From: Synergistales bacterium
GTDB taxonomy: Bacteria; Synergistota; Synergistia; Synergistales; JAFGMB01
Reading direction: 5' to 3'
DNA: 64,000 nt
NCBI GenBank assembly: GCA_963666205.1
Contig: OY762654.1
Location: forward strand, 1,728,001 to 1,792,000
In this document: one piece after another, positions 1 to 64,000 of the stretch
Layout: each line of letters starts with the position of its first letter
How positions within the stretch are numbered: position 1 is the stretch's first letter
Made by a program: the position numbers and the translations under genes
The notes under the pieces: model-generated
Told to the model about the DNA's origin: nothing
Databases searched by the model: none
Seen by the model: the letters and a program-made list of their open reading frames with translations, nothing else

Positions 1-62
1 GATCATTGCAATTGCTTCTACATAGCGATAAAATATTAAAGTAATAAATAGTACTGTGATTT

Positions 63-932
63 ATGTTAGAAAGGCATGATCGAATGAAAAGGCTGATTTC
101 TGTCATTGTGTCTGTATATCTTCTATCTGTATTTTTAACTGTGCCCTCTTTTTCGAAAGAGAGTCCAGATGTGGATGTTTCTGTACCATGGTCCTGGATG
201 TACAGTCCCATATCTGCTGTAAATGAAGGGTTCCAGATAATTTCATTCGAGGGGAACAACAAAGTAGACCTTTTCCTTATTCCTCTTCAGAGACAGGTGG
301 GAAATATCCCTGAAATCTGGCATTTAGGCCTTTCCATGAAGAAGGGGGATAAACTTGCCTTTGGTATTTCCTGGACTCCGGGATTGATTGAAGATGAAAT
401 GAAGGGCCCCCGGGATGAGAATTTAATCGAAAACAGGATCCCCTGGGGAACCTATGGGGCAATGGCCTGGAAAGAAAGTATGGAGATCCCACAAACCCTT
501 CATTGGGGTATCTTTTACAGACCGGAATCAGATCTTCTTGCCGAAGCAGGTCTTTCCTATACACAATGGAGCAGATACAGCACGGATAATAATTTCTCCT
601 TTAATTACGGAAATCAGTCACTTCAGGATACACTGGGTATTCAGCTTGGTCTGATTTACAGCCTGAATCAGACCATGAATATTCAGGCAGGTTACATTTT
701 TGATCCGTCGCCAATTGGCGGAGGTTCTTCCTTTCGGGGATATACCCCCTATGACAGACACATTCTTCGATTCGGGACCGGATACAGGAGGGGGGAACTT
801 GACATGAGTCTTTCATACATGTTTTTACTCTATGAGAACAGCGGTCAGCAGACTGGTAGCTCTGCTTCTGACCCCTTCATGGACGAGGAGGATGCCAGCC
901 AGCTGGAACTGAAGGTTCAATACAGGTTTTAG
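63..932 (+). CDS. Outer-membrane beta-barrel, OmpP1/FadL-like transporter
   Basis: N-terminal signal-like segment; alternating aromatic/hydrophobic strands (YTQWSRY, AGYIFDPSP); C-terminal barrel signature VQYRF. Short for the family. Confidence 0.6.
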   Translation: MLERHDRMKRLISVIVSVYLLSVFLTVPSFSKESPDVDVSVPWSWMYSPISAVNEGFQIISFEGNNKVDLFLIPLQRQVGNIPEIWHLGLSMKKGDKLAFGISWTPGLIEDEMKGPRDENLIENRIPWGTYGAMAWKESMEIPQTLHWGIFYRPESDLLAEAGLSYTQWSRYSTDNNFSFNYGNQSLQDTLGIQLGLIYSLNQTMNIQAGYIFDPSPIGGGSSFRGYTPYDRHILRFGTGYRRGELDMSLSYMFLLYENSGQQTGSSASDPFMDEEDASQLELKVQYRF

Positions 933-1067
933 AAATATCCTTCCACCCCTACCTTTCAAGATAAGGTAAAAACAAAATAACAATTTGCAAAACAAGAAAA
1001 TATAAGTATAATACCTCGTATATAAAGGTAATAAAGTTCTTATTACTATTTAAGCGAGGTATTTAAT

Positions 1068-1535
1068 ATGGATTACATCGACAGACAGATCCTGAAAGAA
1101 CTTATTAGCAATGGAAGGGTAACCCTGGCGGAACTGTCGGAAAAGCTGGGTCTTTCTTCTCCAAGTCTCTCGGAGAGGATAAGAAAGCTTGAAAGAAAGA
1201 AGATTATCAAGGGTTTTACCGCCATTATCGATCCTGAAAAGACAGGTTCCCCCCTTCTTTCCTTTCTTGCTGTTACCCTGGAAAAACCTTCTGATCGGGG
1301 GATCTTTCTTAAACTTGTTTCTGAAATGGATGAAGTCCTCGAATGTCACCATATAGCAGGTGATTTTGATTATCTTATCAAGGTAAGGTGCAGAAATACG
1401 GCCCATCTTGAAGACATAATAAGCAACAGGCTCAAATCACTTGAAGGAGTGGTCCGCACAAGGACAATGATAGCCCTTTCCAGCGTCAGGGAAATTTCTT
1501 TTCAGCCCACGGAAGGACCGGAAGAAGATCTATGA
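1068..1535 (+). CDS. Lrp/AsnC family transcriptional regulator
   Basis: MDxIDRQIL...ELSEKLGLSSPS HTH and C-terminal ECHHIAGDFDY RAM domain. Confidence 0.95.
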   Translation: MDYIDRQILKELISNGRVTLAELSEKLGLSSPSLSERIRKLERKKIIKGFTAIIDPEKTGSPLLSFLAVTLEKPSDRGIFLKLVSEMDEVLECHHIAGDFDYLIKVRCRNTAHLEDIISNRLKSLEGVVRTRTMIALSSVREISFQPTEGPEEDL

Positions 1536-2167
1536 TACCTGTCAGCATGGTGTTTCTGTTTTTCAAGGGAGCCGTCATGGGTTTTTCCATAGCTGCTCCT
1601 GTGGGGCCCATCGGAGTTCTATGTATAAGAAGGACTATTTCTCATGGAATGCTTAACGGACTGGTTTCCGGCCTGGGAGCAGCAACGGCCGACGGGTGTT
1701 ACGGAATTATCGCAGCAGCGGGCCTTACCACCCTTTCTTCTCTTCTCGTTGATAATCAGGTTCTTTTAAGAGTTGCAGGAGGTGCCTTTCTTCTTTACCT
1801 TGGCATAAAAACCCTTTTTTCAAAACCCTCAATTACAGCTTCCGGAGATGACAGGCCCCAGCCCGGGCAACTTGTTAAAGCCTATTCATCCATCTTTGCC
1901 CTCACCATAACCAATCCTATGACCATAATAAGTTTTACAGCCATATTCGCAGGTCTGGGCATTGGCTCTTCTGCTGGAAGCATAGGCGGTGCTGTGATAA
2001 TGGTGGCCGGGGTGTTTTCCGGTTCAGCTGCATGGTGGCTGATCCTCAGCGGTTCCTTTGGTCTTGTCCGAAGGAAGGTAAACCGGGGAATGATGCTCTG
2101 GGTCAACAGGGTGTCGGGGGTAGTTATCAGCACCTTCGGGGTGCTTGCCATAGCTTCTCTTTTGTAG
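1532..2167 (+). CDS. LysE family amino-acid exporter
   Basis: GFSIAAPVGPIG and LTITNP motifs, six TM helices; ATGA overlap with the Lrp gene. Confidence 0.93.
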   Translation: MIPVSMVFLFFKGAVMGFSIAAPVGPIGVLCIRRTISHGMLNGLVSGLGAATADGCYGIIAAAGLTTLSSLLVDNQVLLRVAGGAFLLYLGIKTLFSKPSITASGDDRPQPGQLVKAYSSIFALTITNPMTIISFTAIFAGLGIGSSAGSIGGAVIMVAGVFSGSAAWWLILSGSFGLVRRKVNRGMMLWVNRVSGVVISTFGVLAIASLL

Positions 2168-2186
2168 GATGGGTTTGATGCCTTTT

Positions 2187-2218
2187 AATCCAAAATCCAA
2201 AATCGGCAATCTAAAATC
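2187..2218. repeat. Heptamer tandem repeat (AATCYAA-like), copy 1
   Basis: AATCCAA AATCCAA AATCGGC AATCTAA AATC. Confidence 0.7.
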
Positions 2219-2565
2219 GATTCACCCCAGGGGATGCAGAGGTTTCGCAGAGTACCGCCGAGGAAAATCCGCCAAAACCCATTAAATAAACCGAAGGCGG
2301 GCGGACCTTCGGCCCTTAAAACTCACTGTTCTACTGTGCAAAATGGTGAACCCGATTTTGCACGAGAAAACATTAACTTCTCTTTCCAGGGTGGAATGCA
2401 GCTCATCAGGTAAGTTGTGATTTTGATGTTTAATTCAAAATCACACTTGTCCAAAAGCTATTCTGGACAAGTGTGGGAACAGGGCACCATTCCCTGGATG
2501 AAATTATCTTTATTGAGTGATATGTGATATTTTGTAGAAAATATTTTCTGAAGGAGGCCATGGGC

Positions 2566-3207
2566 ATGAACGAATTTATAGAGTGGCATAATGAAATAAC
2601 TGGCGAAACAGTTGTTAAAGCCCTTACTGGAAATGGTTTTTCTGCAACCTATTGCAAGACGGCAAAAGAAGCTGCCACAGCGATTCTTGATCAGATCCCT
2701 AATGAAGCAACAGTGGGTATGGGTGGTTCATGGACTGTAGGTGAATTGGGTTTGCCGGATGAACTTGCTGCACGAGGCAACAAAGTTCTGAATCATGGTA
2801 AAGCCGGATTGAGTAAGGAGGAAAAAAATGAGATCAGGCGGCAACAGCTTACCTGTGACGTTTTTCTGACAGGAACTAATGCTGTCACAATGGATGGAGA
2901 AATGATAAACGTGGATGGAACGGGCAACAGGGTCGCAGCAATGATCTATGGTCCCCACAAAGTCATTGTTGTGGTTGGCATTAACAAGATCGTGCAGAAT
3001 CTGACAGCGGCGATGGAGAGGATACAATCAATTGCTGCTCCGATCAATAACAAGCGTCTCGGATTGCCCAATCCTTGTACAAAGACTGGAGAATGTATGG
3101 ATTGCCAGGGGCCGACCAGGATTTGCAATGTGACGACTATTCTGCACAAACAGCCATTACTGTCTGATATTCACGTGTTTATCGTGGGTGAAAACCTGGG
3201 GTTCTAG
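2566..3207 (+). CDS. LUD-domain (lactate utilisation LutB/C-like, DUF1121) protein
   Basis: NVDGTGNRV, VVGINKIV and PCxxTGxCxDC motifs; start placed at ATG 2566 after AAGGAGG. Confidence 0.85.
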   Translation: MNEFIEWHNEITGETVVKALTGNGFSATYCKTAKEAATAILDQIPNEATVGMGGSWTVGELGLPDELAARGNKVLNHGKAGLSKEEKNEIRRQQLTCDVFLTGTNAVTMDGEMINVDGTGNRVAAMIYGPHKVIVVVGINKIVQNLTAAMERIQSIAAPINNKRLGLPNPCTKTGECMDCQGPTRICNVTTILHKQPLLSDIHVFIVGENLGF

Positions 3208-3481
3208 AATATAAATGAAAATATCAGTCCATAAAATGAAGAGGCTGTTTTGATAGACCGTACTGGCGAAAGCAGGCCCCCTATTTCTCAGGGAATAGCT
3301 TGAACAATAGGGGGCAGGTCTTTCGTGAACGGTTCTGTAGTATTAGCACAGAGGATTTAGATCCCCTTTGAAAAATAAAATGCCCTGGAGGACGTAAGTT
3401 TTTTTCTGTCCTTTCTCTCTTAACCCGAAATCCAGAAAAGACAATCCCAAATATCCGGTTCGTCGGATATTTCAATATGGG

Positions 3482-3510
3482 TTGGACTTCTGATGGGAAA
3501 GGCGTATAAT
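3482..3510 (+). promoter_or_regulatory. Sigma70-type promoter of tRNA-fMet
   Basis: TTGGAC-N17-TATAAT about 40 nt upstream of the tRNA. Confidence 0.6.
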
Positions 3511-3548
3511 TGGCGGGCTGTTGCAGGTTATCAAAACAACATGGATAT

Positions 3549-3624
<76 letters not shown>

Positions 3625-3634
3625 AATCAATACA

Positions 3635-3665
3635 GGGGTTCTGTCGGATGACGGAACCCCTTTTC
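3635..3665 (+). terminator. Intrinsic terminator after tRNA
   Basis: GGGGTTCTGTC-GGAT-GACGGAACCCC followed by a T-run. Confidence 0.8.
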
Positions 3666-3808
3666 CAGTTTAATCCTTGTCCACTAATTCCATACACCTA
3701 ATACACGAGGCCTTGCACGTGCGGTTTTGCAATACTATTCATGGAGCTGAACATTCCTTAATAAAAGATGACCCTAAGCTCATTTGGTGGACTATTGCCC
3801 TTGCTTTT

Positions 3809-3840
3809 AATACAAAATCCAAAATTGACGATCTAAAATC
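3809..3840. repeat. Heptamer tandem repeat, copy 2
   Basis: AATACAA AATCCAA AATTGAC GATCTAA AATC; aligns with 2187-2218. Confidence 0.7.
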
Positions 3841-4139
3841 GTCAGTGTCAGCCATTGATTTTAACCTTATGTATGCAATAATGATGATTACTCCCAATCT
3901 ATTGAATACTCCATTGAACTCTATCTTCTTTTAATATAGATTAATCCGGTGAGATATATTACTTTGAGGGACTGGATATTTCCCAAAGTGACCCTTCACA
4001 ACATGGCAAGCTTTGATGGATATCCGGAACAGGCCAGGGATTTGCCCGAGGCTCTTTTCAATTTCTATGAATTGAGTTTTTGCTGAAAGACGGCAGGGAA
4101 TTGATGACGGATTCTTAAACAGAGAAAGGAGAACATACA

Positions 4140-5081
4140 GTGAAAGCCAAAAGAGGAAAATATGTAGAAAAGCAGATATATCTTTATAATATCAGGATAC
4201 ATAAAGGGTCTTTCGGGCTTATGGTCTGTTTGACAGCCCTGTTTCTGGTTCTCTGGGTCTCGGGAGCACAGGCTCAATGGCCTGGCGTTGTGCCTTCCAG
4301 AGATGGGACACCCATTTCCTACGAGACCTATGGGGCCGGTGAACCTACCCTTGTATTCGTCCACGGCTGGAGTTGCGACAGCCGCTACTGGAGAGAGCAG
4401 ATTCCCTGTTTCTCAAGGAATAATCGTGTTGTCCTTCTGGATCTTGCCGGTCACGGGCACTCTGGTTCCGATCGTTCAGGGTATACCATGAGGGCTTTCG
4501 GAGAAGATGTTCAGTCGGTGGTAAATGTTATCGGCGGCGGGAGTGTCATCCTGATCGGGCATTCCATGGGCGGATCTGTCATTGCTGAAGCTGCCCGGCT
4601 TATGCCGGACCGGGTTCTGGGGCTGATAGGTATAGATACCCTCGAGAATGTGGAATATCCACTGACCCGTGAAGAGCTGGATCAGATGCTGTCAGCTTTT
4701 AAACAGGATTTCAAAGCCGGAACCAGGCATTTTGTGGAAAACATGATCCTGCCTGGAACTGAACCTTTGCTCAGGGAATGGATCATTTCTGATATGTCTG
4801 CTGCTCCGCCTGCTGTTGCCCTGAGCGCTATTGAAGAGATGATGACCCAGTACATTACAGGTGAAGCTGCAGGGATATTTGAAGAAATACCGATTCCCGT
4901 TGTGACAGTGAATGGGAGTCTCTGGCCTGTTAACGTTGAAGCGAACAGGAAGCATATGTTTTCTTTCGATGCCATTGTTCTCGATGATGCGGACCATTTC
5001 CTGATGCTGAACCAGGCGGAAAAATTCAACAAAGCACTTGAGGATGCAATTGATATGGTAGTGAAAAAGCGACTGAAATAG
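4140..5081 (+). CDS. Secreted alpha/beta-fold hydrolase
   Basis: HGW oxyanion motif, GHSMGG nucleophile elbow, C-terminal His (ADHF); signal peptide; true start may be ATG 4221. Confidence 0.9.
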   Translation: MKAKRGKYVEKQIYLYNIRIHKGSFGLMVCLTALFLVLWVSGAQAQWPGVVPSRDGTPISYETYGAGEPTLVFVHGWSCDSRYWREQIPCFSRNNRVVLLDLAGHGHSGSDRSGYTMRAFGEDVQSVVNVIGGGSVILIGHSMGGSVIAEAARLMPDRVLGLIGIDTLENVEYPLTREELDQMLSAFKQDFKAGTRHFVENMILPGTEPLLREWIISDMSAAPPAVALSAIEEMMTQYITGEAAGIFEEIPIPVVTVNGSLWPVNVEANRKHMFSFDAIVLDDADHFLMLNQAEKFNKALEDAIDMVVKKRLK

Positions 5082-5226
5082 AAATATTCTTATACAAGCC
5101 AGATTCCTGTCTTTGCTTTTATTCCTAAATTGTCAGGGTCAGAGTTCAGTAAGGCCTATTAGAAGTTTTTACTATAGCCCAAGCCCATTTCAAAGCCTGG
5201 TTGTTCATTGCAAGTTCCTATGAAGG

Positions 5227-5634
5227 TTAGCCGATTTGCTGGTCTTCCTGTTTGACATCAGCACCCTTTTCGATGAATAACTTTCTCAGCACTGATATAT
5301 GACAGTGTTCTTCATTTTCACAGTAACATCCTACAGAGAAGCTGGTCTGATGGGAAAGGGCGACTAAAAGTTCCAGGAGGTGGCTTTTTTCTGGTTTTGC
5401 CAATTCTGCACGGTATTTCCTTTTGAAGGCCATCCAGTCTTTTTCAGTCTTTGCGCTCTTTCCGAACTTCATTGTCTCAAGGCTCGGAGCAAGGTTCGGA
5501 AACCGGACATCGTACCAGTTCTTTGAGCTGAAATCTGCCTTTGATACTCCACGAGGGGGACGATTGACTATACCTATTCTAAGGCCTTCCCCTTCTACCC
5601 GCTCACTTCCCAGTCTTACAATACGAATGGACAT
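5227..5634 (-). CDS. DUF488/YeaO-like protein
   Basis: GEGLRIG..RPPRGV, PNLAPS and GCYCENEEHCH motifs; start ATG 5634 after GGAGG. Confidence 0.85.
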   Translation of the reverse strand: MSIRIVRLGSERVEGEGLRIGIVNRPPRGVSKADFSSKNWYDVRFPNLAPSLETMKFGKSAKTEKDWMAFKRKYRAELAKPEKSHLLELLVALSHQTSFSVGCYCENEEHCHISVLRKLFIEKGADVKQEDQQIG

Positions 5635-5711
5635 GGCTACCTCCATAAAAATTAAGCCTCTTCTCCGGAAATGAACAAAATCTTCTTAAGAAACAGGCTG
5701 GATTTATCTTG

Positions 5712-6120
5712 TTAATAATCGATGTTAAATCGGAATCCGAAAACAGGCAGCTTTCCCTGCATAAAATCAAGGTCTGCCGATCTCCTGAACCCCATATCTT
5801 CATACATTTTCCACGCTACCTGCATAAATTTTGTGGAATGTATTATCTATCACCTGGCTCCTTTTATTCCGCCTGTCTTTTTCAAGGCACTCAATGGTCA
5901 GTCCTTTTCCCATTCCCTCTCCCCTATGGGATGGATCAACAGTCAGAACCTGAAACCTGCAGCATTTTTCTCACTGGTTGCAGTACCGCCTGGTGCGTAA
6001 TATTTCATATCATTGAAATACACTACAGCCTCTACTCTCTTTCCAGTTGTTGAAACCGCTGCCAGAAGTCCCGGGTCCACTTCCGGTAGCACCGGATAAA
6101 GCTGAAAAAGATTTCCCTCT
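5712..6120 (-). pseudogene. Frameshifted GNAT N-acetyltransferase remnant
   Basis: Manual translation across three frames: AVVYFNDMKYYAPGGTATSEKNAAGFRF* / VDPSHRGEGMGKGLTIECL (acetyl-CoA motif A) / IIHSTKFMQVAWKMYEDMGFRRSADLDF..*. The 5' limit is approximate. Confidence 0.8.
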
Positions 6121-6360
6121 GTTTTTCACTTATCATTAAGATTACCCCCGGCAAGAAGTAAAATATCAATTCCTCTTTGCAGTTTATCATCTGGGTCATG
6201 GAAGTGCTTCTGATATGCAATTTATCTGCCAAAGGAACGAACTCTGGTTCGAGTATTCAAGTGTGCAGTGGCTGTTTTCCTGTTAAGGATCGGGGGAAGG
6301 ATCTTCAAGGAAATTGATATAATGATCAACATAAAAATCAGGAACCAGAGGATTTAAGCT

Positions 6361-7104
6361 ATGAAAGTCAAGGAAATCCATTCAAAAACCATTCTCTCGG
6401 TATCTAAAATTTATGATTATGTCATTAATCCATATGTTGGCTGTCAGCATGCATGTACCTACTGCTATGCCCGTTTTATGAAAAAATTTACCGGGCATAG
6501 TGAGCCATGGGGCGATTTTGTGGATGTCAAGATCAATGCTCCCGATCTGTTGCAGGTGGAGATAAAAAGGAAAAGGGAGGGGACCGTATGGGTAAGCGGA
6601 GTATGTGATCCTTATCAGCCCCTTGAAGCAAGATACAGGCTGACTCGAAGATGCCTTGAAATTCTTACACAAAATTGCTGGCCTGTTTTTATCCAGACCC
6701 GCTCTCCCCTGGTTCTCAGGGATATGGATATCCTTAAAGAAGCTGTAAATATGGAAGTGGGGTTTTCCATTACCACGGCAGACGATAGTATCAGGGAACT
6801 ATTTGAACCTCATGCTCCATCCATAAAAGACAGGCTTCGAGCACTTGAAGAATTGCATAACTCCGGGATAAGGACCTATGCCATGATCGCTCCTCTTCTT
6901 CCGGGAGCAGAAGCTCTGGCCGAATGCCTGGAAGGAATAGTTGACTACATCCTTGTTGATCGCATGAACTATCACTATGCCGACTGGATTTACAGGAAGT
7001 ACGGATTGGAAGACATGCTTTCTGAAGATTTCTTTTACCGTACAGCCCGAGAGATCGACCGGATGTCCAGGGAAGCTGGGATCGAATGCCGAATCGTTTT
7101 TTAA
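6361..7104 (+). CDS. Radical SAM protein, SplB-related DNA-repair family
   Basis: INPYVGCQHACTYCYA (CxxxCxxC) and DPYQP motifs. Confidence 0.88.
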   Translation: MKVKEIHSKTILSVSKIYDYVINPYVGCQHACTYCYARFMKKFTGHSEPWGDFVDVKINAPDLLQVEIKRKREGTVWVSGVCDPYQPLEARYRLTRRCLEILTQNCWPVFIQTRSPLVLRDMDILKEAVNMEVGFSITTADDSIRELFEPHAPSIKDRLRALEELHNSGIRTYAMIAPLLPGAEALAECLEGIVDYILVDRMNYHYADWIYRKYGLEDMLSEDFFYRTAREIDRMSREAGIECRIVF

Positions 7105-7185
7105 AATGATTATCTGCTGTTTAAAAGTTTAACGATATGATTTGTATTGATATTTTCATGTTCAGAAGGAACTGAGATTAATCCT

Positions 7186-10100
7186 TCAATTGCTGCTGCC
7201 GCTGTTTATGGCATCCTCGTCTATGAAGATCTGCTTGAGAAGGTTTTCCATGACCTGTTTTTTGAACTGGTCTCCGGCACTTTCCGAAGTGTCTGTGCCC
7301 TCCCCTGTGGGAATACTGACCTCGAACTTTATTTCTTTCTGATTCGGCATCCCCGGATCATTGTCCTGAGGGATTGAGGAAGCAGACGTAGTCGAATTAT
7401 CAATTTCAAGACTGTAAAGGGCTGGTTTGCTCCAGGTTCCTACAAGTTCGAAGTTGATCTTTCTGAAATCGGGACCTGAATATCCTCCCACCAGTCCGGA
7501 AAGGAAATCCTGAAGAAGAAGATTTGCATCTCCGCCATTGCCGCTTCTTACTATCCCCTGGATAACACCCTGAAGGGCATTAAGGGCCTGGGTGTTTATC
7601 TGTCCGCTGCATTTGAGGTCCATGTTTGTATGGGGACCTCCAAGGGCACCGCTGAAGGAGAGATATTTATATACTTTATCGTCGGGATATGCCGATACTC
7701 TGCTTCCGGGCAGAAGATAGACATTCCCTCCATCTAGGTTGAAACAGGTGTTCAGATTACGATATTTCAGAATGCCGTCCTGGGTCAGTGATTTCAGGGC
7801 ATCAAAGCCGCCTACGGTACCCTCTCTAAGAGCCATGGAACCTGTTCCTGAAAGAAGATATACTTTGTCGAGAACCCCGGAGAGAGCGATTTCAAGGTCG
7901 CCTTTTCCTGTGCTGTTAACTTTGAATTCCCTGAAGTCCCGGGAGAATCTTGCCAGGTCTGCATCTTTAAGGATCAAGCCCATTTCCCATTTAGCCTTAT
8001 CCATATCTAAACTGCCTTCCATCAGTGCATTGCCACCGTAAATTCCGGCAGAGGCTCCCTTGCTTATCATCTTATTACCCTTCAAAGTAAAGGGTATTAC
8101 AAGGTTGTTCATGTTGTATCCCTGGATGGTCATCTTTGAGGAAGTAAGTTTCCCTTCCCCCCTAATGGAATGCCCTGTGATCTTTCCCTTGCAGGTAAAA
8201 TTGAAATTACCCTGTAAGGTGCTTTTCAGGTTTCCCATTATTTTCTCAGTAAGTTTTTCCGCATCAAGGTCCCTGCCCGTTGATTCAAACGTTATTTCCA
8301 GGCCGGATTCCTTTTTCGTGGCCACAGTGCCTGTTATCTCCAGAGGTGTATCTCCTGTATATGTTCTGAGGAGATATTCCACAGGTTCTTCCCTGTTTTC
8401 CCCAAGCCTGGTTTCAAGTTCCAGACCGTCAAATGTCAGTCCTCCCAGGTTGAATGTCTTTGAAGAAACAGACATGGAGATCTCTGGATGTTTTAGAACT
8501 CCAGTTATGGTGATATCCGTTGAAACCACTCCGGAAACTGGAAGGTCAGGGAAGGCTTTTTCTGTAAGTGAAAAGAGGTCCAGGCTCTCTATAGTAGTCC
8601 TCAAATCAAGGGTATCCTTATCTTCATCCAGAAGCTTAATGGTTCCGCTGCTCCTGAGGGGGGAACCTGCAAGGTCGGCCTTCATCCCTTTGATGAAAAG
8701 TTTTCCATCCCGTGCCTTTATTGAAGCTTTTGCGGCCTTGAGGGGAAGACCGTTGATACTTAATCCTGAAGAGTCAAGAGTTGCTGCGACTTCCGGGGCA
8801 GAAGGTGAACCCAGAATCGAAAAAACGGAATCTACTTTTCCCTTTATGTTCAGAGGTACTCCCAGGTCTGCTGCAAGGTTCTGAATTTTCATCCCGGTAG
8901 ACTTTCCCTTGAGATCAAAGCATGGGCTACTCTCTTCAGGGAACTTTACCTGGCCGGAAAGGTTAAGTTTTCCCCCGGCAAGATCTGAAGTAAAAGATTT
9001 AAGTGACAGGATCCCATTTTCAAAAGTTCCCGAAGAGTTGATATTCTTGATGTCAAGAGTCTTAAAAGCCTTTACACCTGGAGAGGAAAGGGTCATCTCT
9101 CCACGGGGAGACTTTCCATTGATATCAAGCAGGCGTCCTTTTCCTTTAAATGAGGAACCCATCCATTTCGTTTCCAGATTCTCCACCTTTGTTTCCTCTC
9201 CCGTATTAAGGAAGGAAAATCGAAGATCCTGAAGAAGATGTTCCTGTAGTCTAGCCTTATCGGAACCGAAAGATCCGGATATTTTGAGATCATTAGTGTA
9301 GCCTTTAAGGATGGCCTTTCCAGCCAGGGTGCCCTGGAGATCAAGACTTCCCACGACAGGATATCTGTTCTTCATCTGATGGATATCCAGGTCCTTCGTT
9401 TCAAAACTCATATCCAGGTATGAGGCTGGTTTTACGATATGGATAGATCCCTCTCCCTTGATATTGGCTTTGTACCAGGTGCCATTTGCCCGAAGGTTGA
9501 GATCTTTACCGTTATTCAGCTCCAGATCTGCAGAAAGCTTTTCGAAAGGATGTCCTTGTATGACTGCTCCCTTTCCGGTGTGAAAGGATACACTGCCTGA
9601 CAGTTTTTTGAAGGGACCTTTGAGATTGACTTCAATGTTATCCAACCTGCCAGTGGCAAAATCGAGCCAGGGCAGCGGTGTGTACCAGTCTGCAACATTC
9701 AGATCCCTTCCACTCAGTTTCAGCAGCGATTCAAGGGGGCCGCCAGTAAAGATTATGTCAATATCACCAGATACGGGTGAGCCAAAAACAAGAGAATCTA
9801 TATTAGAGAAGGAAAGGGTCCTGTCGAAGAATTTCCAGCTTGCCCTCCCTTTGTCAAATCGGAATCGGGCTACAGAAAAATCTCTCGCTGAAAGACTGCC
9901 TTCCAGTAGAGGAGTTTTAAACGGTCCTGTTATCGTAAGATCCGTATTGACCCCTCCCTTTAAACGGGCCTTTACTGTCTTCGGGATCAGCTTTGAAATA
10001 AAGGAAAGGTCAGGAGTGGAAAACTTTCCGGCAAGATCCAGATCCTTTCCTGCTGTTCCAGATAGAGATAGCAGAGTTGCCCCGGATGTTATATCCATTT

Positions 10101-10692
10101 TTTCAACAGCAAAGGAATTCTCATCCTTCACTATTATGATATCTGCTTCAAAGTCCATGCCATTCAGTATGGCTTTTCCTTCTCCATGTAATTGCCCCGT
10201 AGAAGGGATCTTTACCACAAGGTCTTTCACCTCAAGAAGAGAGGATCCTGAAGAGAAAGAACAGTTCTCAAATTCCATTCTGCTGAGGAAATTTTCGGAA
10301 TTCGGCATCTGATCAGCCTGATACCTGGAAAGGACGGAGGTCAGCATGTCAACATCAAAACGGGCATCCCTGAAGTAAAGGTTCGATAGATGGAGTTTCC
10401 CTTTGAGGAGGGCCTGCTTTTCAAAACCCACTTTCAGAAAGGATGCTTTAATGACCCTTGTACCATCGCCTGACTCTATATTGATATTTTTCAATGTAAA
10501 GCCTGTAACGGGATTCCCATTTATCTCTTCAGTTCGAAACTGGAAGCCTGAAAGATCATTGATCCTTTTTTCCAGTTCGGTCTTGAGGGTTTCAGTACCT
10601 ATGTTATTCCTTTTAAGGAAAAGGGCAGATAAAGAAAGGCCTGCCACAAAAATAACAAGGAGTAAAAGAAGGATCCTGGATTTATTTTTCAT
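7186..10692 (-). CDS. AsmA/TamB-like envelope protein
   Basis: 1168 aa, one N-terminal TM anchor followed by a long beta-rich repetitive region. Confidence 0.7.
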   Translation of the reverse strand: MKNKSRILLLLLVIFVAGLSLSALFLKRNNIGTETLKTELEKRINDLSGFQFRTEEINGNPVTGFTLKNINIESGDGTRVIKASFLKVGFEKQALLKGKLHLSNLYFRDARFDVDMLTSVLSRYQADQMPNSENFLSRMEFENCSFSSGSSLLEVKDLVVKIPSTGQLHGEGKAILNGMDFEADIIIVKDENSFAVEKMDITSGATLLSLSGTAGKDLDLAGKFSTPDLSFISKLIPKTVKARLKGGVNTDLTITGPFKTPLLEGSLSARDFSVARFRFDKGRASWKFFDRTLSFSNIDSLVFGSPVSGDIDIIFTGGPLESLLKLSGRDLNVADWYTPLPWLDFATGRLDNIEVNLKGPFKKLSGSVSFHTGKGAVIQGHPFEKLSADLELNNGKDLNLRANGTWYKANIKGEGSIHIVKPASYLDMSFETKDLDIHQMKNRYPVVGSLDLQGTLAGKAILKGYTNDLKISGSFGSDKARLQEHLLQDLRFSFLNTGEETKVENLETKWMGSSFKGKGRLLDINGKSPRGEMTLSSPGVKAFKTLDIKNINSSGTFENGILSLKSFTSDLAGGKLNLSGQVKFPEESSPCFDLKGKSTGMKIQNLAADLGVPLNIKGKVDSVFSILGSPSAPEVAATLDSSGLSINGLPLKAAKASIKARDGKLFIKGMKADLAGSPLRSSGTIKLLDEDKDTLDLRTTIESLDLFSLTEKAFPDLPVSGVVSTDITITGVLKHPEISMSVSSKTFNLGGLTFDGLELETRLGENREEPVEYLLRTYTGDTPLEITGTVATKKESGLEITFESTGRDLDAEKLTEKIMGNLKSTLQGNFNFTCKGKITGHSIRGEGKLTSSKMTIQGYNMNNLVIPFTLKGNKMISKGASAGIYGGNALMEGSLDMDKAKWEMGLILKDADLARFSRDFREFKVNSTGKGDLEIALSGVLDKVYLLSGTGSMALREGTVGGFDALKSLTQDGILKYRNLNTCFNLDGGNVYLLPGSRVSAYPDDKVYKYLSFSGALGGPHTNMDLKCSGQINTQALNALQGVIQGIVRSGNGGDANLLLQDFLSGLVGGYSGPDFRKINFELVGTWSKPALYSLEIDNSTTSASSIPQDNDPGMPNQKEIKFEVSIPTGEGTDTSESAGDQFKKQVMENLLKQIFIDEDAINSGSSN

Positions 10693-10855
10693 GGAAGTTA
10701 CAGCAACTCCTGACTATCTTTCATATTTTGAAAACTTTTTTACCTTTTCTCTTTTTCTCGATATTGGCTGAAGTATATAAAAACCCTTCATATAATAGAG
10801 GAAGAATATTTTTTTTTCACTGTAAAATTACCTAAAAGGGAGGGATTCTGCGTTT

Positions 10856-10977
10856 TATGGATAATTAGAAAGGGAAAGTGGATATTTCATCAACAATATG
10901 TGGATATGTGTATAAACTTGTGGAAAAGATGACCTAAATATGGTCTGAACTCCCTTCAAAACAACCTTTGTGGATAA
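10856..10977. promoter_or_regulatory. DnaA-box cluster (candidate oriC or DnaA regulatory site)
   Basis: Co-oriented TGTGGATAA-type boxes at 10856, 10877, 10899, 10907, 10919 and 10969; three match TTWTNCACA exactly. AT-rich stretch to the left. Confidence 0.65.
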
Positions 10978-11814
10978 CTATGGTGATGTGGATGAATTAT
11001 CCGTACCAAAATCCAGAATCTGTAAAGGGTCTTTCAGGATAATTTCTCCACCATGATATCCAGCCATTACCTTTCCCACAACCTTCAATTCTTTTCCAGA
11101 AAATGGGATGAGAAAGGCAAACTTCTCAATATCGCTATCATATATTACTAGGGAAAAATGTCCACTGTCTGCGAGTAGAATATTTCTGTTTCCACTTCTG
11201 ATGATCTTTTTAACCTTTATCTTCAGGGTAATAAAGTTCCCTTTCAGGTAGGGTAATTCCGCCCATGCCTGAGCAGTGCTGAAATGCCTTTTACGAGCCC
11301 TTTTCCATAGCCCATTCTCTTTCTCTCTGGCAAAATCCAGGGCTTTATGGATCCTCTCTGTGTATTTCACATTGGGAGGGATGGTAAGAGGCATGGCGAA
11401 TCCCCTCCTGACAAGTTCCTCGTTTACCATGAACTGTCTATCTTTATCCAGCCACAGGTAGGCCAGGAGCCTCCCATATTTATCTCTTTCCTGAAGGTCG
11501 AGTTCCAGAAAAACCTGTCTCTTTTCCACCATTTCCCTGTTTGCAAGAAAGGCTTCTATTCCCAGCTCTTCACGCCCCCGTTGAGGATGATGGGTTTCAG
11601 GAGTGTCTATAAGAAGGTATCTTACCGTTTCCAGGGAGCCTTTCTTAAGCCTTATCTTTGCTGTATCTCCATCAATAACATCAATAACACTGCCCTCCAG
11701 AAGATCTTCAGGGTGTTGACCTGAAGGGTAACTTTCAAGAGAGGAACAAAACATAAACTGGAATATCAGCGTTATTGCCAGAAGCAGTAGAGAGATCTTT
11801 TTTCTCATTTTCAA
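10978..11814 (-). CDS. Secreted thermonuclease (SNase) family protein with C-terminal extension
   Basis: VIDGDT, VRYLLIDTPE and DKYGRLLAY motifs; signal peptide. Confidence 0.92.
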   Translation of the reverse strand: MKMRKKISLLLLAITLIFQFMFCSSLESYPSGQHPEDLLEGSVIDVIDGDTAKIRLKKGSLETVRYLLIDTPETHHPQRGREELGIEAFLANREMVEKRQVFLELDLQERDKYGRLLAYLWLDKDRQFMVNEELVRRGFAMPLTIPPNVKYTERIHKALDFAREKENGLWKRARKRHFSTAQAWAELPYLKGNFITLKIKVKKIIRSGNRNILLADSGHFSLVIYDSDIEKFAFLIPFSGKELKVVGKVMAGYHGGEIILKDPLQILDFGTDNSSTSP

Positions 11815-12165
11815 AGTCGGAAAGATCTTCCGGTTCCTTTCTGAACGTTTTTATCTGTTACCATAGATCGCTCTACGGGTAAGGTAATTGACAGAATCCG
11901 CAGTTCAATAAAACAGAAGGCAAAGCCACCAGCAGAGCTGCACAATATTTATTATCATATACAGCTGTAAGCTTTTTCATGTATCATAACAGAAACCGCT
12001 CTTTCCTTTCAGGAAGAATGAAAAATGATTCTTATGTAACTGACACCATGTCAACCGGTGCAGCGCTGAAGAGTTAAAGGATCTTTTTCTTCAGTTTTTG
12101 GTAAACTTTAATAAACATGATGATCCAGATCTCAAGCTGCATAATACTTACCAGGGGGTTATCTA

Positions 12166-12861
12166 TTGACAGATCTTCAGCAGATATTTCCGGAAGATTT
12201 CGCTTCTCTTAGGGAACCGAAGGAATCTCTTCTTAAACAATATTGCCATCTCCTGTCCGGTTATTCGGGAAAGATCCGATTGACAGGGCCTTCTGACCCC
12301 GAAGTGCTTTGGAGGGAACATGTTCTTGATTCATGTTATGCTCTGCCCCTCCTTCCAGCATCCGGAACGATTCTGGATGTTGGAACTGGAGGAGGACTTC
12401 CTGGTATTGTCTGGGCTGTCTGCAGGCCCGACCTTGAGATACATCTTCTTGACAGCATAAAGAAAAAATGTGTGGCCCTGGAACAGATAATATCTGATCT
12501 TTCCTTAAGGAACGTGAAGGTAATATGCTCCCGTTCGGAAGAACTTGCCCAAAATTCCAGGGAAAGCTACGATCTTGCCGCTGCAAGAGCAGTAACTGCC
12601 ACAGGTGTCCTTTTGGAATACCTGGCTCCCCTTGTAAAACCAAAGGGCCAGGCTCTTGCATTTAAGGGGTCCAGCTATATTTCCGAAATAGGAGATCTGA
12701 CCAACAGATGGTCTGATCTGGGTTTTTCCGATCCTTCTATCCGGAATTATTTTGTGGGATCCAGTGAGCACTTTATTCTCTTATGGAACAAGAACAGTTC
12801 ATGCCCTTCCGGATTTCCCCGTAGAGCTGGAATGGCAGAAAAAAAACCATGGTGGAGGTGA
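12166..12861 (+). CDS. rsmG: 16S rRNA m7G527 methyltransferase
   Basis: HVLDS, DVGTGGGLPG, DSIKKK and ARAV motifs; directly upstream of parA-parB. Confidence 0.95.
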   Translation: MTDLQQIFPEDFASLREPKESLLKQYCHLLSGYSGKIRLTGPSDPEVLWREHVLDSCYALPLLPASGTILDVGTGGGLPGIVWAVCRPDLEIHLLDSIKKKCVALEQIISDLSLRNVKVICSRSEELAQNSRESYDLAAARAVTATGVLLEYLAPLVKPKGQALAFKGSSYISEIGDLTNRWSDLGFSDPSIRNYFVGSSEHFILLWNKNSSCPSGFPRRAGMAEKKPWWR

Positions 12862-12865
12862 CTTC

Positions 12866-13636
12866 TTGATCACTTTAGCAATGACTAACCAGAAGGGCGG
12901 CGTTGGGAAAACGACGAGCTGTGTAAATCTCGCTTCTGAACTGGGCAATGCCGGTTACAACGTTCTAGTAGTAGATATAGACCCCCAGGGTAACTGTACC
13001 AGTGGCTTGGGAATAGAAGCATCACAGATCGAAAATTCACTATATGATCTTCTTCTTGATGATGCCGAGATCTCTGAGGTGGTTACACCCACATCATGGA
13101 AGGGAGTTTCCGTTATTCCGGCAACCATAGATCTTGCGGGGGCAGAAGTTGAACTGGCAAGTGCCATCAGCCGGGAAACCAGGCTGAGTCGAGCCCTGGA
13201 AAAATCTACAGGTTTTGATATAACCATTATTGATTGTCCTCCATCACTGGGTATTCTTACCATCAATGCTCTTGTGGCAGCAAATAAACTCGTTATACCA
13301 ATTCAGTGTGAGTATTATGCCCTTGAGGGTGTCGGACAGCTTACAAGAACAGTCAAGCTACTTAAGGATTTTCTCAATCCCTCTCTTTGTGTTGATGGAG
13401 TTCTTCTCACAATGTATGATCCACGAACAAATCTTTCAAATGAGGTTCTGGAGGAAGTCCGTAACCAGTTTGGTGAACTTGTATTTGAATCTGTAATTCC
13501 CCGAAATGTCAAACTTGCTGAAGCCCCAAGTTTTTCGACACCCATAACATACTATGAACCTAATTGTTCCGGAGCAAAAGCGTATAAGGAATTTGCCAGG
13601 GAGGTGGCTGTAAGATGGTTAAACACCGCGCCCTAG
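12866..13636 (+). CDS. parA: Chromosome partitioning ATPase ParA/Soj
   Basis: NQKGGVGKTT deviant Walker A, DCPPSLG, QCEYYALEG; TTG start after GGAGGTG. Confidence 0.96.
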   Translation: MITLAMTNQKGGVGKTTSCVNLASELGNAGYNVLVVDIDPQGNCTSGLGIEASQIENSLYDLLLDDAEISEVVTPTSWKGVSVIPATIDLAGAEVELASAISRETRLSRALEKSTGFDITIIDCPPSLGILTINALVAANKLVIPIQCEYYALEGVGQLTRTVKLLKDFLNPSLCVDGVLLTMYDPRTNLSNEVLEEVRNQFGELVFESVIPRNVKLAEAPSFSTPITYYEPNCSGAKAYKEFAREVAVRWLNTAP

Positions 13637-14517
13637 GAAAGGGACTTGGAGCCCTGATTCCAGGAGCTCCAGAGATGCCCGACCGAAACTGTGATGAAGT
13701 CTTGCTTCCTTCGCATAAGACCTCTACCCTGCCGGTTAACAAACTCTTTCCCAATCCCGATCAACCAAGAAAAGCAATGGACGAAGAAAGTCTGAAGGCT
13801 CTGGCTGAATCTCTGAAGGTCCATGGAATTGTTCAACCACTGGTAGTCAGGGAGAAAGATGGCTCCTTTGAGATAGTTGCAGGAGAAAGGAGATGGCGGG
13901 CTGCTCAACTTGTGGGCATAAATGAAGTTCCTGTCACTTTCTTTGAGGGTTCTGACCAGGATGCCATGGAAGTATCTCTCATCGAAAATATTCAGAGGGA
14001 AGATCTATCACCCCTTGAGATCGCTCAGGCTATTCTTGATCTGACCACAGAGTTTTCACTCACCCAGGAAGAGGTCGCAAAGAAACTTGGCTGGAGCAGG
14101 GTTTCAATAACGAACAAGCTCAGACTTCTCAAATTACCGGAGGAAGTCAAGTTTCTCCTAAACAACGGACTCCTTTCCGAAGGCCATGCCAGAGCTCTCC
14201 TTGGTCTTGAAATCGATGAAGATCGTATCAGTTATGCCAGGCGCTCTGTATATAAAATGTGGTCGGTCCGACAACTTGAAAAGACTATACAGGAGAGGAA
14301 ACACAATACAATACCCCAATATGTTGAGAATGCACTTGAGGTTTCACCCTTTCAGAAGCATACGGCTCTATTTGCTACCCGCTTTGGCCTTTCTTTACGT
14401 GTTTCAGGCAAGGAATCCAACATGAAACTTTCCCTTACAGGTCTTCAGGCCAAAGAAGTCGAACAAATACTTGATATTCTAGAAAATGAGGCTGAACAGT
14501 TATTTCCCGGGAAATAA
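13615..14517 (+). CDS. parB: Chromosome partitioning protein ParB/Spo0J
   Basis: LGKGLGALI, PNPDQPR, GERRWRA, ENIQREDL and HTH. Confidence 0.96.
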   Translation: MVKHRALGKGLGALIPGAPEMPDRNCDEVLLPSHKTSTLPVNKLFPNPDQPRKAMDEESLKALAESLKVHGIVQPLVVREKDGSFEIVAGERRWRAAQLVGINEVPVTFFEGSDQDAMEVSLIENIQREDLSPLEIAQAILDLTTEFSLTQEEVAKKLGWSRVSITNKLRLLKLPEEVKFLLNNGLLSEGHARALLGLEIDEDRISYARRSVYKMWSVRQLEKTIQERKHNTIPQYVENALEVSPFQKHTALFATRFGLSLRVSGKESNMKLSLTGLQAKEVEQILDILENEAEQLFPGK

Positions 14518-14556
14518 CACCATATCAGTAGTTAGTACTTAAAGGAGGTACATGCT

Positions 14557-14772
14557 ATGGATAAGCGAATTGAAGATCTTTTATATTTTGGACGCATTAT
14601 ATCCTCGGCCCTCCTCATTTGTGGTTTTGTAGTGCTTGGTATGATCATCGGCAAAAAACTGGTCGAAAAAGGATATCCCAACTGGGTAATCTTGCTATGC
14701 GCATCACTTGGCGCCCTTTTCGGATTGTGGCAGGCGTGGCTTTGGATTACAAAGATAATTAAACGTAATTAA
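14557..14772 (+). CDS. Small two-TM membrane protein (AtpZ/AtpI-like)
   Basis: Strong RBS AAGGAGGT; two hydrophobic helices. Family call is tentative. Confidence 0.6.
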   Translation: MDKRIEDLLYFGRIISSALLICGFVVLGMIIGKKLVEKGYPNWVILLCASLGALFGLWQAWLWITKIIKRN

Positions 14773-14814
14773 CCAAAAATCAATATAGTATATAGTCTGT
14801 TAAATATTCATTAA

Positions 14815-14830
14815 TGTTTCACGTGAAACA
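14815..14830. promoter_or_regulatory. parS site 1
   Basis: Perfect TGTTTCACGTGAAACA inside a 22-bp palindrome at 14812-14833. Confidence 0.93.
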
Positions 14831-14905
14831 TTATCTTCAGCGCGCATATTTCGTGATCGTCTTTAGAAGTAAAATAGAAACCCTATTTCGGAAGGTGATG
14901 ATAGT

Positions 14906-15385
14906 ATGGATCATCTATTTGCTCCCTGGCGCATGTCATATATAGGAGATGAAAACAAGAAACAGGGATGTATCTTCTGTGATTTTCCTAAAGAAAATAA
15001 TGATCATATCCGTAATATCCTGTTTCGTGGGAAATCCTGCTTTGTAATTCTTAATGCTTTTCCTTATAATTCGGGCCACGTGATGGTTGCGCCCTATCGT
15101 CATGTGGCAAATTATGACGATCTTTCTCTTGAAGAAATCACGGATCTCAACCTACTTACCTGCAGGTGTTTAAAGATGATGAGAAAAGTACTCAAACCCG
15201 AGGGTTTTAATATGGGTATTAACATGGGTAAAGTTGCTGGTGCCGGGTTTGCAGGTCATGTTCATCTTCACATAGTACCCCGCTGGAACGGCGATACCAA
15301 TTTTATGTCTGTAATCAACAATACCAGGGTTGTTCCCGAAGCTTTGTCCCAGACTTATACCAAGTTTTCTGAAGCCTGGGAGTAA
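14906..15385 (+). CDS. HIT family hydrolase (Ap4A phosphorylase-like)
   Basis: APWR, CIFC, LNAFPYNSGH and HVHLHIVPRW motifs. Confidence 0.93.
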   Translation: MDHLFAPWRMSYIGDENKKQGCIFCDFPKENNDHIRNILFRGKSCFVILNAFPYNSGHVMVAPYRHVANYDDLSLEEITDLNLLTCRCLKMMRKVLKPEGFNMGINMGKVAGAGFAGHVHLHIVPRWNGDTNFMSVINNTRVVPEALSQTYTKFSEAWE

Positions 15386-15387
15386 AT

Positions 15388-16011
15388 ATGTCGGAAATCG
15401 TATATCTCCGTCCCTTCCGGAACATTTCTGTTGATTTTAAGGAAAAACGCTCTCTGTTTATTGGACATGTTCGCCTTGTCACCAGTGAAGAAGAAGTCCG
15501 ATTGGAACTTAAAACCCTCTCTGAACAATATAAAGATGCCTCTCATAACTGTTGGGCTTATCGTCTTGATTTCCCTTCCTACAGGGAATACTACTCAGAT
15601 GCCGGGGAACCATCCGGCACAGCGGGTAAGCCTATCTCAGGCGCAATCGCCCGAAAAGGTATTACCGATGTCCTTGTCGTGGTTACGCGCTATTTCGGGG
15701 GTACTAAACTGGGAGTCCGCGGCCTTATTGAAGCGTACGGCAGAGCTGCTGACATGGCACTTGACGCCTCGGATGCCTGTCCTTATACCCCTTCCATCCT
15801 CGTACATCTTGTTATTCCCTATGATGGGATCCGCTCAGTGCTTTATGCCCTTAAATGCCTTGGCATCCATGAGAACGATGCCACCATTTCTTACCTTGAT
15901 TTCATAGAAATCCTGATCCCCATTCCGCTCATCATAAAGGATCAGGCCTCGGAACTGTTCACTGGTCTTACACACAAAAACTACATCCTTCGATGGAACT
16001 GGCAGCACTGA
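15388..16011 (+). CDS. yigZ: YigZ/IMPACT family protein
   Basis: ASHNCWAY, DAGEPSGTAG and VTRYFGGTKLG motifs. Confidence 0.92.
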   Translation: MSEIVYLRPFRNISVDFKEKRSLFIGHVRLVTSEEEVRLELKTLSEQYKDASHNCWAYRLDFPSYREYYSDAGEPSGTAGKPISGAIARKGITDVLVVVTRYFGGTKLGVRGLIEAYGRAADMALDASDACPYTPSILVHLVIPYDGIRSVLYALKCLGIHENDATISYLDFIEILIPIPLIIKDQASELFTGLTHKNYILRWNWQH

Positions 16012-16150
16012 ATACTTTCACACTCAATAATGCCCCTTCTTCCCTGTGGCGGGAACACTCCCAGTCACATCGCTTTGAATAGTTCATTTCCAATCATCAT
16101 GACCAGTTTAACTATCTCTACCGTGGCCAGCACCACGATGTGATCAAAAA

Positions 16151-16166
16151 TGTTTCACGTGGAACA
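16151..16166. promoter_or_regulatory. parS site 2
   Basis: TGTTTCACGTGGAACA flanked by AAAA/TTTT. Confidence 0.9.
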
Positions 16167-16329
16167 TTTTAAGGGGAGTAGTTATAAAGTCCTAGGTCAG
16201 TAATGGTCAGCGCCTATCTACACATCTAATGTCCACGAATAAAGGTATCCATGCCAATTGTTGTTACTCTTGAAATCGCGATGTCAGTCTGTATAATAAA
16301 CGGGTGACACTTACATTGGAGGTTGAAGT

Positions 16330-16911
16330 TTGAAAAATAAAACCGTGTTCCTGATAATGTCTTCCCTGTTTGCTATTCTTACGGCTATCGGCGCCCAGAT
16401 ACGAATCCCATTTCCTTTTGTGCCTCTGACACTGCAGACATTCCTGGTTGTTCTCTCGGGTCTTGTTCTTGGACCAGTCGCAGGGGCTGTTTCTCAGGTG
16501 GTTTATATTGTTATGGGTCTCCTTGGTCTTCCTGTATTTGCAGGCGGAGGAGGTCTTCATTATATATTCCATCCAACTTTCGGATTCCTTGCTGGTTTTG
16601 TTCCAGGGGCATGGATAGCGGGTAAGATGGCCAGGAAGATCCGATCTGGAAATATCTGGACTTATGTTCCTGCCTGTACTACTGCAACTGCAGTGATTTA
16701 CATATGTGGACTTTCTGTTCTGTATTTCAATCTTAACTTTATTGCAGGGAAATCCCTTCCCTTTGGAAGTATCATTCGTATGGGGCTGCTTCCCTTTCTA
16801 CCGGGTGACCTGTTCAAAATATTCGGAGCTGCATTTCTTGCAGATAAGGTTTTACCTGTTCTGCACCATGCTGATCTATTCAATACTGCTGATTCAAGGG
16901 AGAATCCTTAA
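16330..16911 (+). CDS. bioY: Biotin transporter BioY
   Basis: VPLTLQT, GLPVFAGG, PTFGFL and PFLPGD motifs. Confidence 0.94.
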   Translation: MKNKTVFLIMSSLFAILTAIGAQIRIPFPFVPLTLQTFLVVLSGLVLGPVAGAVSQVVYIVMGLLGLPVFAGGGGLHYIFHPTFGFLAGFVPGAWIAGKMARKIRSGNIWTYVPACTTATAVIYICGLSVLYFNLNFIAGKSLPFGSIIRMGLLPFLPGDLFKIFGAAFLADKVLPVLHHADLFNTADSRENP

Positions 16912-17097
16912 AAGATATATACCACACATCCCAATTCTAATTTCTGATCTGCGAAGGTGAAGGGTTTCTGGCACAGGGTAGTGGATGTCTTCTTTTCTTT
17001 TTAAAAAACTGCCCTGAGAAGAGTATCCAAAGCCTGATCAAAACTGACCTAAACGTGCGATCTTTCCATACATCAAGTACACATATTTCTCTTTCTT

Positions 17098-18456
17098 TTA
17101 CCTTTCAGCCATAGCCTTTATTTGTTCTATATATCTCTGCACATTGAATTTCCTTGTTGCTCCCTTGTAGTTCATGTATCGTATCTTCCCGAAAACAGGC
17201 CTTGAAGGCCATGCACGGTCATGTACCCCTCCTATGCTCCAGGCTATTCCAGTGTATCCGTTGGGATCTCTTCCATCCAGTTCATAGCGGTCATTCAGCA
17301 GAATAGCTCTCTGGAGGGCTTCTTCTGGAGAAGGTGACCATTCCAGTATCTTTTTTGCCCAGTACATCCTTATCCATCCATGCATTTTCCCCTTCATAAC
17401 CATCTCCAACTGTCCGGCGTTCCATAGTTCATCATGGGTTTCAGCACCTTCAAGTTCGCTGAATGAATATAGATGTTCCCTTCTGTCCTGACGGTGTTCA
17501 TTGAGGCTATTACGTGCCCATTCGGGGAAAGAACTGTATGAGTCATAAAAAGGTGTATAAAAACAAAAATTATCGGCCAGTTCCCTTCTTACAATGACCT
17601 CTTCCAGAAAGGCTTCTTTAGCTTCCGTTCTTTTTCTGGAGAGTGAAACTTCAAGTGCAGTTCTCTGAGGAGATATATGTCCGAAATGGAGATATGGAGA
17701 AAGAAGGGATAAACCAGGAATTCCCGGATCATTTCTGTCCAGAGGATATCTCTCAAGTCTTTCTGAAATAAACTTTTCCAGAACTTTCATTCCTCCTTCA
17801 CTCCCGGGAACGAGCCAGGAAACAGGTGGTACTGATCTGTCTGCCCTGATCCGTCTCTGGATTTCTTTCCATGCCACCCTGGGGATTTTCTTTTCAAGGG
17901 GGAATGGGTGGAAAAGCAGGTCCGGAAAGGAGACAAGGTATTTATTCAGAAGTCGATGGATCTTTGGTCTTATGGTCCTTGCAGCGAATTCTTTCTTTGT
18001 TGATGTTTCCCAGCAGGGTATGATGTTATGGGAATCAACTTCATGTAAGGGTATATCGATGGTATCTCCAACCTTTCTTTTCCACTGCTTTTTTATTCGC
18101 AGAGGATCAAAGTCGGTGATGATCTCGGAAACTGAATACCTGCTGACAAGAATGGAAATATTCTGTTCAGGTTCTCCCTCCAGCAGGAAGAATGGTATTC
18201 TTTTAGCCAACAGCTTTTTTTCAGTTTCTTCCATCCCTTTGAGCATAAAGTCATAGGCTCGGTAGGGAGAGTCCAGGAAAGAGGGAGTAATATTGAAACA
18301 GACAATGAGGGGAACCTTCATATCAATAGCTCTTTCCTGAGAGTAGAGGAGAGCCCAGTTGTCATCTGCTCTCTGGTCTCTGCTCATCCAGTACAGGACT
18401 GGTCCCTTCTTTCTTTTCCCCTCCTGAAGTAGCCTTGTTCTTGATTTATCGATCAT
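17098..18456 (-). CDS. phrB: Class II CPD deoxyribodipyrimidine photolyase
   Basis: YWMSRDQRADDNWAL, LSPYLHFG, RRELADNF, RMYWAKKILEW and DGRDPNGY motifs. Confidence 0.95.
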   Translation of the reverse strand: MIDKSRTRLLQEGKRKKGPVLYWMSRDQRADDNWALLYSQERAIDMKVPLIVCFNITPSFLDSPYRAYDFMLKGMEETEKKLLAKRIPFFLLEGEPEQNISILVSRYSVSEIITDFDPLRIKKQWKRKVGDTIDIPLHEVDSHNIIPCWETSTKKEFAARTIRPKIHRLLNKYLVSFPDLLFHPFPLEKKIPRVAWKEIQRRIRADRSVPPVSWLVPGSEGGMKVLEKFISERLERYPLDRNDPGIPGLSLLSPYLHFGHISPQRTALEVSLSRKRTEAKEAFLEEVIVRRELADNFCFYTPFYDSYSSFPEWARNSLNEHRQDRREHLYSFSELEGAETHDELWNAGQLEMVMKGKMHGWIRMYWAKKILEWSPSPEEALQRAILLNDRYELDGRDPNGYTGIAWSIGGVHDRAWPSRPVFGKIRYMNYKGATRKFNVQRYIEQIKAMAER

Positions 18457-18528
18457 TATAATTCCTCCATAAAAGGATCCACTCTTTTCACTATTTTTTT
18501 TAATGTAGAATATTCCATACTGTTCAGA

Positions 18529-18680
18529 TCAGATAGTAGGTCCTTCTCTCCGGGTACCGAAGAACAGGGGATCCTGAAAAAAGAATACTTTGCTTGCTTT
18601 CTCGAGAGTTGGATGGTTAGTAAAAAGCTGATAAGGAAAGATCAAAAGGGCCTGTTCCCGGCGTGGAGTTCTGTTCTCAT
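18529..18680 (-). pseudogene. N-terminal remnant of a cryptochrome/photolyase-related (DPRP, COG3046-like) gene
   Basis: Reads ALLIFPYQLFTNHPTLEKASKVFFFQDPLFFG then stop; the nearest ATG (18680) is out of frame. Confidence 0.55.
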
Positions 18681-18879
18681 GGTCCTTCTGATCATCTCGA
18701 GGATTAAAGAGTTGGATCCCATTGATTTTCCATTGTAAAGCTTTCAGGCAGAATAGTTAATCAATGATAATTATCAGGATGATTCTAATCGTCACTTTCA
18801 GTTGCATGGGATGGGTAAAACGAATAGAGTGAAAAGAGATAGAGTATTCATTTACTTGCCATGGAGGGGTTTAGAGAAT

Positions 18880-20103
18880 ATGAGTGTTGAGAAAATGGGA
18901 TTTTTCATGAGGGATTTTATTGTTTCAGACATTAAGGCAACTGAAAAAAAAGTGGAAATATTTCCAGGAGATATATTGAAGAACATTGTCAGAAAAGAGC
19001 TGATAGTTGAATATGAAGATTTGGACGTTGACCTCAGGGAATTGGATTTTTCTATACTTACGGTTCCATATATTCTGAATGTAGCACCTGTCATTTGGGC
19101 AATGGGCCTGAAGTGTCGCATATATTCCATGGATGAGGTCTTTGTTCAAAGCCTTGAGGTAATTAAAAATGGTTTAAAGAAACTTTACCCGGCCCTGAAC
19201 TGGGATGGAGAGATCATTCCTGAAATGGTGGTGAAGAATTTCTTACCAGAGGCAAGGGAGAATTACAGGGATGTCCTCTTTTTCTCGGGAGGGTTTGATT
19301 CGACTTATTCCGCATTGAAAAGTGATCCCGAAAAAACAGTTCTTTTGACTGTAAGGGGTCATGATATTTCTCTGAACAATGATTCAGCATGGCACTCTGT
19401 AATTTCGAGGGTAGAAGATTTTTCAAAGGCTCTTGGATTCAGGACGGGAAGGGTGAATGCAAATATTTTCCGATTTTTGTATTACACTCCGATTCATAAG
19501 AGATTTCCTGAACTTAAGCCCTGGTATGCTTTTGTACAGCATGGATTGAGTCTTGCTGGTCTGGCATTTCCTCTTGCCTTTACGAAGGGGTGGAATTCCG
19601 TAGGTTTTTCTTCTTCAAATGATGAAGTATCAGCTCATCTTCCATGGGGGGCTCATCCTCTGCTTGAACCAGAAATTAAAGTGAGTGGTATATCTGTTAA
19701 ATCTGTTGGAGCAGAGATCAACTGGATTAACAAATTGAAGGATATCGTAACTTTTTACCGGAAAAATCCTGATCTCCCGAAGCCTTTTTTAAGGGTCTGT
19801 CTTGATAAAATGTCAGGTCGAGCCTCTGAAAACTGTTGTAGATGTACTAAATGTCTGAGGAGGATAATTGCATTGCTTCTATTTTCAGAAAATCCTAATC
19901 AATGGGGGTTTAATGTTCCTGAACCAGTTTTTCTCCACGTCAGGAAACGTTGTCTTGCCCTGGATATTACAAATACTTATGATGAGTATTACTGGCATGA
20001 GATGGCCAGGATGGCGTTCCCCTACTTCGGGAAGGAGAACGAAGAATATGAAAATTTCTTTAGCTGGCTTGAAAAATGGATTCCGGGAGACTGTGATTCC
20101 TGA
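18880..20103 (+). CDS. Uncharacterised PP-loop (adenine nucleotide alpha-hydrolase-like) protein with Cys cluster
   Basis: FFSGGFDST PP-loop; VC...NCCRCTKCLR; start uncertain (18802/18880/18907). Confidence 0.7.
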   Translation: MSVEKMGFFMRDFIVSDIKATEKKVEIFPGDILKNIVRKELIVEYEDLDVDLRELDFSILTVPYILNVAPVIWAMGLKCRIYSMDEVFVQSLEVIKNGLKKLYPALNWDGEIIPEMVVKNFLPEARENYRDVLFFSGGFDSTYSALKSDPEKTVLLTVRGHDISLNNDSAWHSVISRVEDFSKALGFRTGRVNANIFRFLYYTPIHKRFPELKPWYAFVQHGLSLAGLAFPLAFTKGWNSVGFSSSNDEVSAHLPWGAHPLLEPEIKVSGISVKSVGAEINWINKLKDIVTFYRKNPDLPKPFLRVCLDKMSGRASENCCRCTKCLRRIIALLLFSENPNQWGFNVPEPVFLHVRKRCLALDITNTYDEYYWHEMARMAFPYFGKENEEYENFFSWLEKWIPGDCDS

Positions 20104-20138
20104 TGATCGAACTTGAAAACAGGGGGGTAGGGAAAAGG

Positions 20139-20858
20139 ATGGATGATCTTTTGAAATTTGCAGAAATGATAAAAACTTCTTCGAAAGTTGTTGTTTTCAC
20201 AGGAGCCGGTATGAGTACCGAATCGGGTTTGCCCGACTTCAGATCTGATAATGGCTTATGGAAGGAAGTTGATCCCACCCAGCTTGCTTCAGTGGAGGCT
20301 ATGGAAATGGGAGGCGAGGAATTTTTTTCCTTTTACAGGGACAGAATCGATACCCTCATGAAAGTGAAACCAAACCCGGGGCACTATATTCTTTCCGAAT
20401 GGGAACGAAAAGAGGTCATTGCTGGAATAATAACCCAGAATGTGGATGGGCTCCATCACCGGGCAGGATCGAAGAATGTCGCCGAGCTTCATGGCAACCT
20501 GAGAGAAGTAAGGTGCAGAAGGTGCCAGAAGATCTTTCCCGCATCGTTGTTTCTTGAAAGCAGGAAATGTCACGAATGTGGCGGCAGGTTAAGGCCATGT
20601 GTTGTTCTTTTCGGGGAGATGCTTCCTGTGACAGGGCTTACGAAGAGCGAGGATCTGTTAAGGGGATGTGACCTTTTCATAGTGCTTGGTTCATCTCTGC
20701 AGGTATCTCCTGCCAACTGGTTTCCTCGGGATGCCAAAGCAGCCGGAGCGGATCTTGTGATAGTGAACAGAACTCCAACTCCCCTGGATGAACTGGCTGA
20801 TCTGGTCATTGCGGGATCTGTTGCAGAGGTTCTCGGGAAAATTAATGCCATCCTTTAG
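20139..20858 (+). CDS. cobB: NAD-dependent protein deacylase (sirtuin)
   Basis: GAGMSTESGLPDFR, TQNVDGLH, HG, two CxxC, GSSLQVSPA. Confidence 0.93.
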   Translation: MDDLLKFAEMIKTSSKVVVFTGAGMSTESGLPDFRSDNGLWKEVDPTQLASVEAMEMGGEEFFSFYRDRIDTLMKVKPNPGHYILSEWERKEVIAGIITQNVDGLHHRAGSKNVAELHGNLREVRCRRCQKIFPASLFLESRKCHECGGRLRPCVVLFGEMLPVTGLTKSEDLLRGCDLFIVLGSSLQVSPANWFPRDAKAAGADLVIVNRTPTPLDELADLVIAGSVAEVLGKINAIL

Positions 20859-20937
20859 AGGGGAATGGGGCTTCTCTGATCATCCTCTTCCATTTTGAGA
20901 TGATCATGAAAGTTATTTGCAGTAATTTCAGAAATAT

Positions 20938-20967
20938 TTGACTTGTCTTGCCGGAGAATGGTATAAA
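20938..20967 (+). promoter_or_regulatory. Sigma70-type promoter of the leader/amidohydrolase operon
   Basis: TTGACT-N18-TATAAA with TG upstream of the -10. Confidence 0.6.
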
Positions 20968-20997
20968 GACTTCATCTTGTTTCTCTCAGGAGATTTT

Positions 20998-21081
20998 ATG
21001 ACAGATTTCTTTGATCTTTCTGTTGTTCTGCCCAATATATTTATTCTAAGTGTGGGACCCCCTTTGGGGACCGACGCTTAG
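20998..21081 (+). CDS. Putative 27-aa attenuation leader peptide MTDFFDLSVVLPNIFILSVGPPLGTDA
   Basis: AGGAG RBS; rich in Leu/Val/Ile/Phe; stop codon lies inside the antiterminator. Confidence 0.55.
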   Translation: MTDFFDLSVVLPNIFILSVGPPLGTDA

Positions 21082-21137
21082 TTGCGTCTGGTTTACCAAA
21101 GGCCGGGGTCCCAATAAGGGAATCCCGGCCTTTTTTT
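21053..21137 (+). terminator. Attenuator: overlapping antiterminator and intrinsic terminator
   Basis: TGGGACCC-CCTTTGG pairs with CCAAAGG-..-GGGTCCCA. The alternative is GGCCGGG..CCCGGCC followed by T7. Confidence 0.7.
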
Positions 21138-21277
21138 ATGTTTTCAATTGTTCAGCATGTAATTCTACAGGAGGTGATGCATAGAGAAAAGGGGAAGCAT
21201 TGGTACGGATCTTCAGCATCAGTGTTTAGTGCGTTATTTTGAACTTATCCTGGAGTGTAAGAACGGAGGAAAATGAT

Positions 21278-22456
21278 ATGGATTCTCTTACAGCGTTTGT
21301 TATTATCGCAGCAGTTTTTGCAGTTGGTGATTTTGTTGCATGCAAGACAAAAGCAATATGTTCCATGATTTTTGTTTCAGGGCTTGTTTTTCTTGTGGGG
21401 TTCTGGTATTTCATCCCGAAAACTCTTTTTGCTGATTCCCAGCTGATCCAGGTAGGGATACTTTCCATCCCCATCCTCCTCGTTTACATGGGGACCCTGA
21501 TGAAACTAAAGGACCTTAAGGATGAATGGAAAACGGTCCTCATAGCCTTTGGAGCTGTTGTCGCAGTGGGAATTTCCATGCTTTTTGTAGCAAGCCCCAT
21601 TATTGGAAAGCAGTTTGCAGTAGCAGGTGCGGGTCCCATCTCCGGCGGAGTTGTGGCCACTTTCATGGTCAATGAAGTTGCCACCGCAAAGGGACTTGAT
21701 GAAGTGGCAGTGTTCGCGACACTCCTGCTGGTCCTTCAGACCTTTGTGGGTCTGCCCATTGCTTCCATATGTCTTGCGAAGGAAGGGAAAAAACTTCATA
21801 GCCAGTTCAAGGCTGGAGAAGTCCTCATGGCTGATCCCTCGAAGGACGGGGCGGATCCCGACAAACCTACATGGAAGATCTTCCCGGCTACCCCGAAGCA
21901 GCTTCAGACACCATTTATTCTTATAATGAAAACAGCCCTTATCGGATTGCTTGCCTTCAAGGCCGCTGCCCTTACGGGTGGTGTTGTGAATAAATATATT
22001 CTCTGTCTTGTTTTCGGTATGCTTTTCTATGAGACAGGTTTCCTTGAACATAAGATCATGGATAAGGCCAATGCAACAGGTTTCCTTCTTTTCCCGCTTA
22101 TGGTGATAATTTTCCTGAATCTTCCCAAGGCAACCCCCGATATGGTGGCCAAACTGATAACGCCCATAGTCATAGCTTTTGCAGTTTCAGTTGTTGGAAT
22201 AGCAATATTTACATTTGTCCTGGGCAAATTCTGTAAATACTCCTGGAATCTTTCCCTTGCAATAGGGGTTACATGTATGTTCGGTTTTCCCGGCACCTTC
22301 ATAGTGGCCCAGGAAGTATGCCAGGCTGTTTCAGATACACCTGAGGAGAAGGAATTCCTTTTGAGCCGACTTCTTCCCAAGATGCTTGTCGCTGGATTTA
22401 CCACAGTTACCATAGCATCTGTGGTCCTGGCCGGTGTCCTGGTCAAGTACATCTAG
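21278..22456 (+). CDS. Multi-pass membrane protein, putative amino-acid/peptide transporter
   Basis: About 11 hydrophobic segments, GPISGGVVA and GFPGT motifs; ATG after GGAGG. Confidence 0.7.
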   Translation: MDSLTAFVIIAAVFAVGDFVACKTKAICSMIFVSGLVFLVGFWYFIPKTLFADSQLIQVGILSIPILLVYMGTLMKLKDLKDEWKTVLIAFGAVVAVGISMLFVASPIIGKQFAVAGAGPISGGVVATFMVNEVATAKGLDEVAVFATLLLVLQTFVGLPIASICLAKEGKKLHSQFKAGEVLMADPSKDGADPDKPTWKIFPATPKQLQTPFILIMKTALIGLLAFKAAALTGGVVNKYILCLVFGMLFYETGFLEHKIMDKANATGFLLFPLMVIIFLNLPKATPDMVAKLITPIVIAFAVSVVGIAIFTFVLGKFCKYSWNLSLAIGVTCMFGFPGTFIVAQEVCQAVSDTPEEKEFLLSRLLPKMLVAGFTTVTIASVVLAGVLVKYI

Positions 22457-22482
22457 ACATGACTCGAAAGGAAGATTCGAAT

Positions 22483-23676
22483 ATGTCAGGAAGGATCCTT
22501 TTCAAGGGAGCCACATTAATCGATGGAACCGGTAAGGAACCTGTCGAAAACGCGTTTCTCCTTGTGGAGGAAGACAGAATAGCGGCTACAGGAATATCTG
22601 CAGAGAATCTGGTTGGGAAATATGATGAAGTAATGGACCTCTCCGGAAAATATCTTATGCCGGGAATGATGAACTGCCATACCCATGTTGTAATGGAACC
22701 CGTTGCTGATATGCAGTCTTTTGCCAGGGATCAGACCCCCGTTACCCATGCTGCAAGGGGAGTAGCCAATCTTCAGAAACTTCTGAAGTCCGGTACCACT
22801 TTTATCAGGGATATGGGTGCACCCTACGCAGCTGACCTTGGTCTGAAAAGGTGTATGAAAGAAGGTGTTTTCAAAGGGCCTGACATGTTCTGTTCCGGGA
22901 AAATGATAACCATGACAGGTGGGCATGGCTGGATGTTCGGCAGGGAGGCCGACGGCCCCGATGATGTCAGAAAAGCAGCCAGGGAACAGCTTCGAGCCGG
23001 TGCGGATGTTATTAAAATCATGGCTACGGGGGGAGTCCTGACCCCTGGAGTGGAACCCGGTTCACCCCAGTTTACAGAGGAAGAGATACGCGCAGCGGTG
23101 GAAGAGGCTCATAAGGCCGGGAAAAAGACCGCAACCCATGCACAGGGAACAACGGGTATCAAAAACGCTATCCGTGCCGGGATCGACTCCATAGAGCATG
23201 GATGCATAATGGATGATGAAGCAATTGAAATGATGCTTGAGAGGGGCACCTGTTTTGTTCCTACTCTCGCTGCTGTTTTCCAGATAATTGATAATGGAGT
23301 GGAAGCTGGAATTCCAGAATATGCCGTCGAAAAATGCAGGAGGATCTTTGATCATCATCTTGAAAGTTTCCGCAAAGCTAGACAGGCTGGTGTTAAAATA
23401 GCCTGTGGGACAGATGCCAGTACTCCCTTTAACGGTTTCGACAAGACAGCCCTGGAACTTGTTCTGATGACCAGGGCCGGGATGGGTAACATGGAGGCCA
23501 TAGTATCTGCCACCAGGGTAAGTTCCGAACTCATAGGATGTGACAGGGAATATGGCACCCTTGAGAAGGGAAAGTTTGCCGATTTCCTCATTCTTGATAA
23601 GGATCCCCTGGCCGACATAAGTACCCTTCTGGAAGTCGGATCCGTTTACAAAAAGGGAGAATTGGTCTCCTGCTGA
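22483..23676 (+). CDS. Metal-dependent amidohydrolase (Xaa-Pro dipeptidase-like)
   Basis: PGMMNCHTH, TGGHG, IKIMATGG, HAQG, DSIEHG and GTDA motifs. Confidence 0.92.
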   Translation: MSGRILFKGATLIDGTGKEPVENAFLLVEEDRIAATGISAENLVGKYDEVMDLSGKYLMPGMMNCHTHVVMEPVADMQSFARDQTPVTHAARGVANLQKLLKSGTTFIRDMGAPYAADLGLKRCMKEGVFKGPDMFCSGKMITMTGGHGWMFGREADGPDDVRKAAREQLRAGADVIKIMATGGVLTPGVEPGSPQFTEEEIRAAVEEAHKAGKKTATHAQGTTGIKNAIRAGIDSIEHGCIMDDEAIEMMLERGTCFVPTLAAVFQIIDNGVEAGIPEYAVEKCRRIFDHHLESFRKARQAGVKIACGTDASTPFNGFDKTALELVLMTRAGMGNMEAIVSATRVSSELIGCDREYGTLEKGKFADFLILDKDPLADISTLLEVGSVYKKGELVSC

Positions 23677-23720
23677 AAATACTTCCGTTAATGGAAATGA
23701 AAGGTGGAGATTTTACAGGT

Positions 23721-24914
23721 ATGCTTAACAGAATAAAGGAACTGGGAGAACAGTTCCACCATGATGTGGTCGATCTTAGAAGGCATTTCCATGCCCACCC
23801 TGAGGTTGCCTGGAATGAAGTGGAGACAACTAAAAAGGTGGCAGAGGTACTTAAGGGACTGGGATGTGAAAATATCCGAACCGGTTTTGGCGGGACAGAA
23901 TGTGGTCTTACTGCCGAGATCACAGGTTCCAAACCGGGTCCCTGTGTTGCCCTCAGGGCAGATATGGATGCTCTCCCTCTCTCTGAAGAGAACGAGGTGT
24001 CCTATAAATCCCTGAACGTTGGAGCTATGCATGCGTGTGGACATGATTCCCATACTGCCATGCTTCTCGGTGCAGCTATGGTCCTTACCAAGATAAAGGA
24101 TGAGCTTCCCGGCAAGGTCCGCCTGATCTTCCAGCCGGCAGAGGAACATGGTCTTAACTCAGGGGCTGACAATATGGCCCGTGAGGGAGTATTGGAAGGT
24201 GTGGACGTAATATGCGGCCTTCATGTATGGTCTCCTGTAAAATCGGGAACAATAGCATACAGGGTAGGTCCCATGATGGCTTCCTGTGATGCCTGGGAAG
24301 CGGTAATAAGGGGCAAAGGTGGTCATGGGTCTGCTCCCCATATGGCTGTTGATCCCACTATAGCCGCCGCAGATATTATCTCTTCTCTCCAGACAATTGT
24401 GGGAAGGGAAGTCGATCCCATGGAAGCTGCGGTAATAAGCACGGGGAAGATGGAAGCCGGTTCTGCCTTTAACATCATTCCGGAAAGAGTAAGCCTTCTT
24501 GGTACTACCAGATCCTTTGTTCCCGAGGTTCAGGATATGGTTGAAAATAGCATAGGCCGTCTGATCCATGGGATATGTTCGGCTTTTCAGTGTACGGCAG
24601 AGTACAAGTACACCAGGTATGTTCCTTCAACTATAAACGACAGGGAAGCAACTCTTATCGTCAAGGAACTGGGAGAAGAATTCTTCGGACCGGAAAAAGT
24701 TGAAGAGGCCGCCCTTGTCATGGGAGCCGAAGACTTCAGCTATTTCCAGCGCAAGATCCCGGGGACACTGTTCTTCCTGGGGTGCGGCGATCCGGAAAAG
24801 GGGACCGATAAGCCCCATCATTCGCCCACTTTCAATGTTGATGAGGATGTCCTTTCCAGTGGTGTTGCCATGCTTGCCGGTTTTGCATGGAAATATATGA
24901 CCTCAAAAAAATAG
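23721..24914 (+). CDS. M20D family amidohydrolase (N-acyl-amino-acid amidohydrolase-like)
   Basis: HAHPE, LRADMDAL, MHACGHD, FQPAEE, GGHG and EDF motifs. Confidence 0.93.
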   Translation: MLNRIKELGEQFHHDVVDLRRHFHAHPEVAWNEVETTKKVAEVLKGLGCENIRTGFGGTECGLTAEITGSKPGPCVALRADMDALPLSEENEVSYKSLNVGAMHACGHDSHTAMLLGAAMVLTKIKDELPGKVRLIFQPAEEHGLNSGADNMAREGVLEGVDVICGLHVWSPVKSGTIAYRVGPMMASCDAWEAVIRGKGGHGSAPHMAVDPTIAAADIISSLQTIVGREVDPMEAAVISTGKMEAGSAFNIIPERVSLLGTTRSFVPEVQDMVENSIGRLIHGICSAFQCTAEYKYTRYVPSTINDREATLIVKELGEEFFGPEKVEEAALVMGAEDFSYFQRKIPGTLFFLGCGDPEKGTDKPHHSPTFNVDEDVLSSGVAMLAGFAWKYMTSKK

Positions 24915-24941
24915 TTTCTTATAGGGGAAAATAGACAATAG

Positions 24942-24992
24942 ATACCAGGGGGAGGGTCCCTTTCATCAGGAAAAGGATCCTCCTCCTGGTAT
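24942..24992. terminator. Stem-loop after the amidohydrolase operon
   Basis: ATACCAGGGGGAGG...CCTCCTCCTGGTAT. Confidence 0.6.
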
Positions 24993-25089
24993 TATCGTAG
25001 TCATAGTGTCCTTTCTTTTCAGGAAGGGAACTATAATATAAAGAGGTTATTATCGTTCGTCCATTCTGAAAGGAAAGGAAGTAGCCCTT

Positions 25090-25692
25090 TTGGAAGAGAA
25101 GGGTAGATATCTTGAAGAACTGGAAATATCCATAGGGGAATGTTTCAGATGTTCCATAGCATCATACAGAAAAAGAGTAGTCATGGGAGAAGGTCCCTTT
25201 TCCTCAGGTCTTATGATCGTAGCCCAGGCGCCAAACAGACATGAGATGGAGAGCGGAAGGATCTTCACAGGGTCTTCGGGGGCAGTCCTGGATGAACTGC
25301 TGGCAGCTGGAGGATATACCAGGCTGGATTGCTATATCACAAACCTTCTGAAGTGTCCCCTTCCTCATTGCAGAAAACCCCGCAGGGCTGAGATAGGATC
25401 ATGCCTTCCCTTCCTCCGGAAGGAAATAAAGATCCTCAGACCGAGAGTATTGATACCTCTGGGACGTTACGCGATAAAAGAAGTCCTCCGTGAATATGGA
25501 CACTCTGTTCCCCCCAGGAATAATGAAATACCATTCCTCTTCGGTCATATATTCCGAGGGGGCGGTATTTTTGTTATTCCTCTCCCGCACCCGGCTACTG
25601 TCCTCTACAGACCAGCCTTTTTTGAGCCGACCCTTAAGCTTTATGGAGAGACCCTTTTGAAGGTTACGAAAATCCTGAATTGTCTGGAATAA
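25090..25692 (+). CDS. Uracil-DNA glycosylase, family 4-like
   Basis: CxxC, ITNLLKC, LG and HPA motifs. Confidence 0.88.
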   Translation: MEEKGRYLEELEISIGECFRCSIASYRKRVVMGEGPFSSGLMIVAQAPNRHEMESGRIFTGSSGAVLDELLAAGGYTRLDCYITNLLKCPLPHCRKPRRAEIGSCLPFLRKEIKILRPRVLIPLGRYAIKEVLREYGHSVPPRNNEIPFLFGHIFRGGGIFVIPLPHPATVLYRPAFFEPTLKLYGETLLKVTKILNCLE

Positions 25693-25818
25693 AAAAGGGG
25701 ATCGGGGCCTGCCGGCCGAATTATGCAGGCCCCGGCTTTCGAGGATCTTTCCTCAAAAGTGTTTCTATCAGAAGGGGGGTAGTAAGCGATTATATAATAT
25801 CCAGGCCTTTTGACTTTT

Positions 25819-26739
25819 TCAGCCTACGATCCTGTCTTTGCCGTGGTATTTTTCCTCAAGTACATTTCGGGGAAGATATTCTTCTTCCATTTTTCTGATG
25901 TTCTCGAGGTGAACCACTTCTGTGAAATCCCTGAATGATATCAGTTTATCCAGGTACCGGTCGGAGACTCCATTTTCCCTTATCTCACTCATCACTTCGT
26001 ACATGCCCTTTGCAGCCGAATATAGGGTGGAAAGGGGAGGAACTATCCATTTATAGCCCATCTCTTCTGCTTCTGCTATGGGAATAATAGGAGTTTTACC
26101 GCCTTCGATGAGGTTAAGCATAAGGAGAGTCCCTTTAAGTTCTCTGGCTGTATTTTCTATCTGTTCCCTTGTTTCCAGGGCTTCAACAAAGATCATGTCA
26201 ACGCCTAGATCCACTGCATTTTTTGCACGTTCGAGAGCATCCTGGTAACCATTTACCGCAATGGCATCTGTCCGGTAGATGATCAGAAAATCTGGATCAA
26301 GACTAGCCCTGGCATCCATGGCGGCCCGGAGTTTCCCTTCCATCTCTTTGTAGGGGATAACCTGTTTGCCTTCCATATGGCCGCATCTCTTCGGAGCGAC
26401 CTGGTCCTCAATGAATAGTCCGGCAGCTCCTGCTGCAATGAATTCCTGTACTGTCCAGTAGGCATTGACGGCGTTTCCGAATCCGTTATCGGAATCAGCT
26501 ACAACAGGAATATTGACAGATCTTGCTATGGTCCTGACCTGGGAGACCATTTCTGTGAGGGTCAGAAGACCTATATCGGGCTGTCCCAGCATAACTGCCG
26601 CGGTGCCGTATCCCGAGTGCTGAAGGGCTTCAAATCCGACCATTTCACATATCCTGGCACTTAAACAGTCATAAACTCCCGGTGCTACGATCGCGCGGGA
26701 TTCCCTAAGCCTGTTTCTGAGCATGGTTGATTTTTTCAT
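25819..26739 (-). CDS. Isocitrate lyase/PEP mutase family lyase (PrpB/2,3-dimethylmalate lyase-like), copy B
   Basis: SGYG, DSDNGFG, IEDQVAPKRCGH. Confidence 0.9.
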   Translation of the reverse strand: MKKSTMLRNRLRESRAIVAPGVYDCLSARICEMVGFEALQHSGYGTAAVMLGQPDIGLLTLTEMVSQVRTIARSVNIPVVADSDNGFGNAVNAYWTVQEFIAAGAAGLFIEDQVAPKRCGHMEGKQVIPYKEMEGKLRAAMDARASLDPDFLIIYRTDAIAVNGYQDALERAKNAVDLGVDMIFVEALETREQIENTARELKGTLLMLNLIEGGKTPIIPIAEAEEMGYKWIVPPLSTLYSAAKGMYEVMSEIRENGVSDRYLDKLISFRDFTEVVHLENIRKMEEEYLPRNVLEEKYHGKDRIVG

Positions 26740-26777
26740 GGCTATTCCTCCAAACCTGTGAGCTCCCTTCCAGGAGA

Positions 26778-27683
26778 TCAACTATCAGCTTCTATTCCTC
26801 TTCCGGTGGAATAACGGGTCTCCATTTCACGGATAGCCTGCAGACCAATGAGTTTGTTGAAATCCTCGAAGGCTATCATCTGATCTATCATTCTTTCTGT
26901 GGACCCCGTTTCCTTAAGAGTTTTCATTACCTCTGTAACTGCCTTTGCTATTACGTAGGTGGCTGTTACAGGGAATATGGCCAGGTCGTAACCGAGCTCT
27001 TCCAGCCTCGAAACGTTAAGGAATGGAGTCCGTCCATGTTCAACCATATTGGCAATTACAGGAACATTGAAGCTGGCAGTAATAAGTTTCATTTCCTCTT
27101 CGGACTCGGGAGATTCGATAAAGATGATATCTGCGCCGGCCTCTTCGTAGGCTTTACCTCTTTTCAGGGCCTCATCGATGCCGAAGTTTGTCCTCGCATC
27201 AGTTCTTGCCATGATCAGAAGGTCTTCATCCCGCCTGGCATCACAGGCTGCCTTGATCTTTCCGGTCATTTCTTCCAGGGATATGACTTCTCTACCAAGC
27301 ATGTGGCCGCATTTTTTGGGTGCGACCTGGTCTTCAAGCTGGAGGCATGCAACGCCCGCTTTCTCATATTCCCTTACTGTCCGGGTTACGTTAACTGCAT
27401 TGCCATAACCTGTGTCGGCGTCTGCAATGACCGGGATATCTACTGCATCTGCAAGCCTTGAAGCCCTGGCGGCCATCTCCGTAAGAGTAAGAAGCCCCAC
27501 ATCAGGTTTGCCCAGCATGCTGGCAGAAGTTCCGTAACCGGTCATATAGAGAGCATTGAATCCCTCTTTTTCTATTATCCTGGCGGTGAGACCATCATGT
27601 ACTCCCGGAGCTACCAGTATCTCTTTTCGGGCAAGAAGTTCCCTCAACCTGGTCCTGGTGCTTTCTTTTTTCAAAATCTGCAT
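26778..27683 (-). CDS. Isocitrate lyase/PEP mutase family lyase, copy A
   Basis: TGYG, DADTGYG, LEDQVAPKKCGH, ARTDA. Confidence 0.9.
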   Translation of the reverse strand: MQILKKESTRTRLRELLARKEILVAPGVHDGLTARIIEKEGFNALYMTGYGTSASMLGKPDVGLLTLTEMAARASRLADAVDIPVIADADTGYGNAVNVTRTVREYEKAGVACLQLEDQVAPKKCGHMLGREVISLEEMTGKIKAACDARRDEDLLIMARTDARTNFGIDEALKRGKAYEEAGADIIFIESPESEEEMKLITASFNVPVIANMVEHGRTPFLNVSRLEELGYDLAIFPVTATYVIAKAVTEVMKTLKETGSTERMIDQMIAFEDFNKLIGLQAIREMETRYSTGRGIEADS

Positions 27684-27713
27684 CTCCTTTTTACTTCAGT
27701 TACCATTGTGTTA

Positions 27714-28994
27714 CTAATGCATTACCGATGGCAACCAGAGACTGATCTGAGGGAAGGCTATTGCCAGTATCAGCATGAAGACCATAAGTATGATAAAGGG
27801 CCATACTCCCTGGATGATGTCGGACATGTGAATATCCTTCCGGAGGCCGTTAATAACGTAAAGATTCATCCCGACAGGAGGTGTTATCAGGGCCATGGTC
27901 ATGTTTATGGTGAGGATAATGGCGTACCATATCGGGTCAATATGCAGGGCGAAGAGAATAGGTGTGACCAGGGGCATTGTAAGTAGAATTATGGATACGG
28001 TTTCCAGTATCATTCCCAGTATTACCATAAGCAGGTTCATGGCAAGGATGAACATCAGGGGCGAAAGGTTATTTTCGATGATCAGCTGGGTCAGCTTCTG
28101 TGGGATCATAAGCATGGTCATGACTTTTCCGAAGAGTATAGCCGCTGCGATAATGACAGCTATCATACAGGATGTACCCACTGATTTCAGGCAGACCTGG
28201 GGAAGTTCAGTTATCTTTATGGTCCTGTAAACAACAACGGTAATAAAAAGGCTGTACACCAGTCCGACCGCTGCTGCTTCGGTGGGAGTGAAAATGCCGC
28301 TGTAGATACCGCCGATGATAAGTACCGGAAGGAAAATACCCCAGATATTCTTCCGGGTTATCTTCAATCTTTCTGACCAGCTGGTTCTCTCCATGGGAGT
28401 AAAGCCGCCCCTGCGGCTCTTCATTACAGCGTAGACAATGAATATGGCGGTAAGAATAAGTCCGGGAACCACTCCTGCGATGAAAAGTTTTCCTACGGAT
28501 TCTTCCGTTATAGCTCCGTAAAGGATCATGGGAATGCTGGGCGGGATCAGGATACCCAGAGTGCCTCCGGCAGCAAGGAGTCCGAGGGTGAATTTCTTGT
28601 CATATCCCCTCTCGATCATTGCAGGGTAGGCTACCATCCCTATGGTTGCAGCAGTAGCTGCCCCGGAACCTGTTATAGCAGCAAAGAAGGCGCATGCAAG
28701 GATGGTTGCAATGGCAAGTCCGCCAGGAAGATGCCTGACCCAGGCATTCATTACTTCGAAAAGGTCGTCTCCAACCCGGCCGTCCAGGAGGATCTGGCTC
28801 ATGAGAATGAACAGGGGAATGGCCAGAAGGGTAAAGCTTTCCATGCCTGAGAACATGGTTGATCCGACTATCTTTGTCGGAAGATCATAAAGAAGGATCA
28901 GAACGACAGATGTTGATCCAAGGGAGAAGGCCACGGGGAGTCCCATAAAGAGAATGATCAGAAGAAGTCCGATAACCATAAGGAAACTCAGCAT
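27714..28994 (-). CDS. dctM: TRAP transporter large permease
   Basis: AIPLFIL, GTLGILIPPS, FTPTEAA and TPPVG motifs. Confidence 0.95.
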   Translation of the reverse strand: MLSFLMVIGLLLIILFMGLPVAFSLGSTSVVLILLYDLPTKIVGSTMFSGMESFTLLAIPLFILMSQILLDGRVGDDLFEVMNAWVRHLPGGLAIATILACAFFAAITGSGAATAATIGMVAYPAMIERGYDKKFTLGLLAAGGTLGILIPPSIPMILYGAITEESVGKLFIAGVVPGLILTAIFIVYAVMKSRRGGFTPMERTSWSERLKITRKNIWGIFLPVLIIGGIYSGIFTPTEAAAVGLVYSLFITVVVYRTIKITELPQVCLKSVGTSCMIAVIIAAAILFGKVMTMLMIPQKLTQLIIENNLSPLMFILAMNLLMVILGMILETVSIILLTMPLVTPILFALHIDPIWYAIILTINMTMALITPPVGMNLYVINGLRKDIHMSDIIQGVWPFIILMVFMLILAIAFPQISLWLPSVMH

Positions 28995-29509
28995 GGCTGT
29001 TCACCTTCCTTTTTTTCATGTCCGCCAAGGGTTGAAAGTTTTGTGCCTATGATAACGATGAACTGCAGGGTCAGAAGAGCAAATCCCACAAGAAGGGCAA
29101 GCTGGGGGATCCACAGGGGTACCCTGAGCGGAGTTGCAGACAGTTTGTGATACTTGAGTGTTGCTTCCAGCATATTCCAGGCCTGTAATGTTACGAAGGC
29201 TGAAAAGAGCATTCCCAGTATACTTGTAAAGAATTCAAGGAAACTCTGGGTCTTCTTTGAAAAACGGATGATCAGGAGGTCTATCCTGACATGTTTACCC
29301 ACCTGCAGGGTGTAGGCTGCGCCTGCAAGCATGGTCCAGATAAAGAGGTAAATGGATATTTCCTGGGCCCATATTGTGGGTGAGTTGAAGAAGTACCTCA
29401 CTATGACTTCATAAAAAAGGATGATCCCCATGGCCAGAATACCAAGGCCGCTGCAGTATCCAAGAAGAAGATTCACCCTTTCTACAAAACTTTTTAAAGA
29501 CGAGAGCAT
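28988..29509 (-). CDS. dctQ: TRAP transporter small permease
   Basis: RYFFNSPTIWAQE, HVRID, four TM helices. Confidence 0.93.
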   Translation of the reverse strand: MLSSLKSFVERVNLLLGYCSGLGILAMGIILFYEVIVRYFFNSPTIWAQEISIYLFIWTMLAGAAYTLQVGKHVRIDLLIIRFSKKTQSFLEFFTSILGMLFSAFVTLQAWNMLEATLKYHKLSATPLRVPLWIPQLALLVGFALLTLQFIVIIGTKLSTLGGHEKKEGEQPC

Positions 29510-29544
29510 GTCAATTCCCCATTTCAGGTTTTTCTTTAATTTAA

Positions 29545-29578
29545 GGGAAGGAGGAGGGTTTAAACCCTCCTCCTTCCC
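29545..29578. repeat. Perfect 34-bp palindrome between dctP and dctQ
   Basis: GGGAAGGAGGAGGGTTTAAACCCTCCTCCTTCCC. Confidence 0.85.
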
Positions 29579-29624
29579 CAGGTGATAGAAATATACTTAC
29601 TCTGAAAAAGTGTTTTTGTTCAGA

Positions 29625-30620
29625 TCAGTCAAGAGTTGATGCTATTTCCATCAGCTTTTTGCCTATTTCGCCCGTATTCTGGGTAAAGGCAGCTCTTACA
29701 GGCTCGGTAGCCTTTACGAAAACAGCCAGCTCTTCATCGCTGAGTGTGTAGATCTCGACACCGTAATCCTTGATAACGTTATAGGCCTTTTCTTCAGCCG
29801 CTTCAATGGAGCCGCGTATGAATTTGGATGCATCTTCACCGGCCCTGAGGAGAACGTCTCTCTCGTTGTCATTGAGGGAATCCCACCACTCAAGGTTTGA
29901 CTGGACGAAGAACTGGGCGGTTGTATAGTTGGCGATAGTCATATATTTCTGGACTTCAAAGATCTTTCTGGACACTGCTGCGGGCATACCGGTGGTAGCA
30001 CCGTCAACGGTGCCTCTCTGAAGAGCCATGTACATTTCGGAAGAGCTCATTACTGCAGGTGTACCACCAAGGGCAGTTACAGTATCTGCTGAACCCTTGC
30101 TGAAGGTCCTTATCTTGAGGCCTTCAAAGTCAGAAGGTTTGGTGAGAGGACGTTTGTTGTTATAGAATTGAACAAGTCCATAGTCAACCCAGAAAACGAT
30201 CTTTGCGCCCTTGCTCATGAATTCCTTGTCCAGAATCTCTCCAGCACCGGCCTTCACGAACTTTTCAGGAGAATTGAGATCTTTGAGGATGAAGGGCATC
30301 TCGAAGACGTCAGCTGCAGGAACCATTCCAGACCATTTATTGACGGGTACCAGGGCCATTTCGACGAGACCTTCCTGAATGGCTTCAACTATCTCGGTAT
30401 CCTTGAAAAGCTGGGCTGAGTGGAAAACCTCGACTTTCATCTCGCCCTTGGAATATTCGGCCACTTTCTCGGCGAAAACATCCATTCCCTTGGAGATGAA
30501 GTGGGATGGGGGGAGCTGATTAGAAAGCTTCCATGAGGTCACTGCCATTGCCGGCAAAGAGCAGAAGGCTACGATCATTGCAACTACAGTTGCCATTAAA
30601 ACAAATCTTCCAAGTTTCAT
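29625..30620 (-). CDS. dctP: TRAP transporter substrate-binding protein
   Basis: Signal peptide, GLKIR (carboxylate-binding Arg), EMYMALQRGTVDG. Confidence 0.94.
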   Translation of the reverse strand: MKLGRFVLMATVVAMIVAFCSLPAMAVTSWKLSNQLPPSHFISKGMDVFAEKVAEYSKGEMKVEVFHSAQLFKDTEIVEAIQEGLVEMALVPVNKWSGMVPAADVFEMPFILKDLNSPEKFVKAGAGEILDKEFMSKGAKIVFWVDYGLVQFYNNKRPLTKPSDFEGLKIRTFSKGSADTVTALGGTPAVMSSSEMYMALQRGTVDGATTGMPAAVSRKIFEVQKYMTIANYTTAQFFVQSNLEWWDSLNDNERDVLLRAGEDASKFIRGSIEAAEEKAYNVIKDYGVEIYTLSDEELAVFVKATEPVRAAFTQNTGEIGKKLMEIASTLD

Positions 30621-30747
30621 TCTTTTTACACCTCCATGAATTTTGTTCTTTCTTGAAAAATGTTGCCTTTATACTTTTAAAACCCTGATGGTTTCTTTTT
30701 AAGGAAACACCTCCATTCGTCAAAAAATGCCCCGTTATTTATTATTG

Positions 30748-30760
30748 GTCGACAGTCGAC
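30748..30760. promoter_or_regulatory. Putative GntR operator upstream of dctP
   Basis: GTCGACAGTCGAC; identical copy at 31502. Confidence 0.65.
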
Positions 30761-30783
30761 TCTGTTTATGTTTATAAAAAGAA

Positions 30784-31464
30784 TCAACCCCCGGTTTTAA
30801 TATTTTCAAGCCTTCTTGCGAACAGACTCCAGGATCTGCTTTGTTTGAGCTTTTCGATCTCGCCCTTTTTCAGGAATTCCAGGATCTTGTAATGATTGCG
30901 GGCTGTTTCTTCCAGATTTTTTTCATGACTCAGATCGTCAAGCATTCCAAGTTCAAGCTGATGGTAAAGATCGGTAAGGATCTTTCTGGTTCGTGGTCTT
31001 TCCGCTTTCATCCATGTATGGTGATGGAATTCTATGTCTTTTCTGAAGAAAGCCAGAACCTTTTCATCCGGTAGCATTTCAGATCGTGCAATTTCCACCA
31101 TCTGGTCTATCAGGCAGGAAAGGTGGCTGTAATCAGTTTCCTTAAGGAGACTATTTTTAACCAGAGTCTCGTAAATGTTTCCCTCAAGGAGATAACGCAG
31201 GTCGTAAATTTCTTCTATAGCTTCCTCTGAAAGATCGCACACGAAGGTTCCCCTCCGGGGAACTGAGGTTACCAGCCCCTGGCTCTCAAGGCGGCGCAGC
31301 GCCTCCCTCACGGGAGCGCGGCTGATATTGAGCTTTTCTGCGATCTCTGATTCAACAAGCTTATCTCCCTTCCTGTAGGTTTTAGAGACAAGTATCTGAT
31401 TTCTCAGATAGCTTATTACCTTGGAAGTTATCGTTTCATTCAGTCCGAGTTCGTTATAGCCCAT
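30784..31464 (-). CDS. GntR family regulator (FCD domain)
   Basis: ESEIAEKLNISRAPVREAL wHTH; DIEFH and H of the FCD domain. Confidence 0.93.
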   Translation of the reverse strand: MGYNELGLNETITSKVISYLRNQILVSKTYRKGDKLVESEIAEKLNISRAPVREALRRLESQGLVTSVPRRGTFVCDLSEEAIEEIYDLRYLLEGNIYETLVKNSLLKETDYSHLSCLIDQMVEIARSEMLPDEKVLAFFRKDIEFHHHTWMKAERPRTRKILTDLYHQLELGMLDDLSHEKNLEETARNHYKILEFLKKGEIEKLKQSRSWSLFARRLENIKTGG

Positions 31465-31501
31465 GCGTACTCTGCTCCTTGTTGAAAAAGAAGTGATTAT
31501 A

Positions 31502-31514
31502 GTCGACAGTCGAC
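31502..31514. promoter_or_regulatory. Putative GntR autoregulatory operator
   Basis: GTCGACAGTCGAC 38 nt upstream of the gntR start. Confidence 0.65.
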
Positions 31515-31675
31515 GACAATGGGATAATTCTATAATAACAGAGGGGTATTTACAATGTGGATAATAAATGGAGTATACAGTATCCCAAGTGCAAAATAGG
31601 GATTATGCTCAAAGACTAATTAAAGAAATGGGGTACTGTTTTTTTCTCGAAAGAGGAATTATCTGTCTGTTTTTA

Positions 31676-32506
31676 CTACTCCAGCCACTTGGTGATATTT
31701 TCAAGGTATTTCCTGTGCAGTTTACTGGTGATGGGTCCGGGTTTACCCTGACCTATTGTAATATCACCTATTCTTGTGACAGGAAGGATTTCCTTGATGG
31801 AGCCGGTTATAAAGGCTTCTCTGGCCTGAGGGAGTTCTTTCACCAGGGGGCATCGTTCTTCAATATTGATATTTAATTCTGACGCTATGGATATTACAAG
31901 TTCCCTTGTAGTGCCTGCAAGGACTCTGTTCAGGGGTGCGGTTATGAGACTGTCATTTATGATCAGGAAAAAATTGCTGTGGGAAGATTCAGTTATCTCT
32001 CCCTTTGGCGTGTAGAGGATCTCGAAAGCATCCCTGTCCTTTGACTGGCTGGTGAAGGATATCATGTAATTGATGGATTTAGTGTGGGGCATGAACCTGT
32101 CTGCATCGATGGGCTGAAGTGCAACCCCTTCTAGATAACTTTCAGGGGCGGGTTTACGGGTTTCCTGGAAAATTATGAATAATCTTGGAGAAGTGAAAGT
32201 AAGGCTTTCCGGGTCAAATACATCTCCCCCTGTTATGTAGGGTCTTATAACAGCCTCTGAATCCATTTTATCTATACCTTCCCGAATAATTGAGACCATT
32301 TCATCATAGGTGAGGGGAAGGGAAATGCCAGATTCCATGGCGGATTTCTCAAACCTGCGAAGGTGTGCAGTAAGCCTTATGGGGCGTTTCATATGGGTGC
32401 TTAGAGAGTCAAAAACACCTACTCCTCTCTGGATGATCAGGTCCGTGAGGGGAAGAGCAGCTTCGCTAAGGGGAATAAAAGAACCGTTTATATAACAGAG
32501 ATCCAT
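31676..32506 (-). CDS. Class IV PLP aminotransferase, probable D-amino-acid transaminase
   Basis: QRGVGVF, HLx[25 protein letters not shown]; recalled similarity to the Aminobacterium enzyme. Confidence 0.85.
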
Positions 32507-32809
32507 CAGTATTAAGCCTCCATATGGCAGAATTGATCAGGCAATTGTATCAGAAAAGGGAATCGGGAGCGATGGGTGACTCTGGAGCCCGAACCTCGAT
32601 TCATCCCGGCCTTACGTTGCGGGGACTGTCAATGAGCGTCCTGGTAGGATATAATCTTTCTTGGAATGATCCCTTGCCGGAAGGTTTTCTCAGCTACTGC
32701 GCAGGGAGATTTCTACAGGGTGGATGTTTCTGTTATTTCTTGCATATTTCATCTATATTATTTGCGTTCTTGTGGAATATGATGATCTTTCTCGGGAGAA
32801 AGTCGCTAT

Positions 32810-35485
32810 ATGTTCATAATTCATGACTCAGTCAGGCGTCTTGCCCATGGCCTTTTTTCGGCTTCTACATTTGTCCTTCTTACGTTCATCATCCTTATCA
32901 CCCCGTTGGAGGCGGAGGTTAAGGTCCCCCATGTTCTGATCCTTAATTCCTATGGTGAGATTTTCCCCTGGACCGAAAACCTTACGGACAGTATTATTTC
33001 CACCTTTAATGAGGGGAAATTCAGAGCCGAACTCATTGTTGAATTCATGGACAGCAAAAGGTTTGCCTATTCCGGTTATATGGGACGACTGGCCGAGGTC
33101 TATTCCAAGAAATACCGCAACGTAGAATTTAAACTTATAATTGCCACCGATGATAATGCTGTTCGCTTCCTTTCTCTTTTTGGAAATCTTCTTTTCCCCG
33201 GAGTTCCGGTTGTATTCCTTGGAGTAAATGACAGAACTTTTATAAGGGAAGCTAATTTCCCGAATATGACCGGCTTTATAGAAAACATTGATATCAGGGG
33301 AACTGTTGAACTAGCCCTTTCTCTTCATCCTGTGACCCGAAAACTGGTTCTGATCAGTGACTTTACCAGAACCGGGATCAATCATATCCAGAGGTTCAGA
33401 GAACTAAGACAGACCCTCCCGGAAGATCTTGAGATCATCGAACTTATTGGTCTTGAAAGGGCAGATCTTGAAAGACGACTCAAGGCTCTTGATAAGGACA
33501 GTGTGGTCCTTTTCTTCTCCTATTACAGAGATTCCACTGGAAATGGCTATTTCCCCAAACAGGTTCAGGAAATTCTGAAGGCAGCTGGGTCAGTGCCCGT
33601 ATATTCCTTCTGGGACTATATGGTATCCCAGCCTGGAGGATCCGTATTGGGAGGCATGACCATATCTTCCACTTCCTATGGCCGTGATGCTGCCAGAACA
33701 GCCATATCTATCCTCAGCGGAAAGACATTATCTGAAATCCCCATCGAATGGGATGGACCTGAAACACATCCGTCCTTTAACTATCATCTTCTTAAAGAGA
33801 ATGGAATTAAAGAAAAAGATCTTCCTGAAACATCGCAAATCTACAATATTCCCCAGTCTGTTTTTTCCGGGTATGGAAAGGTAATTCTTGCCAATATGGG
33901 ATTCCTGCTGTCTCTTGTCATTCTGGTTTTCTATCTGGCTATGAACGTTTATTCCAGGAAGAAGACAGAAAAAGCTTTGTCAAGAGAAAAGAAGTACTGG
34001 GAGAGCCTTTTCGAATATTCTCCGGAGGCTATCGTCTGCTCTGATTCAAAGGGAATACTGAAAAGATCCAACAGGAAGTTCCATGAACTTTTTGGATACC
34101 AGGAGAAAGAGATAATCGGTAAATCTCTTGACGGTCTTTTTGCAAGATCCAGAGAACAGTTCAGGGAAGCTACAGCATTAAGCCGTACTATGAGTGAGGG
34201 GAAGAGAGTAGGTGTGGAAACGACCCGTATGGCAAAGGATGGAAGCAATATCCCGGTATTGATGATGGGACTTCCCCTTAGCATAGGTGGTAAGCATATG
34301 GCCGATTTCTGTATTTACAGGGACATAACGGATCAGAAAAGATCCGAAGAGGAACTCAAACATCGGCTGAGATTCGAGGAAGTCCTTTCAAGGGTTTCTT
34401 CAAAACTTGTTTTTGTGAAGAACGTGGACAGGGTAGTTCTGGAAGTAATGGAGGAGTTAAGAATATTTCTGGGATGCTCTTACATCGGACTGGCAAGAAT
34501 AGACAGGCCTTCTGGATCCGTTAACATAACCCATGAAGCTTATGAAGAAGACGTCCTTCCCTTTAAAATAAAAAATACACCTCTCAATAACGTATCTGGC
34601 GTGATGAGGGATCTCCGTACCATGGGAGAATTTATCCTTGAGGATATCTCATCCCGCAGCATAGTCGATCCTTTTATCAGCACTATTACTGAAAAACGGG
34701 ACAGCCGATCTCTTCTGATCCTTCCTCTTCACATGAAAAAGGATCTCGAAGGAATGCTGATATTTGAAAACCTCTGGATCGGTAAACACTGGAACGATTA
34801 CGATATAAGCCTTCTGCAGACCTTCAGTGACATTTTGGGAGAAGCCTTCAGGAGGGTATCTTCTTCTGAAAAACTCCAGACCACCATGACCGATCTCAAA
34901 CGGGCCTTTGAAGGTACCTTCAGCACCATGACCAAGATACTCGAAATTAAAGACCCTTATACAGCTGGTCATCAGCAGAAAGTCACCCAGCTTGCCAAAG
35001 CCATAGCCCTGGAGATGAACCTTCCTGTAGACAGGGTGGATGCAGTATATTACGCTTCCCTCGTCCATGATATCGGCAAGATCAACATTCCAAGCGAGAT
35101 CCTGAGCAAACCTGTAAAACTGACGGAAATTGAGTTTTCTCTTATCAAAAACCATACAACCTATGGTTGGGAGATACTCCACAACATATTTTTCCCATGG
35201 CCCATTTCGGATATTGTTCTTCAACACCATGAGAGACTTGACGGTTCAGGATATCCCAAAGGTCTGAAAGGTCGGGAGATACTGCTTGAAGCCAGAATAA
35301 TTACCGTGGCAGATGTAGTAGAGGCCATGGCATCGGATAGACCCTATCGGCCGAGCCTTGGTATAGAAAAAGCCCTGGAAGAAATAGAGAAGAACAGCGG
35401 TCGATGGTATATGCCGGAGGCCGTAAGAGCCTGTATAACCCTTTTCAGGGAAAAGGGTTTTATTTTCAGGGAGCCTTCACAATGA
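32810..35485 (+). CDS. Periplasmic sensor-TM-PAS-GAF-HD-GYP protein (putative cyclic-dinucleotide phosphodiesterase)
   Basis: ABC-SBP-like N-domain, TM helix, PAS (FEYSPEAI..RDIT), HDIGK, HHERLDGSGYP, RPYRP. Confidence 0.9.
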   Translation: MFIIHDSVRRLAHGLFSASTFVLLTFIILITPLEAEVKVPHVLILNSYGEIFPWTENLTDSIISTFNEGKFRAELIVEFMDSKRFAYSGYMGRLAEVYSKKYRNVEFKLIIATDDNAVRFLSLFGNLLFPGVPVVFLGVNDRTFIREANFPNMTGFIENIDIRGTVELALSLHPVTRKLVLISDFTRTGINHIQRFRELRQTLPEDLEIIELIGLERADLERRLKALDKDSVVLFFSYYRDSTGNGYFPKQVQEILKAAGSVPVYSFWDYMVSQPGGSVLGGMTISSTSYGRDAARTAISILSGKTLSEIPIEWDGPETHPSFNYHLLKENGIKEKDLPETSQIYNIPQSVFSGYGKVILANMGFLLSLVILVFYLAMNVYSRKKTEKALSREKKYWESLFEYSPEAIVCSDSKGILKRSNRKFHELFGYQEKEIIGKSLDGLFARSREQFREATALSRTMSEGKRVGVETTRMAKDGSNIPVLMMGLPLSIGGKHMADFCIYRDITDQKRSEEELKHRLRFEEVLSRVSSKLVFVKNVDRVVLEVMEELRIFLGCSYIGLARIDRPSGSVNITHEAYEEDVLPFKIKNTPLNNVSGVMRDLRTMGEFILEDISSRSIVDPFISTITEKRDSRSLLILPLHMKKDLEGMLIFENLWIGKHWNDYDISLLQTFSDILGEAFRRVSSSEKLQTTMTDLKRAFEGTFSTMTKILEIKDPYTAGHQQKVTQLAKAIALEMNLPVDRVDAVYYASLVHDIGKINIPSEILSKPVKLTEIEFSLIKNHTTYGWEILHNIFFPWPISDIVLQHHERLDGSGYPKGLKGREILLEARIITVADVVEAMASDRPYRPSLGIEKALEEIEKNSGRWYMPEAVRACITLFREKGFIFREPSQ

Positions 35486-38160
35486 ACAGGACAAGTATGA
35501 AGATGTTTTCAAATGTTTTTCCGGTCAGACTGACTTCCCTCTTCCTCTTCCTTTGTATTGCCGGCCTGCTTCTGTTTCCCCTTTCAACGCCATCAAGAGG
35601 GGATGACGGGAAAAAGGTCCTTCTTATTCATTCCTATCACAGGGGCTATCAATGGACGGACAGTCTTAACAAGTGGATAGTCAAGACGATCACAGAGGAG
35701 AGGCCTTCCACAGATTTTTACGTGGAATATATGGATACAAAACGCTACTATACCCATGGTTTCCTCTTTGATCTTGCCATGATCTACAAACAGAAGTATA
35801 TGTCCATAGATCTGGATCTTGTGATCTGTACCGATGACAATGCATATAAACTTATGCAGTATTATGGAGCGAACCTTTTCCCGGGAGTGCCGGTTGTCTT
35901 CTGCGGGGTGAACGACCCCTTCCTTGTACAAAGACAGGCCATAGAGATCCGAACCGGGTTGATGCAGACCCCGGCCAGCATTGAAACGGTTCTTCTGGCC
36001 CTCGAAATTCAGCCTGAAACAAGGAACATCGCCCTTCTCTATGATTCGACGGGAACGGCCCTTGAGAACAGGAATAATTTTTTCAAAAAAATTTCCGAAC
36101 TACCGGAAGACTTGACAATTATCGAGATCCCCCAGATGAAGGAAGCGGATCTCAAATACAAACTTTCAAGCCTTCCTGAGCAAACGGTGATACTCCTTCT
36201 GGGTTACTGGAGATCCAGTGAAGGAATTTTCTATAATCCCTTAAGCCTCCTGGAACTCATAAAAGGAGCCTGTGATCTTCCGGTATATTCCATGCTGGGA
36301 TTTATGACAGAGGAATGTGGGGCCCTCGGAGGGAAGGCCGACTTCGGATATGAACATGGGACTATTGCCGCAAGTATGGCTTTAAAGCTCCTTCAGGGAG
36401 AATCAGTGGAGAAAATCCCTGTTATATGGGAAGGGCCTTCAAAATATGTCTTTAACTATGATGAACTTATACGTTTTGGAATAGATCCGAAGGATCTTCC
36501 CCGTGACAGTATTATCTTTCACAGGCCGGAAAACTTTTTTGAGCGTTACCGCCAGATAATAATAATCAACGTTATTATTATCCTTGTGCTTCTATTTATG
36601 GCAGGGTATCTCTACGCAAATGTTCACAGTAGGAAAAAGGCAGAAAGGGAACTTCTGAAGGAGAAGGAATTCATGGAGCAGCTTTTTGAAAATTCTCCGG
36701 AAGGGATAGTCCTTATTGACAGTGAAGACAGGATACGCAGGGCTAACAAGGAAATGGCCAGGCTATTCAAATACCGCATGAAAGATATGATCGGTGCCAG
36801 GATTAACAGTATCGTAGCTGGAAATCCGGAAATGATGGAGGAGGCCAGCCGTTTTTCCAGGCGTTCACTTGCAGGGCATGAATTTATGGTTGAAACGGTG
36901 AGGCATAGATCCGATGGAACAGAATTTCCCGTTTCCATCTGCGGGATGCCCTTTGAAGTTGATGGAGAAATGATGGTTTACGGAATTTACAGAGATATCA
37001 GCGAGAGGAAAAGAGCTGAGGAAAAGCTTAAAAAAAGGCTGAAATTTGAAGAGTTTATCTCAAAGATCTCGTCAAGAATGATATTCGAGAGCAATCTGGA
37101 AAATCTGCTGAATGAAAGCCTGGAAAATCTGTGTGGAATAATAAATGCTGCAAGGGGACACATCGTATTTTTTGAGAACGATCATTCCCAGTTTAATGCG
37201 ATCAGTGAATGGACCTTCCATTATGACAATATCCTTACCAGGGACAAGTGGACTTCAGCTGTTCAGGATTTCCGCTGGATGATAGACCACCTGAAGGAAT
37301 TTGGTCAGATAATTGCTGAGGATCTGGATTCTTTCAAAGCTATTTCTGAAGAGGATAGGATTCTACTTACCAATGATCTTGATACTTCTGCTCTTATAGC
37401 TCTCCCTTTCTATAGAGAGGAGAAGCTTAATGGCTTTATAGGAATTTACGATCCCTGGCCAGAACAGGTATGGAACAGTCAGGATATTAACCTCCTGAGG
37501 ACATACAGGGATATTGTGGGGGAAGCTTTTCTTCGTAAAGAGTCCGAAGACAAGCTTCAGAAAAGCCTTGAGTCCCTGAAACGAACCTTCGAAGGCACCA
37601 TAGATTCCGTAGGAAAGATCCTGGAGGTGCGGGATCCCTATACTTCAGGGCACCAGCGCCGGGTGGCTCATCTGGCCGTAGCCATAGCAAACGAACTTGA
37701 GCTTGAGGAGGATCGTATCACTGGACTCTATTACGCTGCCCTTGTCCATGACATAGGAAAGATCAATGTACCAAGCGAGATACTCAGTAAACCCGACAGG
37801 CTGACACCAATTGAAGAAGCACTTGTAAAGCATCATTGTAATTATGGTTGGGAAATACTGGAAAAAGTAGACTTTCCATGGCCCGTTGCGGAGATGGTGC
37901 TGCAGCATCATGAACATTTTGACGGATCCGGCTATCCAAGGGGACTGCAAGGCGATGAGATCCTTATAGAAGCCAGGATCCTCACAGTTGCAGATATGGT
38001 GGAAGCCATGTCCTCGGACAGGCCTTACAGGCCGGCTCTTGGCCTGGATATGGCCCTGGAGAATATCATACGTTTCAGCGGGAAACTGTACGACCCCCGG
38101 GTTTCAAAGATCTGCCTGTCCCTTTTCAGGGAGAAGGGTTTTGAACTCAGAGATAAATAA
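35482..38160 (+). CDS. Second sensor-PAS-GAF-HD-GYP paralogue
   Basis: Same architecture; ATGA overlap with the preceding gene; HDIGK and HHEHFDGSGYP. Confidence 0.9.
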   Translation: MNRTSMKMFSNVFPVRLTSLFLFLCIAGLLLFPLSTPSRGDDGKKVLLIHSYHRGYQWTDSLNKWIVKTITEERPSTDFYVEYMDTKRYYTHGFLFDLAMIYKQKYMSIDLDLVICTDDNAYKLMQYYGANLFPGVPVVFCGVNDPFLVQRQAIEIRTGLMQTPASIETVLLALEIQPETRNIALLYDSTGTALENRNNFFKKISELPEDLTIIEIPQMKEADLKYKLSSLPEQTVILLLGYWRSSEGIFYNPLSLLELIKGACDLPVYSMLGFMTEECGALGGKADFGYEHGTIAASMALKLLQGESVEKIPVIWEGPSKYVFNYDELIRFGIDPKDLPRDSIIFHRPENFFERYRQIIIINVIIILVLLFMAGYLYANVHSRKKAERELLKEKEFMEQLFENSPEGIVLIDSEDRIRRANKEMARLFKYRMKDMIGARINSIVAGNPEMMEEASRFSRRSLAGHEFMVETVRHRSDGTEFPVSICGMPFEVDGEMMVYGIYRDISERKRAEEKLKKRLKFEEFISKISSRMIFESNLENLLNESLENLCGIINAARGHIVFFENDHSQFNAISEWTFHYDNILTRDKWTSAVQDFRWMIDHLKEFGQIIAEDLDSFKAISEEDRILLTNDLDTSALIALPFYREEKLNGFIGIYDPWPEQVWNSQDINLLRTYRDIVGEAFLRKESEDKLQKSLESLKRTFEGTIDSVGKILEVRDPYTSGHQRRVAHLAVAIANELELEEDRITGLYYAALVHDIGKINVPSEILSKPDRLTPIEEALVKHHCNYGWEILEKVDFPWPVAEMVLQHHEHFDGSGYPRGLQGDEILIEARILTVADMVEAMSSDRPYRPALGLDMALENIIRFSGKLYDPRVSKICLSLFREKGFELRDK

Positions 38161-38375
38161 AAGGAGACCTGGCCTTTAACTCCGCTGAGATTAATTCCAT
38201 CTTCTTTGACATGTGCAACAGGGCAGTTGCCCCTTTGTGCAGGGTTAAGAAATTTTACCTCGGTTACAAACATTCTATAATGTATAATACTGTAAGCACA
38301 AAAGAGAAGAAATATAATATTTTAAGAATATATTAATATAATTCAAACAATTTGTTTTAAGGAGGGGGGAATTTT

Positions 38376-39461
38376 ATGGCCAGGGAGATATTAGCCATAA
38401 ATCCTGGTTCTACAAGTACCAAGATCGCGTGGTTCAGGGATGAAGAAGAGATATGGAGAGAGACGGTACGCCATGATCCTGAAGAGGTGGCCAGATTTGA
38501 ACATGTAGCAGATCAGTATGCCTTCAGACTTGAGACCATTGAAGAAGCAGTTGGCAAGCATGGTGTTTCAATGGATTCGCTTGATGCGGTAGTAGGAAGG
38601 GGAGGCGTATTTGATCCCATTCCAGGCGGAACATATGAAGTGGATAATACTCTTATCGCCAGGGCTAAAGTGGGGAAACCATGGGACCATGCATCCAATC
38701 TGGGATGTATCCTGGCCGATGCAATCGCCAGCCCCAGAGGGATCCCTGCCTTCATAGTGGACCCCGTTGCGGTGGATGAAATGGATCCCATGGCCAAGCT
38801 GACTGGCCTTCCTGAACTTCCCAAACATGCACTTTCCCATGCCCTTAATATAAAAGCTACCGTAAGAATGGCTGCCAGGGATCTTGAAAAGGACTGGAAG
38901 GAATTGAACTTTGTAGTGGTCCATCTTGGAGGAGGCATCAGTATATGTGCCCATGCCAGGGGTAAAATGGTTGACCTTAACAGCGGTAATGATTTCGGTC
39001 CCTTTTCACCGGAGAGAACAGGCGGTCTTCCTGCAGGTGATCTCGCCAGAAAATGTTATTCCGGTGAATTCAACCAGAAGGATATGCTTAAGGAACTGGT
39101 CGGAAGGGGCGGAGTAATGGCCTATCTGGGGACCAGTGATATGAGAGAAGTCAAGAACAGGATAGATGGTGGTGACAAGGAAGCTGAGGCAGTGGTGAGG
39201 GCCATGGCTTTCCAGATCGCCAAGGAGATAGGAGCCCAGGCTACCTCGATTGCAGGTAAGGTTGATGCCATCCTTGTAACCGGAGGAGTTGCATACTATG
39301 ATGAACTTGTGGCTATGATCCAGGAAAGGGTTCAATGGATAGCCCCGGTTCTCAGGTATCCCGGTGAGGATGAGATGAGGCCCCTTGCCATGGGCGGTCT
39401 TCGAGTACTGAAGGGGGAAGAGGCCCCTCAGAAATATGGGGATTACCATAAGGGGGAATAG
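38376..39461 (+). CDS. buk: Butyrate/branched-chain fatty-acid kinase
   Basis: INPGSTSTK, VGRGG, HASNLG, HALN, HLGGGIS, GPFSPER, PGEDE. Confidence 0.96.
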   Translation: MAREILAINPGSTSTKIAWFRDEEEIWRETVRHDPEEVARFEHVADQYAFRLETIEEAVGKHGVSMDSLDAVVGRGGVFDPIPGGTYEVDNTLIARAKVGKPWDHASNLGCILADAIASPRGIPAFIVDPVAVDEMDPMAKLTGLPELPKHALSHALNIKATVRMAARDLEKDWKELNFVVVHLGGGISICAHARGKMVDLNSGNDFGPFSPERTGGLPAGDLARKCYSGEFNQKDMLKELVGRGGVMAYLGTSDMREVKNRIDGGDKEAEAVVRAMAFQIAKEIGAQATSIAGKVDAILVTGGVAYYDELVAMIQERVQWIAPVLRYPGEDEMRPLAMGGLRVLKGEEAPQKYGDYHKGE

Positions 39462-39464
39462 CTT

Positions 39465-40370
39465 ATGTCCCTGAAAAAACTGGATTTCCTTTTTGAAAAA
39501 TGCAAAGAGGGCTGCCATATGAATCTCGCTGTAGCCTGTCCCCACGGCACGGATGCCCTGGGTGCGGTATGCAGGGCTCATCATGATGGACTTGTCAACG
39601 GTATTCTTGTAGGGGATCCTGAAAGAATGAAGAGAATGGCTGAAGAACAGGGCTATGATCTGTCAGGTCTTGAAATAGTAGAAGAGAAAAACGATTATAT
39701 TGCAGCTGAAAGAGCAGTAAAGATGGTCTCAGCCGGAGAAGCCGACCTCCTGATGAAGGGGCTTGTGAAGACAGCTGCTCTCCTGAAGGCCGTGCTTAAC
39801 AAGGAATGGGGGATGAGAACAGGTTCCCTTCTTTCTCACCTTCTCCTTTTCGAAGTGCCCCTTCTTGACTACCGGGTCTTCGGTCTGGCAGATGCGGGGA
39901 TGAATATGTATCCCGATCTGAACGCAAAGGCCGGCATAATAGAAAATTCCGTTGAATGCTTCCATAAGCTTGGAGTGGAGAACCCCGGGGTGGCAGCCCT
40001 TGCGGCAGTCGAGGCTGTCAATCCCGACATGCCATGCACAATTGATGCGGCAGCACTTACACAGATGAACAGGAGAGGACAGATAAAGGGTTGTACCGTT
40101 GACGGTCCCTTTGCCCTTGACAATGCAGTGAGTCTTGAATCGGCCAGGATCAAGGGTATAGATTCTCCCGTTGCCGGAAATGCTGATCTGCTCCTTGTTC
40201 CTGATATAGAGGCCGGAAATATACTGGCCAAGGTGGTCCTTTACATGGTCAAGGCCAGAGGAGCCGGAGTGGTCCTTGGTGCAAGCCGGCCAATTGTTAT
40301 GACAAGCCGCTTCGATTCCATGGAGACCAAGCTTGCTTCCATAGCCCTTGGGGCGACACTGGCAAAATAA
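39465..40370 (+). CDS. ptb: Phosphate butyryl/acyltransferase
   Basis: LMKG, AVEAVNP, DGPFALDNA, PDIEAGN, TSR. Confidence 0.93.
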   Translation: MSLKKLDFLFEKCKEGCHMNLAVACPHGTDALGAVCRAHHDGLVNGILVGDPERMKRMAEEQGYDLSGLEIVEEKNDYIAAERAVKMVSAGEADLLMKGLVKTAALLKAVLNKEWGMRTGSLLSHLLLFEVPLLDYRVFGLADAGMNMYPDLNAKAGIIENSVECFHKLGVENPGVAALAAVEAVNPDMPCTIDAAALTQMNRRGQIKGCTVDGPFALDNAVSLESARIKGIDSPVAGNADLLLVPDIEAGNILAKVVLYMVKARGAGVVLGASRPIVMTSRFDSMETKLASIALGATLAK

Positions 40371-40490
40371 TTTTAGATTTTAGATTTGCGATTTTGGATT
40401 AAATTCAAAATCCAAATCAAAAATAAATGCTATTTTGGATCCTTGTTCTGTGTTTTCAATCCAAAATTGGCAATCGAAAATCTGAAATTG
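40371..40490. repeat. Inverted arrays of heptamer repeats, copy 3
   Basis: TTTTAGA TTTTAGA TTTGCGA TTTTGGA TT ... AATCCAA AATTGGC AATCGAA AATCTGA AATTG. Confidence 0.72.
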
Positions 40491-40614
40491 AATGGGTTTT
40501 TCCATTCTGTATAATGTATTTGCCTTTTTCCATTTCATGGGGTAACCTTTGAAAGGTTTGTGAAAAAAATCAGTAATTTGAAATTTTATATAATCTTAGG
40601 GAGGTTTTTCAGGT

Positions 40615-41547
40615 ATGGAACAGATTCGTTCGCTGTCAGCTCTTCTCGAATATGCTAAAAAGATCGGAGCAGAGCAGGGTCCCAAAACAATCAGTGTCGC
40701 AATGGCTGAGAATGCTGGTCTCATTTCATCTCTCGAGGAGGCAAGAGTATCCGGTATAGCAAACTCCATTCTTGTAGGTAATGCAGACAAGATCGCTGCT
40801 GCAGCCAGTGAAGCAGGGGTAGACCTTGCAAACTTTGAAGTCATTGATGAAAAAAGCGAGGCCAAAATGGGTCTTGTAGCAGTTGAAAAGGTATCTTCCG
40901 GCAAGGCCGATATCTATATGAAGGGACAGATCCACACCAATGATTTCCTTCGCGGAATGCTCAACAAGGAAGTAGGCCTTCGTATGGGCAAGAATACCAT
41001 ATCACACTGTTATTTCCATTCCGTAGAGGGTTACGATCGTATTTTCTTTATCTGCGATGCCGCCTTCAACATGTATCCCGACCTTGGCCAGAAGGCCAAC
41101 ATTATCCAGAATACTGTCAATTTTGCCAGAGCCTTAGGTGTGGCCGAGCCCAAGGTTGCTGTTCTCGCTGCCGTAGAAGTTGTCAATCCTGATATGCCAT
41201 GTACCCTTGAAGCTTCAGCCCTTACACAGATGAACCGCCGTGGTCAGATCAAAAACTGTGTTGTGGATGGTCCCTTTGCTCTGGACAATGCTATCAGTGA
41301 AGAGTCTGCAAAAACAAAGGGAATCGTTTCTCCTGTAGCCGGCAAGGCAGATGTACTCGCGGTTCCCGATATCGAAGCAGGAAACATGCTTGCCAAGGCT
41401 ATTGTCTATTTCTCAAAGAACGAAACAGCAGGTCTTATACTTGGAGCAGCAGCACCTGTTGTTCTGACAAGCAGGGCTGATTCTCCCAGAGCCAAGCTTC
41501 TTTCTCTTGCAGCTGCAGTTGCTCTTTCCGCTTTCCAGAAGAAATAA
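40615..41547 (+). CDS. ptb: Phosphate butyryltransferase, second paralogue
   Basis: YMKG, AVEVVNP, DGPFALDNA, LTSRADS. Confidence 0.93.
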   Translation: MEQIRSLSALLEYAKKIGAEQGPKTISVAMAENAGLISSLEEARVSGIANSILVGNADKIAAAASEAGVDLANFEVIDEKSEAKMGLVAVEKVSSGKADIYMKGQIHTNDFLRGMLNKEVGLRMGKNTISHCYFHSVEGYDRIFFICDAAFNMYPDLGQKANIIQNTVNFARALGVAEPKVAVLAAVEVVNPDMPCTLEASALTQMNRRGQIKNCVVDGPFALDNAISEESAKTKGIVSPVAGKADVLAVPDIEAGNMLAKAIVYFSKNETAGLILGAAAPVVLTSRADSPRAKLLSLAAAVALSAFQKK

Positions 41548-41685
41548 CCTTTAAGGGCAGAATTTCCCCTTATGGGTTTGTTCAACAGATCCAGGGGTTG
41601 CATATATATTTTTCATGTTTAGTGAAAAAGAAGGGGCCGCCCTGCTGCAGCGGCCCCTATCTTGTAATTTATAGGGGGATTGTAC

Positions 41686-42756
41686 ATGAAGATACTTGCC
41701 ATAAACCCGGGTTCTACAAGCACAAAGGTTGCTTTTTTTGAGGATGACAGGGAAATATGGAGCGATACCCAGAGGTATGACGTTGATGTCCTGAAGGAAT
41801 TCCACGGAATAATGGCCCAGCAGGATTTCAGACTTGACGAGATCCGTAAGGTAGTAGAAGCAAATAAAACAGACCTCTCTGAACTTGATGCCGTTGTTGG
41901 AAGAGGAGGTCTTCTGAGGCCTATTCCCGGAGGAACCTACGAAGTGAATTCGGATATGACAGATGATCTTGGTTCCTGTAAATATGGAGCCCATGCCAGC
42001 AACCTGGGAGCGGGTCTTGCTGTTAGCCTGGCAAGAGAAGGCGGCTGCAACAGGGCTTTCATTGTTGATCCTGTAGTAGTGGATGAACTCATTCCTGAAG
42101 CTCGTTTAAGCGGTATGCCCGGTATCGACAGAAGATCCATCTGGCATGCCCTTAACCAGAAAGCTGTAGCACGAAGGGCTGCTGGAGAAATGGGGAAAAA
42201 ATATGAAGATCTGAACATCATTGTAGCCCATATGGGAGGCGGCATTTCCGTTGGGGCACATGAAAATGGAAAGACCATAGATGTTAACAATGCTCTTGAC
42301 GGCGAAGGACCCTTCTCTCCAGAGAGGGCCGGTTCCCTGCCTGCAGGCGGGCTGGTCAGGCTGGCCTACAGCGGGAAATATGATCTGCCCGAGCTTCTGA
42401 AGAAAATGGTAGGTAATGGCGGCCTGGTGGCCCATCTCGGTACGAACGACCTGAGGGAAGTCCAGAAGATGATAGAGTCGGGCAATGAAAAGGCGAAACT
42501 GGTCTTTGAAGCCCTGGCCCTTCAGGTAGCCAAGGAGATCGGTTCCCGCGCAGCAGTTCTCAAAGGTAAAGTTGATGCCATTGTTCTTACTGGAGGTTTG
42601 GCCTACAGCGATATGCTTGTGCAGAGGATAAGGGAAAGGGTATCTTATATAGCCGATATCAAGGTATATCCAGGAGAGGATGAAATGATGGCCCTTGCAG
42701 AAGGAGCCATGAGAGTCCTGAAAGGCGAGGAAGAGGCCAACGTTTACAAGGGATAG
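41686..42756 (+). CDS. buk: Butyrate kinase, second paralogue
   Basis: MKILAINPGSTSTK, HASNLG, HALNQKA, DGEGPFSPERAG. Confidence 0.96.
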   Translation: MKILAINPGSTSTKVAFFEDDREIWSDTQRYDVDVLKEFHGIMAQQDFRLDEIRKVVEANKTDLSELDAVVGRGGLLRPIPGGTYEVNSDMTDDLGSCKYGAHASNLGAGLAVSLAREGGCNRAFIVDPVVVDELIPEARLSGMPGIDRRSIWHALNQKAVARRAAGEMGKKYEDLNIIVAHMGGGISVGAHENGKTIDVNNALDGEGPFSPERAGSLPAGGLVRLAYSGKYDLPELLKKMVGNGGLVAHLGTNDLREVQKMIESGNEKAKLVFEALALQVAKEIGSRAAVLKGKVDAIVLTGGLAYSDMLVQRIRERVSYIADIKVYPGEDEMMALAEGAMRVLKGEEEANVYKG

Positions 42757-42763
42757 TTAAATT

Positions 42764-42818
42764 TCATCAGGATTTTCCGGATCAGGGTGTCACACCATGA
42801 TCCGGAAAATCCTGATGA
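42764..42818. terminator. Long inverted repeat between convergent buk and iclR-family genes
   Basis: Perfect 21-bp arms TCATCAGGATTTTCCGGATCA / TGATCCGGAAAATCCTGATGA. Confidence 0.75.
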
Positions 42819-42892
42819 TTCAGAAAGTCTCGCAACAATGGTTGGTCCTGTGGGATCCCCGATCCGTCCTGGAACAAGTTGACTTACTTTGA

Positions 42893-43672
42893 TCAATCCT
42901 GCTGATATCCCAGCCTGCTGGACAGCCTTTTACCTGTTTCAATCAGAGCATTAAGGATCATTTGTACTCCTTCAGTATTATCTGTATAACGGTACTTAAG
43001 GTAAGAAATACTGACTGCATAGGGTATTTCTCCCTGCTTGTTTCTTATGGGTACCGCATAACATATCATGCCGTCCACATACTCTTCGTTGTCACATGCA
43101 TATCCCTGTTCCCTTATTTTTTTTAGATCTGCCAGTAGGTCAGAAAGGTTCATAATGGTATTGCGGGCAGTTTTCCGGAAAGGATATTCTCTGAATTGAT
43201 CCATAATGAAGTCCTCTGGTTGATAAGCCATAAAGACCTTTCCGAGGCCTGAATTATATGCAGTAGCAGGGGTTCCGATCTTTCTTGCGTCAACTTTTAT
43301 GGGGAAATCAGATTCTACCTGATCGATGAGAATGACCTGATCCCGATACAATACTCCAACATTTACGTTTTCGCCGGTAGATTCTGCGAGCAATTCTATT
43401 TCTCTGTGGATCATATCCCGATCACTTGATCTTCTTGCCACGTTGTTCCCGATGGAGAATAACCTGTAGCTAAGCATATACTTACGACTTTTTTCCTCTT
43501 CCACGACCCATCCGAAGTTTTTCAGAGTGTATACCAGCCTTTGAGCTGTACTTTTACCTATATCAAGTTTTTTGGATATATCCCTGATCCCGATTGGTCC
43601 ATTTTCATCAAGAACTTCAACCACCTGAAGAGCTTTTATTACCGATTGAAGGATATTTTTATCTCTTTCCAT
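42893..43672 (-). CDS. IclR family transcriptional regulator
   Basis: QSVIKAL, KSTAQRL HTH, SGLGKVFMA, GYACDNEE. Confidence 0.94.
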   Translation of the reverse strand: MERDKNILQSVIKALQVVEVLDENGPIGIRDISKKLDIGKSTAQRLVYTLKNFGWVVEEEKSRKYMLSYRLFSIGNNVARRSSDRDMIHREIELLAESTGENVNVGVLYRDQVILIDQVESDFPIKVDARKIGTPATAYNSGLGKVFMAYQPEDFIMDQFREYPFRKTARNTIMNLSDLLADLKKIREQGYACDNEEYVDGMICYAVPIRNKQGEIPYAVSISYLKYRYTDNTEGVQMILNALIETGKRLSSRLGYQQD

Positions 43673-43798
43673 TTTTTACCTCCCCAACGATTCTTTCAGA
43701 TAAGGAACTGCCAAAGATATTCTCTTCAAGATGACATCCCTTATGTCTGGTCACTAATGTAATGTTGCTTTTTGAACAGGAGTGGATTATACTTTAAA

Positions 43799-43838
43799 TG
43801 TACCCAATATACGGGTCAGTGTACCGCATAGCGGGTCA
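43799..43838. promoter_or_regulatory. Tandem imperfect palindromes, putative IclR operators
   Basis: TGTACCCAATATACGGGTCA and TGTACCGCATAGCGGGTCA in the divergent intergenic region. Confidence 0.5.
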
Positions 43839-43942
43839 AATGTCCAGAGTTAGAAAATGATCTGTTATTCACTCTGGGATGCTGATATATCAAGTTCCTT
43901 CGAAGTCAATGTAAATACGGTCAGATAACTGACTATTTTAGC

Positions 43943-45192
43943 CAAAGGAGGCAGGAAGAAATGATAAAGACCAGGAAACTTGTAATGATCCCGGGACCGA
44001 CTCCGGTGGTTCGTTCGATCCAGGATCAGATGGGCAGGGAAACGGTGGCCTTTGGAGATTCGGGTTTTGTGGAAGATTTTTCTGAGGTTCTTGCAGATCT
44101 TAAAGAATTGTGGAAATGCGATGGAGAAGTGTTTGTGGTGGCAGGGTCGGGAACGTTAGCTATGGAAATGGCAATAGCCAATACGACCAAACGTGGTGAC
44201 AGCATACTGATCTGTTCCAATGGATTTTTTGGTGATCGTTTTATAGATATGTGCGAGAGGAAAGGCCTTGATGTAGATGTTCTTTCTGCCGAGTGGGGAA
44301 GCAGCGTGACCCCTGAAATGGTAGAGGCAAAACTTGAAGAGAAGAAATATGATGCGGTAACGGTAACCCATGCGGAGACTTCCACTGGAGTTGTAGCGCC
44401 GATAGGAGCTATTGGAGAGGTTCTGAAAAAACATCCTGAAACTATTTATATTGTGGATGCGGTAGCCGCAGCCGCAGGAATAGAAGAGAAGGTAGACCCC
44501 ATGGGAATAGATATACTTCTTACATGTTCCCAGAAAGCTTTCGGAGTTGCCCCCGGACTTGGGATAGTATGGGCCAGCAGAAAGGCAATGGCCAGAAGGG
44601 AAAGCCTTGGAAAGATCCCCGAGTCATATATAGATTTTGATAAATGGCTTCCTGTAATGCATGACCCCAGGAAATACTGGGGAACTCCTCCCATTAACAT
44701 GATATGGGCTTTTAAGGAAGCTATCCGCATAATCAGGGAAGAGGGAATAGAGGAGCGATATGCCCGTCACATAAGGCAGGCAGCGATGTTTGACGGAGCT
44801 ATGGAAAGTCTTGGTTTTGAAGTGGCAGCCGAGGAAGGATACCGGGCTCCGACCCTTTCTGTATATAAGTATCCTGGGGGTGCTGAAGTGGATGATGCCA
44901 GTTTCCGATCGGTACTTGGGGAAGAGGGAGTAGAGTCGGCAGGCTGCCTTGGCAAGTACAAGGGAGTAGCCTTCAGAATGGGTCATATGGGCAATATAGA
45001 CAAGCACACCCTGGTTTCTGCAATAGCAGCAGTGGAGAGGGCCTGCATGAGATGCGGAGTGGAGATAGAACCCGGCAGGGCTGTGGGAACCCTTCAGAGG
45101 GGTCTCGTCAACGAACACTGATATCCTGCTAAAACATAGGAATTATATAACTGAAAACCTGTAGGCAAAGAAGTGATTTAAAAAACCGGGAA
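43943..45192 (+). repeat. 1250-bp direct repeat, copy 1
   Basis: Identical by eye to 53480-54729 (offset 9537); all ORF translations in the two copies are identical. Confidence 0.95.
43961..45121 (+). CDS. Alanine-glyoxylate/serine-pyruvate aminotransferase (class V), copy 1
   Basis: MIPGPT, NGFFG, HAETSTG, VDAV, SQKA (PLP lysine), FRMGHMG. Confidence 0.92.
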   Translation: MIKTRKLVMIPGPTPVVRSIQDQMGRETVAFGDSGFVEDFSEVLADLKELWKCDGEVFVVAGSGTLAMEMAIANTTKRGDSILICSNGFFGDRFIDMCERKGLDVDVLSAEWGSSVTPEMVEAKLEEKKYDAVTVTHAETSTGVVAPIGAIGEVLKKHPETIYIVDAVAAAAGIEEKVDPMGIDILLTCSQKAFGVAPGLGIVWASRKAMARRESLGKIPESYIDFDKWLPVMHDPRKYWGTPPINMIWAFKEAIRIIREEGIEERYARHIRQAAMFDGAMESLGFEVAAEEGYRAPTLSVYKYPGGAEVDDASFRSVLGEEGVESAGCLGKYKGVAFRMGHMGNIDKHTLVSAIAAVERACMRCGVEIEPGRAVGTLQRGLVNEH

Positions 45193-45371
45193 AAAGGCAT
45201 GCCTTCATTCCCGGTTTTTCTCAAAAGTGCTGTTGTGTTGGTGAAAGACCAATGAATCGAGATATCCAGCTGGCACATACTTTTATAGTCGTTAGAAGAA
45301 GAAAATGGTGGATGCTAATAGAATTAATAAAAGCAATACTGTCATTTTATCTCAAAACCATGCGGAACATA

Positions 45372-45402
45372 GTAAGGGCTCATAAAATCTATGAGCCCTT
45401 AC
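45372..45402 (-). terminator. Stem-loop downstream of the TAXI-TRAP operon
   Basis: GTAAGGGCTCATA-AAATC-TATGAGCCCTTAC. Confidence 0.65.
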
Positions 45403-45438
45403 GGGGTATAACTCTATGACGTAGTGTGCAGCAAAATC

Positions 45439-47415
45439 TTATTCACAAACTGGAGTGTCAATCTTTTTAACTGATATTTTCTGAATGAACCACATTAAAA
45501 TCAGAATTCCAAATCCTATTGAATCTGATAACACACCAGGGAATATAAGAGCTAGAGCTCCTACGAAGAGGATCAGTCTTTCCCAAATCTTCAGATTTCT
45601 TAGCCAGTAGCCTGATCCGGCAAAGGCAAGGGAACAGGTTCCAATGACGGCTGTGATGGAATAGAAGAGTACATGCAGAGGTGTCGTATTTATAAGAAGT
45701 AACTGTGGGTTATACGCAAAAACGAAAGGAATAGTGAATCCCGCGATAGCTAATCTCAAGGCTGTAAAACCTGTTTTCATTGCATTGGCATTTGCTATTC
45801 CGGCGCCGGCGTATGCAGCCAGGGCTACAGGTGGTGTAAGGTCTGCTATGATCCCGTAATACAGGATGAACATATGAGCAGCAAGAGGTGGTACACCGAA
45901 TTTCTGTATTGCCGGTGCGGCCATTGATGCGAGGACGATATATTTAGCTGTAGTAGGAAGACCCATTCCCAGAATAATAGAAGCGATCATTGTAAATATC
46001 AGAGTAAAGAAGAAGTGGCCACCGGAAAGGATTATTATTCCATTTGCAAGTTTGAGGCCTACTCCGGTAAGGGTGACAACTCCTATTATGATTCCCGCGC
46101 AGGCACAGGCTGCAGCTACACCAAGGGCAGAACGGGCGCCACTCTCCATTGCGTCAAGAATGTCTTTAAAACTGAGTCTCGTACTGGCTTTGAACATAGC
46201 AATACCTACAGTGACCAATATGGAAACAAAGGCTGCCCTTAGGGGAGTATAGCCTTTTACAAGCAGATAGACGATTACAAAGATAGGAATAAGAAGGTGA
46301 CCGCCCTTCCTGAGGACTTTGCCTAGTTGCGGGAGATTTTCCTTGGGAAGTCCCTTCAGTCCAAGTCTTTTGGCTTCCATATGTACCATTATTCCAACTG
46401 CGAGATAATACAGAACTGCTGGAAGAACAGCTGCTACAGCTATCTTGATGTAGGCAATCCCGAGGAACTGGGCCATGATGAAAGCTGCGGCTCCCATTAT
46501 TGGAGGCATAAGCTGTCCTCCTGTTGAGGCAGCTGCTTCTACTGCACCTGCAAAATGTCCTGGATAACCGATACTTTTCATTAGGGGGATAGTGAAAGCT
46601 CCTGTAGTAACTGTATTTGCCACAGAGCTTCCCGATATTGTTCCAAAAAGTCCGCTGGCAAGAACTGCTACCTTTGCAGGACCTCCGACCCTGTGCCCTG
46701 TCGCTGAAAGGGCAAGGTCAATAAAGAACTTTCCGAGGCCTGTTTTATGTAAGAAAGCTCCAAAAAGAATGAAAAGAAAGACAAAAGTCGCAGAAACTCC
46801 AAGGGGTAACCCAAGGATCCCTTCAGTGGTTACATACATGTGAGTGATGATCCTTTTGAGGGGAAAGCCTCGATGACCTAGCATGCCAGGGATGTAAGGG
46901 CCTAGTTTTGCATAAAGGAGGAATACTGCGGCTACGATGGAAATTGGAAGGCCAACGATCCGGCGACATGCTTCGAGAACAAGCAATATAGCCAAAGCTC
47001 CAAATACCAGGTCACCCCAGGTGGGTAAACCTGCCCTGAGAACTATCTCTGTATAATTTATTACAATATATAACCCCACCCAGCTTCCGAGACCAGCCAG
47101 GATAATATCGATCCAGGGAAGCCTGTCCTTTGATGCTTTCGCAGAAAATGGATAAAGAAGGAATACCAGACACAGGGTGAAAGACAGATGTATCCCCCTT
47201 TGTATCTGGGCAGGAAAAACTCCAAATGCAGCAGTATAAAGCTGGAATGCAGAAAAGGCTATGCAAAGGAAAACAATGATCTTACCCCACAGCCCATCCA
47301 ATATCCGGAAAGTTGATTCCTTATCATACTTTTGTAGTATTTCCTCCACATTTATTTCGTGATCAGAAGCTGTTTCTGAAATATTGTTATCCAGAGTTGT
47401 CTGTTGATTACTCAT
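45439..47415 (-). CDS. TAXI-TRAP transporter 4TM/12TM fused permease
   Basis: GGPAKVAV, GSSVANT, STGGQLMPPIMGA, GMGLPT and TPPVALAA motifs. Confidence 0.94.
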   Translation of the reverse strand: MSNQQTTLDNNISETASDHEINVEEILQKYDKESTFRILDGLWGKIIVFLCIAFSAFQLYTAAFGVFPAQIQRGIHLSFTLCLVFLLYPFSAKASKDRLPWIDIILAGLGSWVGLYIVINYTEIVLRAGLPTWGDLVFGALAILLVLEACRRIVGLPISIVAAVFLLYAKLGPYIPGMLGHRGFPLKRIITHMYVTTEGILGLPLGVSATFVFLFILFGAFLHKTGLGKFFIDLALSATGHRVGGPAKVAVLASGLFGTISGSSVANTVTTGAFTIPLMKSIGYPGHFAGAVEAAASTGGQLMPPIMGAAAFIMAQFLGIAYIKIAVAAVLPAVLYYLAVGIMVHMEAKRLGLKGLPKENLPQLGKVLRKGGHLLIPIFVIVYLLVKGYTPLRAAFVSILVTVGIAMFKASTRLSFKDILDAMESGARSALGVAAACACAGIIIGVVTLTGVGLKLANGIIILSGGHFFFTLIFTMIASIILGMGLPTTAKYIVLASMAAPAIQKFGVPPLAAHMFILYYGIIADLTPPVALAAYAGAGIANANAMKTGFTALRLAIAGFTIPFVFAYNPQLLLINTTPLHVLFYSITAVIGTCSLAFAGSGYWLRNLKIWERLILFVGALALIFPGVLSDSIGFGILILMWFIQKISVKKIDTPVCE

Positions 47416-47419
47416 AGCT

Positions 47420-47914
47420 TCACCTCCAGCGCTTAATCAATTCATTGAAAAGATAGGTCTTTTCTATATAAAAGCTGACGGGTTTTCCCGGTTTTTCCCA
47501 GGACTCAAGTTTGAAAATATTCTTCTCACTAAGGAAAGTATGGTCTGCATACCTCCCAACCCTGATGTCCAGCCTGGGAATTTTCAATGTATAACCTGTT
47601 ATTCGAAATTTTCCGGGTTCCCGGATGAATTTCTGGTTTTCAAAAGAACAATAGGGTAATCCTGCACCAAAATCTGAGTAAACTGTTTCGATCAAGGTAA
47701 TCTGACCATCAATTATTTCGTAGATTTCATCAACCGGTGTTTTTTCGACAGAATGAATACATCTTATGGTGAACTGATCTCCATTACTTATCAACTGTTG
47801 ATATACAATCTCTCCATCCTCATTTTTTACGATGAGAACTCGAAGAGGAAAAGTTAAAAAAGTTATGGTTAAGAGAGCTATTATGATGGCGATAGCATTT
47901 GAATTCTTTTTCAA
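47420..47914 (-). CDS. DUF1850 family protein (TAXI-TRAP associated)
   Basis: IHSVEKTPV.E and FGAGLP motifs; lies between the TAXI genes. Confidence 0.85.
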   Translation of the reverse strand: MKKNSNAIAIIIALLTITFLTFPLRVLIVKNEDGEIVYQQLISNGDQFTIRCIHSVEKTPVDEIYEIIDGQITLIETVYSDFGAGLPYCSFENQKFIREPGKFRITGYTLKIPRLDIRVGRYADHTFLSEKNIFKLESWEKPGKPVSFYIEKTYLFNELIKRWR

Positions 47915-48029
47915 GGGATTACCATTCTTTCCTGGTTTACTAATATTGAAGCAACAAGTTTAAGATGGAGTTTTCTGAGAACCTGGTCCCCGGAAAACTC
48001 CATCCATTTCTTCAATTTATGAATCTAGC

Positions 48030-48986
48030 TTATTTCACTATCCCTTTTTCTTTATAGTATTTCGCAGCACCAGGGTGTATCGGGATGGTAATTCCATCCA
48101 GGGCTTTTTCTAATTTAATGGATTTGCCCTTATGATGGCTTTCTCCTACTTCGTCAAGGTTTTCAAAAAGGGCTTTGGTGATGTTGTAAACTGCCTCTTC
48201 GGAAAGATCAGCATTCGCAACTATAATAGCCTGGACTGCAACCGTTTCTACTGGCTCTGTCTGTCCATTGTATGTATTCGCAGGCATTACCTCAACTGCG
48301 AAGAAGGGATACTTAGCCATCAATTGTTCTCTCATCTTTCCGTAAATGTTGATGAATTTGATCTTGTGGAGAGTGCTTATGTCCTGGATGGAAGAGTTGG
48401 GAGCACCAGTTGTGTAGATAAACGCATCAAGCATTCTGTCTTTAAAATGATCTGCGGTTTCTGCATATGAAAGGAAATGAGGTTTGAAATCTGTGTATTC
48501 GAGACCAAAAGCGCTGAATATCTGTCTGGCATTTGCCTCGTTACCGCTTCCCGGAGCACCTACTGAGACATCGTGGTCCTTAAAGTCCCTTATAGTCATC
48601 AGTTCACTTTCAGCTGGTGCTACCACGTGGATAGTCTCCGGGTAAAGTCTTGCAATGGCTCTTACGTTCTCGATCTTTTTCTTGAAAAATTCTGTGCCGT
48701 TATATGCGTAGTGTGCGATATCATTCTGAACAAGAGCAAGATCCACATCTCCAGCTGCAATAAGGTTCATATTTTCAACAGAAGCACCTGTTGACTGGGC
48801 GGTGATATTTACATCTGATACATGATTGCTGATGATCTGGGCGATTGCCCCTCCAAGTGGATAGTATGTTCCTGCTGTTCCACCTGTAGCAAGGGTCCAC
48901 TGAAGAGTACGTGCAGATGCTCCACCTGCTATGGACATGATGCATAGTGTTACAAGAAGAATCCTGATCCAGTTTTTTCTTAACAT
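48030..48986 (-). CDS. TAXI family TRAP substrate-binding protein
   Basis: ATGGTAGTYYP, STGASVEN, QND, LYPE, GAPGSG, PIHPGA. Confidence 0.94.
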   Translation of the reverse strand: MLRKNWIRILLVTLCIMSIAGGASARTLQWTLATGGTAGTYYPLGGAIAQIISNHVSDVNITAQSTGASVENMNLIAAGDVDLALVQNDIAHYAYNGTEFFKKKIENVRAIARLYPETIHVVAPAESELMTIRDFKDHDVSVGAPGSGNEANARQIFSAFGLEYTDFKPHFLSYAETADHFKDRMLDAFIYTTGAPNSSIQDISTLHKIKFINIYGKMREQLMAKYPFFAVEVMPANTYNGQTEPVETVAVQAIIVANADLSEEAVYNITKALFENLDEVGESHHKGKSIKLEKALDGITIPIHPGAAKYYKEKGIVK

Positions 48987-49049
48987 TTTGTCCCCTCCTT
49001 TTAATTTTTGTAACGGTGTCAAGGAAATTGAAAAAGCCTCATTTCTTAT

Positions 49050-50045
49050 TTATGACGTTACATTAAATTTATAAAATTCAGGATTTAAGAGCCCGGGGAT
49101 CTTCTCTCCTTTCAGGTAAGAAACTGTAGATAGTACAGCCCCGCTGACTTCTCTGTAAAGAGCCTCTTCCGTCCATGCGGCTACATGGGGCGTCATTATA
49201 ATATTGTTCTGTTTGGCCAAGGGGTGGCTTGAATTGACGGGTTCTTTGGAATATACATCTATTGCAGCTGAAGCAATGCTTCCTTTTTTCAGGGCCTTTA
49301 TCAAAGCAGTCTCTTCTATAATTGGACCTCTGGCAGTATTTATTATTATCGAATTCGGCTTCATGAGGTTAAATTCCGGGTCTGAGATGAAACTTTCAGT
49401 TTCTTCCGTGAGAGAACAGTTTACTGAAATTACATCTGATTCCCTTAAGAGGAAGGCAAGTTCTCCCGTTGAGGTCATATTGCCGAATTCATTTTCTTTG
49501 ATATCAACATAGGGATCGTAAACAATAACCTGGCAATCAAACCCCTGTAATTTTCTTGCCACTTCTTTACCTACTGCACCATAGCCTATAATGCCAACCG
49601 TTTTATTCCTTAGTTCAAAGCCAAGAAGCGTATCACTCGTTCTCCATTTGTCTCTGTGTATTGTCTCAGCATGGATCTGAAGTTTCCTCAAAGAAGCAAG
49701 GATCAATAGTATGCAGTATTCGGCCACAGTTGTGTTATTAGCTCCGGGGACATACGAAACTGCAATCCCTTTCTTTGTTGCTTCCCTGATATCCACATTT
49801 GAAGGTTTGCCTCCACACTTTGCAATTATTCCAAGATTCCGGGCATACTTCATATCTTCCTTGTCAACACCGCACCTTGAAGTAATTATTATGCCATTGG
49901 TTGTCTCAAGGATCTCCCTGAGGTCAGTCTTGGAAAAAGTGTCATCGGGATAAACAAACCGGATGGTGGTCAATTCTTCGAGAGGTCTGAACCATTCCAT
50001 AGGACCTTCTGGTTCAATGACGTGAATCAGTGGTTTTTCAGCCAA
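49050..50045 (-). CDS. D-isomer-specific 2-hydroxyacid dehydrogenase
   Basis: GIIGYGAVG, INTARG, DVY..EP, TPHVA; TTG start after AAGGAGGAG. Confidence 0.9.
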   Translation of the reverse strand: MAEKPLIHVIEPEGPMEWFRPLEELTTIRFVYPDDTFSKTDLREILETTNGIIITSRCGVDKEDMKYARNLGIIAKCGGKPSNVDIREATKKGIAVSYVPGANNTTVAEYCILLILASLRKLQIHAETIHRDKWRTSDTLLGFELRNKTVGIIGYGAVGKEVARKLQGFDCQVIVYDPYVDIKENEFGNMTSTGELAFLLRESDVISVNCSLTEETESFISDPEFNLMKPNSIIINTARGPIIEETALIKALKKGSIASAAIDVYSKEPVNSSHPLAKQNNIIMTPHVAAWTEEALYREVSGAVLSTVSYLKGEKIPGLLNPEFYKFNVTS

Positions 50046-50147
50046 ACATATCTCCTCCTTGAAGTGTGAGAAAAGGATCAATGGTATATAGCTGTAATAA
50101 ATCAGAGCAGTTTCCTGGTCAGAATATTTGACTGACAGCTTAAGTAC

Positions 50148-50174
50148 ATATATCATGTCAGATATACGATGTCA
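50148..50174. promoter_or_regulatory. Tandem ATATAYSATGTCA boxes, putative GntR operator
   Basis: ATATATCATGTCA and ATATACGATGTCA; related site upstream of the GntR gene at 57072. Confidence 0.55.
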
Positions 50175-50348
50175 AATATTGATGCATTTGAAAGTAGCTT
50201 TCAGATTTTTGAGATAATTTGCAGAAACTCTTTTATCGGCCAGTTTTCAAATGGCATTTATGGTAAATGTAATCTCTGATCAAGGTCTTTGCATTGCACA
50301 TGATTTTTTGTACAAATAGACCTTTATATAGGGAGGAATAATTATTCC

Positions 50349-51176
50349 ATGACAGAGAATGGTTCAATTGGTTTTTTTGATTCCGGACTTGGAGGCCTTA
50401 CTGTAGTAAAAGAGGTAATGAGACTTCTCCCGGGAGAAAACATCCTTTATTTCGGAGATAACGGTCGATCTCCCTATGGAGAGTACAGTAGAGAAATTCT
50501 GCAGACCCTGTCTCTCCAGATCTCCGGGTTTCTTCTAAAGAGGAGGGCTAAAATGATAGTTGTTGCCTGTAATACTGCAACAGCTGCATCCCTGGATCTT
50601 CTTCAGTCGACTTTTTCGATTCCTGTGATCGGTGTCATTGAGCCTGGTTCAAGGGCCGCCGTTCGAGCTACGAAAAACGGGAGGATTGGTCTTCTGGCAA
50701 CGAACTACACTGTTAACAGCGGTTTTTATCAGAAAGAGATTACTGATCTTCTCCCTGAAGCGGAAGTATTTTCTGAACCAGGCCCAGAATTTACACCATT
50801 GATAGAATCTGGCAAGATCGAAGATAGTGAAACCGAAGAAGCTGTGTTGAGACATTTGAAACCATTGAAAGATAAGGATATCGATACTCTTCTTCTTGGA
50901 TGTACAATTTTCCCGATTATCAATCCTTTATTCATTAAACATCTGGATAAAAAAGTTTCTATTATTGACCCTTCAATGGAAACTGCAATTTCTGTCAGGG
51001 AAATACTGCTGGAATATGGACTTGTCAATGAAGGGGAGACTTCTCCCCGAAGGGAATTTTATACCACGGGAGATCCGGATAGATTCAAAGGTTTCGGAGA
51101 TCGTTTTTTGCCTGGAGCACCTATTCAGGTTTCCAATGTTGATCCGTATACCCTTGTTCCATCTCTTAATATCTGA
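50349..51176 (+). CDS. murI: Glutamate racemase-like protein with variant motif
   Basis: FDSGLGG, PYG, VACNTA; second Cys motif is LGCTIFP instead of LGCTH(Y/F)P. Confidence 0.85.
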   Translation: MTENGSIGFFDSGLGGLTVVKEVMRLLPGENILYFGDNGRSPYGEYSREILQTLSLQISGFLLKRRAKMIVVACNTATAASLDLLQSTFSIPVIGVIEPGSRAAVRATKNGRIGLLATNYTVNSGFYQKEITDLLPEAEVFSEPGPEFTPLIESGKIEDSETEEAVLRHLKPLKDKDIDTLLLGCTIFPIINPLFIKHLDKKVSIIDPSMETAISVREILLEYGLVNEGETSPRREFYTTGDPDRFKGFGDRFLPGAPIQVSNVDPYTLVPSLNI

Positions 51177-51325
51177 TAGAAAAGACAGATTAATGAATCT
51201 GTCTTTTCACGGAGTTAATTTGGTTTGTATTTTGGAAATTGATCTCGGCAATATCTGGATTACAGGGAATGCGGGTTCCATGCATATCCTGGAAATATAA
51301 TAAAACAATAAAGGAGTGTTCTGAA

Positions 51326-52219
51326 TTGAAAATAGCAGGGATGTTCGCACCGGTTCCGACTCCATTTAAGGATAATGAGGAGATCGATTTCGGAAGGTTT
51401 AAGGAAAATCTTGGGAAATGGGAAAAAACAGGGCTTGCAGGTGTTGTTGTACTGGGATCCAATGGGGAGTTCGTTTCTCTTACCCATGAAGAAAAGGTGC
51501 AGATGATATCCTTTGTGAGAGAAAATATTTCAAAGGAAAAGATGGTTATCGCCGGAACAGGCTGTGAATCCACAAGAGAAACTATCCAGCTGACGAGAGA
51601 AGCTGCCGAATGTGGGGTTGATGCCGCTCTTGTAGTCAATCCTACTTATTTCAAGGGGAGTCTGAAAGAGGATGTATTGGAGGCACACTTCAAAAAAATT
51701 GCCGATGCATCTCCGATACCGGTAATGATCTACAACATGCCAGGAAACACAGGGATCAATATGTCTGCCAGACTTCTGGTCAGGCTTTCCAGACATCCCA
51801 ATATTGTGGGATTGAAGGATAGTGGAGGAAATATTGTCCAGATCTCTAATGTTATTAACGGTGCATCAAGGGATTTTTCGGTTTTTGCAGGCTCCGGAAG
51901 TTATCTTCTGACCACCCTTGTGATGGGGGGAGTAGGTGCCACAATGGCAGTTGCTAACGTGGTTCCGAACTATTGTGTCGAAATTGAAAAGGTATTTCAG
52001 GAGGGAAATATTGAAAAAGCCAGGGATATGCAGCTAGCGCTTTTAGATCTAAATGCTGCAGTGACAAGCGGGTTTGGAATTCCCGGTCTGAAATATGCCC
52101 TTGACAGGATCGGCTATTACGGAGGACCTGTACGTTCTCCCCTGCTGCCTGTTTCCGATATTCAGAAGAAGGAAATCGATAGATTGCTTGAAGAAATTAA
52201 TGCTTCTGCATGGGCATAA
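51326..52219 (+). CDS. DapA-family aldolase, 4-hydroxy-2-oxoglutarate aldolase (HOGA)-like
   Basis: GSNGE (not GTTGE), IYNMP, LKDSGG, FGIPGLK..D..GYYGGP.RSPL. Confidence 0.8.
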   Translation: MKIAGMFAPVPTPFKDNEEIDFGRFKENLGKWEKTGLAGVVVLGSNGEFVSLTHEEKVQMISFVRENISKEKMVIAGTGCESTRETIQLTREAAECGVDAALVVNPTYFKGSLKEDVLEAHFKKIADASPIPVMIYNMPGNTGINMSARLLVRLSRHPNIVGLKDSGGNIVQISNVINGASRDFSVFAGSGSYLLTTLVMGGVGATMAVANVVPNYCVEIEKVFQEGNIEKARDMQLALLDLNAAVTSGFGIPGLKYALDRIGYYGGPVRSPLLPVSDIQKKEIDRLLEEINASAWA

Positions 52220-52233
52220 GGTGGTGAACATCC

Positions 52234-53400
52234 TTGCCAATTGAATCTGCACGTAAAATGGAAGAAATAAGACCTTCTGCTACAGTGGCAGTTTCAGATA
52301 AAGCAAGAGAACTGGCTCTGGAAGGCAGGGATATCATCAATCTTGGCGGAGGAGAACCGGATTTTGATACCCCGGAGCATGTTACTGAAGCGGGAATAAA
52401 AGCGATAAAAGATGGCAGGACCCATTATGTTTCCAGTCTTGGTATTCCGGAACTCCGAACAGCGGTTTCCAGGAAGCTGTATGTAGAGAATGGTTTAACC
52501 TACACCCCGGATGAAATTATGGTCAATCCAGGTGCGAAGCTTGGGTTATATGCAGCGATAATGGCATTGATCGATCATGGAGATGAGGTCCTGATCTTTG
52601 ATCCAAGCTGGGTTTCATATGATGCCATAATTCGTCTTGCGGGAGGAACACCAGTACATGTACCACTTGACAGGGGAGATAACTTCACCATAAGGAGAGA
52701 GGTTCTTTCAGAAAAGATAACACCCAATTCCAGGATGATCCTTATCAACAGTCCTAATAATCCTACAGGACGTATTCTGACACTGAAGGAGTTAGAGGTG
52801 GTAGCAGCGGCAGCAGAGCAGCACGATCTTTTTGTTCTTTCGGATGAGATATATGAAAAGATAGCCTATGACGGTAATAAGCCGGTAAGTTTTGGGACCG
52901 TGGATGGAATGCTTGAGCGGACCATCGTTATCAATGGTTTTTCCAAGGCCTATGCCATGACAGGTTGGCGTCTGGGATATGTAGCAGCAAAGAAAGCTCT
53001 TATGAAAGAACTTTTGAAAGTACAGCAGCATTCTGTAACATGTGCAGCAGCCTTTACTCAATATGCTGGAGTAGCTGCACTTGAAGGTCCCCAGGAAGTA
53101 ATTGAAGATATGGTCTCTGTTTATGATACCCGTAGAAGGATAATAACTGATGGTCTGAATAGTCTGCCAGGAGTTTCCTGTGAGACGCCTGAAGGAGCAT
53201 TTTATTCTTTCCCGGATATTTCAGGTACTGGAATGTCATCAATGGAGTTTACCAATTTACTTCTTACAGAAGCAGGAGTGGCTGTTACACCGGGCATAGC
53301 CTTTGGAGAATGCGCAGATGGCCACGTAAGACTCTCTTTTGCCAATTCTACAAAGCTCATTGAAAATGCCATAGCTCGAATGAAGACATTGTTAACCTGA
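52234..53400 (+). CDS. aspC: Class I PLP aminotransferase (aspartate aminotransferase-like)
   Basis: GEPDF, NSPNNPTG, SDEIY, FSKAYAMTGWRLG. Confidence 0.9.
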   Translation: MPIESARKMEEIRPSATVAVSDKARELALEGRDIINLGGGEPDFDTPEHVTEAGIKAIKDGRTHYVSSLGIPELRTAVSRKLYVENGLTYTPDEIMVNPGAKLGLYAAIMALIDHGDEVLIFDPSWVSYDAIIRLAGGTPVHVPLDRGDNFTIRREVLSEKITPNSRMILINSPNNPTGRILTLKELEVVAAAAEQHDLFVLSDEIYEKIAYDGNKPVSFGTVDGMLERTIVINGFSKAYAMTGWRLGYVAAKKALMKELLKVQQHSVTCAAAFTQYAGVAALEGPQEVIEDMVSVYDTRRRIITDGLNSLPGVSCETPEGAFYSFPDISGTGMSSMEFTNLLLTEAGVAVTPGIAFGECADGHVRLSFANSTKLIENAIARMKTLLT

Positions 53401-53479
53401 AAGAATCATTTTGAACAGCAATTGAGAGAGCATACAAGTTTTATCGATGAATAGTCAGTTTTCACAGGATTTTTCACTA

Positions 53480-54729
53480 CAAAGGAGGCAGGAAGAAATG
53501 ATAAAGACCAGGAAACTTGTAATGATCCCGGGACCGACTCCGGTGGTTCGTTCGATCCAGGATCAGATGGGCAGGGAAACGGTGGCCTTTGGAGATTCGG
53601 GTTTTGTGGAAGATTTTTCTGAGGTTCTTGCAGATCTTAAAGAATTGTGGAAATGCGATGGAGAAGTGTTTGTGGTGGCAGGGTCGGGAACGTTAGCTAT
53701 GGAAATGGCAATAGCCAATACGACCAAACGTGGTGACAGCATACTGATCTGTTCCAATGGATTTTTTGGTGATCGTTTTATAGATATGTGCGAGAGGAAA
53801 GGCCTTGATGTAGATGTTCTTTCTGCCGAGTGGGGAAGCAGCGTGACCCCTGAAATGGTAGAGGCAAAACTTGAAGAGAAGAAATATGATGCGGTAACGG
53901 TAACCCATGCGGAGACTTCCACTGGAGTTGTAGCGCCGATAGGAGCTATTGGAGAGGTTCTGAAAAAACATCCTGAAACTATTTATATTGTGGATGCGGT
54001 AGCCGCAGCCGCAGGAATAGAAGAGAAGGTAGACCCCATGGGAATAGATATACTTCTTACATGTTCCCAGAAAGCTTTCGGAGTTGCCCCCGGACTTGGG
54101 ATAGTATGGGCCAGCAGAAAGGCAATGGCCAGAAGGGAAAGCCTTGGAAAGATCCCCGAGTCATATATAGATTTTGATAAATGGCTTCCTGTAATGCATG
54201 ACCCCAGGAAATACTGGGGAACTCCTCCCATTAACATGATATGGGCTTTTAAGGAAGCTATCCGCATAATCAGGGAAGAGGGAATAGAGGAGCGATATGC
54301 CCGTCACATAAGGCAGGCAGCGATGTTTGACGGAGCTATGGAAAGTCTTGGTTTTGAAGTGGCAGCCGAGGAAGGATACCGGGCTCCGACCCTTTCTGTA
54401 TATAAGTATCCTGGGGGTGCTGAAGTGGATGATGCCAGTTTCCGATCGGTACTTGGGGAAGAGGGAGTAGAGTCGGCAGGCTGCCTTGGCAAGTACAAGG
54501 GAGTAGCCTTCAGAATGGGTCATATGGGCAATATAGACAAGCACACCCTGGTTTCTGCAATAGCAGCAGTGGAGAGGGCCTGCATGAGATGCGGAGTGGA
54601 GATAGAACCCGGCAGGGCTGTGGGAACCCTTCAGAGGGGTCTCGTCAACGAACACTGATATCCTGCTAAAACATAGGAATTATATAACTGAAAACCTGTA
54701 GGCAAAGAAGTGATTTAAAAAACCGGGAA
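53480..54729 (+). repeat. 1250-bp direct repeat, copy 2
   Basis: Identical by eye to 43943-45192. Confidence 0.95.
53498..54658 (+). CDS. Alanine-glyoxylate/serine-pyruvate aminotransferase (class V), copy 2
   Basis: Protein identical to 43961..45121. Confidence 0.92.
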   Translation: MIKTRKLVMIPGPTPVVRSIQDQMGRETVAFGDSGFVEDFSEVLADLKELWKCDGEVFVVAGSGTLAMEMAIANTTKRGDSILICSNGFFGDRFIDMCERKGLDVDVLSAEWGSSVTPEMVEAKLEEKKYDAVTVTHAETSTGVVAPIGAIGEVLKKHPETIYIVDAVAAAAGIEEKVDPMGIDILLTCSQKAFGVAPGLGIVWASRKAMARRESLGKIPESYIDFDKWLPVMHDPRKYWGTPPINMIWAFKEAIRIIREEGIEERYARHIRQAAMFDGAMESLGFEVAAEEGYRAPTLSVYKYPGGAEVDDASFRSVLGEEGVESAGCLGKYKGVAFRMGHMGNIDKHTLVSAIAAVERACMRCGVEIEPGRAVGTLQRGLVNEH

Positions 54730-54963
54730 TGAAGGCATGCCTTTTTCCCGGTTTTTTAAAGATACAAAACAAACAAGCACCTGCGGGTGTTACGGGCATT
54801 GGGTTTAATGAAGGGCCTGATGTTGAAATGGAGGTACTGTGTTATCCCCCAAAGATACTGAGGAATTGCTTATTGTTCTGAAACAGATGATTGCTACAGG
54901 CCACACTGTCCTTGTATACAGATGGATTGATCCTCTAAAAAGTGAACAAGGGAGGTTCCTGTT

Positions 54964-56178
54964 ATGAAAGACTTTATGTACAGATGTTGTGGATGTGGAA
55001 AGAGTTTTCCCGGAACCAGGCTTCACTTTCGCTGCGAAGATTGTGGAGAACCCATGGAGGTAGATTATGTCCGCCATGGAAAGATTGCCAAAGATTCTTT
55101 TTTGGGAAATACAATATTGGAAAGATTTGCAGATTTTTTCCCCTTTTCCGAAACCTGTAAAAATATATCAATGAGAGAAGGATTTACGCCACTGGTAGAA
55201 TCAGAAAAACTGGAAAACGAGTTCGGAGTCAAAAAAGTATATCTTAAAAATGAAAGTCAGAATCCAACCTGGTCTTTTAAAGATCGTGGTACTGTTGCTG
55301 GATTGAACCATGCTCTTTCTCTGGGATATAAAGCCATAGGAACAGTTTCAACCGGTAATATGGCAGCTTCTGTAGCCGCATATGGTTCGAGGGCGGGATT
55401 AAAAACATTTATCCTTGTTGATCATAAACTTCCCCCGGAAAAACTGAATCCCATCGTAGTATATGGAGCAGATGTAATAAAGGTTGAAGGAGATTATGGA
55501 AATCTTTATTTTGAGAGTCTCAAAATCGGGAAGGACTTGGGGATATATTTCATTAACTCCGATTCGCCCTTCCGGGTAGAAGGATCAAAGACCATAGCTT
55601 TTGAAATATATGAACAGATGAAAGGGGATAATCCTGATTTTGTTATAGTTCCAACCAGTGCAGGAGGCAATATAAGAGGAATAGCTAAAGGTTTTAAAGA
55701 GTTGAAGCAATGTGGCCTGATAGATAATATCCCGATTATTATATGTGCACAGGCTGAAGGTTGTTCCCCCATTGCTTCTGCCTGGGAAAAAGGGGAAAGT
55801 ATGATTAACAGGGTAAACCATCCTGAAACTATTGCCCATGCCATAGAGAATCCATTTCCTCCCAGTGGCAATGAAGTGTTGAGGATGCTGGTTTCTGTAA
55901 AGGGGATGTGTGTATCAGTATCAGACAATGAAATTCTTGATGCCCAGAAGAAACTGGCTCATGAAGGGATCTTTATACAGCCAGCCTCAGCCACCCCCAT
56001 TGCAGTAATGGCAAAACTCAAGGAAAGGGGTTATTGGAAAGGGAATGAAAAAGTGGCTTGTGTTCTTACAGGAAGTGGTTTGAAGTTTACAGCCGTGTTC
56101 GAAAAATTGGGCTTATCCTCCCAAAATTGTAAAATCAGGGAACTGGGGAATGTGATTGCAGAATTAATGGATAAATAG
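54964..56178 (+). CDS. thrC: Threonine synthase-like PLP enzyme
   Basis: N-terminal Zn ribbon, EGFTPL, NPTWSFKDRG, STGN, EGSKT, LTGSGLK. Confidence 0.85.
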   Translation: MKDFMYRCCGCGKSFPGTRLHFRCEDCGEPMEVDYVRHGKIAKDSFLGNTILERFADFFPFSETCKNISMREGFTPLVESEKLENEFGVKKVYLKNESQNPTWSFKDRGTVAGLNHALSLGYKAIGTVSTGNMAASVAAYGSRAGLKTFILVDHKLPPEKLNPIVVYGADVIKVEGDYGNLYFESLKIGKDLGIYFINSDSPFRVEGSKTIAFEIYEQMKGDNPDFVIVPTSAGGNIRGIAKGFKELKQCGLIDNIPIIICAQAEGCSPIASAWEKGESMINRVNHPETIAHAIENPFPPSGNEVLRMLVSVKGMCVSVSDNEILDAQKKLAHEGIFIQPASATPIAVMAKLKERGYWKGNEKVACVLTGSGLKFTAVFEKLGLSSQNCKIRELGNVIAELMDK

Positions 56179-56288
56179 AAACTCTGGAGTTAGTTTTTCT
56201 TTCTGGACATAACTGTAAGGGTGGATAATTAGAACTTCGTCGAATATTGTCTTTTCTTTATGTCATGATAGATTTCTAAAAAGAGGTC

Positions 56289-56975
56289 TTAATTCTGATT
56301 ATTTTTAAATCTTCTGATCGCATCTAGAGTTCTTTCCATGGCTTTTAACAGGTGTTCCTCAACTTTCTGTTGAGCAAGATCAGGATCATGTTTCTTAAAG
56401 GCCTCTATTATCTCAAGATGTTCTTTTGTTATAGTTACTATCACTTCTTCAATCCTGAGATATCCGGTTGCTTTTTCTGTAGTAAAATACATAATCCTTT
56501 CGGATTTCTGCTTCAGGTTTTCAAGGGTTTCTTTTATGAGTTTATTCTCGGTATATTTAAAGAGCAATTCATCAAGCTGTTTTTCTGTTTTGATGTAAAG
56601 GGTCATGTTACCAGGATCTTTAAGGAGGTTCAGAAATTCTGTCTTCAGCTTTTCCAGATCGGAATTTTCGGAAAGATGGGCGACAGACCTGGCGGCACTG
56701 CTTTCCAGGAGAATGCGCAACCCCCATAGATCCCTTACACTGCTTTCATCAACTTGAGTTACGATAGCACTTTTATTTGGGGAAATCTCAACAAGGCCCT
56801 GGCTTTCAAGTTTGAGCAGGGCTTCCCTTACCGGAGTAGTACTGACATCAAATTCATTCGCAAGGCGATCGATCTGAAGGGTTTCTCCCGGTATGTATTT
56901 ATGACTGATTATCATCTGTTTTATGGAATGAAAAATCTGGTCAGACAATTTTATTTTGGTAATTTTATTACCCAT
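56289..56975 (-). CDS. GntR family regulator (FCD domain)
   Basis: LANEFDVSTTPVREAL wHTH; EHLEIIEA. Confidence 0.93.
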   Translation of the reverse strand: MGNKITKIKLSDQIFHSIKQMIISHKYIPGETLQIDRLANEFDVSTTPVREALLKLESQGLVEISPNKSAIVTQVDESSVRDLWGLRILLESSAARSVAHLSENSDLEKLKTEFLNLLKDPGNMTLYIKTEKQLDELLFKYTENKLIKETLENLKQKSERIMYFTTEKATGYLRIEEVIVTITKEHLEIIEAFKKHDPDLAQQKVEEHLLKAMERTLDAIRRFKNNQN

Positions 56976-57064
56976 ATGAGCACGCCACTTTCATTCGGAA
57001 AGATGTAAAAAATTATTTATATTATGGATCCTTAAGGGTTTCTTATTAGTGGGATTGAATAGAA

Positions 57065-57084
57065 ATATATGTGACATCATATAT
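57065..57084. promoter_or_regulatory. Putative GntR autoregulatory site
   Basis: ATATATG-TGACAT-CATATAT; its reverse complement contains ATATATGATGTCA. Confidence 0.5.
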
Positions 57085-57428
57085 ACTATATTTTAATAAT
57101 TCAAAAAAATCAAGAACATTATTTACCTTCATTGCTGCAGTCTTTTTCTCTGAAAAACAGCCATACTCCCTGTTTCCAACCATCGGTTCTTATATGATTC
57201 GATATAGTCCTGAATCTGTATGGTCCTGATCTGTGGGACATTTGACGACAAAATTATCTATAAGAATAAAAACAGATCATTGAAGGTAAGTTTACACTTT
57301 TCTGATAAACAAGTTATACTACTATAACTTCAGTAATAATTCAATAATATGCTCAGGACAGATATTCTTCTGCTTTTAAATGGTTTTTTAATAAAATTAA
57401 ATCTGCTGATAAAGAAGGTGTATCTTTC

Positions 57429-57806
57429 GTGTCAGAAAAAAATACCTATGTTATCTGGACAAGGGAAACATTGCTGGAAATGGCTGAAAAGGCGACCCAT
57501 GGCAGTAACCCCGAGGGTGGAGTGTCCATCTCTTTTCTTCGTCAGGAGAACGAGTGTGCTGTAAACGTTGTAGAACTGAAGAAGGGGATCCCTTCTCATA
57601 GGCATGTGAGACATGATGAGATAATCCAGATACTTGAAGGAGAGGGAAAAGCCGTAATTGATGGAGAGGAAAAACAACTCAAACCTGGAGATGTACTGTT
57701 CTGCCCGAGAAATATCTCTCATTCCCTCCATTTTCCAGTCAAACTTCTTTCCATATACACACCCTCCTTTGATCCACGGAATCCGGACAGGATCTTCGAT
57801 AATTAA
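57429..57806 (+). CDS. Cupin domain protein
   Basis: HRH..HDE..ILEGEG and PGD.L.CPRNISH cupin motifs. Confidence 0.88.
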   Translation: MSEKNTYVIWTRETLLEMAEKATHGSNPEGGVSISFLRQENECAVNVVELKKGIPSHRHVRHDEIIQILEGEGKAVIDGEEKQLKPGDVLFCPRNISHSLHFPVKLLSIYTPSFDPRNPDRIFDN

Positions 57807-57820
57807 AAGAGAATCATTTA

Positions 57821-57852
57821 ATGGGCTGTCCTGAATGGGATAGCCCATTTTT
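57821..57852 (+). terminator. Intrinsic terminator after the cupin gene
   Basis: ATGGGCTGTCC..GGATAGCCCAT followed by a T-run. Confidence 0.7.
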
Positions 57853-57927
57853 ACAGACAGGTTTCGGGAGTGATCTGTAAAAGGGGCCAAGCGTAATAAT
57901 TTGCAGGACCATAGTGTTTGAAGGGAT

Positions 57928-58278
57928 ATGGATAAAATGAAAAAAACCCGCAAGATAAAAATATACATGGAAAGACCCTACTCTTCCGTTTGCTGAAGTA
58001 ATTTCTGCTATGGAGAGGAAGAGATGAAATCCTTTCCCATGAAGGACAGCCGTGTGCTGGTCGGTAATATTCTGGGGAAAATAAGGGAAAAATATGGATC
58101 CAGGGTGAGCATAAACATATATGATCCAAGGTGCTACCTCTGGTTTTTCGATCTTGTAAGGTTCAACGTAAGGGCTACTGAAGCAACATGGATCATGGAT
58201 GGGAAACTTCTGGCCAGGGGCGTTCCATCCTGGGAGGATCTTGAAATATCCATTGATGAAAGGCTTGAGAAAGAATGA
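57928..58278 (+). CDS. Candidate small selenoprotein, thioredoxin-like fold (in-frame TGA at 57994-57996)
   Basis: MDKMKKTRKIKIYMERPYSSVC[UGA]SNFCYGEEE continues in frame into ORF 58024..58278; hairpin at 58010-58040. Confidence 0.6.
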
Positions 58279-58357
58279 GCTGTGGTAAAATAATCCTGCC
58301 TTAATCGAGTTTTCCATCAGGTTGGTTTCATCCTTTTTCTTTGAAGGTGGGTTTGTT

Positions 58358-61111
58358 ATGACCGGAGACGAAAGAAACAGAATTTCCTCAGAACGGAGTC
58401 CCTCCGTGGAAAAACCCGTCCTTGAAAGTGAAAAGGTGCCCTGCTCTTCTGAAGAGAAAGGTAGCGGCCTCCGTCGGGAGATGCATATACCCCTGGGATT
58501 AAGCAGTCTGATATCCTTCCTCATAACCGATATTCAGGGAGAGGAAGCTTCTATAATGTCAACAAGCAGCGGAGCAGAACGACTTTTCGGTTATGGTCCG
58601 TCTGAAATGGCGGGTCAGCTCCTTTCGTCCATTATGGTTCCAGACAGGGTGTGCCGCCTTCCTGTTATTTTCGGCAAACTATCGGCCACTAAAGAGGGAT
58701 ACAGTTCAGAGACAGTCCTTGCAAAGCGATCGGGAGAACTTTTTCCTGCGCATCTTAAGGTCTATCCTGTGCATGATAAAGATGGTAATGTGGTACAGGC
58801 CCTTTTTTTTATCACCGACCTTTCCTCCCGTAAAAAACTTGAAAAGGAACTCTCCAGGAGCGAGGAAAAATTCCGTATTCTCATTGAGAATTCTCTTGAT
58901 ATCATAACCATCCTTGATCACGATGGAACAGTGACCTATCACAGCCCTTCTGTCAGGGATGTCCTCGGTTATGAAAAGGGTGAACTGCAAAGAGCCAATA
59001 TTTTTGACAACATACATCCTGAAGATTTCCCTGCGACTATGTCCGCCCTCGCTGAAGTATCTAAAGATCCAGGTATTCCAAAGGTCCTTGAACATCGTTT
59101 CAGAGATAGTTCCGGGGCCTGGAAGATATTTGAGAGCCGGGGTAAGGCTCTTATATCCGGTTCTGGCCTTGAAGGGATAATTGTAAATTCCAGGGATATT
59201 TCCGACAGAAAGGAAGCAGAGAGGGAACTTTCCCGCCGTCTTCATTTTGAGGAGACCCTTTCGGAAATATCAACAAGATTTGTCCTGACACAATATCTGG
59301 ATGAAGCGATCAACACTTCCCTTGAACAGCTCGGTCTTTTCAGTTGCGCAAGTCGTGCCTATATTTTTACAATTGACAGGAAATCCGGAACAATGAGCAA
59401 TACCCATGAATGGTGTTACAAGGATATAGAGCCCCAGATAGATCATCTCCAGTTCCTTCCTCTCAATAGCTTTCCATGGTGGATGAAAAGACTTGAAGAA
59501 GATGGAGAGATAGTTATTCAGGATGTATCCAGCCTTCCTCCGGAGGCATCTGCCGAGAAGACTATCCTCCAGGAACAGGGGATAAGATCCATCCTCGTAC
59601 TTCCCTTTTATTGTGCCAATTCGATCAGGGGTTATGTGGGTTTCGACAATGTGATCTCCACCTGGGCCTGGGAAAAGAAGGACATAAGACTTCTCAAGGT
59701 CTATGCACATATCCTTGGCCAGGCTTTTGAAAAAAATGAAACTTTCCGTTCCTATCAGTCCAGCCTCCAGTTCAACCTCAGTCTTCTCAACAGTTCTCCA
59801 AACCCGATAATGGTTCTTGATGCACAAGGTTCAATAACCTATGTAAATCCTTCCTTTGGCAGGGTATCAGGCTATACCTTAAAGGAAGTCAGGGGCATGA
59901 GAGCCCCTTATCCCTGGTGGCCTGAAGATGACGTGGAGGATTGCCTCCGGGAACATGAAGCCCTCTTAAGAGGTAATAGTACAGCAGGAGAGAAACGGTT
60001 TATATCCAGCAAGGGAGAGACTTTCCGGGTTTACATAAATAGCTCTCTTATAAATGGAGAAGAAGGGGAGAACCATTTCCTGGTTAACTGGCTCGATATC
60101 ACAGAGCGGTATCGGGCAGAGAGGGCTCACAGGGCTTCAGAGGAAAAATACAGATCTCTCGTGGAAAACCTGAATGAAATAATTTATTCACTCAACAGGG
60201 AAGGACATATCACTTTTATAAGCCCTGTTGTAAAAGCATTGCTTGGATATGAAACATCGGAGATGGAGGGATGCGCCTTTACTTCCTTTGTTCACGAAGA
60301 TGACAGTTACGCTGTGGAGGCAAGCCTGAAGGACCGGTGGGCTGGCATTCCGGAAAAGTATGAGCTCCGCATGATCAGCAATGAAGGTAAAGTACATCAC
60401 GTGCTGGTTTCGTCAAGACCCCAGTTTGACGGAAATAACGTAGTTGGTGTTATCGGCTCCCTCAGCGATATCACAGCCCAGAGGGAAACGGAGATCAAAC
60501 TGGAGGCAAGTTACAGAAAGCTTGATGAATTGATGGATGGAGCCGCATCTTCCATAGTGTCTCTTCTGGAGATAAGAGATCCCTATTCAGCCGGACATCA
60601 GAGACGGGTATCCATACTCGCTACGGCAATTGCAAAGGAAATGAAGCTTAAGGAAGAACAGGTGGAAAATGTAAGAATTTCCAGCCTTGTCCACGATATA
60701 GGAAAGATCCATATACCAGCTGAGATACTCAGTAAGCCATCAAAGCTGAGAAAAACGGAATTCGAACTTCTCAAGGCTCATCCCCGCTCGGGTTCTGAGG
60801 TCATACATAAATTCGCTTTCCCTGAGATCATCGGAGAAATAGTGCTCCAGCATCATGAGAGATTCGACGGTTCGGGTTATCCGGATGGTCTGAAGGGACA
60901 GGAAATACTGCTTGAGGCCAGGATCCTTGCCGTGGCAGATGTTGTGGAAGCTATGGTTTCCCATAGACCCTATCGTCCGGCCCACAGTTTTGATGAAGCC
61001 CTGGAGGAGATCTCTTCAAAGAGCGGCATTCATTTCGACCCTGAAGTTGTAGTTGCCTGTATCAGTGTCTTTTCAAAAAAAGGGTTCTTCGCAGGGTCTT
61101 CCAGTATCTGA
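58358..61111 (+). CDS. Cytoplasmic multi-PAS-GAF-HD-GYP protein
   Basis: Four PAS-like repeats, GAF (MSNTHEWC), HDIGK, HHERFDGSGYP, HRPYRP. Confidence 0.9.
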   Translation: MTGDERNRISSERSPSVEKPVLESEKVPCSSEEKGSGLRREMHIPLGLSSLISFLITDIQGEEASIMSTSSGAERLFGYGPSEMAGQLLSSIMVPDRVCRLPVIFGKLSATKEGYSSETVLAKRSGELFPAHLKVYPVHDKDGNVVQALFFITDLSSRKKLEKELSRSEEKFRILIENSLDIITILDHDGTVTYHSPSVRDVLGYEKGELQRANIFDNIHPEDFPATMSALAEVSKDPGIPKVLEHRFRDSSGAWKIFESRGKALISGSGLEGIIVNSRDISDRKEAERELSRRLHFEETLSEISTRFVLTQYLDEAINTSLEQLGLFSCASRAYIFTIDRKSGTMSNTHEWCYKDIEPQIDHLQFLPLNSFPWWMKRLEEDGEIVIQDVSSLPPEASAEKTILQEQGIRSILVLPFYCANSIRGYVGFDNVISTWAWEKKDIRLLKVYAHILGQAFEKNETFRSYQSSLQFNLSLLNSSPNPIMVLDAQGSITYVNPSFGRVSGYTLKEVRGMRAPYPWWPEDDVEDCLREHEALLRGNSTAGEKRFISSKGETFRVYINSSLINGEEGENHFLVNWLDITERYRAERAHRASEEKYRSLVENLNEIIYSLNREGHITFISPVVKALLGYETSEMEGCAFTSFVHEDDSYAVEASLKDRWAGIPEKYELRMISNEGKVHHVLVSSRPQFDGNNVVGVIGSLSDITAQRETEIKLEASYRKLDELMDGAASSIVSLLEIRDPYSAGHQRRVSILATAIAKEMKLKEEQVENVRISSLVHDIGKIHIPAEILSKPSKLRKTEFELLKAHPRSGSEVIHKFAFPEIIGEIVLQHHERFDGSGYPDGLKGQEILLEARILAVADVVEAMVSHRPYRPAHSFDEALEEISSKSGIHFDPEVVVACISVFSKKGFFAGSSSI

Positions 61112-61132
61112 GGAACATATCTCATGGGGTCA

Positions 61133-61672
61133 TCACCGCCATCGACCTCTACCTCCCGGACCCCGGCCATGACCGCCCTTTCTTCCAGGACCGAAACCTG
61201 AACATGGAGGTCCTGCGATGTCATTTTCGGGGAAATTTCTATGGCATTCATCGCAGACGGCCGCTATTTCCAGTGTCTGGGGGAGGAAGTGAAATGCCTC
61301 TTCCTCAACCCATTTCCTGACCATAGCCTCTTTGCCTGTTTCATCCTCCATGTGTATTACCTTGCCGCAGATCCTGCAGTATACGTGAAAGTGCATCTTT
61401 TGACCTGGAAGTTCAAAACGGTAAAACCCTTCCTCCAAATTAACCAGGTTCAGGAGCCCAAGCCTGGATAGAAGGTTTACAGTACGGTAGATGGTGGCGA
61501 TCCCGATAGTCGGGTCCTCTGCCTGCGCCAATTCCCTGAGATCGTTAACGCTGCAATGTTTTCCCGAGTTTTCGATGAGGGTCCTTATGATGATTTCCCG
61601 CTGACTGGTAAGGCGGAAGCCCCTTTTTTTCAGTTCTTCCCTATATTGGTCGCTCAGCTTTCCAGGTAACAT
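61133..61672 (-). CDS. fur: Fur family transcriptional regulator with Gly/Arg-rich tail
   Basis: RLTSQR, IGIATIYRT, HFHVYCRICG, C-terminal CxxC. Confidence 0.88.
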   Translation of the reverse strand: MLPGKLSDQYREELKKRGFRLTSQREIIIRTLIENSGKHCSVNDLRELAQAEDPTIGIATIYRTVNLLSRLGLLNLVNLEEGFYRFELPGQKMHFHVYCRICGKVIHMEDETGKEAMVRKWVEEEAFHFLPQTLEIAAVCDECHRNFPENDIAGPPCSGFGPGRKGGHGRGPGGRGRWR

Positions 61673-61751
61673 CTTGTTCCTCCAGAAGGTTATGTTCTCT
61701 TTATGAATTTTACATTGACCCTTGACAATATAACATATACAGGTCTAGAAT

Positions 61752-61770
61752 GCTAATGATAATCATTATC
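61752..61770. promoter_or_regulatory. Fur box
   Basis: GCTAATGATAATCATTATC, 18/19 match to the classical GATAATGATAATCATTATC. Confidence 0.85.
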
Positions 61771-61985
61771 ACTAATTGAATCTCCTGATATGCGATACAT
61801 GAGTAATGATCCTGTATTTCCGACTCTGGTTTTGCTGACACTATTTTTGTAAGTATTGTACTGGAGTTTCCAGAGAAACGGGTTTCTTCTGGCCATTCTG
61901 AATTTACTTATCCTGATCATGTATTGCTATAAGAGGACAATACATCTTTCCAAAGGGAGAGATGAACTTCAAGGAGGCGATACAA

Positions 61986-62261
61986 ATGCCGAGATTTAAC
62001 GGAAGAGGGCCAAGAGGTATGGGTCCCGGAACAGGATGGGGCCTTGGTCCCTGTGGAGCAGGCAGAGCCTGGGGCCGTGGAGGCGGATATGGGTATGGCT
62101 GGAGAGTGCCTATGGCAGACAGTGGTTATTATCCTCCATATGCTGCGCCTGTACAGCCTGCACCCCAGGATGAAAAGGTCTTTCTTCAGGATCAGCTGGA
62201 CTATCTTGAATCTGAAGTCAGGCGGATACGGGAAAGAATGGATGATCTCGATAAGGCTTAA
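61986..62261 (+). CDS. DUF5320 family Gly-rich protein
   Basis: MPxxxGxGPxGxGPxTGxGxGxC N-terminus and C-terminal coiled coil; AAGGAGG RBS. Confidence 0.85.
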   Translation: MPRFNGRGPRGMGPGTGWGLGPCGAGRAWGRGGGYGYGWRVPMADSGYYPPYAAPVQPAPQDEKVFLQDQLDYLESEVRRIRERMDDLDKA

Positions 62262-62438
62262 CCCTGATCTTTTCTTCTTACCCCATGTTAACTTTCTTTA
62301 AGAGAGGGGAGTTTTCTCTCCTCTCTTGATTTTGTCTGTTTCTCCGATACAATCAGGGAATGCCAATTGCCAACTGAACAGAATAATCAATATCAATAAA
62401 CCATTATTTTAGATGGAACAAGAAAATCAACGGAGGAC

Positions 62439-63293
62439 GTGATCTCGGAAATGTTTCGAATAGCAGTTGCAAGCGGCAAGGGAGGTACCGGAAAAACGTG
62501 TGTTGCCTCATCACTTGCATTGACGGCAGGTCAGGCTGTTGCCGTTGATGTGGATGTGGAAGAACCCAACCTTGCTATTCTTATGGGAACAGAAATGAGA
62601 CATCATCTTGATGTTACAGTACCTCTTCCCGTAATAAATGAAGATAAATGTACAAAATGTGGTAAATGTGCCGAGGCCTGCCGTTTTGGAGCCCTGGCCA
62701 TTTTTCCTGACAAATATCCTATCCTTAACAGTTCTCTCTGTAATGGTTGCGGTACATGTTCTATTGTCTGTCCATATTCTGCCATAACTGAAACGAAAAG
62801 AGTAGTTGGAGAATTGAATTACGGGGAAGAAGGATCTATCAGGATACTTGAAGGGCGTCTTAATGTAGGTGTCTACAATGCCATACCTATCATCGAGAAG
62901 ACTCTTAATGAAGCTGAAAAATGGGACACTACCCATGTGATAGACTGTTCTCCCGGCACATCCTGTCCCATGGTGGCAGCGGTGGGGCGGGCCGATTATG
63001 TGGTTTTAGTGACAGAACCGACTCCCTTTGGCCTGGCGGATCTTGCTCTTGCCCTTACGGTGGTCAGGGATCTTGGCATACCGGCAGGAGTAGTGGTCAA
63101 CAGGGCAGATCTTTCCGGAGGGGATCTGGGTCCTCTATGTGACAAGTTCGGAGTGGATGTTATTGCCAGTCTGCCCTTTTCAAGACAGGTCGCGAAAGCC
63201 TATGCCAGTGGTATTTCCCCAATCAGGGTCGATGCAAACTGGCGGGAGGCTATGAAAAAAGTATTAAACAGGGCAGAGGAGGCACTTCAATGA
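62439..63293 (+). CDS. MinD-superfamily P-loop ATPase with inserted 2x[4Fe-4S] ferredoxin
   Basis: SGKGGTGKT, DVDVEEPN, two CxxCxxCxxxC, VTEPTPFG. Confidence 0.92.
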   Translation: MISEMFRIAVASGKGGTGKTCVASSLALTAGQAVAVDVDVEEPNLAILMGTEMRHHLDVTVPLPVINEDKCTKCGKCAEACRFGALAIFPDKYPILNSSLCNGCGTCSIVCPYSAITETKRVVGELNYGEEGSIRILEGRLNVGVYNAIPIIEKTLNEAEKWDTTHVIDCSPGTSCPMVAAVGRADYVVLVTEPTPFGLADLALALTVVRDLGIPAGVVVNRADLSGGDLGPLCDKFGVDVIASLPFSRQVAKAYASGISPIRVDANWREAMKKVLNRAEEALQ

Positions 63294-64000
63294 GACCTCG
63301 TGAAGTTGTTATTGTAAGCGGCAAGGGGGGTACGGGAAAGACATCCCTTTCTTCGGTTCTCTGTGCAAAGGCAGCCGGAAAAGCCGTTTTTGCAGATACT
63401 GACGTTGACGCGCCGGATCTCTGGATACTTCTTAAGCCCGAAGAAAAGAAGCGTTTTGTTTTCCACGGTCTTGAAAAGGCAAAGGTTGATCAGGGAAAAT
63501 GTATAGGCTGCGGAAAATGTGCCCGAACCTGCCGATTCAACGCCATAGAACTCCAGGATGGAAAGGCTTTTGTTAACACCACTTTCTGTGAGGGCTGTGC
63601 GGCCTGCACTTATGTTTGCCCCACGAAATGTATTTCCCTTGAGCAGATAACACAGGGGCATTACTTTTACGGTGAGACAGAGCATGGTCCCATGTGGCAT
63701 GCTCTCCTTGATCCGGGTGGAGAGAATTCTGGAATGCTTGTTTCACTCATCAGAAGATCTTCAGCTGAAACCGCAGAGGATATGGGGCTTCCCCTGATAG
63801 TGATTGATGGACCTCCCGGAGTTGCCTGTCCGGCTATATCGACCCTCACAGGAGCTGACCTGGCGGTTGTTGTAACGGAGCCGACCCTTTCGGGCTGGCA
63901 CGATCTCAAAAGAGTCGGAGAACTCTGTCGGCAGTTGAGAGTTCCCATGACCGTAGTGATAAACAAGTACGATCTTGCCCCCGATGAAGCCGAAAATATT
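63290..64000 (+). CDS. Second MinD-superfamily ATPase with ferredoxin domain (truncated by window end)
   Basis: MRPREVVIVSGKGGTGKTS, DTDVDAPDL, CIGCGKC, CEGCAAC, DGPPGVACP; ATGA overlap with the previous gene. Confidence 0.9.
   Translation, partial: MRPREVVIVSGKGGTGKTSLSSVLCAKAAGKAVFADTDVDAPDLWILLKPEEKKRFVFHGLEKAKVDQGKCIGCGKCARTCRFNAIELQDGKAFVNTTFCEGCAACTYVCPTKCISLEQITQGHYFYGETEHGPMWHALLDPGGENSGMLVSLIRRSSAETAEDMGLPLIVIDGPPGVACPAISTLTGADLAVVVTEPTLSGWHDLKRVGELCRQLRVPMTVVINKYDLAPDEAENI

Follow-up and report, generated by a model that had tools for sequence, protein, structure and literature searches.

In the 64,000-nucleotide window analysed here, a stretch of a Synergistales bacterium genome, an open reading frame of 84 residues is listed at 58024-58278 on the forward strand, and its in-frame 5' extension crosses one TGA only, at 57994-57996. 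The question raised by this locus is whether that codon ends translation or is read as selenocysteine (Sec). A first-pass annotation of the window had favoured the latter, and its description of the locus was borne out directly: the single in-frame TGA between ATG 57928/57937 and the 84-residue frame by the sequence, the ORF list and the translation, and likewise the AAGGGA before the start, the peptide ...KIKIYMERPYSSVC-U-SNFCYG... (TGA translated as U) and the C-terminus TWIMDGKLLARGVPSWEDLE. In a single sequence an in-frame TGA would be insufficient evidence, and it is the pairing of TGA with Cys among homologues that takes this one beyond chance. We consider it very probable that this is a real gene encoding a small thioredoxin-like protein in which the apparent stop codon is decoded as Sec.

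Reading frame and conservation of the TGA position

The selenoprotein coding sequence is placed at 57937-58278 on the forward strand (113 residues, with the stop TGA at 58276-58278) on the basis of its homologues, the coding-type pattern of substitution and a single-domain structural model. A second in-frame ATG at 57928 is an alternative start that would add three residues to the N-terminus, and the frame is closed just upstream of it by an in-frame TGA at 57919-57921. The Shine-Dalgarno-like AAGGGA (57921-57926) is located 10 nt from ATG 57937 and only 1 nt from ATG 57928, and the former is favoured because of this spacing. The N-termini of the homologues agree with ATG 57937, as their Met lies 5-6 residues ahead of the first strand. 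Counted from this Met, the UGA at 57994-57996 is residue 20, where the homologue column and the Sec machinery of the genome point to Sec. The Cys19 codon (57991-57993) immediately precedes it to give a C-U dipeptide, the Cys24 codon is at 58006-58008, and the Cys66 codon (58132-58134), in the DPRC sequence at the start of helix 2, encodes a candidate resolving cysteine.

Relatives of the protein were found in 30 of 61 related genomes by protein search, and the family profile gave matches in 97 of 268 Synergistota genomes. From these Synergistota genomes 100 distinct full-length homologues were drawn for column counts. The codon at the Sec position was observed to be TGA in 62 and Cys (TGC/TGT) in 36, with Tyr or Phe in the remaining two. 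The first-pass annotation had predicted TGA or Cys at this codon with conservation on both sides, which is what was found; the two exceptions are both extra tandem copies. The 62 Sec forms are spread over 59 genomes with the TGA at one column throughout, and this column is one of only two that are invariant in our 41-sequence alignment A1 when U is read as C. Upstream of the UGA the sequence also behaves as coding. Over the 15 codons 5' of it in 33 sequences, non-consensus letters number 107, 89 and 194 at codon positions 1, 2 and 3 respectively, and a coding-type substitution pattern indicative of purifying selection is present on both sides of the UGA. Furthermore, the frame 5' of the UGA is open in all 62 Sec forms, whereas stops interrupt the two alternative frames in 39 and 11 of them. 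In the orthologue from the same genus, a further TGA is found at the position of the conserved Trp85 codon.

The residues around the Sec position were found to be more variable. A Cys directly precedes Sec in 33 of the 62 Sec forms, with Gly as the usual alternative, and the Cys four positions after it (Cys24) occurs in two, namely this genome and a same-genus relative. The Cys-Sec-x3-Cys motif by which the first-pass annotation had characterised the protein is therefore not a feature of the family, and Cys24 is not conserved. Relatives carry G-U, U-C, UxC, CxU or a lone C at the site, the Cys forms often have a vicinal CC, and runs of Cys (CC, CCC, CGC) are seen there in many members. Cys at column 66 is present in 44 of the 62 Sec forms versus 2 of the 36 Cys forms. 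If positions -1, +1 and +/-2 are counted together with column 66, a Cys is available in 61 of the 62 Sec forms, while 19 of the 36 Cys forms contain one Cys only and lack Cys66. At the core of the family, the alignment shows one conserved Sec/Cys, most often with Gly or Cys before it.

A wider taxonomic scan with the single protein gave one true relative; two weak cyanobacterial matches in it cover 28 residues only and were disregarded. Long Kelch-repeat proteins among the weaker matches of the representative search were also rejected, since Pfam identifies them as Kelch propellers and their fit to the short pattern 'YDP..TW..LDG' was taken as chance.

The genome encodes the Sec machinery. The presence of selA, selB, selC and selD had been proposed as a check on the gene, and all four were found above their curated cut-offs: selA scored 564.7 bits (cut-off 267.9), selB, which directly follows it, 364 bits (cut-off 242), selD 333.7 bits, and the tRNA-Sec 77.1 bits (gathering score 47). 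The selD gene itself contains one in-frame TGA. Across the family, a Sec form was confirmed in 59 genomes, of which 56 have selA; the three without it are 86, 80 and 65% complete.

Predicted fold and relation to known families

The AlphaFold2 model of the protein is a confident single domain (pLDDT 87.9, pTM 0.78). Its elements are strand 5-10, an insert made of strands 15-18 and 21-24 and helix 27-31, and then helix 36-56, strand 57-62, helix 67-75, strands 84-87 and 90-94 and helix 99-111. The predicted order of strand-helix-strand-helix-strand-strand-helix is the thioredoxin-fold arrangement. The best VIA-align matches (Z 9.7-7.8, 84-92 aligned residues) are nearly all thioredoxins or thioredoxin-like domains; the best Foldseek matches are thioredoxins as well, at E 4e-3 to 3e-2, with no match at E <= 0.001. 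The thioredoxin fold suspected from the C-terminus in the first-pass annotation is thus supported by the model and by both structural searches. RNA-free RNase P chains at the top of the PDB profile search (E 4e-4) were judged to be spurious, as they align with a short charged helix at profile positions 29-66.

Thioredoxins carry a CxxC motif between strand 1 and helix 1. In the model, no CxxC-type motif (nor UxxC or CxxU) is present at the N-terminus of helix 1; the site is instead a C-U on a hairpin before this helix, where Sec20 is located at the tip of the β-hairpin inserted between strand 1 and helix 1. From the topology of the thioredoxin fold, Sec20 is probably near Cys66.

No Pfam family was assigned to the protein at E <= 10 and no relevant family was found in NCBIfam, and the same scans of 41 relatives likewise assigned none. 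TIGR00411 was touched by 4 of the 41 members (best E 4.5e-4), PF13192 by two (best E 0.035), and the only selenoprotein model touched, NF047660 (HUIPC motif), by one (E 0.004). Of the selenoprotein families listed in the 2022 and 2026 catalogues, none of those with an NCBIfam or Pfam model matched. The families of Haft & Tolstoy 2025 are reportedly included in NCBIfam. The database entries are truncations of 78-95 residues (78-90 for the proteins nearest to this one) whose first residue is the Met following the TGA, and all entries seen for Sec forms are named "hypothetical protein", just as the first-pass annotation had anticipated truncation by standard gene callers. The family is absent from these two catalogues (87 and 119 families; PMC9312934 Table 1, PMC13188914 Table 1), and BSepDB and the supplements of PMC5029168 and PMC12013277 may list it under another name.

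Among known proteins, the archaeal thioredoxins of the MJ0307/MTH895 type (TIGR00411 redox_disulf_1; PF13192 Thioredoxin_3; PDB 1fo5, 1nho) share with this family a minimal thioredoxin fold of 85-115 residues, a reactive residue that follows strand 1 and an ending of strand-strand-G-x-P-helix at the C-terminus. The sequence link is weak (1nho, E 0.25; 1fo5, E 0.32), and PF13192 was found in 13% of the members of one ESM Atlas look-alike cluster. The present family differs in having [C/G]-[U/C] on an inserted hairpin of ~15 residues followed by the short helix GEEEMKSFP, with no CxxC; in addition, the protein itself matches neither model and many family members have one Cys. The Brachyspira proteins Sec.1 and Sec.2 are, as far as described by Santesmasses et al. 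2017 (PMC5330540), likewise small thioredoxin-like selenoproteins with Cys homologues, whose genes are truncated or missed and sometimes occur in tandem copies. Compared by description only, they contain a recognisable PF13192 domain, and their Sec (CxU/UxC) lies in a short extension at the N-terminus, whereas our protein has no PF13192 and its Sec follows strand 1; moreover, they belong to the Spirochaetota and the present family to the Synergistota.

Selenoprotein W-like/Rdx proteins (PF10262; PDB 2fa8, 2npb) also have a small thioredoxin-like fold with Sec between strand 1 and helix 1, and they match the model at Z 8.5 and rmsd 2.2-2.4 over 76-78 residues. Their motif is CxxU, however, which differs from the one found here, and the protein has no PF10262 match. 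The hairpin insertion and the C-terminal G-x-P are absent from Rdx as far as the alignment ranges show. Mammalian thioredoxin reductase carries a C-terminal Gly-Cys-Sec-Gly redox centre as a tail on a large flavoenzyme. The resemblance to it lies in the vicinal Cys-Sec on a flexible exposed element and in a possible eight-membered selenenylsulfide ring; here, however, a thioredoxin-fold domain that stands alone carries the element as a loop, and Cys precedes Sec in just the 33 Sec forms noted above.

The hairpin after the UGA and the transcript

A SECIS-like hairpin was located at 58010-58040 on the forward strand. Its arms are ATGGAGAGGA (58010-58019) and TCCTTTCCCAT (58030-58040) with a core 8-bp stem (58012-58019 with 58030-58037), and its loop, AGAGAUGAAA (58020-58029), is 10 nt long and begins 23 nt past the UGA. 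The bacterial SECIS model in Fig. 2 of PMC13188914 allows an apical loop of 3-9 nt, whose first two bases include a G, and an upper stem of 4-16 bp; the distance to the UGA is 16-37 nt and the MFE <= -7.5. In our hairpin the spacing (23 nt), the stem (8(+3) bp), the start of the loop (AG...) and the energy (-10.1 to -12.6) all agree with these rules, and the sole rule missed is the loop size, by one base. The arms and the G-containing loop at about 24 nt that the first-pass annotation had described are thus present, but its compatibility with a bacterial SECIS holds for every published rule except this one. With an MFE of -12.6 kcal/mol (z = -1.31; 19 of 200 shuffles fold as well or better), the hairpin is not individually significant.

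Comparison across the family gives a mixed picture. Most Sec forms have a hairpin in this position, and the Sec forms fold better against their own shuffles (mean z -1.31, n=62) than the Cys forms do (-0.47, n=36; Mann-Whitney p ~1e-4, for sequences that are not independent). Strict SECIS rules in our own implementation were passed by 26 of the 62 Sec forms, 9 of the 36 Cys forms and 11% of shuffles; once loops of up to 10 nt are allowed, the counts become 38 of 62, 10 of 36 and 140 of 1240 shuffles. Within the 3' arm, Ser is encoded by TCY in 41 of 43 Sec forms versus 4 of 10 Cys forms. Covariation, on the other hand, is weak: 86.1% of cells pair in the fixed 8-bp stem versus 85.8% in column shuffles, and double changes are found at three stem pairs only, which 7 of 500 shuffles also attain. 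RNAalifold gave no consensus structure for 36 Sec forms and the Rfam scan returned nothing relevant at E <= 10. The hairpin overlaps the codons for G-E-E-E-M-K-S-F-P, a peptide that is conserved in the Cys forms too, and part of the pairing is therefore a by-product of coding. These patterns give partial support to the hairpin at 58010-58040 as a plausible SECIS of the gene.

A terminator-like hairpin can be read from the sequence at 57821-57853 on the forward strand (AATGGGCT ... AGCCCATT followed by TTTT), 3' of the upstream cupin gene, and suggests that the selenoprotein gene has its own transcript. The promoter/terminator scan near the gene, which has a loop limit of 8 nt and did not report this hairpin, gave nothing useful. 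Contigs from RNA libraries (metatranscriptomes) of a strain ~99% identical span 57865-58273 and 57386-58700 with the TGA unchanged; DNA carry-over is possible in such contigs, and translation, transcript ends or expression level cannot be read from them. Over 100 loci, no partner gene is conserved across the family and the neighbourhood is kept within sub-clades only, and therefore no partner is indicated for the gene in the window. None of the metal-transport, mer, ars or sel genes is a conserved neighbour. The conserved 'cluster 2' ORFs of the neighbourhood comparison proved to be the antisense frame of the selenoprotein gene. MsrA adjoins the family gene in one clade but was rejected as a partner, general or local, as it is not adjacent to the gene studied here and the MsrA of that clade has a hydrophobic N-terminal segment suggesting export.

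Alternative readings, proposed function and significance

If the UGA were an ordinary stop, the product would be the 84-residue protein from ATG 58024, perhaps after a short upstream ORF of 19-22 codons. The ATG at 58024 is indeed present, the public gene calls for the gene and its closest relatives are short (78-90 residues), the true stop of the gene is also TGA, and the hairpin cannot by its own folding energy be told from shuffles. We nevertheless regard this reading as very improbable because the Cys forms run on across the site, the N-terminal strand belongs to the predicted fold, and the TGA holds its single column in all the Sec forms behind a frame that is always open and changes mostly at third positions; the 84-residue product would be left without strand 1 and without the sole invariant reactive residue. 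Even less credible, and close to negligible, is the idea that the gene is a pseudogene in decay, or that a Cys or Trp codon was turned into TGA by an error of sequencing. Recurrence of the TGA at the Sec column in 62 assemblies, its retention in the metatranscriptome contigs and the purifying selection on both sides of it all speak against such an origin, although the second TGA at the Trp85 codon of the same-genus orthologue does indicate that nonsense changes or errors occur in this lineage.

A less remote but still rather unlikely alternative concerns the function and not the decoding, namely that the selenoprotein binds or carries a soft metal, a metalloid or selenium through its Cys-Sec and acts as a chaperone, carrier or sensor instead of an oxidoreductase. 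C-U dipeptides have been linked to metal or organometal proteins, such as the MerB-like lyase SaoL, HgcA, SaoC and MbdU, in PMC13188914 (Table 1) and bioRxiv 10.1101/2022.07.06.499078. The Cys runs at the site in many members agree with this function, and the frequent 1-Cys forms (19 of 36) would suit a carrier needing a single nucleophile. Against it, Gly usually replaces the Cys before U in the other Sec forms, the neighbourhood offers no conserved gene of metal or selenium handling, and the fold matches are redox thioredoxins and not metallochaperones.

Given the observed gene, Sec/Cys pairing, Sec machinery and predicted fold, the best overall explanation, which we hold to be likely, is a selenoprotein gene at 57937-58278 whose product would most likely be a thiol/selenol redox carrier. 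The UGA at 57994-57996 would be decoded by Sec-tRNA(Sec) delivered by SelB, and the element that recruits SelB is presumably the hairpin within the coding sequence, at 58010-58040. The product would be a cytoplasmic one-domain protein of 113 residues with a thioredoxin-like fold, displaying Sec20, its only conserved reactive residue, on the hairpin tip with Cys19 before it and Cys66 probably near. Sec20 may cycle between a selenolate and a selenenylsulfide formed with Cys19 or Cys66, and the protein could pass electrons to, or resolve adducts on, a partner enzyme. For the redox function taken separately, we infer about an even chance. Since just one Cys, and no Cys66, is present in 19 of the 36 Cys forms, a dithiol-type cycle cannot be how the family works in general.

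More tentatively, the family might represent an undescribed class with a minimal thioredoxin fold that carries a single selenol/thiol on a protruding β-hairpin, often as a vicinal Cys-Sec, and so correspond, as an independent protein, to the Gly-Cys-Sec-Gly tail of thioredoxin reductase. In Synergistota, whose fermentation of amino acids is rich in selenoenzymes, its members would possibly be dedicated to shuttling electrons or selenium/sulfur for this pathway. If this is true, the codons of the GEEEMKSFP hairpin would be under the combined constraints of the protein and the SECIS.

To our knowledge, thioredoxin-fold proteins with Cys homologues are the commonest kind of selenoprotein, and the family brings no new principle. 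It is an unnamed family that is common in Synergistota and has so far been missed, being present in 97 of 268 sampled genomes and in its Sec form in at least 59. Selenoprotein-prediction tools would gain a new Sec/Cys family whose hairpin, with its loop of 10 nt, is atypical. The protein is also a very small natural scaffold (113 residues) with a Cys-Sec pair and with natural 1-Cys, 2-Cys and Sec variants, and therefore suits a comparison of selenol and thiol chemistry. According to PMC5029168, Synergistota are among the bacteria richest in selenoproteins, and adding this family would correct annotations in many genomes and raise the selenoproteome counts of the phylum further.

The UGA-containing gene and its family

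The 84-aa open reading frame (ORF) at 58024-58278 extends 5' in frame across a single TGA (57994-57996) to ATG codons at 57937 and 57928, and an in-frame TGA at 57919-57921 shuts the frame immediately 5' of the latter. An AAGGGA at 57921-57926 lies 10 nt from ATG 57937 and 1 nt from ATG 57928, and the homologues were observed to start 5-6 residues ahead of the first strand. Position 57937 was therefore taken as the start, which gives a product of 113 aa with selenocysteine (Sec) as residue 20. An inverted repeat is present at 58010-58019 and 58030-58040, with a loop of 10 nt that begins 23 nt past the UGA. The sequence, the ORF list and the translation bear out the first-pass annotation in its description of the frame, the single TGA, the upstream ATGs, the AAGGGA and the repeat. 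An antisense ORF of 236 aa (57814-58524, minus strand) also spans the entire gene, and many relatives have that frame open as well; the ORF seems to result from codon usage in the sense gene rather than being a gene itself.

A six-frame search with the read-through protein gave matches in 30 of 61 related genomes, most of them covering residues 3-115 with exactly one TGA or none. When a profile was used in a six-frame search of 268 Synergistota genomes, the family was found in 97 of them, in 66 of the 176 high-quality genomes and in 38 of 76 genera. The family HMM was run on 138 loci, including 60 regions added from the profile search. Once partial hits (fewer than 90 of the 112 profile positions) and duplicates at the DNA level had been removed, 100 distinct members were left; a further five full-length matches with a single reported TGA, and about nine lacking TGA, are outside this count. 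The codon at the Sec column is TGA in 62 members (Sec forms), TGC in 27 and TGT in nine (Cys forms), TAT in one and TTT in one, the last two both being second copies of tandem pairs. In a 41-sequence alignment only the Sec column and Pro97 were found to be invariant.

Tandem pairs were observed at L126 (G002:C9), L138 (G229:C78), L107 (G170:C23) and L127 (G070:C5); in two of these, Tyr or Phe has taken the place of the reactive residue in one copy, and the G170 pair consists of two Sec forms. The window's own genome carries a paralogue (L079, G000:C1:2188455-2188781, plus strand), a second Sec form of about 52% identity whose single in-frame TGA also falls in the Sec column, with the site SASC-U-ASMPY and the DPRC motif. 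The same-genus orthologue L003 (G001:C2:56581-56925) has a second in-frame TGA at the nearly invariant Trp85 codon (TWI to T-stop-V). A nonsense mutation or pseudogene in this strain is one possible reading and an assembly error another; a second Sec is unlikely.

The pattern of change is of the coding type on both sides of the UGA. In 33 colinear Sec forms the 15 codons before it vary mostly at the third position (107, 89 and 194 non-consensus letters at positions 1, 2 and 3), and the 30 codons after it give 229, 222 and 352. The upstream frame is open in all 62 Sec forms, with stops in the other two frames in 39 and 11. Furthermore, the own genome (one contig of 2.95 Mb, with the window at C1:1728001-1792000) has the complete four-part bacterial Sec machinery, namely selA (564.7 bits), selB directly 3' of it (364 bits), tRNA-Sec, the selC product (77.1 bits), and selD (L040, G000:C1:2905894-2906826, minus strand; 333.7 bits). 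The selD gene has one in-frame TGA and therefore encodes a Sec-containing selenophosphate synthetase. Across genomes with a confirmed Sec form, selA is above the cut-off in 56 of 59, the remaining three being MAGs that are 86, 80 and 65% complete; this co-occurrence is only a weak test because selA is already present in 208 of the 268 Synergistota genomes. A residue other than Cys at the codon, an unconserved upstream part or a lack of Sec machinery had been named as counting against the selenoprotein reading, and none was seen apart from the two degenerate tandem copies. The window gene is very probably a real selenoprotein gene that is presently mis-annotated.

Fold and active site

The window protein matched no Pfam family at E <= 10 and gave no meaningful NCBIfam match. 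AlphaFold2, run on the 41-sequence alignment, gives a confident model (pLDDT 87.9, pTM 0.78) with a strand (5-10), a hairpin of two strands (15-18 and 21-24), helices 27-31 and 36-56, a strand (57-62), a helix (67-75), strands 84-87 and 90-94 and a final helix (99-111). In this model the elements follow the thioredoxin order apart from an insert that separates strand 1 from helix 1, and Cys19-Sec20 is located at the tip of this insert. The thioredoxin fold that had been read from the sequence is thus supported by the predicted model and by VIA-align against 48,161 PDB representatives, where the top 50 (Z 9.7-7.8) are nearly all thioredoxins or thioredoxin-like domains and include the SelW/Rdx proteins 2fa8 and 2npb (Z 8.5). 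The best Foldseek matches are also thioredoxins, only at E 3.8e-3 or weaker.

Remote sequence similarity leads to the small archaeal-type thioredoxins: four of the 41 members touch TIGR00411 (MJ0307 family; best E 4.5e-4), two touch PF13192, and PDB entries 1nho and 1fo5 match at E 0.25 and 0.32. Look-alikes in the ESM Atlas are unnamed Synergistota clusters, followed by a cluster with 13% PF13192, and none of 53 profile hits carries a precomputed Pfam domain. Named Cys forms, from Aminobacterium, Synergistaceae and Coprothermobacteraceae, are labelled as hypothetical protein, as "Thioredoxin-like fold domain-containing protein" or, in a Spirochaetales MAG, as "thioredoxin family protein". Long Kelch-repeat proteins (P0035-P0062) matched residues ~38-100 in the representative-library search (E 1e-6 to 1e-3) through 'YDP..TW..LDG.VL..GG'; these matches were taken as a chance resemblance of a strand-turn-strand motif to Kelch blades.

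The Cys-Sec-x3-Cys motif proposed in the first-pass annotation does not describe the family. Cys at +4 occurs in two of the 62 Sec forms, the window gene and its same-genus relative, and the residue before Sec is Cys in 33 and otherwise usually Gly. Other arrangements are C-G-U (12), U-x-C (seven) and G-U-C (five), with no neighbouring Cys in five. Helix 2 has a Cys at its start (DP[RK]C; Cys66 in the window protein) in 44 of 62 Sec forms versus two of 36 Cys forms, a contrast inflated by kinship. The Cys forms comprise 17 with a vicinal CC and 19 with a single Cys and no Cys66.

Strands 1 and 2 run parallel in the thioredoxin fold and the residues after each lie on the same sheet edge, so a selenenylsulfide between Sec20 and Cys66 is plausible from the fold topology of the model. 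SelB with Sec-tRNA(Sec) would decode UGA 57994, aided by the downstream hairpin, to give a putatively cytoplasmic thioredoxin-fold protein with no signal peptide. The exposed selenolate may then attack a disulfide, sulfenate or other oxidised group of a partner. Cys19 or Cys66 would resolve the adduct, by analogy with thioredoxin, glutaredoxin and the Cys-Sec redox centre of thioredoxin reductase. At least one candidate partner Cys is present in 61 of 62 Sec forms. The main rival to this redox mechanism is a carrier or metal-binding role, with which the many natural 1-Cys forms are compatible; because of these forms, the common denominator of the family, as judged from the sequences, is a single nucleophile.

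The hairpin downstream of the UGA

The window hairpin (MFE -12.6 kcal/mol, z -1.31) is unremarkable by itself, as 19 of 200 shuffles fold as well. Most Sec forms have a hairpin predicted at the same place, and the 57 nt from the codon onward, compared with their own shuffles, give a mean z of -1.31 in Sec forms (n=62) versus -0.47 in Cys forms (n=36; Mann-Whitney p ~1e-4, for sequences that are related and not independent). For the Ser codon of the 3' arm, TCY is used by 41 of 43 Sec forms versus four of ten Cys forms sharing the Ser-Phe motif, the six AGY cases being mostly of one clade. In 36 colinear Sec forms, 86.1% of the cells of a fixed 8-bp stem pair, compared with 85.8% in column shuffles and 54-69% when the partner is slid. 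Double changes were observed in three stem pairs, a level reached by seven of 500 shuffles, and RNAalifold gave no consensus structure. Much of the pairing is explained by coding, since the stem consists of codons for the conserved peptide G-E-E-E-M-K-S-F-P, which is also found in several Cys forms.

The bacterial SECIS rules of PMC13188914 (Fig. 2 legend), which allow an apical loop of 3-9 nt, were applied in a simple implementation of our own. The earlier reading of the stem as SECIS-compatible holds for the spacing (23 nt), the stem length, a G in the first two loop bases and the energy limit but not for the loop, which at 10 nt is outside the range. The strict rules were passed by 26 of 62 Sec forms, nine of 36 Cys forms and 137 of 1240 shuffles, and a post-hoc relaxation to loops <=10 nt gave 38, ten and 140. 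Some accepted selenoprotein genes fall outside the SECIS model (PMC13188914), and it is plausible that the window hairpin is a SECIS.

Gene context and place among known selenoproteins

The gene lies between a cupin gene (57429-57806) and a gene for a PAS/HD-GYP-type signalling protein (58322-61111), with a GntR regulator gene farther upstream; this arrangement is common only to the window and the same-genus genome. A terminator-like hairpin (57821-57853, plus strand; 8-bp stem, 14-nt loop, then TTTT) directly follows the cupin gene, and is absent from the terminator scan because of the scan's loop limit. Metatranscriptome libraries yielded contigs, from a strain of about 99% identity, over 57386-58700 (run X1) and 57865-58273 (run X4). 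Both keep the TGA, and the three differences within the gene are a synonymous change (Lys8), Tyr15Cys and Ile86Val. These contigs, in which DNA carry-over is possible and transcript ends are not visible, are consistent with expression of the gene.

In one clade (f3, about ten genomes), the gene directly upstream on the same strand encodes a protein with two 4Fe-4S ferredoxin motifs, and a divergently oriented MsrA gene carries Sec within the catalytic motif GUFWG in seven of eight loci. At L086, L088, L092, L094, L095, L096 and L099, this MsrA gene lies on the opposite strand, upstream of the family member, often with the ferredoxin-motif gene (~265-320 aa) between them. The MsrA genes are called truncated because TGA replaces the Cys codon in G-U-F-W-G, and they have a hydrophobic N-terminal segment. 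In another clade the family gene follows a lipid A acyltransferase gene, and others precede typA/bipA. No neighbour is general across the family loci, and the context therefore gives no function for the window gene.

Selenoprotein catalogues list 87 families (2022; PMC9312934, Table 1) and 119 families and subfamilies (2026; PMC13188914, Table 1); nearly all entries are Pfam, NCBIfam or TIGRFAM models, and no such model matches the window protein. The nearest entries, the Brachyspira thioredoxin-like Sec.1/Sec.2 and SelW-like, both fail the membership tests. The Brachyspira proteins belong to PF13192 and carry Sec in an N-terminal extension, as stated in passages of PMC5330540, whereas the window protein has no PF13192 match. 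For deep-Sep on two Synergistota genomes, passages of PMC12013277 report no new family, and one of these genomes, an Aminobacterium, appears to carry only the Cys form. Full-text searches of the literature on selenoproteins in Synergistetes, Synergistota or Acetomicrobium and on novel selenoprotein families gave no description of the family.

An unnamed Sec/Cys family with a thioredoxin fold, common among Synergistota, is represented by the window gene. Both its recoding mechanism and its fold belong to the best-known type; compared with the catalogues and full-text searches above, the novelty lies in the family, in its [C/G]-U site carried on a hairpin and in the spread of 1-Cys, 2-Cys and Sec forms within it.
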